Source: a virus
Lineage: Duplodnaviria > Caudoviricetes
DNA length: 35,748 bases
Virus record (IMG/VR): IMGVR_UViG_3300049381_000004
Span: 1 to 35,748 of that record
Direction: 5' to 3' (one strand)
A model generated the notes under the pieces. That model ran no database searches, was not told the origin of the DNA, and saw only the letters and a program-made list of their open reading frames with translations. Numbering within the stretch: the first letter of the stretch is position 1; each line of letters opens with the position of its first letter. The position numbers were made by a program, and so were the translations under genes. This document shows, one piece after another, positions 1 to 35,748 of this stretch.

Positions 1-276
1 CGAAGCGATCAGCAAAATCGGTATTTGTGGGGATGCGTGTACCCGAAGATCCTGCAGCACCTTGAAGGCTGGGACGCCGAGGACGTGCACGAATTCTGCC
101 TTGGCGAGTGGTCGGGCTGGGAAGTAATGGAAGGCTTTGGCCGCAAGCGTCTGAGGCCAATCAAGCGTAGTTCAAAACTCAGCACTGTGGAGTTCATGGA
201 CTTCGTTGCTCACATCCAACGAACGATGGCGGAGCGCGGCATCGATATTCCCGACCCGAACGAGGAGTTCGCGTGA
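1..276 (+). CDS. ninB: NinB-like recombination accessory protein (5' partial)
   Basis: Frame open from base 1: RSDQQNRYLWG resembles the NinB RSxxQN..LW motif; C-terminal SSKLSTVEFMDFV...GIDIPDP also typical. Confidence 0.65.
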   Translation, partial: RSDQQNRYLWGCVYPKILQHLEGWDAEDVHEFCLGEWSGWEVMEGFGRKRLRPIKRSSKLSTVEFMDFVAHIQRTMAERGIDIPDPNEEFA

Positions 277-578
277 GCAAGCTTCGAGAAGCCGCCCGCG
301 GCCAGCAGTGCTACGGAAGATTTATCCACCACTGCAACCGCAACAGTGAGACGGTCTCTCTTGCGCATATCCGCCTCGGTGGAGTCGGCGGCACTGGCTT
401 CAAACCGCCCGACAGCTGCGGTTTGCCACTTTGTTCGTCTTGCCACGACGCTCTAGATATGCGGGTCAAGTCACCGCACAGCCGCGCGCAGCTCCATGCT
501 GATGTGTTGCGAGGGCTATGCCAATGGCTTGAGTACTGCGAAAAGAATGGCCTGATAACGATTGGAGAAACAGCCTAA
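273..578 (+). CDS. DUF1364 / YbcO-like Zn-binding putative nuclease
   Basis: LREAARGQQC...CN.NSETVSLAH..GGTGFKP.D...CSSCHDALD pattern; GTGA overlap with upstream gene. Confidence 0.85.
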   Translation: MSKLREAARGQQCYGRFIHHCNRNSETVSLAHIRLGGVGGTGFKPPDSCGLPLCSSCHDALDMRVKSPHSRAQLHADVLRGLCQWLEYCEKNGLITIGETA

Positions 579-991
579 TGGGATACTCAACTGACTTCGA
601 AGGCGTGCTCACGTTCGACTGCGAGATGAACGTCGTCATGCTTCGCAGCATCAAAAATCTACTTGGTGGCCACAGCAGGGATCTTGGCGTTCCCAGCAAC
701 GACTCCGGCTACATTGACCTGGAATTGACTAACGATTTTACCGGCGTCAAATGGGACGGCGGCGGGAAGACCTACAACCTGCAGCACTCGGTGACCGCCA
801 TCATCCGTAAGATGCGCGAGCAGTTCCCACAGTTCGGCCTGAGCGGCGAGCTCATTGCCCAGGGCGAGGACCCAGACGACAAGTGGAGGCTGACAGTTGT
901 CGATGGCGTCGGCATCAAGACCGACATTCCGCCGACAGGCACCCAAGTTAGCTGCCCGAGTTGTCGCCACAAGTTTCGGGTGCAGCCATGA
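578..991 (+). CDS. Phage hypothetical protein with C-terminal CxxC
   Basis: SD GGAG, TAATG coupling, MGYSTDFEG start, CPSC near C-terminus. Confidence 0.75.
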   Translation: MGYSTDFEGVLTFDCEMNVVMLRSIKNLLGGHSRDLGVPSNDSGYIDLELTNDFTGVKWDGGGKTYNLQHSVTAIIRKMREQFPQFGLSGELIAQGEDPDDKWRLTVVDGVGIKTDIPPTGTQVSCPSCRHKFRVQP

Positions 992-1170
992 ACGACATCA
1001 TGACCCACCTTGAGATCTCCCTAGACCGCGAGTTCGCCCTTACACCGCCCGAGCCAAAGCCCTTCGCGCCCACCGCCGACGTGATCGCCCTGCTGCTGTC
1101 GATAGAGTACGGCGTGAGCATCGAGCAGGCGATGTGTTGGTGTGTGAATGCGTTTGGGGAGGCGCCATGA
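988..1170 (+). CDS. Hypothetical protein (60 aa)
   Basis: ATGA overlaps at both ends (988-991, 1167-1170). Confidence 0.6.
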   Translation: MNDIMTHLEISLDREFALTPPEPKPFAPTADVIALLLSIEYGVSIEQAMCWCVNAFGEAP

Positions 1171-1658
1171 CTGCTCGATCTATCGACCTGCCGGGCTGCG
1201 TGAAGCCGGACACAACTGAGCGCGTGCACTTCTACGAGAACGACTTTTACCCGTTCAGCAACTTCTCGTGCTTCTCAATTCGGTGGTTCGCGAAGACATT
1301 CGCTGCTTCCGAGTATGTCTACCACTGGGAAAAGTTCATCCGCACGGCTCCAGAGATCGCCACAGCCATCGAGTTCGCTCCCTCCGCGCATGAGGCATTC
1401 AAGCTTGCCGAACGCCACAAGGAGCTGAGACGCAAAGACTGGAATACCGTGAAAGTCGACGTGATGCGACAAATCCTGCGCGCAAAGGTCGACCAGCACG
1501 AGTACGTGCGTCGCAAGTTGCTGCAGACCGGAGACCGCGAACTCGTCGAGGACTCTTGGAGAGATTCTTTTTGGGGCTGGGGCCCGCAACGCGATGGCCT
1601 GAACATGCTCGGAAAGCTCTGGATGGAGTTGCGCTCAGCGCTGAGGGAATCAACATGA
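1167..1658 (+). CDS. NADAR (YbiA-like) family N-glycosidase / ADP-ribosyl hydrolase
   Basis: FSNF, SEYVYHWEKF, RKDWNTVKVDVM, LLQTGDRELVEDS..D.FWG, GLNMLGKLWMELR are NADAR motifs; ATG 1167 after GGAGG. Confidence 0.92.
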   Translation: MTARSIDLPGCVKPDTTERVHFYENDFYPFSNFSCFSIRWFAKTFAASEYVYHWEKFIRTAPEIATAIEFAPSAHEAFKLAERHKELRRKDWNTVKVDVMRQILRAKVDQHEYVRRKLLQTGDRELVEDSWRDSFWGWGPQRDGLNMLGKLWMELRSALREST

Positions 1659-1942
1659 CCTCCGAATCCACCCGCGCCATCGCGGCCGACATCGCGCGGG
1701 AGTTCAAGGATCATCCGGAGCGGTGGAAGCAAGGATCATTCGGGTTCCGCGAGTCTGGCGGTGCATGTCTAGATCGGCATATCACTTCACGATGCAACGA
1801 TAGATGGGACGGTCTCGCGTCCGTTGTGTGCGCGCACATGGGATTTGCAAGCCGCATGGGTCTGTGGAATTGGAACGATGCTCCCGACCGGACGGTCCAC
1901 GACATCATCGCCCTCTGCGAGAAGGTGGCTGCCAATGGCTGA
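1655..1942 (+). CDS. Phage hypothetical protein, DUF6197-like
   Basis: WKQG...GACL and C-terminal WNDAPDRTVHDIIAL motif; ATGA overlap. Confidence 0.6.
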   Translation: MTSESTRAIAADIAREFKDHPERWKQGSFGFRESGGACLDRHITSRCNDRWDGLASVVCAHMGFASRMGLWNWNDAPDRTVHDIIALCEKVAANG

Positions 1943-2420
1943 GCAGACCAACATCAGCTGGTGCGACAGCAGTAAGTACAGGCCTGCTGAGTTCGGCCCG
2001 CCTGCGATGCCACCGCGTGACGGAGACGCCCAGCAGGCAAGGCAGCGCGTGAATGTTATGGTCCGCACTGGGAGGCTGGAGCATCCAAATGCCCTGCCCT
2101 GCGCAGACTGCGGTCATGTGTGGTCCGCTGGCGAGCGACGCCATGAATACGACCATCACCACGGATACTCCGCTGCTCATCACTATTGCGTAGAGCCGGT
2201 CTGCACAACCTGTCACGCCAAGCGTGACAACCCTCTCGCAACCAGAAAGCACTGCAAGATTGGCCACCCCCTGAGTGGAGAAAATCTCTATCTCGACCCT
2301 GATGGCCACCGTCACTGCCGGCAGTGTATGCGAGATCACGACAGGAAGCGCCCTCCTAGAGGCAGGGAGTATTGGCAACGAATCAATGCGAAGCGCAGGA
2401 AGGCGGTATCACATGGCTGA
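1935..2420 (+). CDS. HNH-type Zn-binding endonuclease carrying a DUF5131-like N-terminal peptide
   Basis: CADC...DHHHGY...VEPVCTTCH (HNH-like) plus HCKIGHPLSGENL...CRQC Zn domain; starts MAEQTNISWCDS. Confidence 0.75.
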   Translation: MAEQTNISWCDSSKYRPAEFGPPAMPPRDGDAQQARQRVNVMVRTGRLEHPNALPCADCGHVWSAGERRHEYDHHHGYSAAHHYCVEPVCTTCHAKRDNPLATRKHCKIGHPLSGENLYLDPDGHRHCRQCMRDHDRKRPPRGREYWQRINAKRRKAVSHG

Positions 2421-3231
2421 TAGAACAGCAATTTCTTGGTGCGATTCCACGCACAACCCCGTGGTGGGTTGCGAGCGCATCAGCCCGGCTTGTGATCACT
2501 GCTACGCCGCTGACTGGGCCAAACGCAGCGGCCAAGCAGAACTTTGGCAAGGCGAGCGCCGCCGCACCACCGAAGCGAACTGGCGCAAGCCGCTGCAGTG
2601 GGAGCGGGAGCACGAGACATTCTTTGCTGCGAACGGTCGGCGGCGGCGCGTGTTCTGCGCATCACTCGCGGACGTGTTCGACAACCAGTGGGATCCACAG
2701 TGGCGTGCCGATCTGTTTGCAATGATCAGAGCCACGCCGCACCTCATCTGGTTGCTATTGACCAAGAGAATTGGCAACGCCTCAAAGATGTTGCCGCCTG
2801 ATTGGGATGTTGGAACGGTCGGTGGATATCGGCACTATGCGTACCCCAACGTCTGGATCGGCGCTACCATCGCCAACCAGGACGAGGCCGACCGCGATAT
2901 ACCGAAGCTGCTGGCCACACCGGCGCGCGTGCGGTTTCTCTCGTGCGAGCCGCTGCTGGGTCCGATCGATCTGGACTGCTGGCCGGAGTCTGGCTGCTCA
3001 CGCAACTGGATCGACAGCGATCCCGGGATTGACTGGGTGATAGCCGGCGGCGAGAGCGGCGGCAAGGCGCGGCCGTCACACCCTGATTGGTTCAGGTCTC
3101 TTAAGCAGCAATGTTCAAGCGCTGGAGTTGCTTTCTTTATGAAACAAATGGGAGGCGCACGAGATAAGCGAGAAGATCTGCATTCGATTCCCGAAGACCT
3201 CAGAGTTAGGGAGTGGCCAGATGCGCGCTAA
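2413..3231 (+). CDS. DUF5131 (phage Gp37/Gp68 family, three-Cys motif) protein
   Basis: ISWCDSTHNPVVGCERISPACDHCYA, RVFCASLADVF, LLLTKR, NVWIG, RFLSCEPLLG, IDWVIAGGESG, FFMKQ. Confidence 0.95.
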   Translation: MADRTAISWCDSTHNPVVGCERISPACDHCYAADWAKRSGQAELWQGERRRTTEANWRKPLQWEREHETFFAANGRRRRVFCASLADVFDNQWDPQWRADLFAMIRATPHLIWLLLTKRIGNASKMLPPDWDVGTVGGYRHYAYPNVWIGATIANQDEADRDIPKLLATPARVRFLSCEPLLGPIDLDCWPESGCSRNWIDSDPGIDWVIAGGESGGKARPSHPDWFRSLKQQCSSAGVAFFMKQMGGARDKREDLHSIPEDLRVREWPDAR

Positions 3232-3706
3232 GATAGCGGTCAGCGACTACAATCGCAGATACCACATCGCGAATCGAGACAGGCTGCTGAAGAGAATGGC
3301 GCGGCTCAGAGCTAGTCGAAAGGCCGGTCCGTATGCGGTTGATTGGGCGGTTCAGAAGCTACTGAGCGATGCCAAGCGTCGCGCGAATCGCTACTCGATG
3401 GTGTTCGATTTGGATCTTCGCTCTATTCACAAGCCAACACATTGCCCGGTGTTCGGTTTTGAACTCGTATATCAGGCGTCTGGCAAGAGGCTGCCGAACA
3501 GCGCATCGCTTGATCGAATCGACAGCGGCAAGGGATACACCACGGACAACGTGTGGATAATCTCTTGGCGCGCAAATCAAGTAAAAACCGATGCCACCGC
3601 GGATGAACTAGAGACTGTCTGCGCCGCAATGCGCAAGAGATCCGCCGGCCGCACGCTCGACGGCGTGGTGCACGATGCGTTTCCTGACATAGGAGAATCA
3701 CGATGA
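3221..3706 (+). CDS. HNH-like (beta-beta-alpha-Me) endonuclease with DUF5131-like C-terminal tail
   Basis: HCPVFG...SASLDRIDSGKGYTTDNVWIISWRANQVK; ends KRSAGRTLDGVVHDAFP. Confidence 0.75.
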   Translation: MRAKIAVSDYNRRYHIANRDRLLKRMARLRASRKAGPYAVDWAVQKLLSDAKRRANRYSMVFDLDLRSIHKPTHCPVFGFELVYQASGKRLPNSASLDRIDSGKGYTTDNVWIISWRANQVKTDATADELETVCAAMRKRSAGRTLDGVVHDAFPDIGESR

Positions 3707-4317
3707 CAGTGAGCAACGAGCAGATCGAGGCGATACAAGCGGAGACGTACGCCGGGCTGACCAGCGAAGGCCAAGCTGCTCTCGCTATGCGTCACGTCGA
3801 AACGCTCCGCACCGCCCTCGCCGAGCGCGACGCCACCATCAAGCGCATCCAGTCCGCGGCGCTATCTCTGGCCGATGCCAACACGCGCGCCAGCAGTGCG
3901 CGTCTCGATGCGGCAAAGCGACTGGAGGCCGAATGCTCCCCTGAGCACGTCGAGTCGCAGCGCGCCGCCAATGAGCGGCTGACGAATGAGCTGGCCGAGC
4001 GCGACGCGGAGATTGAGCGGCTGACTGAGCGCCTGAAGGTCGTTGAAGACGAGAAGCTTGCAGCGCATGTAAGATTCAACAATGGGATATTGGAGCTTGA
4101 TGCGGAGATTGAGCGGCTGAAGCAAGAGCTGCAGACAAACCGCAATGCCCGAAACGCCCTCTACGCCGAGAATCGTCGGCTGAAAGAAGACGCCGCCCGA
4201 GCCGCCAACGCGAGGGATATCTGCGCGGCGGAGATCAGGGGGTTGAGGGAGAGGCTGGCAGATATCCCAACAGTTTACCGCTGCGATTCATGCGGCGGGT
4301 TGATCGACAAGAGGTGA
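3703..4317 (+). CDS. Coiled-coil accessory protein with internal DAEIERL repeats
   Basis: SD AGGAG, ATGA overlap, heptad-rich sequence, C-terminal CDSC. Confidence 0.75.
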   Translation: MTVSNEQIEAIQAETYAGLTSEGQAALAMRHVETLRTALAERDATIKRIQSAALSLADANTRASSARLDAAKRLEAECSPEHVESQRAANERLTNELAERDAEIERLTERLKVVEDEKLAAHVRFNNGILELDAEIERLKQELQTNRNARNALYAENRRLKEDAARAANARDICAAEIRGLRERLADIPTVYRCDSCGGLIDKR

Positions 4318-4321
4318 CGCC

Positions 4322-5017
4322 GTGAAGCGGTACGAAATCTACCGCAATCGAATGCAACTGACGCAGAAAGAAGCGGACAGAGGCGACTGGTGCCGCTTCG
4401 CTGACCACGAGGCCGACGTAGCAGGAAAGCTGCAAGGCCTGCAATCCCAGCTCGCGGCATCGCAGGCCGATGTCATAGCATTGCGCGAGGCCAACAAGCA
4501 GGCGCAGCGAGTGATCCTGGCGAATGAGCAAGCGGCATTGGCCTCGCAGGCGGAGGCGCGGAGGTTGCGAGAGGCGGTTATCAGTCTGAGACCTTGCCTT
4601 GAAACACTACGCCGTTGCAGCCGTGAGCTATTCCACCTCCGAGCGTTCCGTACTTCCGGTGACATCGACAAGGCAGCAGGGAAAGTTGAAAGCTGCTTAG
4701 CCGCCCTCGCCCCGCCGCAGCCAAAGGAGGCTCCCTACTACGTGCGCTCGTTCTGGTCGCCATGCCGCAAGTACATAGTCACCGCATGCGTGCCGAGCCC
4801 AGGGAGCGAGATCTGCATTGTCGATGACAACGGGGACCAATGGGAGCCGACTGGTCCTGTTGAAGACATGACTGAGTTCGCCAACAGGGCGCTGTCCCGA
4901 AAGAATGAGGCTGCCCAGCCGCAGGCGGAGCAGAAGGACGATCACGTCTACAGCACGCATGGATTTGACGGCAAGGGCGAAGATTGTCCGGGCTGTAAGG
5001 AGAGCGGCAATGGCTGA
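4322..5017 (+). CDS. Mosaic coiled-coil accessory protein (Ead/Ea22-like N-terminus)
   Basis: GAGG + GTG start; MKRY...GDWCRFADHEA motif; terminal CPGC. Confidence 0.7.
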   Translation: MKRYEIYRNRMQLTQKEADRGDWCRFADHEADVAGKLQGLQSQLAASQADVIALREANKQAQRVILANEQAALASQAEARRLREAVISLRPCLETLRRCSRELFHLRAFRTSGDIDKAAGKVESCLAALAPPQPKEAPYYVRSFWSPCRKYIVTACVPSPGSEICIVDDNGDQWEPTGPVEDMTEFANRALSRKNEAAQPQAEQKDDHVYSTHGFDGKGEDCPGCKESGNG

Positions 5018-5669
5018 ACTGAATTCATCGGATCGCTACGAGATCATCGCCGAGCTGTATCTCGGCCAGTTCGGCGAGTTAGCGCCCGGCAAGGATCGCC
5101 CACCGCTCTCAGGTATTCAGAGCGATGAGGAGCGAATAGCGAATAACGAGCGCTGGTCTGAATGGCTCACGCACCGGTTCAACCATCCATTGGAGCGGGC
5201 ACTGGAGAAGATCCACTGCATGCAGCACCAAGCGGAGCAGCGCGAGGAGTCATTGCGCGAAGCATCCGATGCGAAGGCCGAACTCCGCGCCCGCATCGCG
5301 CAGCAAGACGAGACTATCGCTGAGCTTCGCGCCCTGCTTTCTCTGTCGCAATCCAAGGTGCATGCCACTGAAATGGGCGAACGCTCGATGATTGCTCGAT
5401 GCGATGAACTGTTCGCTGACAACCGGAGCCTCACCTCCGCCAACGCCGAGTACGCCAAGCGGCACTTGGAGCAGGTGGAGACGGTGCGCACTCTCACCGC
5501 CGAGAACGCGGCGCTGCGGGCGGATCGCGATCGCATCGACTGGCAAGAGGCTAACGGCTCACGTGGCATGTATCGAATGCACAGCGGAAGTTGGTTTAGG
5601 CCGGGATTCGGCGAGTATCACTACTCCAGTTTCAGGGAAGCACTCGACGCAGCGCGAGGTGGGAAGTGA
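5010..5669 (+). CDS. Coiled-coil hypothetical protein
   Basis: AGGAG + ATG 5010; AENAALRADRDRIDW...FREALDAAR C-terminus typical of phage accessory proteins. Confidence 0.7.
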   Translation: MAELNSSDRYEIIAELYLGQFGELAPGKDRPPLSGIQSDEERIANNERWSEWLTHRFNHPLERALEKIHCMQHQAEQREESLREASDAKAELRARIAQQDETIAELRALLSLSQSKVHATEMGERSMIARCDELFADNRSLTSANAEYAKRHLEQVETVRTLTAENAALRADRDRIDWQEANGSRGMYRMHSGSWFRPGFGEYHYSSFREALDAARGGK

Positions 5670-6076
5670 TCAAATATGTTGCAGTCGGCCCGATCCGAGA
5701 AGCCAATCGTCATGGGGATTTCGAGAACGAGCACACGTGGTATCCGTGCCGTGAAGTCGACGCCGAGGCCTCCCGCCTGCGGGCGCGGGTGGCGGAGTTG
5801 GAGAAGGGCTGGCGGCCGATCGAGACAGCGCCAAAGGACGGCTCAAGGATATTCATCTGGAATGCAGATGAGGAGTTTCCATCATTCTTTGAGGCAAGCT
5901 GGAGAGAGCCTACTGAATCAGAATTCTGGGTTAGCGGCAGCAGTGAGCCATTTACCGAGGATGGAACATTCGGCACAGAGGCAAGCTGGTTCTCGGATGA
6001 GGGATTTGTCTGCAAGCTAACTAATGCGACTCACTGGCGAGCTATTTTTGCCGCCCCTCATTGTGAGCAGCCATGA
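5666..6076 (+). CDS. DUF551-like protein
   Basis: WRPIETAPKDGSRIFIW ... ATHWR motif. Confidence 0.8.
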   Translation: MIKYVAVGPIREANRHGDFENEHTWYPCREVDAEASRLRARVAELEKGWRPIETAPKDGSRIFIWNADEEFPSFFEASWREPTESEFWVSGSSEPFTEDGTFGTEASWFSDEGFVCKLTNATHWRAIFAAPHCEQP

Positions 6077-6189
6077 CCTCCACCTCCTCCCTCCAGCCAT
6101 CGGCGGCGGATGAATTCCACTTGCAGACCTCGCCGGCCGGAGAGTGCAACGAGCGGGAGAACGCGCGGGAGATCAACGATGCCAAGTGA
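6073..6189 (+). CDS. Possible 38-aa ORF (MTSTSSLQ...)
   Basis: ATGA-coupled to upstream stop and fills the gap to the next gene; no motif. Confidence 0.35.
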   Translation: MTSTSSLQPSAADEFHLQTSPAGECNERENAREINDAK

Positions 6190-6529
6190 CAACGAAAATT
6201 TCTACGATCAGCACATCGCGCCGAAACTGGCCGAACTCGGCAAGCAGTGCCAGGAGCGCGGCATGTCATTTATCGCTATGGTGGAGTACGACCCAGGAGA
6301 GACCGGACAGACCGTCATGCTTCCAGTTGGCTCGTCATATCAGATCCGGCTTGCAGAGACGGCAATGAGATGCCACGGGAATGTCGACTTGCTTTGGAAT
6401 GCGATCGTGAAGCACGCCTGGGAGCACGGTCACAACTCTATCTATTTGAATCAGGCTGGCGTTCCTTTGACTCCTGAGGAGCCGGAGAGAGACGACAACG
6501 GTGTTGAGCGGGCGGAGGGCAAGTCGTGA
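6179..6529 (+). CDS. Hypothetical protein
   Basis: GGAG + ATG 6179 (MPSDNENFYDQHIAPKL...); GTGA overlap with next gene. Confidence 0.7.
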   Translation: MPSDNENFYDQHIAPKLAELGKQCQERGMSFIAMVEYDPGETGQTVMLPVGSSYQIRLAETAMRCHGNVDLLWNAIVKHAWEHGHNSIYLNQAGVPLTPEEPERDDNGVERAEGKS

Positions 6530-6798
6530 GCAACGGACAACGCAAGGCCTTTCCAGTCCTCATACCGTGGTATTACAGCGAGCGCCGGAAGGTACCGAAA
6601 TTTGTGGACTGGTCTGTTCTGGACGGCAAACAAGCTCAGATAAACCACGGCCAGACACTCGAGCGACTGGCAGAACGAGGCGGCTTGGCGCCGGATGAGA
6701 TTGTTGCAAACATCGAACGGCGCAGGTGGCGCCCAATGGAAATTGAGGATGCCCTGACCGCAATTAAAGAACATGCTTTTGAGGTAGAGCGGCCATGA
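6526..6798 (+). CDS. Phage hypothetical protein
   Basis: QAQINHGQTLERLAERGGL motif familiar from phage hypotheticals; coupled overlaps. Confidence 0.75.
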   Translation: MSNGQRKAFPVLIPWYYSERRKVPKFVDWSVLDGKQAQINHGQTLERLAERGGLAPDEIVANIERRRWRPMEIEDALTAIKEHAFEVERP

Positions 6799-7139
6799 GC
6801 AACACAGCGCTTGACGCAGTTTTCAACTCCGCATACCGAGACATGCTCTGGAGCGGCAAGGGCATGTACCAGACCCGTCTTGTGGATCAGATCATACAGG
6901 CCAGACCGGTCAGCACCAGCGAGGTCTTTCGCTTCCGATTCATTCGCGGCAAGTCGCATGCGCATAGCCGAAAGATCTGGCGTGAGCGCCGGGAGCGACA
7001 TCCGTGGACGGAGATCAAATACACGTGGCTCGTGCCTGATATGCCAGAGCTTGATGCTGCTGCGATGGAGCGGATAAGGGTTGGCTTGGCGGCACGCATC
7101 GATCGGGATCTGCTAGGTGCATTCTGGGGGCGGCCGTGA
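6795..7139 (+). CDS. Hypothetical protein
   Basis: ATGA/GTGA coupling in operon, GAGG SD. Confidence 0.65.
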   Translation: MSNTALDAVFNSAYRDMLWSGKGMYQTRLVDQIIQARPVSTSEVFRFRFIRGKSHAHSRKIWRERRERHPWTEIKYTWLVPDMPELDAAAMERIRVGLAARIDRDLLGAFWGRP

Positions 7140-7444
7140 GCAAAGCCGATAAGTACACCGGAAAGCCGAGCCCTGCGGTGCGCCGGCAGACTGCTGCCGA
7201 TGGCAATCCGTTGCCCTCCGCTGCGATCCCTGACCGCAAGCAAAAGACCTACGGCTTCAGCGTCGAGCGCTCAACCTGGCTCAGCAATAAAGACGGCTGG
7301 GGCTGGCGCGGGGAGCGCTGGTATCAGTGGCACGAGAGCGAGCGCAGCCGCGATCAGGCCATGCAGTGTTTTCGCAAAGGCTGGAAACCCGAGGCGGTTG
7401 CGGGCCTGGCTCGATATCGAGATTTGAGAACGGAGCAGCGATGA
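7136..7444 (+). CDS. Hypothetical basic, Trp-rich protein
   Basis: Coupled at both ends. Confidence 0.6.
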   Translation: MSKADKYTGKPSPAVRRQTAADGNPLPSAAIPDRKQKTYGFSVERSTWLSNKDGWGWRGERWYQWHESERSRDQAMQCFRKGWKPEAVAGLARYRDLRTEQR

Positions 7445-7632
7445 GACAGCAGCCGAAGATCAAGCTGCAGGAGTGGGCGGCGCGAAGGTTCGAGCCGCCG
7501 CCGTGCCGGCGCACCCTTTACCGTTGGGTCAAGAACTCGCTGATCGAGCCACAGCCGACCCGCATCGGGCGCGAGTACTGGGTGGAGCGCGACGCGCACT
7601 GCGTCGACAGGAATGGCAATGTCACCTCGTAA
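7441..7632 (+). CDS. xis: Excisionase (lambda Xis-like winged helix)
   Basis: IKLQEWAARRFEPPPCRRTLYRWVKNSLIEPQPTRIGREYWVE; overlaps the int start as in lambda. Confidence 0.92.
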   Translation: MRQQPKIKLQEWAARRFEPPPCRRTLYRWVKNSLIEPQPTRIGREYWVERDAHCVDRNGNVTS

Positions 7633-8710
7633 GCGGCACTTCCGCAGCAACGGTCTTCCCGACAACCTCTCTCTGCGTGCAGACGGGTACTACGTCTACA
7701 CCAGCCCCATCAACAGGCACCAGAAGGGTCTGGGCCGTGATCGGCTCGCCGCAATCAAGTTCGCGCGCTCTGCCAACGTCGAGGTGCAGCGCATGCGTGG
7801 CGAGCTGGACGGTGCCGCATGGGTGCGCGGCGTCACGGCTCGCAGCTGGGGCGCGTGGCTCGATCGGTTCCAGGAGCTGCTCGACGAGAAGGACTCGACG
7901 AAGGCCACGCAGAACCAGCGCAAGTCTCTTATGAAGCGCGCCCGAGCGCAGTGGCCGGCGCAAATCGCAATCACAGAGATCAGCGTCGCCATGGTTGCCG
8001 ATGCCATCAGAGCGCTCACGAAAGATGGCAAGCCTACGATGGCGCAGGCCTACCGCTCCTTCCTCGGCAAGTGCTTCCGCTCTGCCATCGCCAACGGCTG
8101 GCGCCCAGACGATCCGACCGCGGTCACCGATGTGGTGATCGTGCGCACCAAGCGCGCCAGGCTCAGCATCGATCATGCGCGCGCAATCCTCGCAGATCCG
8201 CAGACCAAGCCATGGCTGCGCAACGCCATCGCCCTTGCACTGGTGACCGGTCAACGCCGGGAGGATATCGCGCGATCTCGACGCTCAGACGTGCGAGAGG
8301 GCTGCTGGTGGGTGCACCAGCGCAAGACCGGCAACCGGGTCGCGATCCCTACCAGCATCCGGTTGGATATCCTGGGCATGTCGCTCGCCGAGGTGCTGGA
8401 GCAATGCCGCAGCACCGGCATCCTGAGTCCCTACCTGATCCACCAGACCTTCGATCGTGACCGCGGGAAGCCGGTGGCGATTCGTGCGTTCACGAACATG
8501 TTCACGGCGTGCGTGAAGCGTCTGGGGATCGACTGGGGCGACAAGTCACCGCCGACGTTCCATGAGCTGCGCAGCCTTTCGAAGCGCCTGTACGACGCCC
8601 AGGGAGGCGTGGATACGAAGCAGTTGCTGGGGCATCGCAGCGATGGGGCGGCGGCGAAGTATGCTGACGCTCGCGGTGAGTGGGTGCGTGTCTCGGTACG
8701 CGTTGGGTAG
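7613..8710 (+). CDS. int: Lambda-type tyrosine integrase
   Basis: N-terminal arm-binding domain (LPDNL..GYYVY.SP...GLG); catalytic R (TGQRREDI), K (QRKTG), HxxR (FHELRSLS), H (LLGH), Y (KYADAR); start may be 7619. Confidence 0.97.
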   Translation: MAMSPRKRHFRSNGLPDNLSLRADGYYVYTSPINRHQKGLGRDRLAAIKFARSANVEVQRMRGELDGAAWVRGVTARSWGAWLDRFQELLDEKDSTKATQNQRKSLMKRARAQWPAQIAITEISVAMVADAIRALTKDGKPTMAQAYRSFLGKCFRSAIANGWRPDDPTAVTDVVIVRTKRARLSIDHARAILADPQTKPWLRNAIALALVTGQRREDIARSRRSDVREGCWWVHQRKTGNRVAIPTSIRLDILGMSLAEVLEQCRSTGILSPYLIHQTFDRDRGKPVAIRAFTNMFTACVKRLGIDWGDKSPPTFHELRSLSKRLYDAQGGVDTKQLLGHRSDGAAAKYADARGEWVRVSVRVG

Positions 8711-8900
8711 CGGAAGGGATTCAGAAAAATGTTGAAATCGATCTGCGGCTGCAGAAAAACCGGTGTAGCCGTTATGCATCCCGTAGATTCCGAGAGCCGG
8801 TAAAAACTATTGTACTGACGGTTACTTAGATGAGCTTTCGAGGGTTGGAAAATGGGTGACGAAATGAGACATTCGGGTACAGCAGGATCAATGGCTTGCG
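8711..8900. other. Probable attP region
   Basis: AT-richer stretch immediately after int; CAGAAAAA direct repeat (8722, 8752); IHF-like site gATCAAtggcTTG at 8886-8898 (consensus WATCAANNNNTTR, 1 mismatch). Core not identified. Confidence 0.6.
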
Positions 8901-9214
8901 CGGCTGAATCGGAAAGCCGCAATCACTACGCCCACCGCAACCCCAGGGCGCAAGGCCAGGTCTACTGCGACCACGTGATGGCCATGACGGCGGAGGGACT
9001 GCACGAGAAGTCCGACATCGCCGCCGAGTTGGCGCACCGGGACATCCTGATTGCCGAATTGCTAAGGACGCTGGAGATGATCGTTGCTCCATTTGATGGA
9101 GCCGAGAGGGCCGGCATACCGTTTGGCCAGGCAGTCATCACAAGCGACAGCGAGATGCTGAAAAATATCCGGGCGGCGATCGCGCGCGCCGAGGGCCGCC
9201 AGCATGGGGAGTGA
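8852..9214 (+). CDS. Phage hypothetical protein (start uncertain, possibly 8891)
   Basis: YCDHVMAMTAEGLHEKSDIAAELAHRD motif; ends IRAAIARAEG. Confidence 0.7.
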   Translation: MGDEMRHSGTAGSMACAAESESRNHYAHRNPRAQGQVYCDHVMAMTAEGLHEKSDIAAELAHRDILIAELLRTLEMIVAPFDGAERAGIPFGQAVITSDSEMLKNIRAAIARAEGRQHGE

Positions 9215-9404
9215 GCAGACAGAGCTTGACGAGGCCATAAACCGCATAGAGCGGCTGGAGCGCCTTGTGTGCGTACTCGCTGAGCAGATCCTGCTGAGGG
9301 ACTACGGCAAGGACATCAACAGGATTCCGCTCGAACACCTTGCAATACAGAACGACCTGGAGGCCGCCGACTTGGCGGCGCTACAGCCATGCCCGCCCCC
9401 GTAG
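9204..9404 (+). CDS. Hypothetical protein
   Basis: Overlap-coupled ORF with short coiled coil. Confidence 0.55.
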   Translation: MGSEQTELDEAINRIERLERLVCVLAEQILLRDYGKDINRIPLEHLAIQNDLEAADLAALQPCPPP

Positions 9405-9697
9405 CGCTCGACATCGACGCGCACGCCGAGCGTTTGGCCATCGCCTTGGAGTCCGGCGTCGAGCCCATCGAGGCCATGCACCTGGCTGAGCAGGCTGGCT
9501 ACGGCACCCCCTTCGCCCTCGCCTGCACCGCCCTCGCGCGCGGCGACGACAAGCCCGCCCGCGAGCTGTGCCGGCGGGAGGCACGGAAGTTTGGGGCTGC
9601 GTGGGCTGAGGAGTTGAGGGAGGAGATTAAGCGGGTGGTGGCGGAGAGTCCGCACTCCGTAGGCGATCTGGGAGCCTTCACAAGATTGGGAGGCTAG
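9389..9697 (+). CDS. Hypothetical protein
   Basis: Last ORF of the + strand run; GC-rich third codon positions. Confidence 0.55.
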   Translation: MPAPVALDIDAHAERLAIALESGVEPIEAMHLAEQAGYGTPFALACTALARGDDKPARELCRREARKFGAAWAEELREEIKRVVAESPHSVGDLGAFTRLGG

Positions 9698-9712
9698 GAG
9701 GGGCGCGGCCGG

Positions 9713-10150
9713 TTAAATTTCACTTCCCAGCTGGATGGAGGGTTGCAACGGATCCGGAGGGGCCGGTCTCAAGTGACTGTACCTTGCGGCCCCCGCTCTC
9801 CATCGTCCATTGCTCTTGCTGGCCTGGCGTCCCTTGGTTTTCATGTCCAGATTATTTTGCGCACATGTACCAAGCCACAAATGCTCGGGGTTTACACAGC
9901 TCTTTCGATCGCATTTGTGGCAAACGAAAATCCCTGGAGGTGGCCACTCTCCATGGGCCAAGTACCATGCCGCATGACCAGCCGACACCGTTTTTCCGCC
10001 GGCAATGATGCTGCCATACTCGCCGGAAGGTCCTGAAGGAATCCAGACCCAGCAGGTCGAGGTCTTTTGCACTTTCTCGAAGAAGCGCTTCTGAAGACTT
10101 GCATGCTGTTCCACATCAAGCGGAAGTCTCTTCACTCTGTACTTAGCCAT
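9713..10150 (-). CDS. HNH endonuclease (HNH_3-like)
   Basis: RFFEKV...CWVW...YG...VCHKCDRKSCVNPEHLWLGT..QNNLDM..KGR. Confidence 0.92.
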   Translation of the reverse strand: MAKYRVKRLPLDVEQHASLQKRFFEKVQKTSTCWVWIPSGPSGEYGSIIAGGKTVSAGHAAWYLAHGEWPPPGIFVCHKCDRKSCVNPEHLWLGTCAQNNLDMKTKGRQASKSNGRWRAGAARYSHLRPAPPDPLQPSIQLGSEI

Positions 10151-10180
10151 CGACTCACCTTGGTTATGAGATTGCAGAAG

Positions 10181-10396
10181 CTATTCACCAGCGCGTTCAC
10201 TCGGTGGAATACGCTCGTATTGGTTCGGCTTGCGCCGTAGGCCAAGTGGTTTCAGTATTCCGTCTCCAGGCTCCCGGCGTCGATTCAGGACGTCGCTCAG
10301 GTAAGCCGGACTGACGCCAAGGTCGCGGGCTAGCTGGGCTTGGGAGCATTTGGCCAGCTTCTCTCGCAGGATCTGGATAGGATCTACTGTACGCAT
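10181..10396 (-). CDS. XRE/Cro-type HTH transcriptional regulator
   Basis: SQAQLARDLGVSPAYLSDVLNRRREPG; ATG at 10396. Confidence 0.9.
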   Translation of the reverse strand: MRTVDPIQILREKLAKCSQAQLARDLGVSPAYLSDVLNRRREPGDGILKPLGLRRKPNQYERIPPSERAGE

Positions 10397-10438
10397 GTTG
10401 GCATTTTGCCATCTGCTGATAACGTTAGCAAATTGACG

Positions 10439-10467
10439 TTGACAGCGTTCGCGGATTGACGTACATT
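10439..10467 (+). promoter_or_regulatory. Sigma70-type promoter with overlapping ATTGACGT direct repeats
   Basis: TTGACA(10439-10444)-17 nt-TACATT(10462-10467); ATTGACGT at 10432-10439 and 10455-10462. Confidence 0.75.
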
Positions 10468-10505
10468 TCACCCATCGCGCCACTCACGGCGCCGGGAGAA
10501 GAAAG

Positions 10506-10718
10506 ATGCTGATTTCGCGCACTGAACTTGGCCTCGGGATGATCGCCGTGGTACGCAAGACCGATGCAACGACCCGCGCCAAGTACCGCGTGATATTGGC
10601 CGACATTGAGTCGGATCGTCTCCCGCTGGTATCGATGGCCGAGACCTTGACCGAGGCGCATCAGATCGTGATCGGATACGCGTCGCACAATTCGCCATGG
10701 GATCTTTTGGCAGCCTGA
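10506..10718 (+). CDS. Hypothetical protein (70 aa)
   Basis: GGAG SD, first ORF after the promoter. Confidence 0.65.
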   Translation: MLISRTELGLGMIAVVRKTDATTRAKYRVILADIESDRLPLVSMAETLTEAHQIVIGYASHNSPWDLLAA

Positions 10719-10724
10719 CCCCCA

Positions 10725-10761
10725 TCCGCCCTGCCTCTCTGCGGAGGAGGGGCAGGGCGGA
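10725..10761 (+). other. Strong GC-rich hairpin (15-bp stem), no U-tract
   Basis: TCCGCCCTGCCTCTC-TGCGGAG-GAGGGGCAGGGCGGA, one G-U pair. Confidence 0.7.
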
Positions 10762-10866
10762 GCGATCAGTGCCGCACATCGCGGCAGGCCACACCAGCGG
10801 ATCCTTCACTGCTCGTCTATGCCTGTCGGCGAGAGATCGGTGGGATAACGGAAAGAGGGATGGTCA

Positions 10867-11166
10867 ATGAGTGAGGATGGAGAGTTTCGCAAGCAATACC
10901 TGCAGGACTGGACTATCTCAGCGACGGAGATTCGGCTGCACCATCTGGCCAAGGAGTATCACGATCGCTGTGAGGCCTACGATAGAACGATCTGCTCAGG
11001 CCCGATCGGCTTGGACGGAGTGATGCCTAATGGCTATAGAGAGTCCGGGCTAATTAATCGCAACGCCCATCGTATAATTAAAGAGATCCTGGAGCGCGAA
11101 AATCTGCCAAGATCAGAATTGATCCGCGCTATACAGCAGTACCGGCGGCATCGAGCGGAGCAATAG
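10867..11166 (+). CDS. Hypothetical protein
   Basis: GAGGG SD, 99-aa ORF. Confidence 0.7.
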   Translation: MSEDGEFRKQYLQDWTISATEIRLHHLAKEYHDRCEAYDRTICSGPIGLDGVMPNGYRESGLINRNAHRIIKEILERENLPRSELIRAIQQYRRHRAEQ

Positions 11167-11167
11167 C

Positions 11168-11482
11168 ATGCAGCAATACCTGATCATCGAGCAGGAATCC
11201 GCCGACGCCCTCGCCCTTCACGTAAGCAGCCTGAGCGCCTACCAGCCCATCGGCGGGGTGAGCGCGGTGACACTGCCCGGTGGTGAGCTGCGCTACTCTC
11301 AGGCCGTCGTGCTGCGTGAGGCACCGGCCCAGAACTCAATCCCGCGGTGGGTCTCAAGCCTGGGCCAGCTGGCCAGCATCGGCGTGCTGGCCATCCTGGT
11401 AATCACCGGGCTGCTGCGTATCGCTGAGCGGGTGTCGGAGGTGCCGACGGATGCGGATGTGGTGTATGAGGTGGTTGCATAA
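11168..11482 (+). CDS. DUF1737-like protein with C-terminal TM segment
   Basis: YLIIE....ALAL.V.....YQPIGGVS......YSQAVV pattern; hydrophobic LASIGVLAILVITGLL. Confidence 0.65.
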   Translation: MQQYLIIEQESADALALHVSSLSAYQPIGGVSAVTLPGGELRYSQAVVLREAPAQNSIPRWVSSLGQLASIGVLAILVITGLLRIAERVSEVPTDADVVYEVVA

Positions 11483-11493
11483 CCACCTCGGCT

Positions 11494-12390
11494 CTACCTC
11501 GGCGCCGACAACACCGGCAGGTAGGTCACCCGATCCACTCCGGCTCGCAAGGACTGTGCCGAATAGGTCGGCCGCTCATTGGTGGAGACGTGTCCGCTGA
11601 TCAGGATCCGGGCAGGCGGAGCTGCCGCGGTGTAGGCCGACAGGCGCACGCTGATCCCGCCGCCTGCATTGCCTGAGGTGCGCACGTTTTGCAGGGTGAT
11701 CGACTGCAGGATATCGCTGTTGTTGTTGGGCTCGATATCGACACCCAAGCTCGGCGGCGTGCCGCTGGTGTTTGTGAAAAGACAGTCTCGCACCAGCACG
11801 TTGACGCCGGCAACAATGCTCATGCCCTGCCGCCGATTGAAATTTCCGCCTGAGCTTTCGATCGTCACATCGCGCGTACCAGTGCCAAGATAGAAGCCAT
11901 CGCCGCCGTGCTCGGATGAGCGCAGCCCGATGATGTGCACGTTGGTTGCGCCGCGAATGAAGATGCCGTGGCGGAACTCGCCAGTGGTGTAGACAGCCCG
12001 ATTGGCCACCACGCTGGAGCCGTTGCCCACGATACGAACGTTTTGGCTGGCGATCGTGATCAGCCGGTCAGTGAGCCCGAGCTGGCCGGTATCCCGCAGC
12101 ACCACGCCGGGCGCCAGCTCCCAGACGGTATTGGACGGGATCTCGAGCTTGCCGATGCGGTACTCGCCGGCTGGGATGCGCACCGTTCGGCCGCCGCCGG
12201 CCATGGCAGCGATAAGCGCCGGGGTATCCTCGGCCAGGTCATTGGCGATCGCGCCGTAATCCAGCAGGCTCACTGCCGGGCCGGCGACAAAGAGCGTCGC
12301 CTGCCCGAAAGCAGGCGCGCTGCAGAGCACAAGAAGAGTCAGAACAAGACGAACGAACGGATAGCCTGAGGTAGGCTGACGGGTAGCCAT
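11494..12390 (-). CDS. Right-handed beta-helix (pectate-lyase-like) protein with N-terminal signal peptide
   Basis: GGAG + ATG 12390; RLVLTLLVLCSAPAFG signal; SLLDYGA..D..EDTPAL..A..GG.TV.IPAGEY; GGDGFYLG, NRRQGMSI, GVDIEPN. Confidence 0.9.
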   Translation of the reverse strand: MATRQPTSGYPFVRLVLTLLVLCSAPAFGQATLFVAGPAVSLLDYGAIANDLAEDTPALIAAMAGGGRTVRIPAGEYRIGKLEIPSNTVWELAPGVVLRDTGQLGLTDRLITIASQNVRIVGNGSSVVANRAVYTTGEFRHGIFIRGATNVHIIGLRSSEHGGDGFYLGTGTRDVTIESSGGNFNRRQGMSIVAGVNVLVRDCLFTNTSGTPPSLGVDIEPNNNSDILQSITLQNVRTSGNAGGGISVRLSAYTAAAPPARILISGHVSTNERPTYSAQSLRAGVDRVTYLPVLSAPR

Positions 12391-12420
12391 TGCGATCTCC
12401 AATCCAGATTGCGGTGGTTA

Positions 12421-12453
12421 GGGCGCACGGGTGTCTCACCACCCGTGTTGCCC
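12421..12453. promoter_or_regulatory. Hairpin in the leader of the beta-helix gene
   Basis: CACGGGTG-TCTCAC-CACCCGTG perfect 8-bp stem, extended by GGGC/GCCC. Confidence 0.55.
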
Positions 12454-12480
12454 GCTATGTTATCTCAGTTCGGGATGCGA

Positions 12481-12690
12481 TTACCCGCCCGCCTTCGCCG
12501 CCTCGATCGCGCCCAGAAGCCCCGCCCGGGCCAGATCATCCGCAGCCACAGCCTCCGCGCGCTCCGCATCGGTGAGCACCGTGCGGCCCTCGGCATTCAT
12601 GGTGCCGACCAGCGCCGACACCCGGCCGGCCGCAGCGCCGAGCTGTAGCAGCAACGTGATGAGTGCGCTGGCTTCATTGATGGTGCTCAT
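12481..12690 (-). CDS. Small lysis-cassette protein with hydrophobic/amphipathic N-terminus
   Basis: GGAGG SD, ATGA-coupled to the lipoprotein gene. Confidence 0.75.
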   Translation of the reverse strand: MSTINEASALITLLLQLGAAAGRVSALVGTMNAEGRTVLTDAERAEAVAADDLARAGLLGAIEAAKAGG

Positions 12691-13067
12691 GCGGGCCTCC
12701 GGGTGCTGGCCGCAGACAGGTACGCCTGCAGCTGGGTAAGGATGGCGGTGGCGAGCTCCAGCTGGGCCTTGCCGCGCAGCGAGTCACCCGCCTGGAACAA
12801 CTGTCGCGCCGTGTCGAGGTACGTCCGCGACTGGTCGGTGACCCGCAGCGCGTACTCGGCATCCGCGATGCTGATCTGCCGCGCCTCAAGCGCGATACGG
12901 GCGGCATCGCGCACGGCGGTGGTCTGGGCCAGGGCGTAGGCGTAGCTCTGGTCGAAGCTCTTGGGCTGCTGCAGGCCGAGGGATGTGCAGGCTTGCAGGG
13001 CCGGCAGCGCCGTGATGGCGGTGAGCGCCAGGAGCGCTGTGAGTAGGGTCGATGCGAGTCGTTTCAC
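12687..13067 (-). CDS. Lipoprotein (candidate spanin component)
   Basis: MKR + hydrophobic core + lipobox LQA/C; helical mature part; follows holin. Confidence 0.8.
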   Translation of the reverse strand: MKRLASTLLTALLALTAITALPALQACTSLGLQQPKSFDQSYAYALAQTTAVRDAARIALEARQISIADAEYALRVTDQSRTYLDTARQLFQAGDSLRGKAQLELATAILTQLQAYLSAASTRRPA

Positions 13068-13270
13068 GTGGATGCCTCTGCGTTGGGAACAAAATAGGAT
13101 GCGATGAATGTGAGCGCCGTGCTCAATCCCACGGCCGCCTCAGCACTGACCTCGATGCCGGCAAAGGTCTGCACGGCCCACACGATGACCGAGACCAGCC
13201 CGCCCACCGCGGCGCCAACGGCGACCTTGCGCTGGACCGGTACGCGTTTCTGTTCGACGACTGCGTTCAT
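13064..13270 (-). CDS. Holin (2 TM)
   Basis: RKVAVGAAVGGLVSVIVWAV ... AAVGLSTALTFIASYFVPN; directly after endolysin. Confidence 0.8.
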   Translation of the reverse strand: MNAVVEQKRVPVQRKVAVGAAVGGLVSVIVWAVQTFAGIEVSAEAAVGLSTALTFIASYFVPNAEAST

Positions 13271-13791
13271 ATCCCCAAAACCCTCCTGGCCCGCAGCCAG
13301 TGCTGTATGCGGTCATCGAGACCGGTGTAACCGCCGTTGATTCTGCGCGTGAGAGCGCCAAACAGATCCTGGTCGGCCAGCTCGTTGCACCCGTGCGAGG
13401 CCCACCACCAGCCAGCCGAGAGCGCGGCCAATGCCGGCTGTGCCAGCAGTTGCGGCTGCTCGATCAGGTTGACGTTGAGCGCGATCCCGCAGGCCGCGTA
13501 ATTCGCTCTGCCCGTCACCTGCAGCAATCCACGGCCCTTGTATTTGCGCCCGTCGCCATCTACAGCCGCCGTGTTGCCGAGGTCCGTGCGCGTGTCGTAG
13601 GCGTCACCAGAGGCAATCTCCTCGGTGTATCTCAAGCTGCCGGACTCGTGGCAGACCTGTGCGAGAAAGGCGGCCTGGCGCACGAGAGAGGTGATCTGAT
13701 ACTCGGCCATCGCAACCGTCAGGTGCGGCGCAAAGGTCGTCGCACGCTGGCCGGCGGAAGGCATGCAGTGCAAGAGTTCGGCCGGACTCAT
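13267..13791 (-). CDS. Endolysin, glycoside hydrolase family 19
   Basis: AAFLAQVCHESG.L.Y.EE, GDG.KYKGRGLLQVTGRANY, TRRINGG..GLDDR. Confidence 0.95.
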   Translation of the reverse strand: MSPAELLHCMPSAGQRATTFAPHLTVAMAEYQITSLVRQAAFLAQVCHESGSLRYTEEIASGDAYDTRTDLGNTAAVDGDGRKYKGRGLLQVTGRANYAACGIALNVNLIEQPQLLAQPALAALSAGWWWASHGCNELADQDLFGALTRRINGGYTGLDDRIQHWLRARRVLGI

Positions 13792-14105
13792 GGTGCGCTG
13801 TCCTCATCCTCATCCTCATCCGGCGCAATCGGCGCCGGCAACACGGTCACGTTGATTCCCAGCTTCTCAAGCAGGTACTGCAGCCACAGGTACACCGGCC
13901 CCATCTGCCGGCGCAGCTCGTGCCAGTTGTGCCGGTTGCTCTTGCACATCTCCTCGCAGGCCGAGACCCGCTGCTCAAGCGCCGCCGCATCTGCCGCTGG
14001 TCCCGCGTGGCAGTGCTTGCTGTGCTGGTAGATCCACAGCGCCATGCGCCCGATGCAGGCGAATGCACCGAGCACGAGGGCGAGGAGGATTTGGTCGATG
14101 GTCAT
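13788..14105 (-). CDS. Single-TM membrane protein with acidic C-tail
   Basis: ILLALVLGAFACIGRMALWIY; ends DEDEDED; ATGA-coupled. Confidence 0.7.
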   Translation of the reverse strand: MTIDQILLALVLGAFACIGRMALWIYQHSKHCHAGPAADAAALEQRVSACEEMCKSNRHNWHELRRQMGPVYLWLQYLLEKLGINVTVLPAPIAPDEDEDEDSAP

Positions 14106-14299
14106 CCGATGGCAGCTCTGCCTGCGTACTTGCCGACCCGCGCCAAGTCCTCGGCGTTCAACGTCTCGGCGGCGCTGACCCGCGTGGCCGCGTCGGCCAT
14201 GAACGCCTGCTGCTCGGGGGTCAACGCCGAGCTCTGGGCGGCCAGGCTGATCAGTTCGCCTCGGCGGCGGCGCTCTTCTGCGTCATCATCAATTGCCAT
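14102..14299 (-). CDS. Hypothetical protein (65 aa)
   Basis: Overlap-coupled within the late operon. Confidence 0.6.
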   Translation of the reverse strand: MAIDDDAEERRRRGELISLAAQSSALTPEQQAFMADAATRVSAAETLNAEDLARVGKYAGRAAIG

Positions 14300-14714
14300 T
14301 GTTCGCTGCCTCTGTTGCTTTGCGTTTCACGATGTCGTAATCGATCTGATCTTTTGCCGTGCTCGCTTCTTTGCGCGCGAGTTCTGCCAGCGCGGTTGCG
14401 CGGGCCACGCCATCGGCGAATTCAGCGCGCATCTCGGCGCGCAACTCGCCCATCTTTGCGTCGGTGATCTTGTCCTGGCGCAGGGATACGCCAAGGGAGA
14501 TGCCGGCAAGCAGGCACGACAGTCCCAGCAGCACAGTCCAGGGTAGCGCCTCGTTCTTTCCAGTGCTGTTGTCGGTGCTCTGGTTGATCTGCGGCGAGAT
14601 AATGTCGCGCTGACACTCCAGCCTGGAGCGAGGCCGGGTATTCGGCCCGCGGCTCAATGGATAGCCATCGGCGTCACGCAGTTCGCTCTCGGCCATGTCC
14701 TTCGGGGTGCTCAT
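14289..14714 (-). CDS. TM + coiled-coil membrane protein
   Basis: LPWTVLLGLSCLLAGISLGVSL followed by helical region. Confidence 0.7.
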   Translation of the reverse strand: MSTPKDMAESELRDADGYPLSRGPNTRPRSRLECQRDIISPQINQSTDNSTGKNEALPWTVLLGLSCLLAGISLGVSLRQDKITDAKMGELRAEMRAEFADGVARATALAELARKEASTAKDQIDYDIVKRKATEAANNGN

Positions 14715-15013
14715 TTGGAGCGCTCCAGATCGCGCAGGCGCTGCTCGTGGTCCCGCTGTGTCTCATCCTGCTGGTCCAGTCGCGTCACCGCGGTGGAGAC
14801 CGTCTGGCTCAGTGTGCTGATGCTCTGCGCGACCCACCCGCCAGCGGCGATGACGCCCACGCCTACCAGTCCCAGTATCCATGTCTGCACCTGCGAGACG
14901 CGCGGATCGCTGACCTCCACGTGGGCACCGCCGCTGCGCTGGATGGCGGCAATGAGGCGCTGCAGCTGCTCCTCGGTGATCGCGGGGCGGGTGTCGGGCG
15001 GATGCGGATTCAT
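14711..15013 (-). CDS. TM + coiled-coil membrane protein (holin/antiholin-like)
   Basis: WILGLVGVGVIAAGGWV then QRDHEQRLRDLE. Confidence 0.7.
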   Translation of the reverse strand: MNPHPPDTRPAITEEQLQRLIAAIQRSGGAHVEVSDPRVSQVQTWILGLVGVGVIAAGGWVAQSISTLSQTVSTAVTRLDQQDETQRDHEQRLRDLERSK

Positions 15014-15176
15014 GGTCCGTCTGGCGCTGGGTCACTGGATCGGGGGCGGGTGATGCTCACAAGGCAAGTCCGTCTGGAGATTCGCGGCGGCGGGATTCGG
15101 GGATATATCGGTCATGCGTCATATCAGTTAGGATCTCATCCCCGCCTGCAAGGACGGCCCTGAAACCGGGTTGACA

Positions 15177-15818
15177 ATGAGCGCCAATCACTACGACGCA
15201 GCATATTTTCAGTGGCAAAGCAAGATCGGGGAGTTCGGGGGCTGGGCCAATGCGCCGCGGTTCGCCCAGCACATCAAGTCGACCGATACCGTGCTGGACT
15301 TCGGCTGCGGAGGCGGGTATCTGCTTGCTAACCTGCCGGGTGCGCGCAAGTACGGTATCGAGATCAACCCAGCGGCTCGAGCAGTGGCCGCGAGCAACGG
15401 TGCTATGGTCTACGAGTCGATTGCCGGCGTACCCGATAGCTCGTGCGACGTCATCGTTAGCAACCACTGCCTGGAGCACGTGCCCAATCCTCACGGGGCG
15501 CTCATCGAGCTGCGTGCCAAACTGAGACCCGGCGGCAAAGTCGTGTTCGTGGTGCCCTGCGAAAAGGCTTCGATGTACTGGGGCAGGCCGGACCATGACA
15601 ATCATCTCTACACCTTCACGCCGATGTGCCTTGGCAACCTGTTTACTGCGGCTGGCTACACGGTACTGAGTTCCGCCGTCGACCGATTCCGCTGGCCGCC
15701 GAAGTACCGGACCGTGGCCAGGCTGGGAGGCCGCACGGGCTGGGATCTTGCATGCAAAGTCTGGTACTACATCGACCATCGACATGCCTCTCAAGTGAGG
15801 CTCGTGGCGATCGCGTAG
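15177..15818 (+). CDS. Class I SAM-dependent methyltransferase (moron, opposite strand)
   Basis: VLDFGCGGG motif I, YGIEIN, CDVIVSNHCLEHVPNP, KLRPGGKVVFVVP. Confidence 0.92.
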   Translation: MSANHYDAAYFQWQSKIGEFGGWANAPRFAQHIKSTDTVLDFGCGGGYLLANLPGARKYGIEINPAARAVAASNGAMVYESIAGVPDSSCDVIVSNHCLEHVPNPHGALIELRAKLRPGGKVVFVVPCEKASMYWGRPDHDNHLYTFTPMCLGNLFTAAGYTVLSSAVDRFRWPPKYRTVARLGGRTGWDLACKVWYYIDHRHASQVRLVAIA

Positions 15819-15826
15819 CGAAATCA

Positions 15827-18100
15827 TCAGAGGTTGCCTCTGCTGACCCAGGTTCCGGGGCTGCCGGCTACTGTGCAGCGCCATCCTTTCGGGCTGCCCA
15901 CGGCTGGTACTGATTGCTCGGCCGAGTCTCCCACCGCTGCAGTACCGGTTGCCGGCGAAACGTTTGAAAAGAACGCGGTCTTAAGTCCGGTTGCGGCATT
16001 GATGATAGTGCCGTTGAAATTATTGGTCAGAGCGTAGTAACTGCCGGTACACGTTCCTGCGGTCGCTACTCCATTTGCCCCATTGGTGTTTCCGCTGTTG
16101 TTGGATATTAACGCTCTTGTGCAAGACGTAATGGAGAGTGCCGAGGCGGTATTTGCAGATCCGCAATTCCCTGTCACGCTCAAGCGATCGCACCCAGTCA
16201 GCTGCATCATGTTAGCAGCCGCGTCCGTGCGTAATTGATTGCCAGAGATCACGCAATCTGTATGGACAAAAGCCGCAGTTCTGTCGAACCTGAGTGCATT
16301 TCCTACGGACGCACGAAAGATATTTCCGTTGACGTTGATGCGATTCAAAGAGACGCTAGATGCGAAAGAGTTGAACGCATCAGCGGTGCCAAGTTGCAAC
16401 ACGACGTTCCCGGAAACATCGACATCGTCAGAGGAGAAAAGCCGAATTCCCTCGCCCGCGAATGCTGCGCCTCCAGGGCCGGTACCGTTGTTCTGCACAG
16501 GCATCCGAACGTTGTTGCCAGTCACGATCGCGCCACCGATGCATGTGCTCACTAATATCCCTGGGCATTGCGTCATCTCCTCCACAATGTTGTCGCAGAC
16601 AATTAGCTTGCTTGCGCCGACTACCGTGTCGTTTACAGATATTCCGGCTGGCCCATTGAGTGCGTTTGTTATTGAGATGCAGCAATTACGAACCACATTC
16701 GCGATAACTTTCTGTGCGCCAAGGCCTCGGCCAACACAATAAATGCCGGATCCTGCGAATATTCCGTTGCCAGTGATATTTTCAACGATGTTGCCACTTA
16801 CCTCGTTGTTGCCCTGCTGAGTTCCACCGATGTACACCGCTATGCCATAGCTTTTATGGTCGCGAACCCTGTTATTGATGACCTTGTTGTAACTAGGAAG
16901 AAAAGTCCCTATGCCACCCGGATCCTGAACGAGAATACCGTTGTCTACATTCAGTCCACCATAGCAACGATTTGAGGATATGTTGTTAAAAGAAGAGTTT
17001 CTATAGACAATGATATCACTTTTGTCGCCTGCTGCAGATGCCAGAAAGTCGTGGAAATAATTTCCAACAACGTCACAATTACTGCTGTTGTTTAGATATA
17101 CGCCTGCCCACTGCATGCCCTCAAATTCACAATTCAGTACCTGACAAAAACTGCATGCATCAAAGATGATGCCACCCACAGATGCAGCGTTGTTGGCCGT
17201 GGTTTGCTTAAACTTCCCGCTATCTATTCTGATATTCGTCTTACTGTTGGCGGAAAACAAATTTATCCCTGGCGTTGCTGTCTGAATAACCGCGCCCTTG
17301 GCGAACGTTATAGTCGAATTACTTTCAAGATTGATTTGCGCACTGATGATGGAGGTTCCGACTACCGGCCAGCTAAGATCTCCACCCAGACTTGCCCAGG
17401 CCTGGACCGCCCCCGTGTCATCTGTCACCCCGTCGATCGCAGCGCCATAGCGGCGTATGTCACGAGGCAAGAATGTGTAGTTGGTCGGCACGACTCCGGC
17501 CACAAACTCCTCGACGGTGATCATGTGCTCAGGGCCAAGCGCTGGGCCTTGCAGTTGCCATGTCAGACCATCGTAGATGGCCTCGTACATGCCATCGACC
17601 TGCAGCGCGCCGGCAGACACAGATTCGCGGTTTTGCCACAGCAGGGATTTCGACAGTCCACCATTGATCGTGATCGTGACTGGCCCGGTATTCTGCAGGT
17701 TGGACTTCCACACAATCCGATCAAACAACTGCGGCGTGCCCGACAACCGCGGGATGTCCAGCTGCACCGAATTGCCGCTGCCGGTGTCCTCGGCCGCATT
17801 GTCCGAACTCGGCGGTCCCGCAGTGATGTCATCGACCGTCCAGATAGGCGCAGTGGGCGGGTCAGTGTCATTGGCTGGCGCCAGCACAAACTTGTATGCA
17901 AGCGTCGGGTCCAGCCAGACGCGCGCCTCACCCCTGAAATTGAGTATGATGGGGTTGCTGTTGAGCGATACACCCGCCGACTCCTGCCAGGTCGAAACCT
18001 TGGTCGTGGTCCCAGCTGCATAAATGAACAGCAAGCCGGCGACGAGCGGACGCCCGTCGTTGTCAAAAAACTTCTGCAGCGGCAAGGGCGATAGATTCAA
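15827..18100 (-). CDS. Tailspike / depolymerase: particle-binding N-terminus + right-handed beta-helix
   Basis: GGAG + TTG 18100; FFDNDGRPL..G.L..Y.AGTTT...NPIIL..RGEA.VWL N-domain; DIRRYGA..DGVTDDT.A; Asn/Gly-rich helix rungs. Confidence 0.92.
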   Translation of the reverse strand: MNLSPLPLQKFFDNDGRPLVAGLLFIYAAGTTTKVSTWQESAGVSLNSNPIILNFRGEARVWLDPTLAYKFVLAPANDTDPPTAPIWTVDDITAGPPSSDNAAEDTGSGNSVQLDIPRLSGTPQLFDRIVWKSNLQNTGPVTITINGGLSKSLLWQNRESVSAGALQVDGMYEAIYDGLTWQLQGPALGPEHMITVEEFVAGVVPTNYTFLPRDIRRYGAAIDGVTDDTGAVQAWASLGGDLSWPVVGTSIISAQINLESNSTITFAKGAVIQTATPGINLFSANSKTNIRIDSGKFKQTTANNAASVGGIIFDACSFCQVLNCEFEGMQWAGVYLNNSSNCDVVGNYFHDFLASAAGDKSDIIVYRNSSFNNISSNRCYGGLNVDNGILVQDPGGIGTFLPSYNKVINNRVRDHKSYGIAVYIGGTQQGNNEVSGNIVENITGNGIFAGSGIYCVGRGLGAQKVIANVVRNCCISITNALNGPAGISVNDTVVGASKLIVCDNIVEEMTQCPGILVSTCIGGAIVTGNNVRMPVQNNGTGPGGAAFAGEGIRLFSSDDVDVSGNVVLQLGTADAFNSFASSVSLNRINVNGNIFRASVGNALRFDRTAAFVHTDCVISGNQLRTDAAANMMQLTGCDRLSVTGNCGSANTASALSITSCTRALISNNSGNTNGANGVATAGTCTGSYYALTNNFNGTIINAATGLKTAFFSNVSPATGTAAVGDSAEQSVPAVGSPKGWRCTVAGSPGTWVSRGNL

Positions 18101-18109
18101 AGGATCTCC

Positions 18110-18277
18110 ATGCAAGACTCAGCGCCGCTGCGTGCGGCAATTGTTGCGGTGACGGTCATGACGGTGAAGGAATTCATCTGGCCGTTAATCCTCGTCCTCT
18201 GGCGCCGCGGCACCCGCGCCGCGCGACAGAAGATCAGTGATGCGCGCCTGCCGAGCCGATGGCGGGGGCCGTCGTAG
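18110..18277 (+). CDS. Small antisense membrane protein (55 aa), overlapping the 3' end of the ejection gene
   Basis: AAGGA + ATG; MQDSAPLRAAIVAVTVMTVKEFIWPLILVLWRRG...; below the ORF-track cutoff. Confidence 0.45.
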   Translation: MQDSAPLRAAIVAVTVMTVKEFIWPLILVLWRRGTRAARQKISDARLPSRWRGPS

Positions 18278-20314
18278 CGGCGCTTTAGTCACGCCTGCCT
18301 GTGCCGCCTCGCGGATCGTTTGTTCCTCAGCCTTGCGAGCCGCGTAATCACGGCCAAACTGAACCAGTCCGCCGATGGTGTTGCGACTGGCGGCACTGCC
18401 GAGCGCCTCCTCAATCATGTTCGCGCTCGCGGGCGTGGTATTGCTCGTGTTGACGCTGTGGCCGCCTGGGTACTTGAACGCGTTTTCAGCTACACGCCCG
18501 ACACGATAGAGATTACCGAGGACTTGCGGGGCGTCCTTGAACAGCTCGCGCAGCCGCGGCCCGGACACGTCGCCCTGGATGATGTTGTTGTAGGCGGCCT
18601 GGCCGAATAGCGCGTTCTCATCGCTCGATGCGCCGATAGCCGCCTTTTTGAGACGCGCCACCGCCGTGTTTTGTGCCGCCTTCGTCAAATCAGGTCCGAG
18701 CAGTTGCTTCAGGCCGCCGAGCTCCGAGACGTTCGCGCCCTCGACATATTTTTGGAAAAACTTGTCGGGCTCGGCGCCGTCCACAACCGCTTTCAGCGCC
18801 GGGTTGTCTCGAATCAGTTCGAAGCGCTGCTTCGCAAGCCCGCGTGCCGCCTGGTACGCCGCCATCGACTGCTGGCCGAGCGGCTCGGAGATCTGCGCGC
18901 CGTTCAGTGCCTCACGCAACGCGCCGAGCGCAGTCTTGACGTTGCCGTCCTGGGTCGCGCGCTGCGCCGTGCTCCAAATCTTGTCGAGCTGCTGCGCCGT
19001 TGATACGGTAAGCGGTGAATTCCCCAGTTGCAGAGCATTGAGCGTCTTGCGGATCGGCTCTGGCAGAAACTCCTCCGTGCCCGTGGCCTTCAGTCCATTG
19101 AATGCCTGCTTCACGAACTGGCGGTGGTCGAGTAGCGCGGGCTGTCCCTGAGAATTTCGAACCGCGGCGTACGCATCGCTCACGCCCTTGCTGAGCGTTT
19201 CATCCACTTCTTGAAGCTTCGCAATGGCCTGCTGCGAGAAGTCATAAGTGCTGCGCGCGTTCTTTGCGCCAAGCTCATCGAGGTTTGCGACTAAATTACG
19301 ATTGGCATTGCGGATCGTCTCGGCGATCGGCTCGCCCTTGCCGACCAGCTTGCTGTTGTTGACCTCCCATGAATATTGGAACGGGTCGCGGCTGGCCATG
19401 CCTCGAGTGAGATTGACCGGGATCGGCAGCGCCGCCGCATCCGCGCGATTGGTCATCACCGTCGGATCTGGGTCGACGCCCATCCTGAGTGCATCGCCGA
19501 CCTCGCGCTTCATGGCGTCATAGATGGGCGGGTCCACCTGCGAGGGTTCGATACCAGCCACGCGCAGCGTGTCATCGGTGACCTGGGACGCAGCGGCTGC
19601 CTGCTCTCGGATACCGGCACGCCCGAATACCTTTCCAAAGACCTCACGCGCCTTCGAAAAGGCTGGTCGCAGCGCTGCTATGCCTCCGGCCAGCGTACCG
19701 CCGAAGACTGCGCCTAGAGCTCCTTGCATCGATTTGTCGAAGATGAAAGACCCTTCACTGTTTACGGGTTGCAGCAGCGCTTGAAAGGCGCCCGCCTTGG
19801 CGCCCGCCTTGATGATTTCCTTAATCGTGCTTCCGCCTTTCGCCGGAGACAGCCATGTGACGGGATTGGCCAGCGTGCCGCCGATGCGCGCCCAGTCGAT
19901 ATCATCTCGCTCATCCTCGGGCCGTCCGCGCTGGTACACGCCCTCCTCCTGAGCCAGCGACTTGTCGAAGGATTTGGTAGTGGTGCCTGATGTGTCGAAA
20001 TCCCCGCCGATCGCAGCATTGACAACGGCATCCACGCCCCGGCGCGCGGGATCGAGTAGCGCATCAGGGATCACGCGCTGCATGATCTGACCTGCACCCA
20101 ATGCGGGATCGATGAAGCCGCGCGCTGGTGCCTCCCACCACTTGCGGGCCTCAGGCTTGCCAAAGTCCTTCAGTGCAGCGCGCTCTGCCTCGGTAGGCGT
20201 ACGCAGGGGCGCCGCCGCAGCAGGCTCAGATTCTTCGGCCAACAGCGCATCGAGCCTGTCCGGGGTAGGCCTCGCCTCCTCTTCCTCATCGAGCATTGCG
20301 TCGAGATCGGCCAT
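18185..20314 (-). CDS. Large ejection (DNA transfer) protein, P22 gp16-like position
   Basis: 709 aa, Ala-rich helical, glycine-zipper segment GALGAVFGGTLAGGIAA; last of three ejection genes. Confidence 0.75.
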   Translation of the reverse strand: MADLDAMLDEEEEARPTPDRLDALLAEESEPAAAAPLRTPTEAERAALKDFGKPEARKWWEAPARGFIDPALGAGQIMQRVIPDALLDPARRGVDAVVNAAIGGDFDTSGTTTKSFDKSLAQEEGVYQRGRPEDERDDIDWARIGGTLANPVTWLSPAKGGSTIKEIIKAGAKAGAFQALLQPVNSEGSFIFDKSMQGALGAVFGGTLAGGIAALRPAFSKAREVFGKVFGRAGIREQAAAASQVTDDTLRVAGIEPSQVDPPIYDAMKREVGDALRMGVDPDPTVMTNRADAAALPIPVNLTRGMASRDPFQYSWEVNNSKLVGKGEPIAETIRNANRNLVANLDELGAKNARSTYDFSQQAIAKLQEVDETLSKGVSDAYAAVRNSQGQPALLDHRQFVKQAFNGLKATGTEEFLPEPIRKTLNALQLGNSPLTVSTAQQLDKIWSTAQRATQDGNVKTALGALREALNGAQISEPLGQQSMAAYQAARGLAKQRFELIRDNPALKAVVDGAEPDKFFQKYVEGANVSELGGLKQLLGPDLTKAAQNTAVARLKKAAIGASSDENALFGQAAYNNIIQGDVSGPRLRELFKDAPQVLGNLYRVGRVAENAFKYPGGHSVNTSNTTPASANMIEEALGSAASRNTIGGLVQFGRDYAARKAEEQTIREAAQAGVTKAPLRRPPPSARQARITDLLSRGAGAAAPEDED

Positions 20315-21789
20315 TACTTGATAGCTCCGAGCTCACGCAGCTTGTCGCGCTTGGTGCGCAGCGATGATTTCTGCTCTTTCGTGAGCCCGCTGATCAGTTT
20401 CTTGGCCTTCTCATCGGATGCCATGTCGATCTGGAACAGCAGCGGATCATAGGACTCGCGCCAGGCCGCCTCAAAATCCTGGAAACGAGTGAAGTCGTCC
20501 TTGTTCGCTTTCAGCCATTTCTCTTGGGCCTTGGCCTTGGCCTCAATTGCGAGCGTCTGCGCCTCGCCGTAGTCGAGCACTGACTGGATGGCTTCCTTGG
20601 TGTAGCCGATACTGGCGTTCTGCCGGCTGATCGACTCGCGCGCCGCATCGGTGCTCGCCGACAGGCCGAGAATCTCTGAGGACGTCGCCGCCACACGCTC
20701 TAGATACTTGTCGAGTACCTGGAGCTTGGTGGCGTCGTTGCTGGCCGCATCAAGCCCGGGAATCAGCGAGGCGAGCCCAGACTCAAGTTTTGCGCGCTCC
20801 CGCGCCCAGTTGCCGGTGCTGATGTTTTCCGAAAGCTTGCGCGCCTTACGGATCTGGTCGAGTTGTTCAGGGACCTTGCGCGCCGCCGCCCGGTTGTCGG
20901 CGGCAATCTCGAAGTTGGTCAGCCCCTGCTTTTCCTGCGCGAGCACCTGGCCCGGGGCATATGACTCCGGCTGCACTGCTGCGCCACCTGCAGCCGCGGT
21001 CGTGCCGAGAGGGAAGTACCCCAGGATGTTGCCGGCCTTGTCGCGGCGCTGCTCGTACTTGCGGCCGTCCTGAGCGGTGAACACCTCAGACTGCTGGCCG
21101 GGGGCTACCGTGAGGGGAATCTCGGCCGGTGACTGTCCTTGCGGCGCAAGAGGATTCACCTGCTTGAGCGCGCCGCCCGTGCCTACGAATTGCGGCGACT
21201 GCTTTGAGGCCTGCTCGGATGCCGAGGTCGCCTGCAGCTGAATGTTCTGCAACACCTGGCCGAGCTTCCCCGGAGGCGCGCCCTGAAGCGCGCCGGTGTA
21301 GGCTTTCAGCACTGGCGCCACGTCGTCGCCGTACACTCCGGCGAACTGAGAGAACGCCTCAGCCACTTTCTGCCGACCCGCGGCCGTATCCTGCGCCACA
21401 TCGGGATCGCTACGCAGCGCGCCCAGCATCTCGCCAAATGAGTCGCGCTGCACGTCTCGCAATTGCACGAGCGACTGCTTGGCCGCAAGCTGCTGCTGTT
21501 TCACACTGGCGTACTTGCTCAGCACGTCCGGGAACTGATCGCCCGCTGCCTCGCGCAGTCCGCTGTCGGGGATTTTGTTGAGGTCGATCGTCCCATCAGC
21601 GCCGATGATTTTGGTGATGTCGAAATCGGCGAGCGCAGCGCGTTGCTTTTCGGTCTGCTGGACCTGCTTGGTCTCAGATTCGGCACGACGGATGTCCGTC
21701 ATTTGCCGCTTGACCTGAAGCAAATCTGAAAGCTTGCCGGTGACGTTCACCGGCTTGACCTGCATCGGGATTGATGGGTCGATAGGCAT
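20314..21789 (-). CDS. Ejection protein, P22 gp20-like position
   Basis: MPIDPSIP start, Gln/Ala-rich helical, between gp7-like and gp16-like genes. Confidence 0.72.
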   Translation of the reverse strand: MPIDPSIPMQVKPVNVTGKLSDLLQVKRQMTDIRRAESETKQVQQTEKQRAALADFDITKIIGADGTIDLNKIPDSGLREAAGDQFPDVLSKYASVKQQQLAAKQSLVQLRDVQRDSFGEMLGALRSDPDVAQDTAAGRQKVAEAFSQFAGVYGDDVAPVLKAYTGALQGAPPGKLGQVLQNIQLQATSASEQASKQSPQFVGTGGALKQVNPLAPQGQSPAEIPLTVAPGQQSEVFTAQDGRKYEQRRDKAGNILGYFPLGTTAAAGGAAVQPESYAPGQVLAQEKQGLTNFEIAADNRAAARKVPEQLDQIRKARKLSENISTGNWARERAKLESGLASLIPGLDAASNDATKLQVLDKYLERVAATSSEILGLSASTDAARESISRQNASIGYTKEAIQSVLDYGEAQTLAIEAKAKAQEKWLKANKDDFTRFQDFEAAWRESYDPLLFQIDMASDEKAKKLISGLTKEQKSSLRTKRDKLRELGAIK

Positions 21790-22837
21790 CAGCCGTTCTG
21801 CCTATTCAGAAGCGACAGCAGGCCGGCGCCACTGGCATCACCGAGGCCGCCAGCAAAGGCATTGGCTGCACCTATTCGCCCCGCCGCCGCCGCATTGGCC
21901 GCACCGGTGATGTTGCCGCCGATGATGCCGCCCGTCGCAACACCCTGCTGACCAACGCCTGCGGCAGCGTTCTGGCCAAGGCTCGTCAGACTCAGCAACC
22001 GCTGAAAGATGTTGCCTTGCTGGGTCTGAAAGCGATCGAAGGACGATCCAAACTCCTGGCTGGCCGCGCCCTGGTTGTAGTCGATGAGCGCCTTGAGCGC
22101 CGGACCCGAGAGAGCGCCGGTGCGCGCAGCCGCGCCATTGAGCACGCCTTGCGTCCCTTGTTGGATCCGGAACTGATAGCCGGGATCCAAGTTCTGGCGG
22201 AACTGCTCGGGACCGAACAGCTGCGTGAGAAAGCCGGTCGGCAGCCCTTGGCCGCTCGAGCCTGGAGCACCCGTGCCTGCCATGGTGTCAGCATCTGCGC
22301 CGCCCGCTGGCCCACGGTTAAGCTGCTCGTAGGCCTGCTCCGGGATTGGATCGCCGTCGGCAATGTAGCGGCCATTGGGGCCGCCAGGCTTGAGCGTGCC
22401 GATGCGAGTGCCGTTGTAGAGCACCTCGTAATAACCCTTGCCCACGCTCTTCGTGGTGGTTCCTGGCGGTAGATAGGTGTCGCCCACCAACTGGCCATTC
22501 GCCGAACTGAAGTCGCGACGCTGCGGCACGCCCGTTTGACCTGCCCCGAAGCCGCGCTGTGTATTGATGCCGAGTAGCCGTGCCAGTAGCTGATTTGCGC
22601 CGTAGCCAGAGCCCACGAAGGGGACTTGATCCTCTCGCAGCTGGTCGAACTGACGCTGCGAGACGCCAGATGCGCGCTCGGCGCCAGCAACCTGCGTACG
22701 CGCGGCATCCCTGGAGGCATCTGCCTGCAGTCCTGCGCCAATGAGGCCGGCGCCAGCAACGAAGCCGAATGGTATGACTAGTTCGCCGCGGTCAAGGCGG
22801 CGCCTCCATTTAAATGGATGATTTCGGCGGCCGGCAT
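21789..22837 (-). CDS. gp7-like DNA transfer/ejection protein; start via uORF ATG 22837 and putative -1 frameshift (family-like sequence begins about 22775)
   Basis: PFGFVAGAGLIGAGLQADASRDAARTQ...PFVGSG; DPGYQFR..QG..GV...AAARTGALSG.ALKAL..Y.Q..ASQEF; frame is open up to the TGA at 22839 but has no ATG/GTG/TTG above 22616. Confidence 0.8.
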
Positions 22838-22838
22838 C

Positions 22839-23450
22839 TCAGGTCCTCCGAATACAGCAGATCATGGTGATTCGATCCTCGTCGGAGTCGTTGTCAACCC
22901 AATGCAGCGCGCTGTTGTCGAAATGGAAACTGTCGCCGGTCCTGGTCACCAGTCGCTCGCCCTCAAAGCAGAATGCCTGCTGCTCATTGGCCGCGATCGA
23001 GATCGCAAACTTCTCGTAGTGCTGCGCATGCCAACCGTTGTCGACGTGCGGCTCGACGCGCTGGCCAGCGGGGATCTTGGTGATGAGGATTCCGCCGAGC
23101 TTGGTGCCGCCGACGAAGTGCATCATCTCCATGGCGAGGCTGCGCACCGGGATCTCGTTCGCCACCGGGTACCACACTGACTCGTGCGGGCCGTTGAAGG
23201 CGGCATAGTCGCCGGTGTAGTTGGCCCAGTCGTTGTAACGGACCCAAATGTCCGAAATATGCGAGTGTGGCGTACCGTAGCTTGCCGTGCGCAGCGTGTG
23301 GCGGTCCCACAGGCCCGGGTCATCGAGCGCCTTGCGCAGACGATCCACGTGGAACCTCTTGCCGAGCAGCCCAATATGCGAAGTCCAGTTCGGCGAGGGA
23401 TTCGCCAGGGCATGCTCAGCAACTGCAGCAGTAAGGGCGGTGAGCATCAT
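22839..23450 (-). CDS. Aspartyl/asparaginyl beta-hydroxylase-like 2OG-Fe(II) oxygenase
   Basis: ILITKIPAGQRVEPHVD (HxD), FHFDNSALHWVDN (distal His), DRITMI (2OG-binding Arg). Confidence 0.88.
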   Translation of the reverse strand: MMLTALTAAVAEHALANPSPNWTSHIGLLGKRFHVDRLRKALDDPGLWDRHTLRTASYGTPHSHISDIWVRYNDWANYTGDYAAFNGPHESVWYPVANEIPVRSLAMEMMHFVGGTKLGGILITKIPAGQRVEPHVDNGWHAQHYEKFAISIAANEQQAFCFEGERLVTRTGDSFHFDNSALHWVDNDSDEDRITMICCIRRT

Positions 23451-23953
23451 GGAGCACCCCCGATCGCGCGCACCATGCGCTGCGTGTGCGCCGGGTCGAT
23501 CTCGACGCGCTCGAAGTCAGGCTGCACGCGCATCTGGCGCAACTGTTCGAAGCGCTCGGCATCGAAGGGTCGCTGCAGCAGGAATTCGTAGATCTGCGCG
23601 GGTGCATCCCACAACACGCGCCAGTCGAAATGCAGTCCTCGAACGCGTTCGAGCACGCCATCCCAGGCATGCGCGCACTCGGTCAAACCGATGGCGGCAA
23701 GGGAAGTGTCAACCTGATCGAGGGGGCGGTGTAGGATCACTTTTCGAGCCGGATGCTGGTCCAACCAGTCGGGGAACAGCGCAATCCCCGTACACGCGAT
23801 ACCGAGCATTTTTGTGCTCTGGATCGCATCCAGCTCGCTGTAGTGCCGCGTCCACAATGGGTCGTGCAGGCACAGAGTCGTGTCTGTGGTGAGCCAATTT
23901 GCTCCCCAGGTACTGCCTGAGCGCGGCGCACTGATCAACATGAACTCTATCAA
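23447..23953 (-). CDS. Sulfotransferase-fold (P-loop-like) protein
   Basis: FMLISAPRSGSTW..NWL...CLHDP (5'-PSB loop), KVILHRPLDQVDTSL (3'-PB-like R..S). Confidence 0.75.
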   Translation of the reverse strand: MIEFMLISAPRSGSTWGANWLTTDTTLCLHDPLWTRHYSELDAIQSTKMLGIACTGIALFPDWLDQHPARKVILHRPLDQVDTSLAAIGLTECAHAWDGVLERVRGLHFDWRVLWDAPAQIYEFLLQRPFDAERFEQLRQMRVQPDFERVEIDPAHTQRMVRAIGGAP

Positions 23954-23963
23954 GAGAATACCA

Positions 23964-24329
23964 CTACATTGGAAAGAAAGTCACGGCTGGCGCCACTGCG
24001 TACGTGATGCGGATGCGATCGCCCTTGCACAAGGGGATCATGCAGGGGGCGGTGCCGGCCGCGTAGAACACTGTCCCATTGCGGCTGAACTCGATCGTGA
24101 GGCCGCCGCCGCCAACAACATTGAGCTGGCCACGAATCATGCCTGTGTACGTGAAGGGCGATGCCGTGACCGTGATCGCGCTTTCAGGCTGAGAGCCGCC
24201 GTTCACTGCCGAGCTGTAGAGCTCGCTGATCAGCCGAAACCAATCCTTGGCCGCCAGCGGAATCGTGCCCTTCATCTCCACGATTGGGCTGTTCGGGCTG
24301 GTCATGAAAAAGCGGGCTTTCTCGGTCAC
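23964..24329 (-). CDS. Small tail protein (gp26 tail-needle position)
   Basis: Follows gp10-like; PIV...DWFRLISEL N-motif, beta-rich C-terminus. Confidence 0.6.
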   Translation of the reverse strand: MTEKARFFMTSPNSPIVEMKGTIPLAAKDWFRLISELYSSAVNGGSQPESAITVTASPFTYTGMIRGQLNVVGGGGLTIEFSRNGTVFYAAGTAPCMIPLCKGDRIRITYAVAPAVTFFPM

Positions 24330-26062
24330 GTCGAGCCCTCTGCGTATAGCGTGGCGCCCACGATGTCACGCTTCACAGCGGCAGAGACGCGCACCTGAAA
24401 CACGCGATCTCGGGTCACGCCAAGGCGGCGCACAATGGCGCGGTTGCGGGTCTCCCCGATCTTGCCAATCGGCACCTGCTGCTCGGTGCCAAAGGTCTGG
24501 CCGCCATCATCAGACCACGACAGCATCATGTGCGGATCGACGTCCGCGGCAGCGCCGCTCGCCAGGCCAACGCCGGGCTTGAACTCGACCTGCAGTGAGC
24601 CGGTGAAAATGCGCTCGCGGTTCTCGCGGCTCCATATGTGCGGGCAGCGACGCAGGGCAATCAAAGGCTGGTCGTCATCGGTGTAGACCGTGCGGCTTAG
24701 CTGATAGAGCCGGCCGTTCGAGAAGTCGCCGACGATGCGCAGGTTCTGGAAATTCATGAAGCAATTCGAGCGATGCCGGCCGAACTGGGCAGTGCTCGAG
24801 TCAAAGCGCGCTCGCTGGTGCCACATGTCCGTCTCAAGGTCGTAGACCCACGTCGTTTCCTGCGTGGGGAAGCTGATCACGTAGAAGTGATGACCCTGCT
24901 CCATGTACGAGTAGGCCACGGCATCGAACACCAGCGGATAGTTGCTCATGGTGTTGGCCACGGCGGGCGTGGTCACAGATTTGGTCGTGTACTGCTCCGT
25001 CTTGACGACGTGCACGCCGCCTTCCTGGTTGTGGGCTAGCCACATCAGCGAGTCGCCGACCTTGGTGATCGAGTGCACGGCAGCGCAGCCCATTTGAGGC
25101 GCTGCGCCGGGGATGCGTTGGAAAGCAAAGTTCGCGCCGCCGGCATCGAACCAGATTTCGGTGTGCCGCTCGCCGACAATCCAGAGGTCACGCGAGAGCG
25201 CCTCGAGCGTCACGATGTTGTCGCTCGAGCTGTCGTTCTTGGCGAAGAATGAGCCGTCGAAAATGAGCGTGTAGGGCACCGGCGCATTGGTGTAGAAATT
25301 CTGGGTGGACGGTTGGTTGAAGATCAGCCAACCGTCAATGAAATCCACCTTGTCGGCGCCCAGGAAATTCGTGTCGGTGATCTGCGCGAAGTCATCCAAT
25401 ATCACCGTCAGCAGTGTCGGTCCTGGGGATGCATTGGCCGGGGTGTCAAGCGTGATGGTCCCCATGCTGCTGTTGATCGCCGCGACGCGCGTGCCGATGA
25501 CGATGCCTGCGCCATTGATCAGCTGACCCACGATCAGCTGAGTCGGAAGCGTGCCAGCGTACGGGACCGTCACGCTCAAGTTTGTCGGCGTGCCGGTGAA
25601 CGTAAAGGTCGCCGTCCCGGGTATCGCCGTGCCGTGACTGTCGATGCGGTAGTAGTAGCCATTGGGCCCGTCCACCAGCACGACGTAGCCACCGGCGCCG
25701 TTGTCACGGATCGCCACCGGGCCGGTGTTGGTCGCAAGCGTGCCGACCTGGAGATAGGCCAGCTGCGCGATAGACACGTTCGTCGGCGGCACTGCGACCG
25801 TGATCAGGTAGACGCGATCCGAGCGCACCACGATCGCCTCCTGGCCTCCTGGCAGCACCCATGCGCCACGCACCGGGCCGACTGCATCGAGCGTCAGCAG
25901 GCGATTGAGGCCCGGGCAGCCGAGCAATGCAGTGGGGGTCTTGGACTTGCTGTCCTTGCTGACCTCGACATACCAATTGATCAGACGCTGAAAGTCCTGA
26001 TCGGTGTCGGCGGCCTCATAGGCCTGGCCGACGATGCCAAAGTCAACGCCGCCTTGAGCCAT
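24326..26062 (-). CDS. Tail hub / packaged DNA stabilization protein (P22 gp10-like)
   Basis: RLINWY.E, DFIDGWLIF, G...TEIW, GH.FYVISFP...TWVYD..T..WHQR, WSDDGGQTF, RRLG..RDRVF. Confidence 0.92.
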   Translation of the reverse strand: MAQGGVDFGIVGQAYEAADTDQDFQRLINWYVEVSKDSKSKTPTALLGCPGLNRLLTLDAVGPVRGAWVLPGGQEAIVVRSDRVYLITVAVPPTNVSIAQLAYLQVGTLATNTGPVAIRDNGAGGYVVLVDGPNGYYYRIDSHGTAIPGTATFTFTGTPTNLSVTVPYAGTLPTQLIVGQLINGAGIVIGTRVAAINSSMGTITLDTPANASPGPTLLTVILDDFAQITDTNFLGADKVDFIDGWLIFNQPSTQNFYTNAPVPYTLIFDGSFFAKNDSSSDNIVTLEALSRDLWIVGERHTEIWFDAGGANFAFQRIPGAAPQMGCAAVHSITKVGDSLMWLAHNQEGGVHVVKTEQYTTKSVTTPAVANTMSNYPLVFDAVAYSYMEQGHHFYVISFPTQETTWVYDLETDMWHQRARFDSSTAQFGRHRSNCFMNFQNLRIVGDFSNGRLYQLSRTVYTDDDQPLIALRRCPHIWSRENRERIFTGSLQVEFKPGVGLASGAAADVDPHMMLSWSDDGGQTFGTEQQVPIGKIGETRNRAIVRRLGVTRDRVFQVRVSAAVKRDIVGATLYAEGST

Positions 26063-26065
26063 CGG

Positions 26066-27004
26066 TCAGCGAAAGCCCCCATGCAAAATGAAAGACGCGT
26101 CAACATGCCCGCTGCCATACAGCTCCGGATCAAACGACGCCACCGGCACCGGCTGCTTGTTGAGCTGCCGCACCTTCATGAGCGCATCGAGCATGTTTTT
26201 CTCCGCCGTCTGGCTCCACTCCTTGCTAAACTGCGGCGCGAACTCCTTGGCGAGGCACCACTTCAACATGCGCGAATAGCCCTGCGGCATGCGCACGTCG
26301 GTGGTGATGAGTGGGAAGTTGGTGAGCAACACATCCGAGAACAGATGGAGCTCACCGGCGCTTGAGGGCGCCTGATAGAACGACAGCTGCCCCAACGGCA
26401 TCGTCGGGTTGTACCACATGGCCACCGGCCAAGGAGCCGACTGCGCCTTGTAGCCGATCTCGATGTAGCGCTCGCGCGATGTTGCGATGATCGTGTAATC
26501 AAGTCCCGAGGTTCCCGTGATGCGGCTGAAAGAATCCAGCACGCGCAGGGGCCGCGACATTTTGAAGTCACCAGGGATCGTGTATCGGATCTGCTGCGCG
26601 CCCGGTGACAGCGTGGCATTGGCCGACATCGTGATGGTGCCAAGCCCCGGGTTCGTCGCGAGGATCGTCGTGCCCGTTGGAATGCCGGTGCCCGTGAGAT
26701 CACCGCCTGCGATCATGTCCGAGGGCACGCTCACGCCCGTGATCGTTGCGCTCGCGCTGGTGACCGTCCCGGCGAACTGGCCGGCGTCGTAGTTGCCAAC
26801 CGTGTACTGGTACTGGCCCGGGATGAAAGTAAAAATGTTCTCGTTGGTGCAGAAGAGTTGCGCGCGGTCGTTGTCCCATGACTCCAAGAGATCATTCAGC
26901 GTGGCCAGGCCATCCGTGGCATCGGCTCCGCTCAGCGCCTCACCGATGGCGTACGCGTTGATGTTGCGCAATGCGCCGGTGATGATGTCGGCGGCAGTGG
27001 TCAT
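26066..27004 (-). CDS. Head-to-tail adaptor (P22 gp4-like)
   Basis: MTTAADIITGALRNI...GEALSG.DATDGL.TLNDLLESW; MPQGY...LKWCLA.EFAP.F. Confidence 0.85.
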   Translation of the reverse strand: MTTAADIITGALRNINAYAIGEALSGADATDGLATLNDLLESWDNDRAQLFCTNENIFTFIPGQYQYTVGNYDAGQFAGTVTSASATITGVSVPSDMIAGGDLTGTGIPTGTTILATNPGLGTITMSANATLSPGAQQIRYTIPGDFKMSRPLRVLDSFSRITGTSGLDYTIIATSRERYIEIGYKAQSAPWPVAMWYNPTMPLGQLSFYQAPSSAGELHLFSDVLLTNFPLITTDVRMPQGYSRMLKWCLAKEFAPQFSKEWSQTAEKNMLDALMKVRQLNKQPVPVASFDPELYGSGHVDASFILHGGFR

Positions 27005-27348
27005 AGCTCATCCGCAGCAGTCACGTGCACCGCGCATACCCCGGGCGATGAGAAGAGATTCAGCAGGCCAAGGGCCAGGATGTTCAACGTGAGACTTGCA
27101 AGCTTGCGCACCTTGATGACCGCTGTGCTCGCGGTGGGGGCGCCTACGATCTCGGCGAAAAACTGATTTCCGGACGCATCCGACACCACTGTCGCATTGA
27201 CCACTGGGGGCGCCGAAAAGAGCCCGCCGGGGAAGGTGACTGTCAGGTCACCATTGCCGTCCGTGTTATGGACGCGGGAATATTTGACGTTCGTGTTGCC
27301 GTCGCTACCGTCGGCCCCATCTAAGCCCTGCCGCACTGCTTTGAGCAA
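27001..27348 (-). CDS. Small beta-rich virion accessory protein
   Basis: GGGGG SD + TTG; VTFP.GLFSAPPVVNAT fibre-tip-like motif. Confidence 0.65.
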   Translation of the reverse strand: MLKAVRQGLDGADGSDGNTNVKYSRVHNTDGNGDLTVTFPGGLFSAPPVVNATVVSDASGNQFFAEIVGAPTASTAVIKVRKLASLTLNILALGLLNLFSSPGVCAVHVTAADEL

Positions 27349-27360
27349 AGCGCATCCCCC

Positions 27361-27738
27361 TTAGATACCCGATCCGCGCGTGAACATCACAGAGGTAGAT
27401 CCTGCTGGCCCACCATCTGCGAACACCGATGCCCCGGTAACCTCGGCATCGACGCTCACCACCACGACAGAGCCGGGCGGCACTGGGTAGTCGGTAAGTA
27501 CGGAAGCACGGACAGCGCCAAAGACGCCGAAGTTCACGTGTACCCAAACACTCGTCTTGTTGGAGATCTGGATCTGCACCAGGGAGTTGTTGCCTGCCTG
27601 GCCTGGAAAGATCGCGCTGGCCACCGCCGTGGCGTTCACTGCCACGACCGTGACACTCGGCAGGCACTGGCCTACAACCGGGCCGGCAATGATGCCAGTA
27701 CGGTTGTAGGCCGGCGCAAACGATCGCAGCTCGTTCAC
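27361..27738 (-). CDS. Beta-rich virion accessory protein
   Basis: Coupled in structural operon; ends FTRGSGI. Confidence 0.7.
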   Translation of the reverse strand: MNELRSFAPAYNRTGIIAGPVVGQCLPSVTVVAVNATAVASAIFPGQAGNNSLVQIQISNKTSVWVHVNFGVFGAVRASVLTDYPVPPGSVVVVSVDAEVTGASVFADGGPAGSTSVMFTRGSGI

Positions 27739-28073
27739 GAGATCCCCGTGGGCACAGTGGCGCGGTCGGGGTAGTCGTGGCGAACTACGAACAACAGATA
27801 TGACTCGGTGGTCGGCACGATGCCCGAGCCGGTGTTGTTCATGAACGTAAGTGCTAAGGTGTCATCAGCGCTCACGCGTGCATTGACCACTCCAAGCCCG
27901 GCCTGGTGAGAGGGCTTGTTGACAGCCACATAGTCGAAGCCTGCGTCCAGCCCGGGGACCGTGAAAGTACGCTCCACAGTCGTATTGGCGCCCACAGACG
28001 CCGTTGCGATCGGCACCGACAACATGAAAACGTTGCGGATGTTCCCGATCGGATTCATTGAAGCGCCAGCCAT
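27735..28073 (-). CDS. Putative capsid decoration protein (paralog B)
   Basis: SVGANTT.ERTFTVPGL..G.D.VAVNKPSHQAGL...NARVSA.DTL.LTF.N.T. Confidence 0.7.
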   Translation of the reverse strand: MAGASMNPIGNIRNVFMLSVPIATASVGANTTVERTFTVPGLDAGFDYVAVNKPSHQAGLGVVNARVSADDTLALTFMNNTGSGIVPTTESYLLFVVRHDYPDRATVPTGIS

Positions 28074-28504
28074 TATTGCACCGTCGTCGGCAGGCCCATC
28101 GTGGCCAGCGTGGTTGCTGTCTGACTGCGATTGCTCTGGTTGAATCGCATCACGGTGAGCAGGTACACGCCTGCTGCCGGCACGACACCGCCGGCCGTGG
28201 GGTTGACGAACGTCACATAGAACTTGTCGTTCACCGCGGGATCGACGCGGCAGTTGGCGAGCACCACGCCCGCCACATGCGAGGGCGCGTTGATCCCAAC
28301 GATGACGTCGCCGGCCAAGAGTCCGGTTGCGGCAGTGACCTGCGTCACGCCGTTGAGGCCGAACGACTGCTCAGCAGTGGTGATCGTGGCCACGCTGACG
28401 GGTGTCATGGTGACCGCGATGGTCTGAATCGTGACCTCGGTCGAATATGGCGACTGCGTGTTGACCGTGGTCGTGACGCTGGGCCCGAGATTTACTGAAG
28501 GCAT
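28073..28504 (-). CDS. Putative capsid decoration protein (paralog A)
   Basis: Immediately after coat; AGGAG SD; similar to 27735-28073. Confidence 0.72.
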   Translation of the reverse strand: MPSVNLGPSVTTTVNTQSPYSTEVTIQTIAVTMTPVSVATITTAEQSFGLNGVTQVTAATGLLAGDVIVGINAPSHVAGVVLANCRVDPAVNDKFYVTFVNPTAGGVVPAAGVYLLTVMRFNQSNRSQTATTLATMGLPTTVQ

Positions 28505-28543
28505 TGCATTGTCTCCTGGAGGTTGAGAGTTAGATGGCCGGTA

Positions 28544-29899
28544 TTACCCGTTCACCCGGACCCCCAGCTGGTTGTAAACACGGTCGAACCCATACAGCAC
28601 GTCGGCACGCGTGGGCTCGGCATCGTTGTTGATCGTGTACTGCCGCACCAGGCGGATACTCATGCCGATCTCCTTGTCGGAAGCACGTGCCGCCATGTCG
28701 ACACCACCAGGCAGCGGCAGGTCAGCGAAGGCCAGCGCGATTGCGCTCTTGTGCAGGATGAGGCCCTGCGGGCTCGCCTTACTTGCGTTGCCAGTGCCAC
28801 CGTTGACAGTGATGGCAGACGTCGCCGTGAATGCTGCCGTGGTGGTCGCGTTTTGGAACTGGCCGCCGGTGATCACTGCCTCGGCAATGCGAATCGACAG
28901 CGCGCCGGCACCGCCGCCGGAGGTGTACACACCCGTGGCAGCATCGAAGGTGCCGCTGGTGAGCGTGGCCGCTGCAAAGCGCAGGCCGGGGTTGGCCGCG
29001 CCGCTCGGCTGGTTCTCGTAGCCACCAGGAGGAATGACCACGAACTGTTTCAGCGCGCTGCCGTACTGCGTGCGGCTTTGCGGGTTGGCCGGAAATACGC
29101 CGGCAATCTGGATGATGTCGCCGACCTTGATGACGCCGGTGCTCGCGGTCCAGCCGTTGGTCTGGATGAAGCCATCCTGCGCCCAGCCGGTGGTCAGGAA
29201 TGCGCCGCCGGTGTTCGCGGTGAGCAGTGGCGTTCCGCCCTGCGCCCCGGTCACGAAGGTGACGATGTTCTGGTCCCTCCACCAGTCCATGCCGATCTGC
29301 TCTTTCGCCATGAACCCGCGGCGATAGTTCTCACTGATCGACATCTGCGGGTTGTACAGGCCCTTCATGCCGTCCGCTGCGAAGGCCGAGGTGAACGGGT
29401 CCAGCACGCAGTTGCGCGTGCCGCTCGAGCAGGCCTCGGCATCCAGGATTGCGTTGGCGAGCGCGTAGGTCAGGAACGAGGATGCGGGTACGCCGGGCGT
29501 GCCGACCGCATTCGGGATATTCTGGTACGCGAAGTACGCGCCGTCACTGTCGATGCGGTTCGCGACCGCCTCGATCATGGGCTTGCCGAATCGCTCGCGG
29601 AACTGGTCGATGCTGAGCAACAGATCCTGGGTCGTGAACTGCACGTCCACGTGGAACTGATTGCGCAGCGTGATCGGGATGAACGTCTCGTTGCTGTCCT
29701 CGACGTTGAGGGCGGCACCGAATGTACCGCGGTAGCGCGGCGGCCTGCGCACATTGACCGTGGCGCCGATCTTGGCGCCGCTGACCGCAAACTCGTCGTT
29801 GTATTCTCGCGTGAAGCACCCTGAGAGGGTGCACATATTGTCCAGCACATCCAACGAGTCGTTGGTGATGTAGCTGATCGTCAAGAGTTGATTCGCCAA
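28544..29899 (-). CDS. Major capsid protein (P22 coat family)
   Basis: MANQLLT..YIT...L..L.N, Y.DEF...GAKIG.TV.VR.P, GD...IAGV...NPQ, H..A.ALAF.DLPLP, R.DVLYG; GGAG + TTG start. Confidence 0.95.
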   Translation of the reverse strand: MANQLLTISYITNDSLDVLDNMCTLSGCFTREYNDEFAVSGAKIGATVNVRRPPRYRGTFGAALNVEDSNETFIPITLRNQFHVDVQFTTQDLLLSIDQFRERFGKPMIEAVANRIDSDGAYFAYQNIPNAVGTPGVPASSFLTYALANAILDAEACSSGTRNCVLDPFTSAFAADGMKGLYNPQMSISENYRRGFMAKEQIGMDWWRDQNIVTFVTGAQGGTPLLTANTGGAFLTTGWAQDGFIQTNGWTASTGVIKVGDIIQIAGVFPANPQSRTQYGSALKQFVVIPPGGYENQPSGAANPGLRFAAATLTSGTFDAATGVYTSGGGAGALSIRIAEAVITGGQFQNATTTAAFTATSAITVNGGTGNASKASPQGLILHKSAIALAFADLPLPGGVDMAARASDKEIGMSIRLVRQYTINNDAEPTRADVLYGFDRVYNQLGVRVNG

Positions 29900-29939
29900 G
29901 ATGATGCTCCAAGATAAGTTTGGCCATCACCTCGTCGAC

Positions 29940-31052
29940 TCACCTCGCTTGCGCTTTCCTCTGGGACTTGCGGTAGGCGAGATACTCCTGGGTCGTCATG
30001 TCGGCCGGATCCTTTACGATCGGCTCGCCAGCGCCCACAGAAGTGTCGGCAGGCGGTGGCGCCTTTGACACGTTCTTGGCTGGCGGTTCGACTTTGGGCT
30101 TGGGCTCTTCCTTCGGCTTGGGCTGCTCTTTTGGAGCCTCCTCGGCCTTCGGTTTCGCGCGCTCAGCTTCGATCGTCGCCTCCAGCCGGCCGAGAAACTT
30201 GATGGCTCTCTCAGCGTTCAGAGACATGAAGGTCGCGCGATCTTTGGCGTTCATTGCTAGGTGGTAGAGCAGGTGCGGGCCGAGCTCGGAGTCTTGGATG
30301 GATTCGAGCACCGACTTGGCGACGTCTTTCTCGCGGGCGAATGCCTCAGAGACAACGTGATGGAAGTCGGGTATCTCCTCCTCCACAGCAGCGAGCCGAG
30401 TTGCCCACGTCTCAGAGGCTTTGCTCTGGCGCGTGGTCTCTTCTGCTTCGCTCTGTTTTCGAGCCTTTTCCGTATCAGCCTGCTCGCGATCCCACACTGC
30501 AAAGGCACGTGCGTACGCGGCGACATTCGGAAAGTCTTCTGGCTTTGGCTCTTCGCCTGCGGCCCGGGTGGGCTTGGGATCCTCGGGCTTCGGCTTACCC
30601 TTTCCGGCAAGCTCGGCTTCGAGTTCCTTGACCCTTTTCTCTGCATCGAGTCGGAGCTTGCGTTGCAGCTCGGCGAACTCGGTTGCCTCTTTCATCTCCC
30701 GGTGTTTCTTGCCGATGACCTTGCGGGCACGCTCTGGTAGATCATCCTCAGAGGGTTCCTCGGCCTTCGGCTTCGCGGACGGGTCCGCGCGAGTTTCTTT
30801 TACCGTACCCTTCTGAGTATCGTCAAGTTTTTTTGAATCATCGAGCTTCGGCGCATCGACCTTGGCCTCGGGTTCCGGGGTCTTTGCCGGCTCGGCCTTG
30901 GGCTCAGCCTTGGATTCTGGGGCTGGCGTCACGACGCCGTTTCGCTTGATCGCGATCTTGGCGCGCGTGGTCTGGGGCAGATTGGGGTCTTGCTCCACCT
31001 TGCCGGTGGTCACGAGTTCGACGAGATTCTTCGCGGTAACAACTGTCGCCAT
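29940..31052 (-). CDS. Scaffolding protein
   Basis: Glu/Lys/Pro-rich, EPKPEDF...Y, S.LGP.LLYHLA, C-terminal MTTQEYLAYRK; directly upstream of coat. Confidence 0.88.
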   Translation of the reverse strand: MATVVTAKNLVELVTTGKVEQDPNLPQTTRAKIAIKRNGVVTPAPESKAEPKAEPAKTPEPEAKVDAPKLDDSKKLDDTQKGTVKETRADPSAKPKAEEPSEDDLPERARKVIGKKHREMKEATEFAELQRKLRLDAEKRVKELEAELAGKGKPKPEDPKPTRAAGEEPKPEDFPNVAAYARAFAVWDREQADTEKARKQSEAEETTRQSKASETWATRLAAVEEEIPDFHHVVSEAFAREKDVAKSVLESIQDSELGPHLLYHLAMNAKDRATFMSLNAERAIKFLGRLEATIEAERAKPKAEEAPKEQPKPKEEPKPKVEPPAKNVSKAPPPADTSVGAGEPIVKDPADMTTQEYLAYRKSQRKAQAR

Positions 31053-31174
31053 GGGTTGGAGTGCCTTTTGCAAGCTGCGCACCCCATGACTGCGCCACGC
31101 CCAGGGAGGTCACACTGCGCAAACCGCCCTGGGTAGCGGCTTTTCGGCTGGCCGGCCTATGCGCAGCGAGATTT

Positions 31175-31405
31175 CTAATCGATAAGCTTTAGGGCTCGAT
31201 CTGCCATCGCATGGATACGACCAAGCGCCCACAGGGTCATCTGGCGCAGCTGCAAGTGCGATACGCTGACTTCATGCTGTATTACATCTTCAGTTCGGCA
31301 ATAGGTTGGGGCGGGATCCTGAAGCCACTTCCACGCTGGCGCGCCGCACCTATGGCACTCTGAATCAGTAGCACCCCTGCAAAAATGCTCAAATTGGCGT
31401 GTCAT
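31175..31405 (-). CDS. Hypothetical CxxC protein (insert between portal and scaffold)
   Basis: ATGA-coupled start MTRQFEHF; CHRC. Confidence 0.55.
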   Translation of the reverse strand: MTRQFEHFCRGATDSECHRCGAPAWKWLQDPAPTYCRTEDVIQHEVSVSHLQLRQMTLWALGRIHAMADRALKLID

Positions 31406-31749
31406 TCGAGTCCAGGCGCCGTTGGCGGAACAGGGATCGAGAAGCGCCGGAGGCCTCGATTCGTGCCGTAGTAGATGCAATCCTGCGACCAGCGGATGTC
31501 ATCCCACGTGATGTCGTAGCGCATGCCATAGACCGGCAGGTGCAGGCATACGAAATATTCTTGAGACTCCGCGCAACTCGTCATCGCGCGAAAGTCGTTT
31601 CTGTAAGTTATCACGCCGACAGTGAGCCACTGGTTCGGCATCGGAAGGCGCCAGCTGTAATGCTTCAGGCCCAGCCATTCATTCGCGGCAGCGATCAGAA
31701 GCACCAGAAGCGCAGCGTAGGCAAGCAGGATCCAGTGAAGCAGCGTCAT
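31402..31749 (-). CDS. Hypothetical protein with N-terminal TM (insert)
   Basis: LLHWILLAYAALLVLLIAAA; ATGA-coupled to the portal stop. Confidence 0.65.
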   Translation of the reverse strand: MTLLHWILLAYAALLVLLIAAANEWLGLKHYSWRLPMPNQWLTVGVITYRNDFRAMTSCAESQEYFVCLHLPVYGMRYDITWDDIRWSQDCIYYGTNRGLRRFSIPVPPTAPGLE

Positions 31750-33851
31750 TCGAGCCCCTTCTGAATCAACCTGTCTGCCGCCCGCTCCTCGCTCGCCGAC
31801 TCCACCTGAGAGTTGAGCAGCTGAGTCGCGGCATTGATCTCTGCGACATCGCGACGCGTGGTCGCATCCGACTCGATCTGCAGCCGCTTGGTCTTATCGT
31901 CACGCTCGGATTTCTCGTTCGCACTCTCAATCTTGGCGGCGGCGATGCTGCCGGCGTACTTGATCTCGAGGGCCTGCTGCTTGGTCAGCTCGGTGAGCTG
32001 CTGCACCTGCTGCTGGAGCGAGTCAACGATGGACTTGGCCTGCGGCGAGAGGCCCTCGACGGCCTTTTTCAAAGCCTCGGGCACGTCTGGCACCATGCGG
32101 TCGGCCAGCTCCTGGGCGCCGGTGAACGGCATGTTGCGGATTACGAGGTCCGAGCCCTTGGCCGCCACTGCAGGCCCGAGCGGGGTGTCGAGCAGGCTCA
32201 ACATGCCCTCGGCGCCCTCTTCCTGGGCCGTGCGGTAGTCTGGGCCGGCATCCATGATGATGTCGTAGGTGCCGTCTTCGAGGTTCTTCGCGACCTGATA
32301 GTTGCCGTCGGGATCAGCTGCTGCCGCATCGGGGTCCGCATCGCCCGTGGCATTGATGCGCACCATCTTGGCGCTGCCATCCTCACCCACGATGCGCTGC
32401 TGGCGATCGGTGTCGTAGTAGTACGGAATCAGATCCAGCAGGATCATGCCAGTCCACATCACCGCCAGCGCCTGGTTGTCGGAGTACTGGAAGTGCATCA
32501 GGTCGCGCTCGCGCATGCGGCGCTGCAGGTACTTGTTGCCGCTCACGACGCGCCCCTGCTCGATGGGATTTTCCATCGGCATGCCCGACATGGCGGTGAG
32601 ATTCATCAGCGCCATTTGCGAGGCGTTGAGCTCGCCCTCTGGGATGGGCGTCGGCGGTTGACGCTGAGGCGGTGGAATCGGCTGGCCGTCCGGGCCCATG
32701 ACAGGCGTATAGACCAGCTTGCTGTTGGCCCTGCGGTTTGCATTGTCCCACTCGGGATGATTGTCCGTCTGGCCCTCGGCAACGACCCAGGGGGCCTTGG
32801 GGGCAAGTGCAACCTTCTCGGTGGCGCTCGAGGTCCAGTAATTAAACATGCGCGCGGGGTCCATCATGTTGCGGACCATGCCCCAGCGCAGAATCTCGCC
32901 CTCGATGTTGATCTCGTTACCAAGGCATCGCACCACGGGGATGTAGCGGCCTGGCAAGTCCTCCTGCTCGAGCACCTCGATGCCGCCGAGCACGTAGCGC
33001 TGCACCTGATCGCGCGTTGTGGGCCGCGTTTTCTGCCGGCCGCGCTCATCGACGAACGGACGCCAGCCGGTCTGTGCCATGACGTCTTCCGAGAGTTCCG
33101 AGCGCAGCGCGGTGCGCCCATCGTTCATCAGAACGAGCGTGTCAGGCACGCGATAGATGCGGAAATAGCGGCACACGCGCACGTTGTCGCGCGTCTCCCA
33201 CTTGTAGTTGTCATCGCCGACCGCGGCGCGGTTCCAATCCTTGTTAGGCGCCTTCGGGTACTTGGCCTTGTACTCCTGGCGGCTCATGTTGCCGGTGATC
33301 AGGAACCACGTGCGCTCCTCACCGCAGGGGGAGGTCGCCAACGGATCGTCGTAGCAGGCAAAGGCGTTCGTGATCGCCTTGATGATCAGGTCCTGGTCGA
33401 AACTGCGCGGATTGCAGTACTTGCCGCAAATCTCCCAGTAGCCCCAGCCGACGTTCTGCGCACTACGTACGCCTGCATCGTAGGCAATCTCGGCGTTGCT
33501 CAGGTTCTGGATGTGCCTCATCAACGAGTCGATGACTCGCGCCTTCTCGACGCTCGCATTGCCCCCCATGGGCTGGCACTTGATGCGCGGGCGCTGCTGC
33601 TTCAGCTGGTTCTCGACGCGCTGACAGTTGGCATCGGTGTGATTGATGGTGAGGCAGGGGCGCGCCTCGACAACCCGCTGCTGGCGGATCGACTTTTCCC
33701 ACTGCTCCTCGTAGCGAAAGCGCAGGGCCTCGATACCGCGGGTGCGGTTCTTGCTCTCGTATGTCTCAGCCTGGGTGAAGCGATGCTTGGCCTCGAGGAA
33801 GATTTCGCGCTTATTGACGGCGGGCTTTTCTAGGTCGAGGAGCTCACTCAT
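31746..33851 (-). CDS. Portal protein (P22-like)
   Basis: QW...R....RPCLTIN, G.GYW, YIPVV...G, GMVRNMMDPARMFNYW.S, G.YDI..DAGP.Y.T..EE, C-terminal coiled-coil barrel. Confidence 0.95.
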   Translation of the reverse strand: MSELLDLEKPAVNKREIFLEAKHRFTQAETYESKNRTRGIEALRFRYEEQWEKSIRQQRVVEARPCLTINHTDANCQRVENQLKQQRPRIKCQPMGGNASVEKARVIDSLMRHIQNLSNAEIAYDAGVRSAQNVGWGYWEICGKYCNPRSFDQDLIIKAITNAFACYDDPLATSPCGEERTWFLITGNMSRQEYKAKYPKAPNKDWNRAAVGDDNYKWETRDNVRVCRYFRIYRVPDTLVLMNDGRTALRSELSEDVMAQTGWRPFVDERGRQKTRPTTRDQVQRYVLGGIEVLEQEDLPGRYIPVVRCLGNEINIEGEILRWGMVRNMMDPARMFNYWTSSATEKVALAPKAPWVVAEGQTDNHPEWDNANRRANSKLVYTPVMGPDGQPIPPPQRQPPTPIPEGELNASQMALMNLTAMSGMPMENPIEQGRVVSGNKYLQRRMRERDLMHFQYSDNQALAVMWTGMILLDLIPYYYDTDRQQRIVGEDGSAKMVRINATGDADPDAAAADPDGNYQVAKNLEDGTYDIIMDAGPDYRTAQEEGAEGMLSLLDTPLGPAVAAKGSDLVIRNMPFTGAQELADRMVPDVPEALKKAVEGLSPQAKSIVDSLQQQVQQLTELTKQQALEIKYAGSIAAAKIESANEKSERDDKTKRLQIESDATTRRDVAEINAATQLLNSQVESASEERAADRLIQKGLE

Positions 33852-34071
33852 TGATGGCTGCCTGCCTGGCCCAATCGCCTACCACGCCCCTGACATCCTC
33901 CAGTGTGAATCGTGTCACTGGACCCGCGGCAACTCGACCAAAAGCGGCAGATTGATTGCGCGCCCAGCGCGCCTCTGCAAACGGCTCAGTGAAATTGCCA
34001 ACTGATGTGAAAACTATTGGCCAATGCAGGCACGCATCCTGCAGTTGAGTGCAGTAATCGAAGCCAGTCAT
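33844..34071 (-). CDS. Hypothetical protein
   Basis: GGAGG SD in upstream region not clear; ATGA-coupled and overlaps the portal start. Confidence 0.55.
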   Translation of the reverse strand: MTGFDYCTQLQDACLHWPIVFTSVGNFTEPFAEARWARNQSAAFGRVAAGPVTRFTLEDVRGVVGDWARQAAINE

Positions 34072-34442
34072 TGCGCACCGCCGAGCAGCTCAATCGCCTG
34101 CTGTGCCAACCCCTGCTGCTGCCGCACCAGCTGCGCCAAGCGGCTCTCGCTGTCCATGGCACTGATGTGGGTAGAGGCAATCTGCTGGAGCAACTGTAGC
34201 GCCTGCGCAAGCGGCGCAGCTGCGGGACTCTGATAGCGAGGAGGAAGGTTGACCTGCATGCGATCGGTGCCGCCGCTCCAGTCCATCGGGACAGGCTTGA
34301 CCTTCGGCTTGTTCTTGCTGCCCTTCTTTCGGCCGCGGTGCTTTTTCTTGGGCAGACCAAGAATCCGGTTGCCAACCGCCACTGAATCATTGATGGCCTG
34401 CGTGACCTCTGGAGAGTCGAGAGCAAGAATTCTGTTGCTCAC
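34068..34442 (-). CDS. Hypothetical protein with basic AT-hook-like segment
   Basis: GGAGG + GTG 34442; KKKHRGRKKGSKNKPK; Gln/Ala-rich helical end. Confidence 0.7.
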   Translation of the reverse strand: MSNRILALDSPEVTQAINDSVAVGNRILGLPKKKHRGRKKGSKNKPKVKPVPMDWSGGTDRMQVNLPPRYQSPAAAPLAQALQLLQQIASTHISAMDSESRLAQLVRQQQGLAQQAIELLGGAQ

Positions 34443-34561
34443 GCAACCTCCGGCCAGTGCAGCCGCACGCTCGGGTGCCGGGATAGGACGATGGATGTCC
34501 CGCCGGTAGCCGCCACAGACGCGCCAACCAAGAACCGCAAGAAGGTGCGGCGGTTGGTCAT
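34439..34561 (-). CDS. 40-aa twin-arginine (Tat) signal-like peptide
   Basis: GAGGA SD; MTNRRTFLRFLVGASVAA. Confidence 0.6.
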   Translation of the reverse strand: MTNRRTFLRFLVGASVAATGGTSIVLSRHPSVRLHWPEVA

Positions 34562-34731
34562 GCTGCATTCCTCAGCGTCTGTCTCACCGAATACCACAGC
34601 ATGCGCGAGGCGGCAGGCCGGCCTGGCGGATACCACATCGGCTGCAGCGGCATGCCGGGACGGTCGTCGTAAAACTGCGCTTTCGGCGCCGGCCTAAGTG
34701 GTGGGTTTATCACCCGCGCATTCAATCAGAT

Positions 34732-34766
34732 TTTCTAAACGTTTGCTATATTTAAACGATTAGAAA
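34732..34766. promoter_or_regulatory. AT-rich inverted repeat (operator-like)
   Basis: TTTCTAAACGTTT-9 nt-AAACGATTAGAAA, 12/13 complementary. Confidence 0.55.
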
Positions 34767-35042
34767 CTCTAAAGGATCGATCAGCCAATGCCCTCGCCCC
34801 CAGTACTGATCCTGGCAGTTGTCGCAGGATCATCATGACCACCATCGGCTCGCACAGGCCGAAGACAACGCGGTTGAGTCGATCATCGATGTGTTGGAGC
34901 GCCCCGCCGCAGCATTGGCAGCCGGTGCGCACGTGGGTGCCGCCGATCGGGCTCAGGCTGAGGCGTCAGCGCACGATAGCTCAATCGTCCAATACACCCC
35001 CGGCGATTGACCTCATTTCATACGCCAAGCGTCCAAGCTGAC

Positions 35043-35748
35043 TTATCCCATCCACCCGCCAGCGCCCCCATTGGGCACGCGAGTCACGATCCTGGTCGGC
35101 GCCTTCTTGGCCAGTGGCCGCGCATGCCGGCGCATCATCATCGCGTACCGCGTCGCCGACATCAGGTCATCGGCTTTTTTGACGATGAGCCCATCCTGAC
35201 GGTGGTACAACATGAACTCCTCGAACCACTGCGCCAGGTGTGCGAACACCTTGAGCCGTCCTGTCTGCATGCGGTCGTACATCTCGGCGATGCCAGCCTC
35301 CACGCCATTGCTACCGTCCTCGAACGTGGCGCGCTCTGGGAGCATCGCGAGCCCTTGTTGCTTGTACTGCTTGGCCAGCTGCTCGCCCGATCCCTTGTCG
35401 TGCTGTAGGCCGTCGTGCGGCCATGCCCAGGGCAGCCACGAGCCCCAAGGGAGCACGGAGCTCGAGAACATTGCCGGCGTCTGCTGGCGCTGGCGATGGA
35501 CCGCCGTCACGTACAGCGTGTCGCTGTCTCGATCCCAGGCGAGTCGCGCCGCTGCGCTGGGGTGATCCCAGCCGAAATCGAGGCCGGCAATCTGCGGCCA
35601 GTGACTTGGAATCTCGATGGGCGCACAGCTGATCTCGTCCTGATCAATCGGGAACACGCGCCCGCTACCCATGACGGGGATACCCCGGGCCCGGGCATCG
35701 CGCTCATGAGCAGCGTACCCGGCAATGATCTCGGCGCGCTGCTCGGCG
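35043..35748 (-). CDS. terL: Terminase large subunit, C-terminal nuclease domain (5' partial)
   Basis: HERDARARGIPVMGSGRVFP, GLDFGWDHP, WAWPHDG.QH.KGSG, V.AGI..M..RM.TGRLKVF, DDLMSATRYA; frame open to window end. Confidence 0.96.
   Translation of the reverse strand, partial: AEQRAEIIAGYAAHERDARARGIPVMGSGRVFPIDQDEISCAPIEIPSHWPQIAGLDFGWDHPSAAARLAWDRDSDTLYVTAVHRQRQQTPAMFSSSVLPWGSWLPWAWPHDGLQHDKGSGEQLAKQYKQQGLAMLPERATFEDGSNGVEAGIAEMYDRMQTGRLKVFAHLAQWFEEFMLYHRQDGLIVKKADDLMSATRYAMMMRRHARPLAKKAPTRIVTRVPNGGAGGWMG

Follow-up and report, generated by a model that had tools for sequence, protein, structure and literature searches.

A predicted HNH homing element carrying a replacement gene start at the 5' end of a phage DUF5131 gene

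The gene immediately upstream of DUF5131 in a 35,748-nt stretch of Caudoviricetes DNA (IMG/VR record IMGVR_UViG_3300049381_000004, positions 1 to 35,748; hereafter the window) is probably an intron-less homing element, encoding an HNH-type nuclease, that entered the start of DUF5131 and carries a replacement for that start. This reading comes from sequence comparison of the window with homologous loci. Coordinates are collected in Table 1.

Table 1. Features around the two DUF5131 starts and the DUF5131 3' end of the window
Feature	Position	Strand	Basis or remark
DUF6197 upstream gene	1655..1942	+	Pfam 1.4e-6; stop overlaps first start by 8 nt
Shine-Dalgarno-like GAAGG of upstream (putative native DUF5131) start	1921..1925	+	sequence
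DUF5131 codons 1-12 heading HNH ORF, putative native start	1935..1970	+	native status from relatives only
Stub/HNH junction (putative)	after codon 12, possibly 13	+
HNH-type endonuclease ORF (P0001), 161 aa	1935..2420	+	PHROG HNH 1e-7; invariant columns; fold match
Putative 478-nt insert comprising HNH body, second RBS and replacement codons 1-12	1971..2448	+	repeat spacing, GC3, homologous pairs in relatives; approximate right edge, between codon 12 and about 19
Replacement RBS, start and first 12 DUF5131 codons	2399..2448	+	8-nt overlap with HNH stop
Predicted 5'-nuclease target, codons W9-P16; W-C-D-S-T-H-N-P in the window	2437..2460	+	stub end points and allele signature
Full-length DUF5131 (P0002; Gp37/Gp68, radical-SAM-like), 272 aa	2413..3231	+	PF07505 5e-78
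Low-GC3 DUF5131 3' end, putative replacement end from second nuclease	3088..3231	+	left edge approximate
Second endonuclease ORF	3221..3706	+	phrog_3322 endonuclease 4e-30; endonuclease VII 3e-14; 11-nt overlap with DUF5131 stop
In-frame fusion of AGRTLDGVVHDAFP, a DUF5131-type C-terminal peptide, to second nuclease; putative native 3' end	3641..3706	+

Two DUF5131 starts and the nuclease between them

The HNH and DUF5131 ORFs have a common N-terminus, MA-x-x-T-x-ISWCDS, and their starts are 478 nt apart. The copies read MAEQTNISWCDS at 1935-1970 (HNH ORF) and MADRTAISWCDS at 2413-2448 (DUF5131). The sequence confirmed both ORFs and both ISWCDS peptides of the original prediction, including silent differences in four of the six ISWCDS codons, two of which are Ser switches from AGC to TCN. 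GAAGG precedes both starts at equal distance, and the starts are accompanied by a 22-nt direct repeat (73%). Both starts consist of ATGGCTGA, in which the internal TGA is the stop codon of the preceding gene, such that each start overlaps that gene by 8 nt. The upstream copy had a third-position GC of 0.89 over codons 2-11 (9 codons each), against 0.11 for the downstream copy. A contig from a sequencing run of another study spans 1894-2964 with one difference, which rules out misassembly of the double start. The radical-SAM subgroup given in Table 1 follows the listing of DUF5131 in the accessible text of PMC9477430. The window also contains a temperate-phage accessory region, with a NADAR-domain gene at 1134-1658, a YbcO-like nuclease at 273-578 and a lambda-type integrase at 7613-8710.

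P0001 contains a CxxC...HEYDH...CxxCH core plus a C-terminal C-H-C-C zinc finger. Residues C56, C59, H70, H74, C90, C93 and H94 were found in 105/105 aligned homologues and D73 in 104/105, while the likely central position of the H-N-H motif (82, our own assignment) was His in 95/105 and Asn in 6/105. A conserved first-strand His and a metal-binding His in the helix, set in a zinc-finger frame, are the hallmarks of the HNH (beta-beta-alpha-Me) class. A Pfam search with P0001 gave no match, its PHROG HNH matches were weak (1e-7), and no match was obtained against 50,697 annotated phage records. The structure model of P0001 (pLDDT 88.9) gave no Foldseek match at E 0.001. In a structural comparison its best fold match, a weak one, was the Gme HNH nickase 4h9d (Z 5.2, rmsd 4.8, 82 aligned), and HNH-type nucleases, identified by title, accounted for eight of the nine top matches, all of them below the trust level of the comparison tool. 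A group I or II intron was rejected, as no Rfam match was found at E 1 in 1800-3300 and splicing is unneeded. Full-length DUF5131 follows unspliced, and the nuclease gene lies outside any intron or intein, as is characteristic of free-standing homing endonuclease genes. Its presence at this site is optional at the level of the family, with empty alleles in relatives and none found for the phage of the window. P0001 is likely an HNH-type nuclease, and we predict that its gene is a free-standing homing endonuclease gene.

The invariant nuclease motifs over 105 homologues would also suit a nuclease kept mainly as a weapon that cuts DUF5131 in co-infecting or resident phages and for which homing would be incidental. 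An intron nuclease of phage PhiPA3 reportedly has such a role (accessible text of PMC11620839). We regard this explanation as improbable here; the present data fit selfish spread equally, and DUF5131 seems dispensable in some loci.

P0001 has 462 homologues, and start types were counted in the best 120 of them. Within these 120, 53 had the full I-x-W start and 18 a shorter piece, 29 had the family's own start and 20 had another. HNH proteins headed by a DUF5131 start peptide (5-14 codons), for which a survey had been proposed, therefore make up 71 of the best 120 of 462 homologues, and the 53 full and 18 shorter peptides rule out chance resemblance of the two starts in the window. The possibility that the peptide is the N-terminus of the HNH family itself was excluded by the own starts of at least 29/120 homologues, by stub lengths of 5-14 codons and by 18 different stub-to-core spacings, as well as by one stub identical to an empty allele (L202 and L201, see below).

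We fetched 148 loci, which gave 125 distinct loci including the window after the window's own phage and duplicates had been collapsed. DUF5131 lay directly downstream of the HNH gene in 96 of the 125 (96/114 of those with room downstream), was not directly downstream in 18, and could not be scored in 11 with insufficient room. By eye, 8 of the 18 unlinked loci retain a DUF5131 C-terminal remnant, often nuclease-fused. The DUF5131 body is gone, and the HNH gene is followed by or fused to the C-terminal remnant, in L052, L064, L069, L076, L103, L106, L117 and L177. In the 96 linked loci the stranded DUF5131 start was in frame with the nuclease in 30, out of frame in 21 and not detected in 45 (L137 and L188, false hits of the pattern, were dropped from these counts, and L095 was reassigned). 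In-frame capture of the start, as first proposed from the window, was therefore found in 30/96 linked loci but is one outcome only, since in many family members an out-of-frame stub sits ahead of the nuclease's own start. In L057, L079, L104, L134, L160 and L172 the out-of-frame stub stops a few codons inside the nuclease gene, which would permit translational coupling to the nuclease's own start. On the nuclease tree, a short alignment of low resolution, in-frame and own-start forms were intermixed, with 22 changes versus 23-33 in shuffles. Because the two forms are mixed and the spacings are so varied, the data point to many separate stub-nuclease fusions. The same HNH-DUF5131 layout occurs on a plasmid of an Alicyclobacillus isolate. 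In L067, L071, L134, L156 and L158 the DUF5131 match is split near model positions 85-110 by ~100-120 extra bases.

Native and replacement starts and the mobility of the element

A pattern scan recovered nine loci with a common upstream gene end, of which seven are empty, one contains this HNH gene and one a reverse-strand HNH gene. The HNH stub of L202 is identical to the start of the empty allele L201 over 33/33 nt (codons 1-11) and then diverges, with the same upstream gene in both loci. This identity indicates that the upstream copy is the native start in relatives, and it bears out for these relatives the proposals that the element is an intron-less insertion in the DUF5131 start and that the HNH gene uses the native RBS and start. 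In 46 stub/replacement pairs, including about three that were mis-anchored, GC3 was 0.72 for the stub and 0.51 for the replacement (p 1e-6). The lower GC3 supports a downstream start that is element-borne in relatives. When eight Burkholderia-phage-like loci were compared with the empty majority, the stubs matched at 25-29 of 33 nt and the replacements at 19-23; empty alleles of this group match their own majority at 28.6 of 33 nt. A displaced native end that equals that of empty relatives, together with a foreign end in use, characterizes elements of the mORF and WHO type, and is seen here in the 33/33 nt identity, the GC3 difference and the asymmetry of the majority matches.

The reverse-strand HNH gene is 93-100% identical in five loci that have four unrelated upstream flanks (49-54% over 300 nt). 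The DUF5131 bodies of these loci are 77-91% alike, and the break always follows codon 12. Because the unit is near-identical across unrelated flanks and breaks after codon 12, it appears to move with the stub as its left edge. This different HNH gene is inserted backwards after DUF5131 codon 12 in L204 (1554-2213, minus strand), L211, L222, L224, L227 and the related L214. The sense strand of L204 is open from the native to the replacement start (234 aa), and those of L211 and L227 likewise over the visible part. Five loci of the window's own HNH family have unrelated flanks (47-54%) and nucleases at 64-76%, which is consistent with older moves.

For the window's own locus, a blastn search of phage records matched only the DUF5131 body, a search with the upstream gene found only the same phage, and the contigs of 8 of 20 listed sequencing runs, which show presence only, contained no joint of 1970 to 2449. 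The empty junction expected for this phage, 1935-1970 joined directly to about 2449, was accordingly absent from both the phage records and these contigs. We infer that the junction in the window lies after 1970, with DUF5131 resuming at about 2449. Seven empty alleles (L199, L200, L205, L219, L234, L235 and L257) have an element-like start, with NPF, a TCG Ser or, in L257, the tail of the nuclease; they may have arisen by clean nuclease loss through recombination between the two starts, or by conversion without the nuclease.

We propose that the nuclease would nick or cut the conserved W-x-D-x-T-F-N-P codons of an empty DUF5131 gene, near codons 12-16, and that the element would then be copied in, the short gene start and the gene body providing the left and right arms, respectively. 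On the recipient side, repair would retain the upstream gene, the RBS and the first 5-15 codons, and from the donor it would add the nuclease and the DUF5131 start; the pattern is seen in relatives and the process is deduced from it. Because repair would keep the recipient start and add that of the donor, the element would be independent of the upstream gene. The stranded start is found either as an out-of-frame stub before the nuclease start or as an in-frame fusion, the layout observed in the window, where the fusion gives the nuclease the RBS and an 8-nt overlap. The second RBS and overlapping start, also observed, restore full-length DUF5131. The upstream copy would be safe since it is interrupted, and the downstream copy since it differs at the target.

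Tight linkage and the stop/start overlap also fit an operon pair, in which the HNH protein would be a domesticated partner or passenger and the double start a product of local duplication or of stray recombination between similar starts. Several observations make this improbable. This HNH gene was present at 0/46 DUF5131 loci found via P0002 and at 3/80 found via a relative, and an upstream nuclease was adjacent in 1/78 motif-sampled DUF5131 loci (of 121 fetched, 40 had too little flank and 3 were not DUF5131). On the tree of DUF5131 bodies, occupied alleles are scattered (27 changes among 184 labelled rows), and the same element occurs in unrelated flanks. The site is used by four nuclease types in both orientations, and in some loci the DUF5131 body is lost while the nuclease remains between its two ends. 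Finally, the copies are too unlike for recent duplication, yet a stub can equal an empty allele exactly. Upstream of DUF5131 in L289 and L292 lie an endonuclease VII with a DUF5131 stub start and a LAGLIDADG-like ORF.

Target site and candidate immunity

The original prediction held that ISWCDS had been recoded to resist cleavage. Silent divergence between stub and replacement was 62% (122/196 codons), compared to 60% among 32 diverse empty alleles and 27% among 72 related, Burkholderia-phage-like empties. We rejected the count of silent changes as proof of recoding, as 62% is at the 60% background, and the signature that distinguishes the alleles peaks elsewhere, centred on codons 12-16 (H-T-F-N-P); selection of the ISWCDS changes for cleavage resistance is thus conjectural. 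Stubs end at codon 5-14 in 72 proteins and none goes beyond, with one out-of-frame stub reaching N15. T-[F/W]-N-P was departed from in 60/88 occupied alleles (and kept in 28/88) versus 13/103 empty alleles. With independent pairs on a body-only tree the difference was 10.7 versus 1.0 (median p 0.006). Control windows in the body lean the same way, most at 3.5 or less and up to 6.8 versus 1.4 pairs, and part of the target signal is therefore general divergence; 72 of the 105 empty alleles come from one Burkholderia-phage-like group. Asn15 was changed to Ser, by a two-base change, in 14/93 HNH alleles, 5/6 reverse-HNH alleles and 0/105 empties. NPF in place of NPW was discarded as an immunity mark, as it is present in 12/105 empty alleles and so is not specific. 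The stub ends and the signature narrow the predicted target of the HNH nuclease to about 25 bp near codons 12-16.

The window reads T-H-N-P-V at this position, and the T-H-N-P form also occurs in two empty alleles. Since GC-ending codons resume at codon 13 and predominate through codon 20, the foreign part may stop at codon 12 in the window. Protection in the window could lie in codons 7-12, as had been suggested, or further on. There is an even chance that the replacement start is simply the donor's old foreign allele and that immunity comes from codons 13-17 or a deeper site rather than from ISWCDS, an explanation that is compatible with a homing element and contests the recoding step only. 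Both the background level of silent divergence and the signature peak at codons 12-16 are as this explanation predicts. It also has precedents in T4, where free-standing nucleases cut hundreds of bases away (accessible text of PMC2988022) and where polymorphisms in the replacement copy of MobA failed to block nicking (accessible text of bioRxiv 10.1101/2022.08.31.505936). An old foreign allele is harder to reconcile with the GC-ending codons 13-20 of the window, after a foreign part that may end at codon 12, and with the Burkholderia-phage-like empties, in which silent differences amount to 27% and the majority match is 28.6/33 nt versus 19-23 for element-borne starts.

A subset of relatives differs at the target in another manner. 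One extra base at Phe14 places the first 13 codons out of frame with the body in 7/93 HNH-linked alleles and 0/105 empties (p 0.004), and one allele (L187) has two extra bases; the window's own DUF5131 allele is in frame at this codon. A scan blind to nucleases found the +1 form in 7 stretches (6 distinct) versus about 1300 in frame. Where enough flank was available, 4/5 of these +1 alleles adjoin a nuclease versus 1/78 in-frame controls (p 1e-5). The four nucleases comprise two of this HNH family (already counted), one endonuclease VII and one that is LAGLIDADG-like by a motif read by eye, its PHROG label being HNH/homing endonuclease. There are 12 distinct +1 alleles (L093, L099, L153, L158, L169, L172, L182, L183, L289, L290, L292 and L293, all at DUF5131 codon 14), with TTT-TAA in 7 and TTT-CAA in 5. 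All 11 complete bodies are intact (240-331 aa, 34-58% identical), as is the 13-codon start in 12/12. The 12 alleles therefore share a shift site although the genes have diverged, and both frames are conserved, which is the pattern by which programmed frameshift sites are recognized. RBS pairing was stronger in +1 alleles than in in-frame occupied alleles (-10.0 versus -7.9 kcal/mol, p 0.012), although host bias is possible. TTT versus TTC at Phe14 was rejected as a signature, being non-significant in independent pairs (4.1 versus 1.6, p 0.45).

We predict that the Phe14 insertion confers immunity and is read via +1 ribosomal frameshifting, in which tRNA-Phe could re-pair one base on at UUU-U/C. 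The accessible text of PMC5009743, in which 'savior' indels are defined, treats UUU_U as a minority, weaker RF2 shift site. The other explanation, which we judge to be somewhat less than evenly probable, is that the insertions mark dead or leaky pseudogenes left by faulty nick repair, or homopolymer sequencing errors. Each insertion is indeed one T added to a T run, L187 has two extra bases, some GTG, TTG or ATG lies in the body frame near the start in 9/11 complete +1 alleles, and DUF5131 can be lost in some loci. Decay or error would nevertheless have struck the same codon every time, with enrichment beside nucleases, and would have left 11 bodies of such low identity and 12 starts intact behind a more strongly pairing RBS.

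The DUF5131 3' end and comparison with known elements

The original prediction overlooked a second nuclease gene, which is likely the mirror image of the HNH element. The ORF at 3221-3706 ends in AGRTLDGVVHDAFP, and motifs of this type form the C-terminus of 66/103 empty DUF5131 genes. A DUF5131-type ending was found in 25/33 closest homologues of the second nuclease versus 3/66 distant ones, and L037 has the same 3' layout as the window; for this family there are loci for two members, without an empty pair. GC3 of the window's DUF5131 is 0.33-0.40 at codons 226-255 versus 0.60-0.87 at codons 16-225. Because the second nuclease ends with a DUF5131 C-terminus and GC3 drops at codons 226-255, both ends of DUF5131 in the window have likely been replaced, each native end now being fused to a nuclease. 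The second nuclease would have achieved at the 3' end what the HNH element did at the start.

As far as the accessible texts of the sources cited here describe them, three systems work like the DUF5131 HNH element. The T4 MobA element (genes 39/60; bioRxiv 10.1101/2022.08.31.505936) is likewise an intron-less phage HNH gene inside an ORF, in which the new start and the nuclease stop overlap by 8-32 nt in different frames. It too carries a copy of the displaced target that has diverged (homR, 67-81%), can be replaced by other nuclease families and has its site shielded by translational recoding. However, MobA splits a topoisomerase gene mid-way into two working subunits, whereas here the stub is 5-15 codons, often nuclease-fused, and the gene stays whole; and MobA immunity is a 50-nt bypass, whereas the immunity predicted here comes from point changes, with a one-base insertion instead in a subset. 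Of the topoisomerase target, split subunits and bypass cassette that define the MobA class none is present, the target being DUF5131 and its ORF gap-free in the window. Fungal mORFs (Allomyces atp6; Glomus atp6, atp9, cox2 and nad3; PMC3630166) combine an endonuclease with a foreign gene end, and the displaced native end matches empty relatives (PMC3630166, PMC7487136). The 3' element of the window would be their direct analogue, and the 5' element their mirror, with the native start fused to the nuclease. In yeast WHO at FBA1 (PMC7282813) a duplicated gene fragment is likewise the second homology arm and a resistant allele end is swapped in. WHO acts at a 3' end with about 400 bp and an intein-like nuclease of shown cleavage, whereas here a 36-45-bp 5' arm accompanies a predicted HNH nuclease. 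Whereas mORF and WHO elements replace the 3' ends of fungal genes, the HNH element acts on a phage gene and at its 5' end; of the two elements in the window, the one at 3221-3706 alone occupies a 3' end. The T4 seg/mob free-standing endonucleases (PMC2988022) are also intron-less, overlap their neighbours and need no promoter of their own, but they occupy intergenic positions and cleave at distances of hundreds to thousands of bases, and no replacement start is described for them in that text.

By analogy, then, the DUF5131 HNH element works like MobA, mORFs and WHO but belongs to none of them, because it has another target, acts at a 5' end, keeps the gene whole and fuses the native start to the nuclease. 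Start capture of this kind is not described in the accessible text of PMC12724721, PMC10448857 or PMC2988022, and no nuclease at the DUF5131 start was reported in the full-text literature searched, subscription papers being mostly outside the search; DUF5131 itself was named there in a single paper, in a row of a table. The four nuclease types at the DUF5131 start, the two-ended replacement in the window and the candidate frameshift immunity are new.

Taken together, these comparisons suggest a broader picture, which we put forward tentatively and at just under even probability. At both of its ends DUF5131 would be a hotspot for homing by unrelated nucleases, with gene ends of 12-25 codons as their portable homology arms. 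Elements of three nuclease families (HNH, endonuclease VII and LAGLIDADG-like) would be immune via one extra base at Phe14, read by a +1 frameshift. If true, the insertion would parallel the T4 gene 60 bypass on the scale of a single nucleotide, and programmed frameshifts would repeatedly originate from selfish nucleases. Translation across the Phe14 insertions, if it occurs, would link the emergence of a programmed frameshift to evasion of a nuclease; the case for such a link has so far rested on the gene 60 bypass. The ends of DUF5131 genes should be treated with caution as chimeric, and annotation may mistake frameshifted copies for pseudogenes. Nature provides hundreds of occupied/empty pairs, with a target of about 25 bp. 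One conserved gene supplying both repair arms would explain how such elements spread among mosaic temperate phages without homologous neighbours.

Follow-up and report, generated by a model that had tools for sequence, protein, structure and literature searches.

A DUF5131 gene with a foreign C-terminus and a predicted PacI-like nuclease that ends in DUF5131 codons: a probable case of homing without an intron

Endonuclease genes that exchange the end of their host gene are known from fungal mitochondria, where they have been called mORFs. In atp6 of Allomyces macrogynus and in atp6, atp9, cox2 and nad3 of Glomus, a foreign C-terminus and an endonuclease ORF (LAGLIDADG or GIY-YIG) are found in the gene, with the native C-terminus left downstream and no splicing; according to the passages of that paper that were searched, the endonuclease has been shown to drive mobility (PMC3630166). 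Related phage systems have been described. The seg and mob nucleases of T4 lie outside introns and inteins, cut a neighbouring gene, co-convert its flanks and have no promoter of their own in an operon; the searched text describes them as intergenic (PMC2988022). ICP1-like HEG-islands contain essential genes or operons with an endonuclease gene on either side; these endonuclease genes belong to different classes and are interchangeable, and terminus capture is absent from the passages searched (PMC10448857). In the ShiLan element of actinobacteriophage methylases, an endonuclease has homed into a phage gene without recognised splicing, as an internal out-of-frame insertion that is read through in the host frame, with no terminus replacement in the text covered (PMC11855218). 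Literature listings, which cover few subscription journals, returned no phage terminus capture and no study of DUF5131 nucleases.

The locus described here is part of a 35.7-kb virus record (35,748 nucleotides), the whole of which was analysed and is called the window. It has the mORF layout: the host core continues in frame into a foreign C-terminus, which is followed by a nuclease and then by the native C-terminus. The principle is thus already published for fungal mitochondria, in the passages cited above, and the cassette of the window works like the mORF type without being a member of it, as the host is a virus rather than a mitochondrion and the enzyme is a predicted His-Me finger nuclease. 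Unlike in mORFs, the host gene is an accessory gene of a phage, and its old tail has lost the middle part. What remains of the tail is joined in frame to the end of the nuclease, where it holds the start signal of the next gene; moreover, PacI-like, HNH_3 and LAGLIDADG-like enzymes are found at one site, and there is a 5' mirror form. With seg and mob the cassette shares its place in an operon outside any intron and, by inference, cutting and co-conversion, but it lies inside the coding end of the host gene and exchanges termini. The flanking of one gene by two endonucleases recalls the HEG-islands.

The window contains an integrase gene (7613-8710), and the genes of its early region are small and overlap. 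A NADAR-domain gene is also found in the early region (1167-1658; Pfam E 1.5e-28). On the late strand, we take the minus-strand ORF at 9713-10150, which has a CHKCDRKSCVNPEHL motif, to be another HNH-like gene; the minus-strand ORF at 15171-15818 is presumably methyltransferase-like, and the repeat-rich long gene adjoining it (15827-18115, minus strand) presumably encodes a tailspike-like protein, to judge from the appearance of the sequences. All features discussed below are on the plus strand. The DUF5131 gene (2413-3231; Pfam PF07505, E 5e-78; protein end FFMKQMGG...IPEDLRVREWPDAR) is flanked by two ORFs of 161 residues, 1935-2420 (P0003) and 3221-3706 (P0002), both of which are endonucleases according to PHROGs. 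DUF5131, also known as Gp37/Gp68, is placed among radical SAM clusters in a published table. P0002 overlaps the DUF5131 gene by 11 nt, matches PHROG 3322 'endonuclease' with E 4e-30 and ends in KRSAGRTLDGVVHDAFPDIGESR. No Pfam family was found for P0002 or P0003. Scans of 1800-3900 gave no promoter or terminator match, and a comparison of 1800-4000 with Rfam was blank at E<=1. As the host ORF is complete with its own stop and no RNA family was recognised, the locus is not read as an intron or intein.

DUF5131 proteins have two main types of C-terminus, long (..KQWGEW..variable..KKAAGR.LDG..H..FP) and short (..FMKQM..P.DL.VREFP). By regular expression, 92 of the 120 core relatives listed, the window's own copy included, are long, 23 are short and five have another end. 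The window's gene is of the short type, and its core (2413-3078) passes into what appears to be a foreign, cassette-borne end (3079-3231, with an approximate 5' boundary at 3079-3100). The earlier note on this DNA had described AT-rich codons from about 3080, and this is borne out: GC3 drops from 147/206 (0.71) in the core to 18/46 (0.39) in 3079-3228 (Fisher p 6e-5, with the boundary at 3079 chosen by eye), and none of 1584 overlapping 46-codon stretches from 15 early-region coding stretches is as low. The same note saw GC-rich codons resuming at 3641. In the window alone, this recovery is not significant (13/17 against 80/133, p 0.29); it becomes so when the 3' junctions of seven loci are pooled (Mantel-Haenszel odds ratio 2.0, p 0.0005).

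In a FastTree tree of 148 DUF5131 cores with tails left out, the window's core groups with four long-tailed alleles (P0104-P0107; 75-78% identity, support 100). The seven cores that carry the cassette, one of which (P0115) is a putative member, are as scattered over the tree as shuffled labels and require seven changes, six of them forced by well-supported branches. P0115 is nested among other long alleles. It is probably on one contig with the nuclease P0005, given the equal contig sizes (2201), the source and a compatible overlap; compared with this pair, the window is 66% identical in the core, 85% in the new tail and 77% in the nuclease. The GRTL variant of the long tail, which is the one found on the nuclease, occurs in all five of the closest cores against 11/78 overall. 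Tail and core similarity are correlated significantly in one of three cases (rho 0.46 for L133, 0.09 for the window, -0.16 for P0115).

The codons for RDQC are present in 80/88 long alleles, in 6/23 other short alleles and in none of the eight alleles with the PacI-like cassette; most alleles with an HNH_3 cassette (see below) keep them. From this pattern, the RDQC codons are a candidate for the nuclease target, and the SLKQQC codons of the window (3097-3114), which stand where long alleles have SLRDQC, may be an altered, immune version.

The body of P0002 (3221-3631) is predicted to be a PacI-like His-Me finger nuclease rather than DRID-type, the label given to it earlier. PacI is the top phmmer match (E 0.84, weak), the top Foldseek match of the model (pLDDT 85; E 0.012, weak) and the top match by VIA-align (Z 7.3, rmsd 2.8, 84 aligned), which is weak alone but has matching residues in the alignment. 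D98, R99, Y106, N110 and N119 are invariant in 33/33 aligned sequences and line up with PacI residues, and 96 of 100 homologues have an intact DR..GY...N..AN motif. PacI belongs to group 20 of the His-Me fingers, which have a beta-beta-alpha-metal fold, and its active-site pattern is DR..GY...N...N, in which Tyr replaces the catalytic His. It is a restriction enzyme, a rare cutter that has no accompanying methylase; in the text covered, its viral homologues are suggested to be restrictases (PMC5714182). It differs from the window's nuclease in being a known restriction enzyme, and the two are only ~17% identical.

The C-terminus of P0002 is a different matter. A custom HMM built from 83 long-type DUF5131 tails matches residues 138-156 with 35.9 bits (E 2e-11), the runner-up among 912 six-frame ORFs of the window scoring 7.8 bits. 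The earlier claim that the nuclease ends in a DUF5131 C-terminus is therefore upheld with this profile, although the Pfam DUF5131 model, by which it was to be checked, has no match in the last 42 residues at E<=10, and PHROG 2045 reaches E 0.028 only. This stretch (3632-3706, RKRSAGRTLDGVVHDAFPD...) likely represents the original last 17-20 codons of the DUF5131 gene, fused in frame to the nuclease. Beyond residue 130 the model has low pLDDT (42-68). Captured tails have host-like codon use; they are recognisable on nucleases that share as little as 42-57% identity, and they differ distally between the near-identical nucleases P0002 and P0004. Both ends appear to carry signals for translation. 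The foreign tail supplies AGGGAG (3208-3213), seven bases ahead of the nuclease ATG and in the position of a Shine-Dalgarno sequence, while the captured tail holds AGGAG and an ATGA stop/start overlap (3691-3706) that would couple it to the next gene, a coiled-coil gene of 204 residues (3703-4317; GC3 0.74).

Within the nuclease family, sampled as P0002 plus 99 homologues, 27 of the 38 closest homologues have the tail; none of the 62 distant ones does, and these score at most -2.5 bits. All tailed rows fall within a single clade of 37 (support 87) in a FastTree tree of 95 nuclease bodies (100 columns), and about ten members of the tailed clade have a truncated or absent tail. Matches to the nuclease were found at 172 loci, 15 of which also have DUF5131; two of these are the window itself, and one (L025) was dropped as spurious, a weak match to an upstream HNH gene. 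There are seven distinct tailed loci (the window, L133, L134, L135/6, L137, L138, which is the same as L040, and L139-143), and in 7/7 with upstream DNA a short DUF5131 end overlaps the start of the nuclease. The earlier note had reasoned that the same tail on homologues in other contexts would speak against capture; among loci with no DUF5131 in the fetched DNA, many of them on short contigs, 156/157 are tail-less and the exception, L157, lacks upstream DNA. One tailed locus has no DUF5131 core: in L134 (1028-1772), a 60-residue short-tail remnant, the nuclease and the long tail adjoin what we assume to be a toxin-antitoxin-like pair and apparently chromosomal genes.

Two pattern scans of viral DNA for further loci returned the L040 contig only. 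GTDB genomes gave three loci and plasmids two partial matches, none of them tailed as far as covered. When 1.84 billion entries were searched with the tail, 93 of the best 150 matches were DUF5131 proteins or fragments of them by HMM or motif, and no nuclease was recognised among the remaining 57 non-DUF5131 or fragmentary rows; the profile favours the native context. In four proteins (P0395, P0427, P0455 and P0491), the start of a non-nuclease phage gene is fused to a long DUF5131 tail, apparently as a result of deletions.

Nucleases of other families are found in the same slot. Four of 46 DUF5131-seeded viral loci have a tailed gene directly downstream, and all four genes are nucleases: one belongs to the PacI-like family (L040) and three are HNH_3 enzymes (L034, L036, L042), which have the tail alone in common with it. 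Among 80 HNH_3 loci, the tail is present at 12, each of them next to DUF5131, and 60 have neither tail nor DUF5131. The other eight adjoin DUF5131 without a match to the tail HMM, and three of these nucleases (L241, L245, L246) have, by eye, a tail of the short type instead (..EDLRVRQWP, ..RVREWP), which suggests that alleles already converted have been invaded again. A third family is represented by LAGLIDADG-like ORFs in the mycobacteriophages Estave1 (gp69, NC_026585.1; L302 2851-3360) and Karhdo (gp63; L305 1602-2111), which are annotated as HNH or hypothetical. They lie in this slot too, again with an overlap of 11 nt, and end in a captured DUF5131 tail (AGRELDGRTWDQYPE.NA); the match to Pfam LAGLIDADG_3 (E 0.039) is below the family cut-off. 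Since three unrelated nuclease families have this layout, DUF5131 likely serves as a common landing site for selfish genes whose spread involves no splicing.

The LAGLIDADG-like case comes with an empty allele, gp66 of TChen. For 118 nt, as far as the DUF5131 FLFK(Q) codons, Karhdo and TChen share 96.6% identity; 545 nt of Karhdo then stand in place of 154 nt of TChen, and homology returns at the AGRELDG codons and continues into the shared next gene. This is a replacement, in which the middle of the old tail has been lost and its last 17-20 codons kept. The simple displacement of the native end proposed in the earlier note needs to be amended in this respect; its placing of that end on the nuclease stands. 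An HNH_3 locus (L229) shows the same pattern when compared with phiBt-TXDOH (92% over 63 nt at the tail). Filled and empty alleles are thus distributed patchily, at the protein level for the PacI-like family and at the DNA level for the HNH_3 and LAGLIDADG-like families only. The comparison with empty alleles suggested earlier therefore succeeded for these two families, and no close empty allele at the DNA level was found for the window or the PacI-like family. The filled allele of the window is present in pieces in four sequence runs. An X4 contig joining 3060 to 3645 was rejected as an empty allele: it has 20 letters on the short side, matching at 85%, and is probably another organism's DUF5131.

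At the 5' end of the DUF5131 gene there is a mirror image of this arrangement. P0003 (1935-2420; PHROG HNH, E 1e-7) starts with MAEQTNISWCDS, and its first ~12 codons correspond to a DUF5131 N-terminus (26.8 bits with an N-terminus HMM). The TNISWC of this start is shared with the four closest cores of the window and with 11/119 overall, whereas the window's DUF5131 now starts MADRTAISWC, with seven codons ending in A or T; its first ~8 codons, which are AT-rich, are likely a replacement N-terminus. This agrees with the earlier view that the gene is bracketed by endonucleases that replace its termini. Among 121 members of the 5' family that were examined (P0003 and 120 of the 462 matches listed), 60 begin with the N-terminal residues of DUF5131, in varying number (>8 bits). 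Three of the members examined (P0232, P0299, P0307) have a DUF5131 N-terminus at their start and a long C-terminus at their end, as if the nuclease had replaced the whole body of the DUF5131 gene. An exact-pattern scan for the window's 5' junction returned 0 viral stretches. In another virus (L034, IMGVR_UViG_3300007351_000031, 2363-5211), DUF5131 is independently bracketed by a 5' HNH-AP2 gene, whose product starts with a DUF5131 N-terminus (MTKIEWAHAGL), and a 3' HNH_3 gene with a long tail. HNH-type genes are also located directly upstream of DUF5131 in L025 (~2370-3005; Pfam HNH E 1.5e-5) and L033 (upstream of 3001; motif only).

We consider it probable that a cassette consisting of a foreign DUF5131 ending and the predicted PacI-like nuclease replaced most of the gene's own ending, became fused to the last 17-20 codons and spreads by intronless homing. 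What the sequences show directly is the layout, how often it recurs, the scatter of cassette-bearing cores over the DUF5131 tree and the filled/empty DNA pairs of the two other families; homing itself, meaning cleavage and biased inheritance, is a likely reading of them. During co-infection, or recombination between prophage and phage, the nuclease would cut a long-type allele that lacks the cassette, close to the HPDW..SLRDQC codons. In the repair that follows, the conserved core would serve as the upstream arm and the captured tail of ~55 nt as the downstream arm; as the neighbouring genes are mosaic, no other homology would be available. The foreign tail would restore a complete DUF5131 protein, alter the target and supply the start signal of the nuclease. 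With the crossover inside the tail, the nuclease would receive the recipient's last codons, and the ribosome-binding site of the next gene would be kept. Each nuclease family would need one illegitimate recombination for its initial capture, and later moves would be homologous.

The strongest competitor, which we nevertheless regard as unlikely, is that the cassette is a neutral mosaic module, created by one illegitimate recombination per family and passed on by ordinary recombination between conserved motifs, with the tail kept only for its ribosome-binding site. The AGGAG and ATGA overlap in the tail would fit this idea. Many short tails have no nuclease after them, and they are dispersed over the core tree (25 changes), so tails swap anyway, long for short and often with no known nuclease; the cores closest to those of L138 and L139 also have short tails, several with HNH_3 cassettes, in a sample seeded partly with short-tail peptide. 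Genes other than nucleases gain the tail too: besides the apparent deletion fusions, a 259-residue gene after the HNH_3 gene of L034 (4432-5211), which has no Pfam match, also ends in LDGVEHSEFPEAR. However, the slot directly after a complete short allele held three unrelated nuclease families and no non-nuclease, and the catalytic residues are invariant. Retention of ~17-20 codons also exceeds the ~5 that would hold the binding site, and RDQC is missing from all PacI-like cassette alleles, yet retained in most of those with HNH_3. Much less likely still, the nuclease could be retained because the phage gains from it, for instance if it cuts rival phages, satellites or the DNA of the host; DUF5131 would then be just a convenient site for co-expression. 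The restriction activity of PacI and the role suggested for its viral homologues speak for such a function, which would be compatible with homing, but it leaves unexplained both the clade-wide tie to DUF5131 ends and the convergence of unrelated folds. We give hardly any weight to the fused tail being part of the nuclease fold or a peptide whose function is to bind, in trans, to DUF5131 or to a partner: its persistence on divergent nucleases would agree with this, but tails differ between sister nucleases, are shortened or lost in some members of the clade, belong in some HNH_3 cases to the short type, have host-like codon use and are modelled with low pLDDT.

Returning to homing, a broader version is possible, though we hold it only tentatively and at slightly less than even chances: DUF5131 may be a general hub for splicing-free homing in temperate phages, from those of Proteobacteria to those of Actinobacteria, with its tail polymorphism largely the scar. 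At least five unrelated nuclease types would be involved, PacI-like, HNH_3 and LAGLIDADG-like at the 3' end and the P0003 family and HNH-AP2 at the 5' end. Each type would carry a replacement gene end and use the captured terminal 10-20 codons of the host as a homology arm that is refreshed with every move.

If the proposed mechanism is correct, a selfish nuclease can home in mosaic phage regions, where neighbouring genes offer no homology, and needs neither intron nor intein for this, by wearing the end of its host gene. Its signature would be a nuclease that ends or starts with the terminus of a host gene, and this signature would predict the target of unannotated phage nucleases. Karhdo or Estave1 versus TChen in M. 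smegmatis provides a laboratory-ready test pair. PacI-like nucleases with a catalytic Tyr would join the homing families, and the termini of DUF5131 would be misleading for both annotation and phylogeny.
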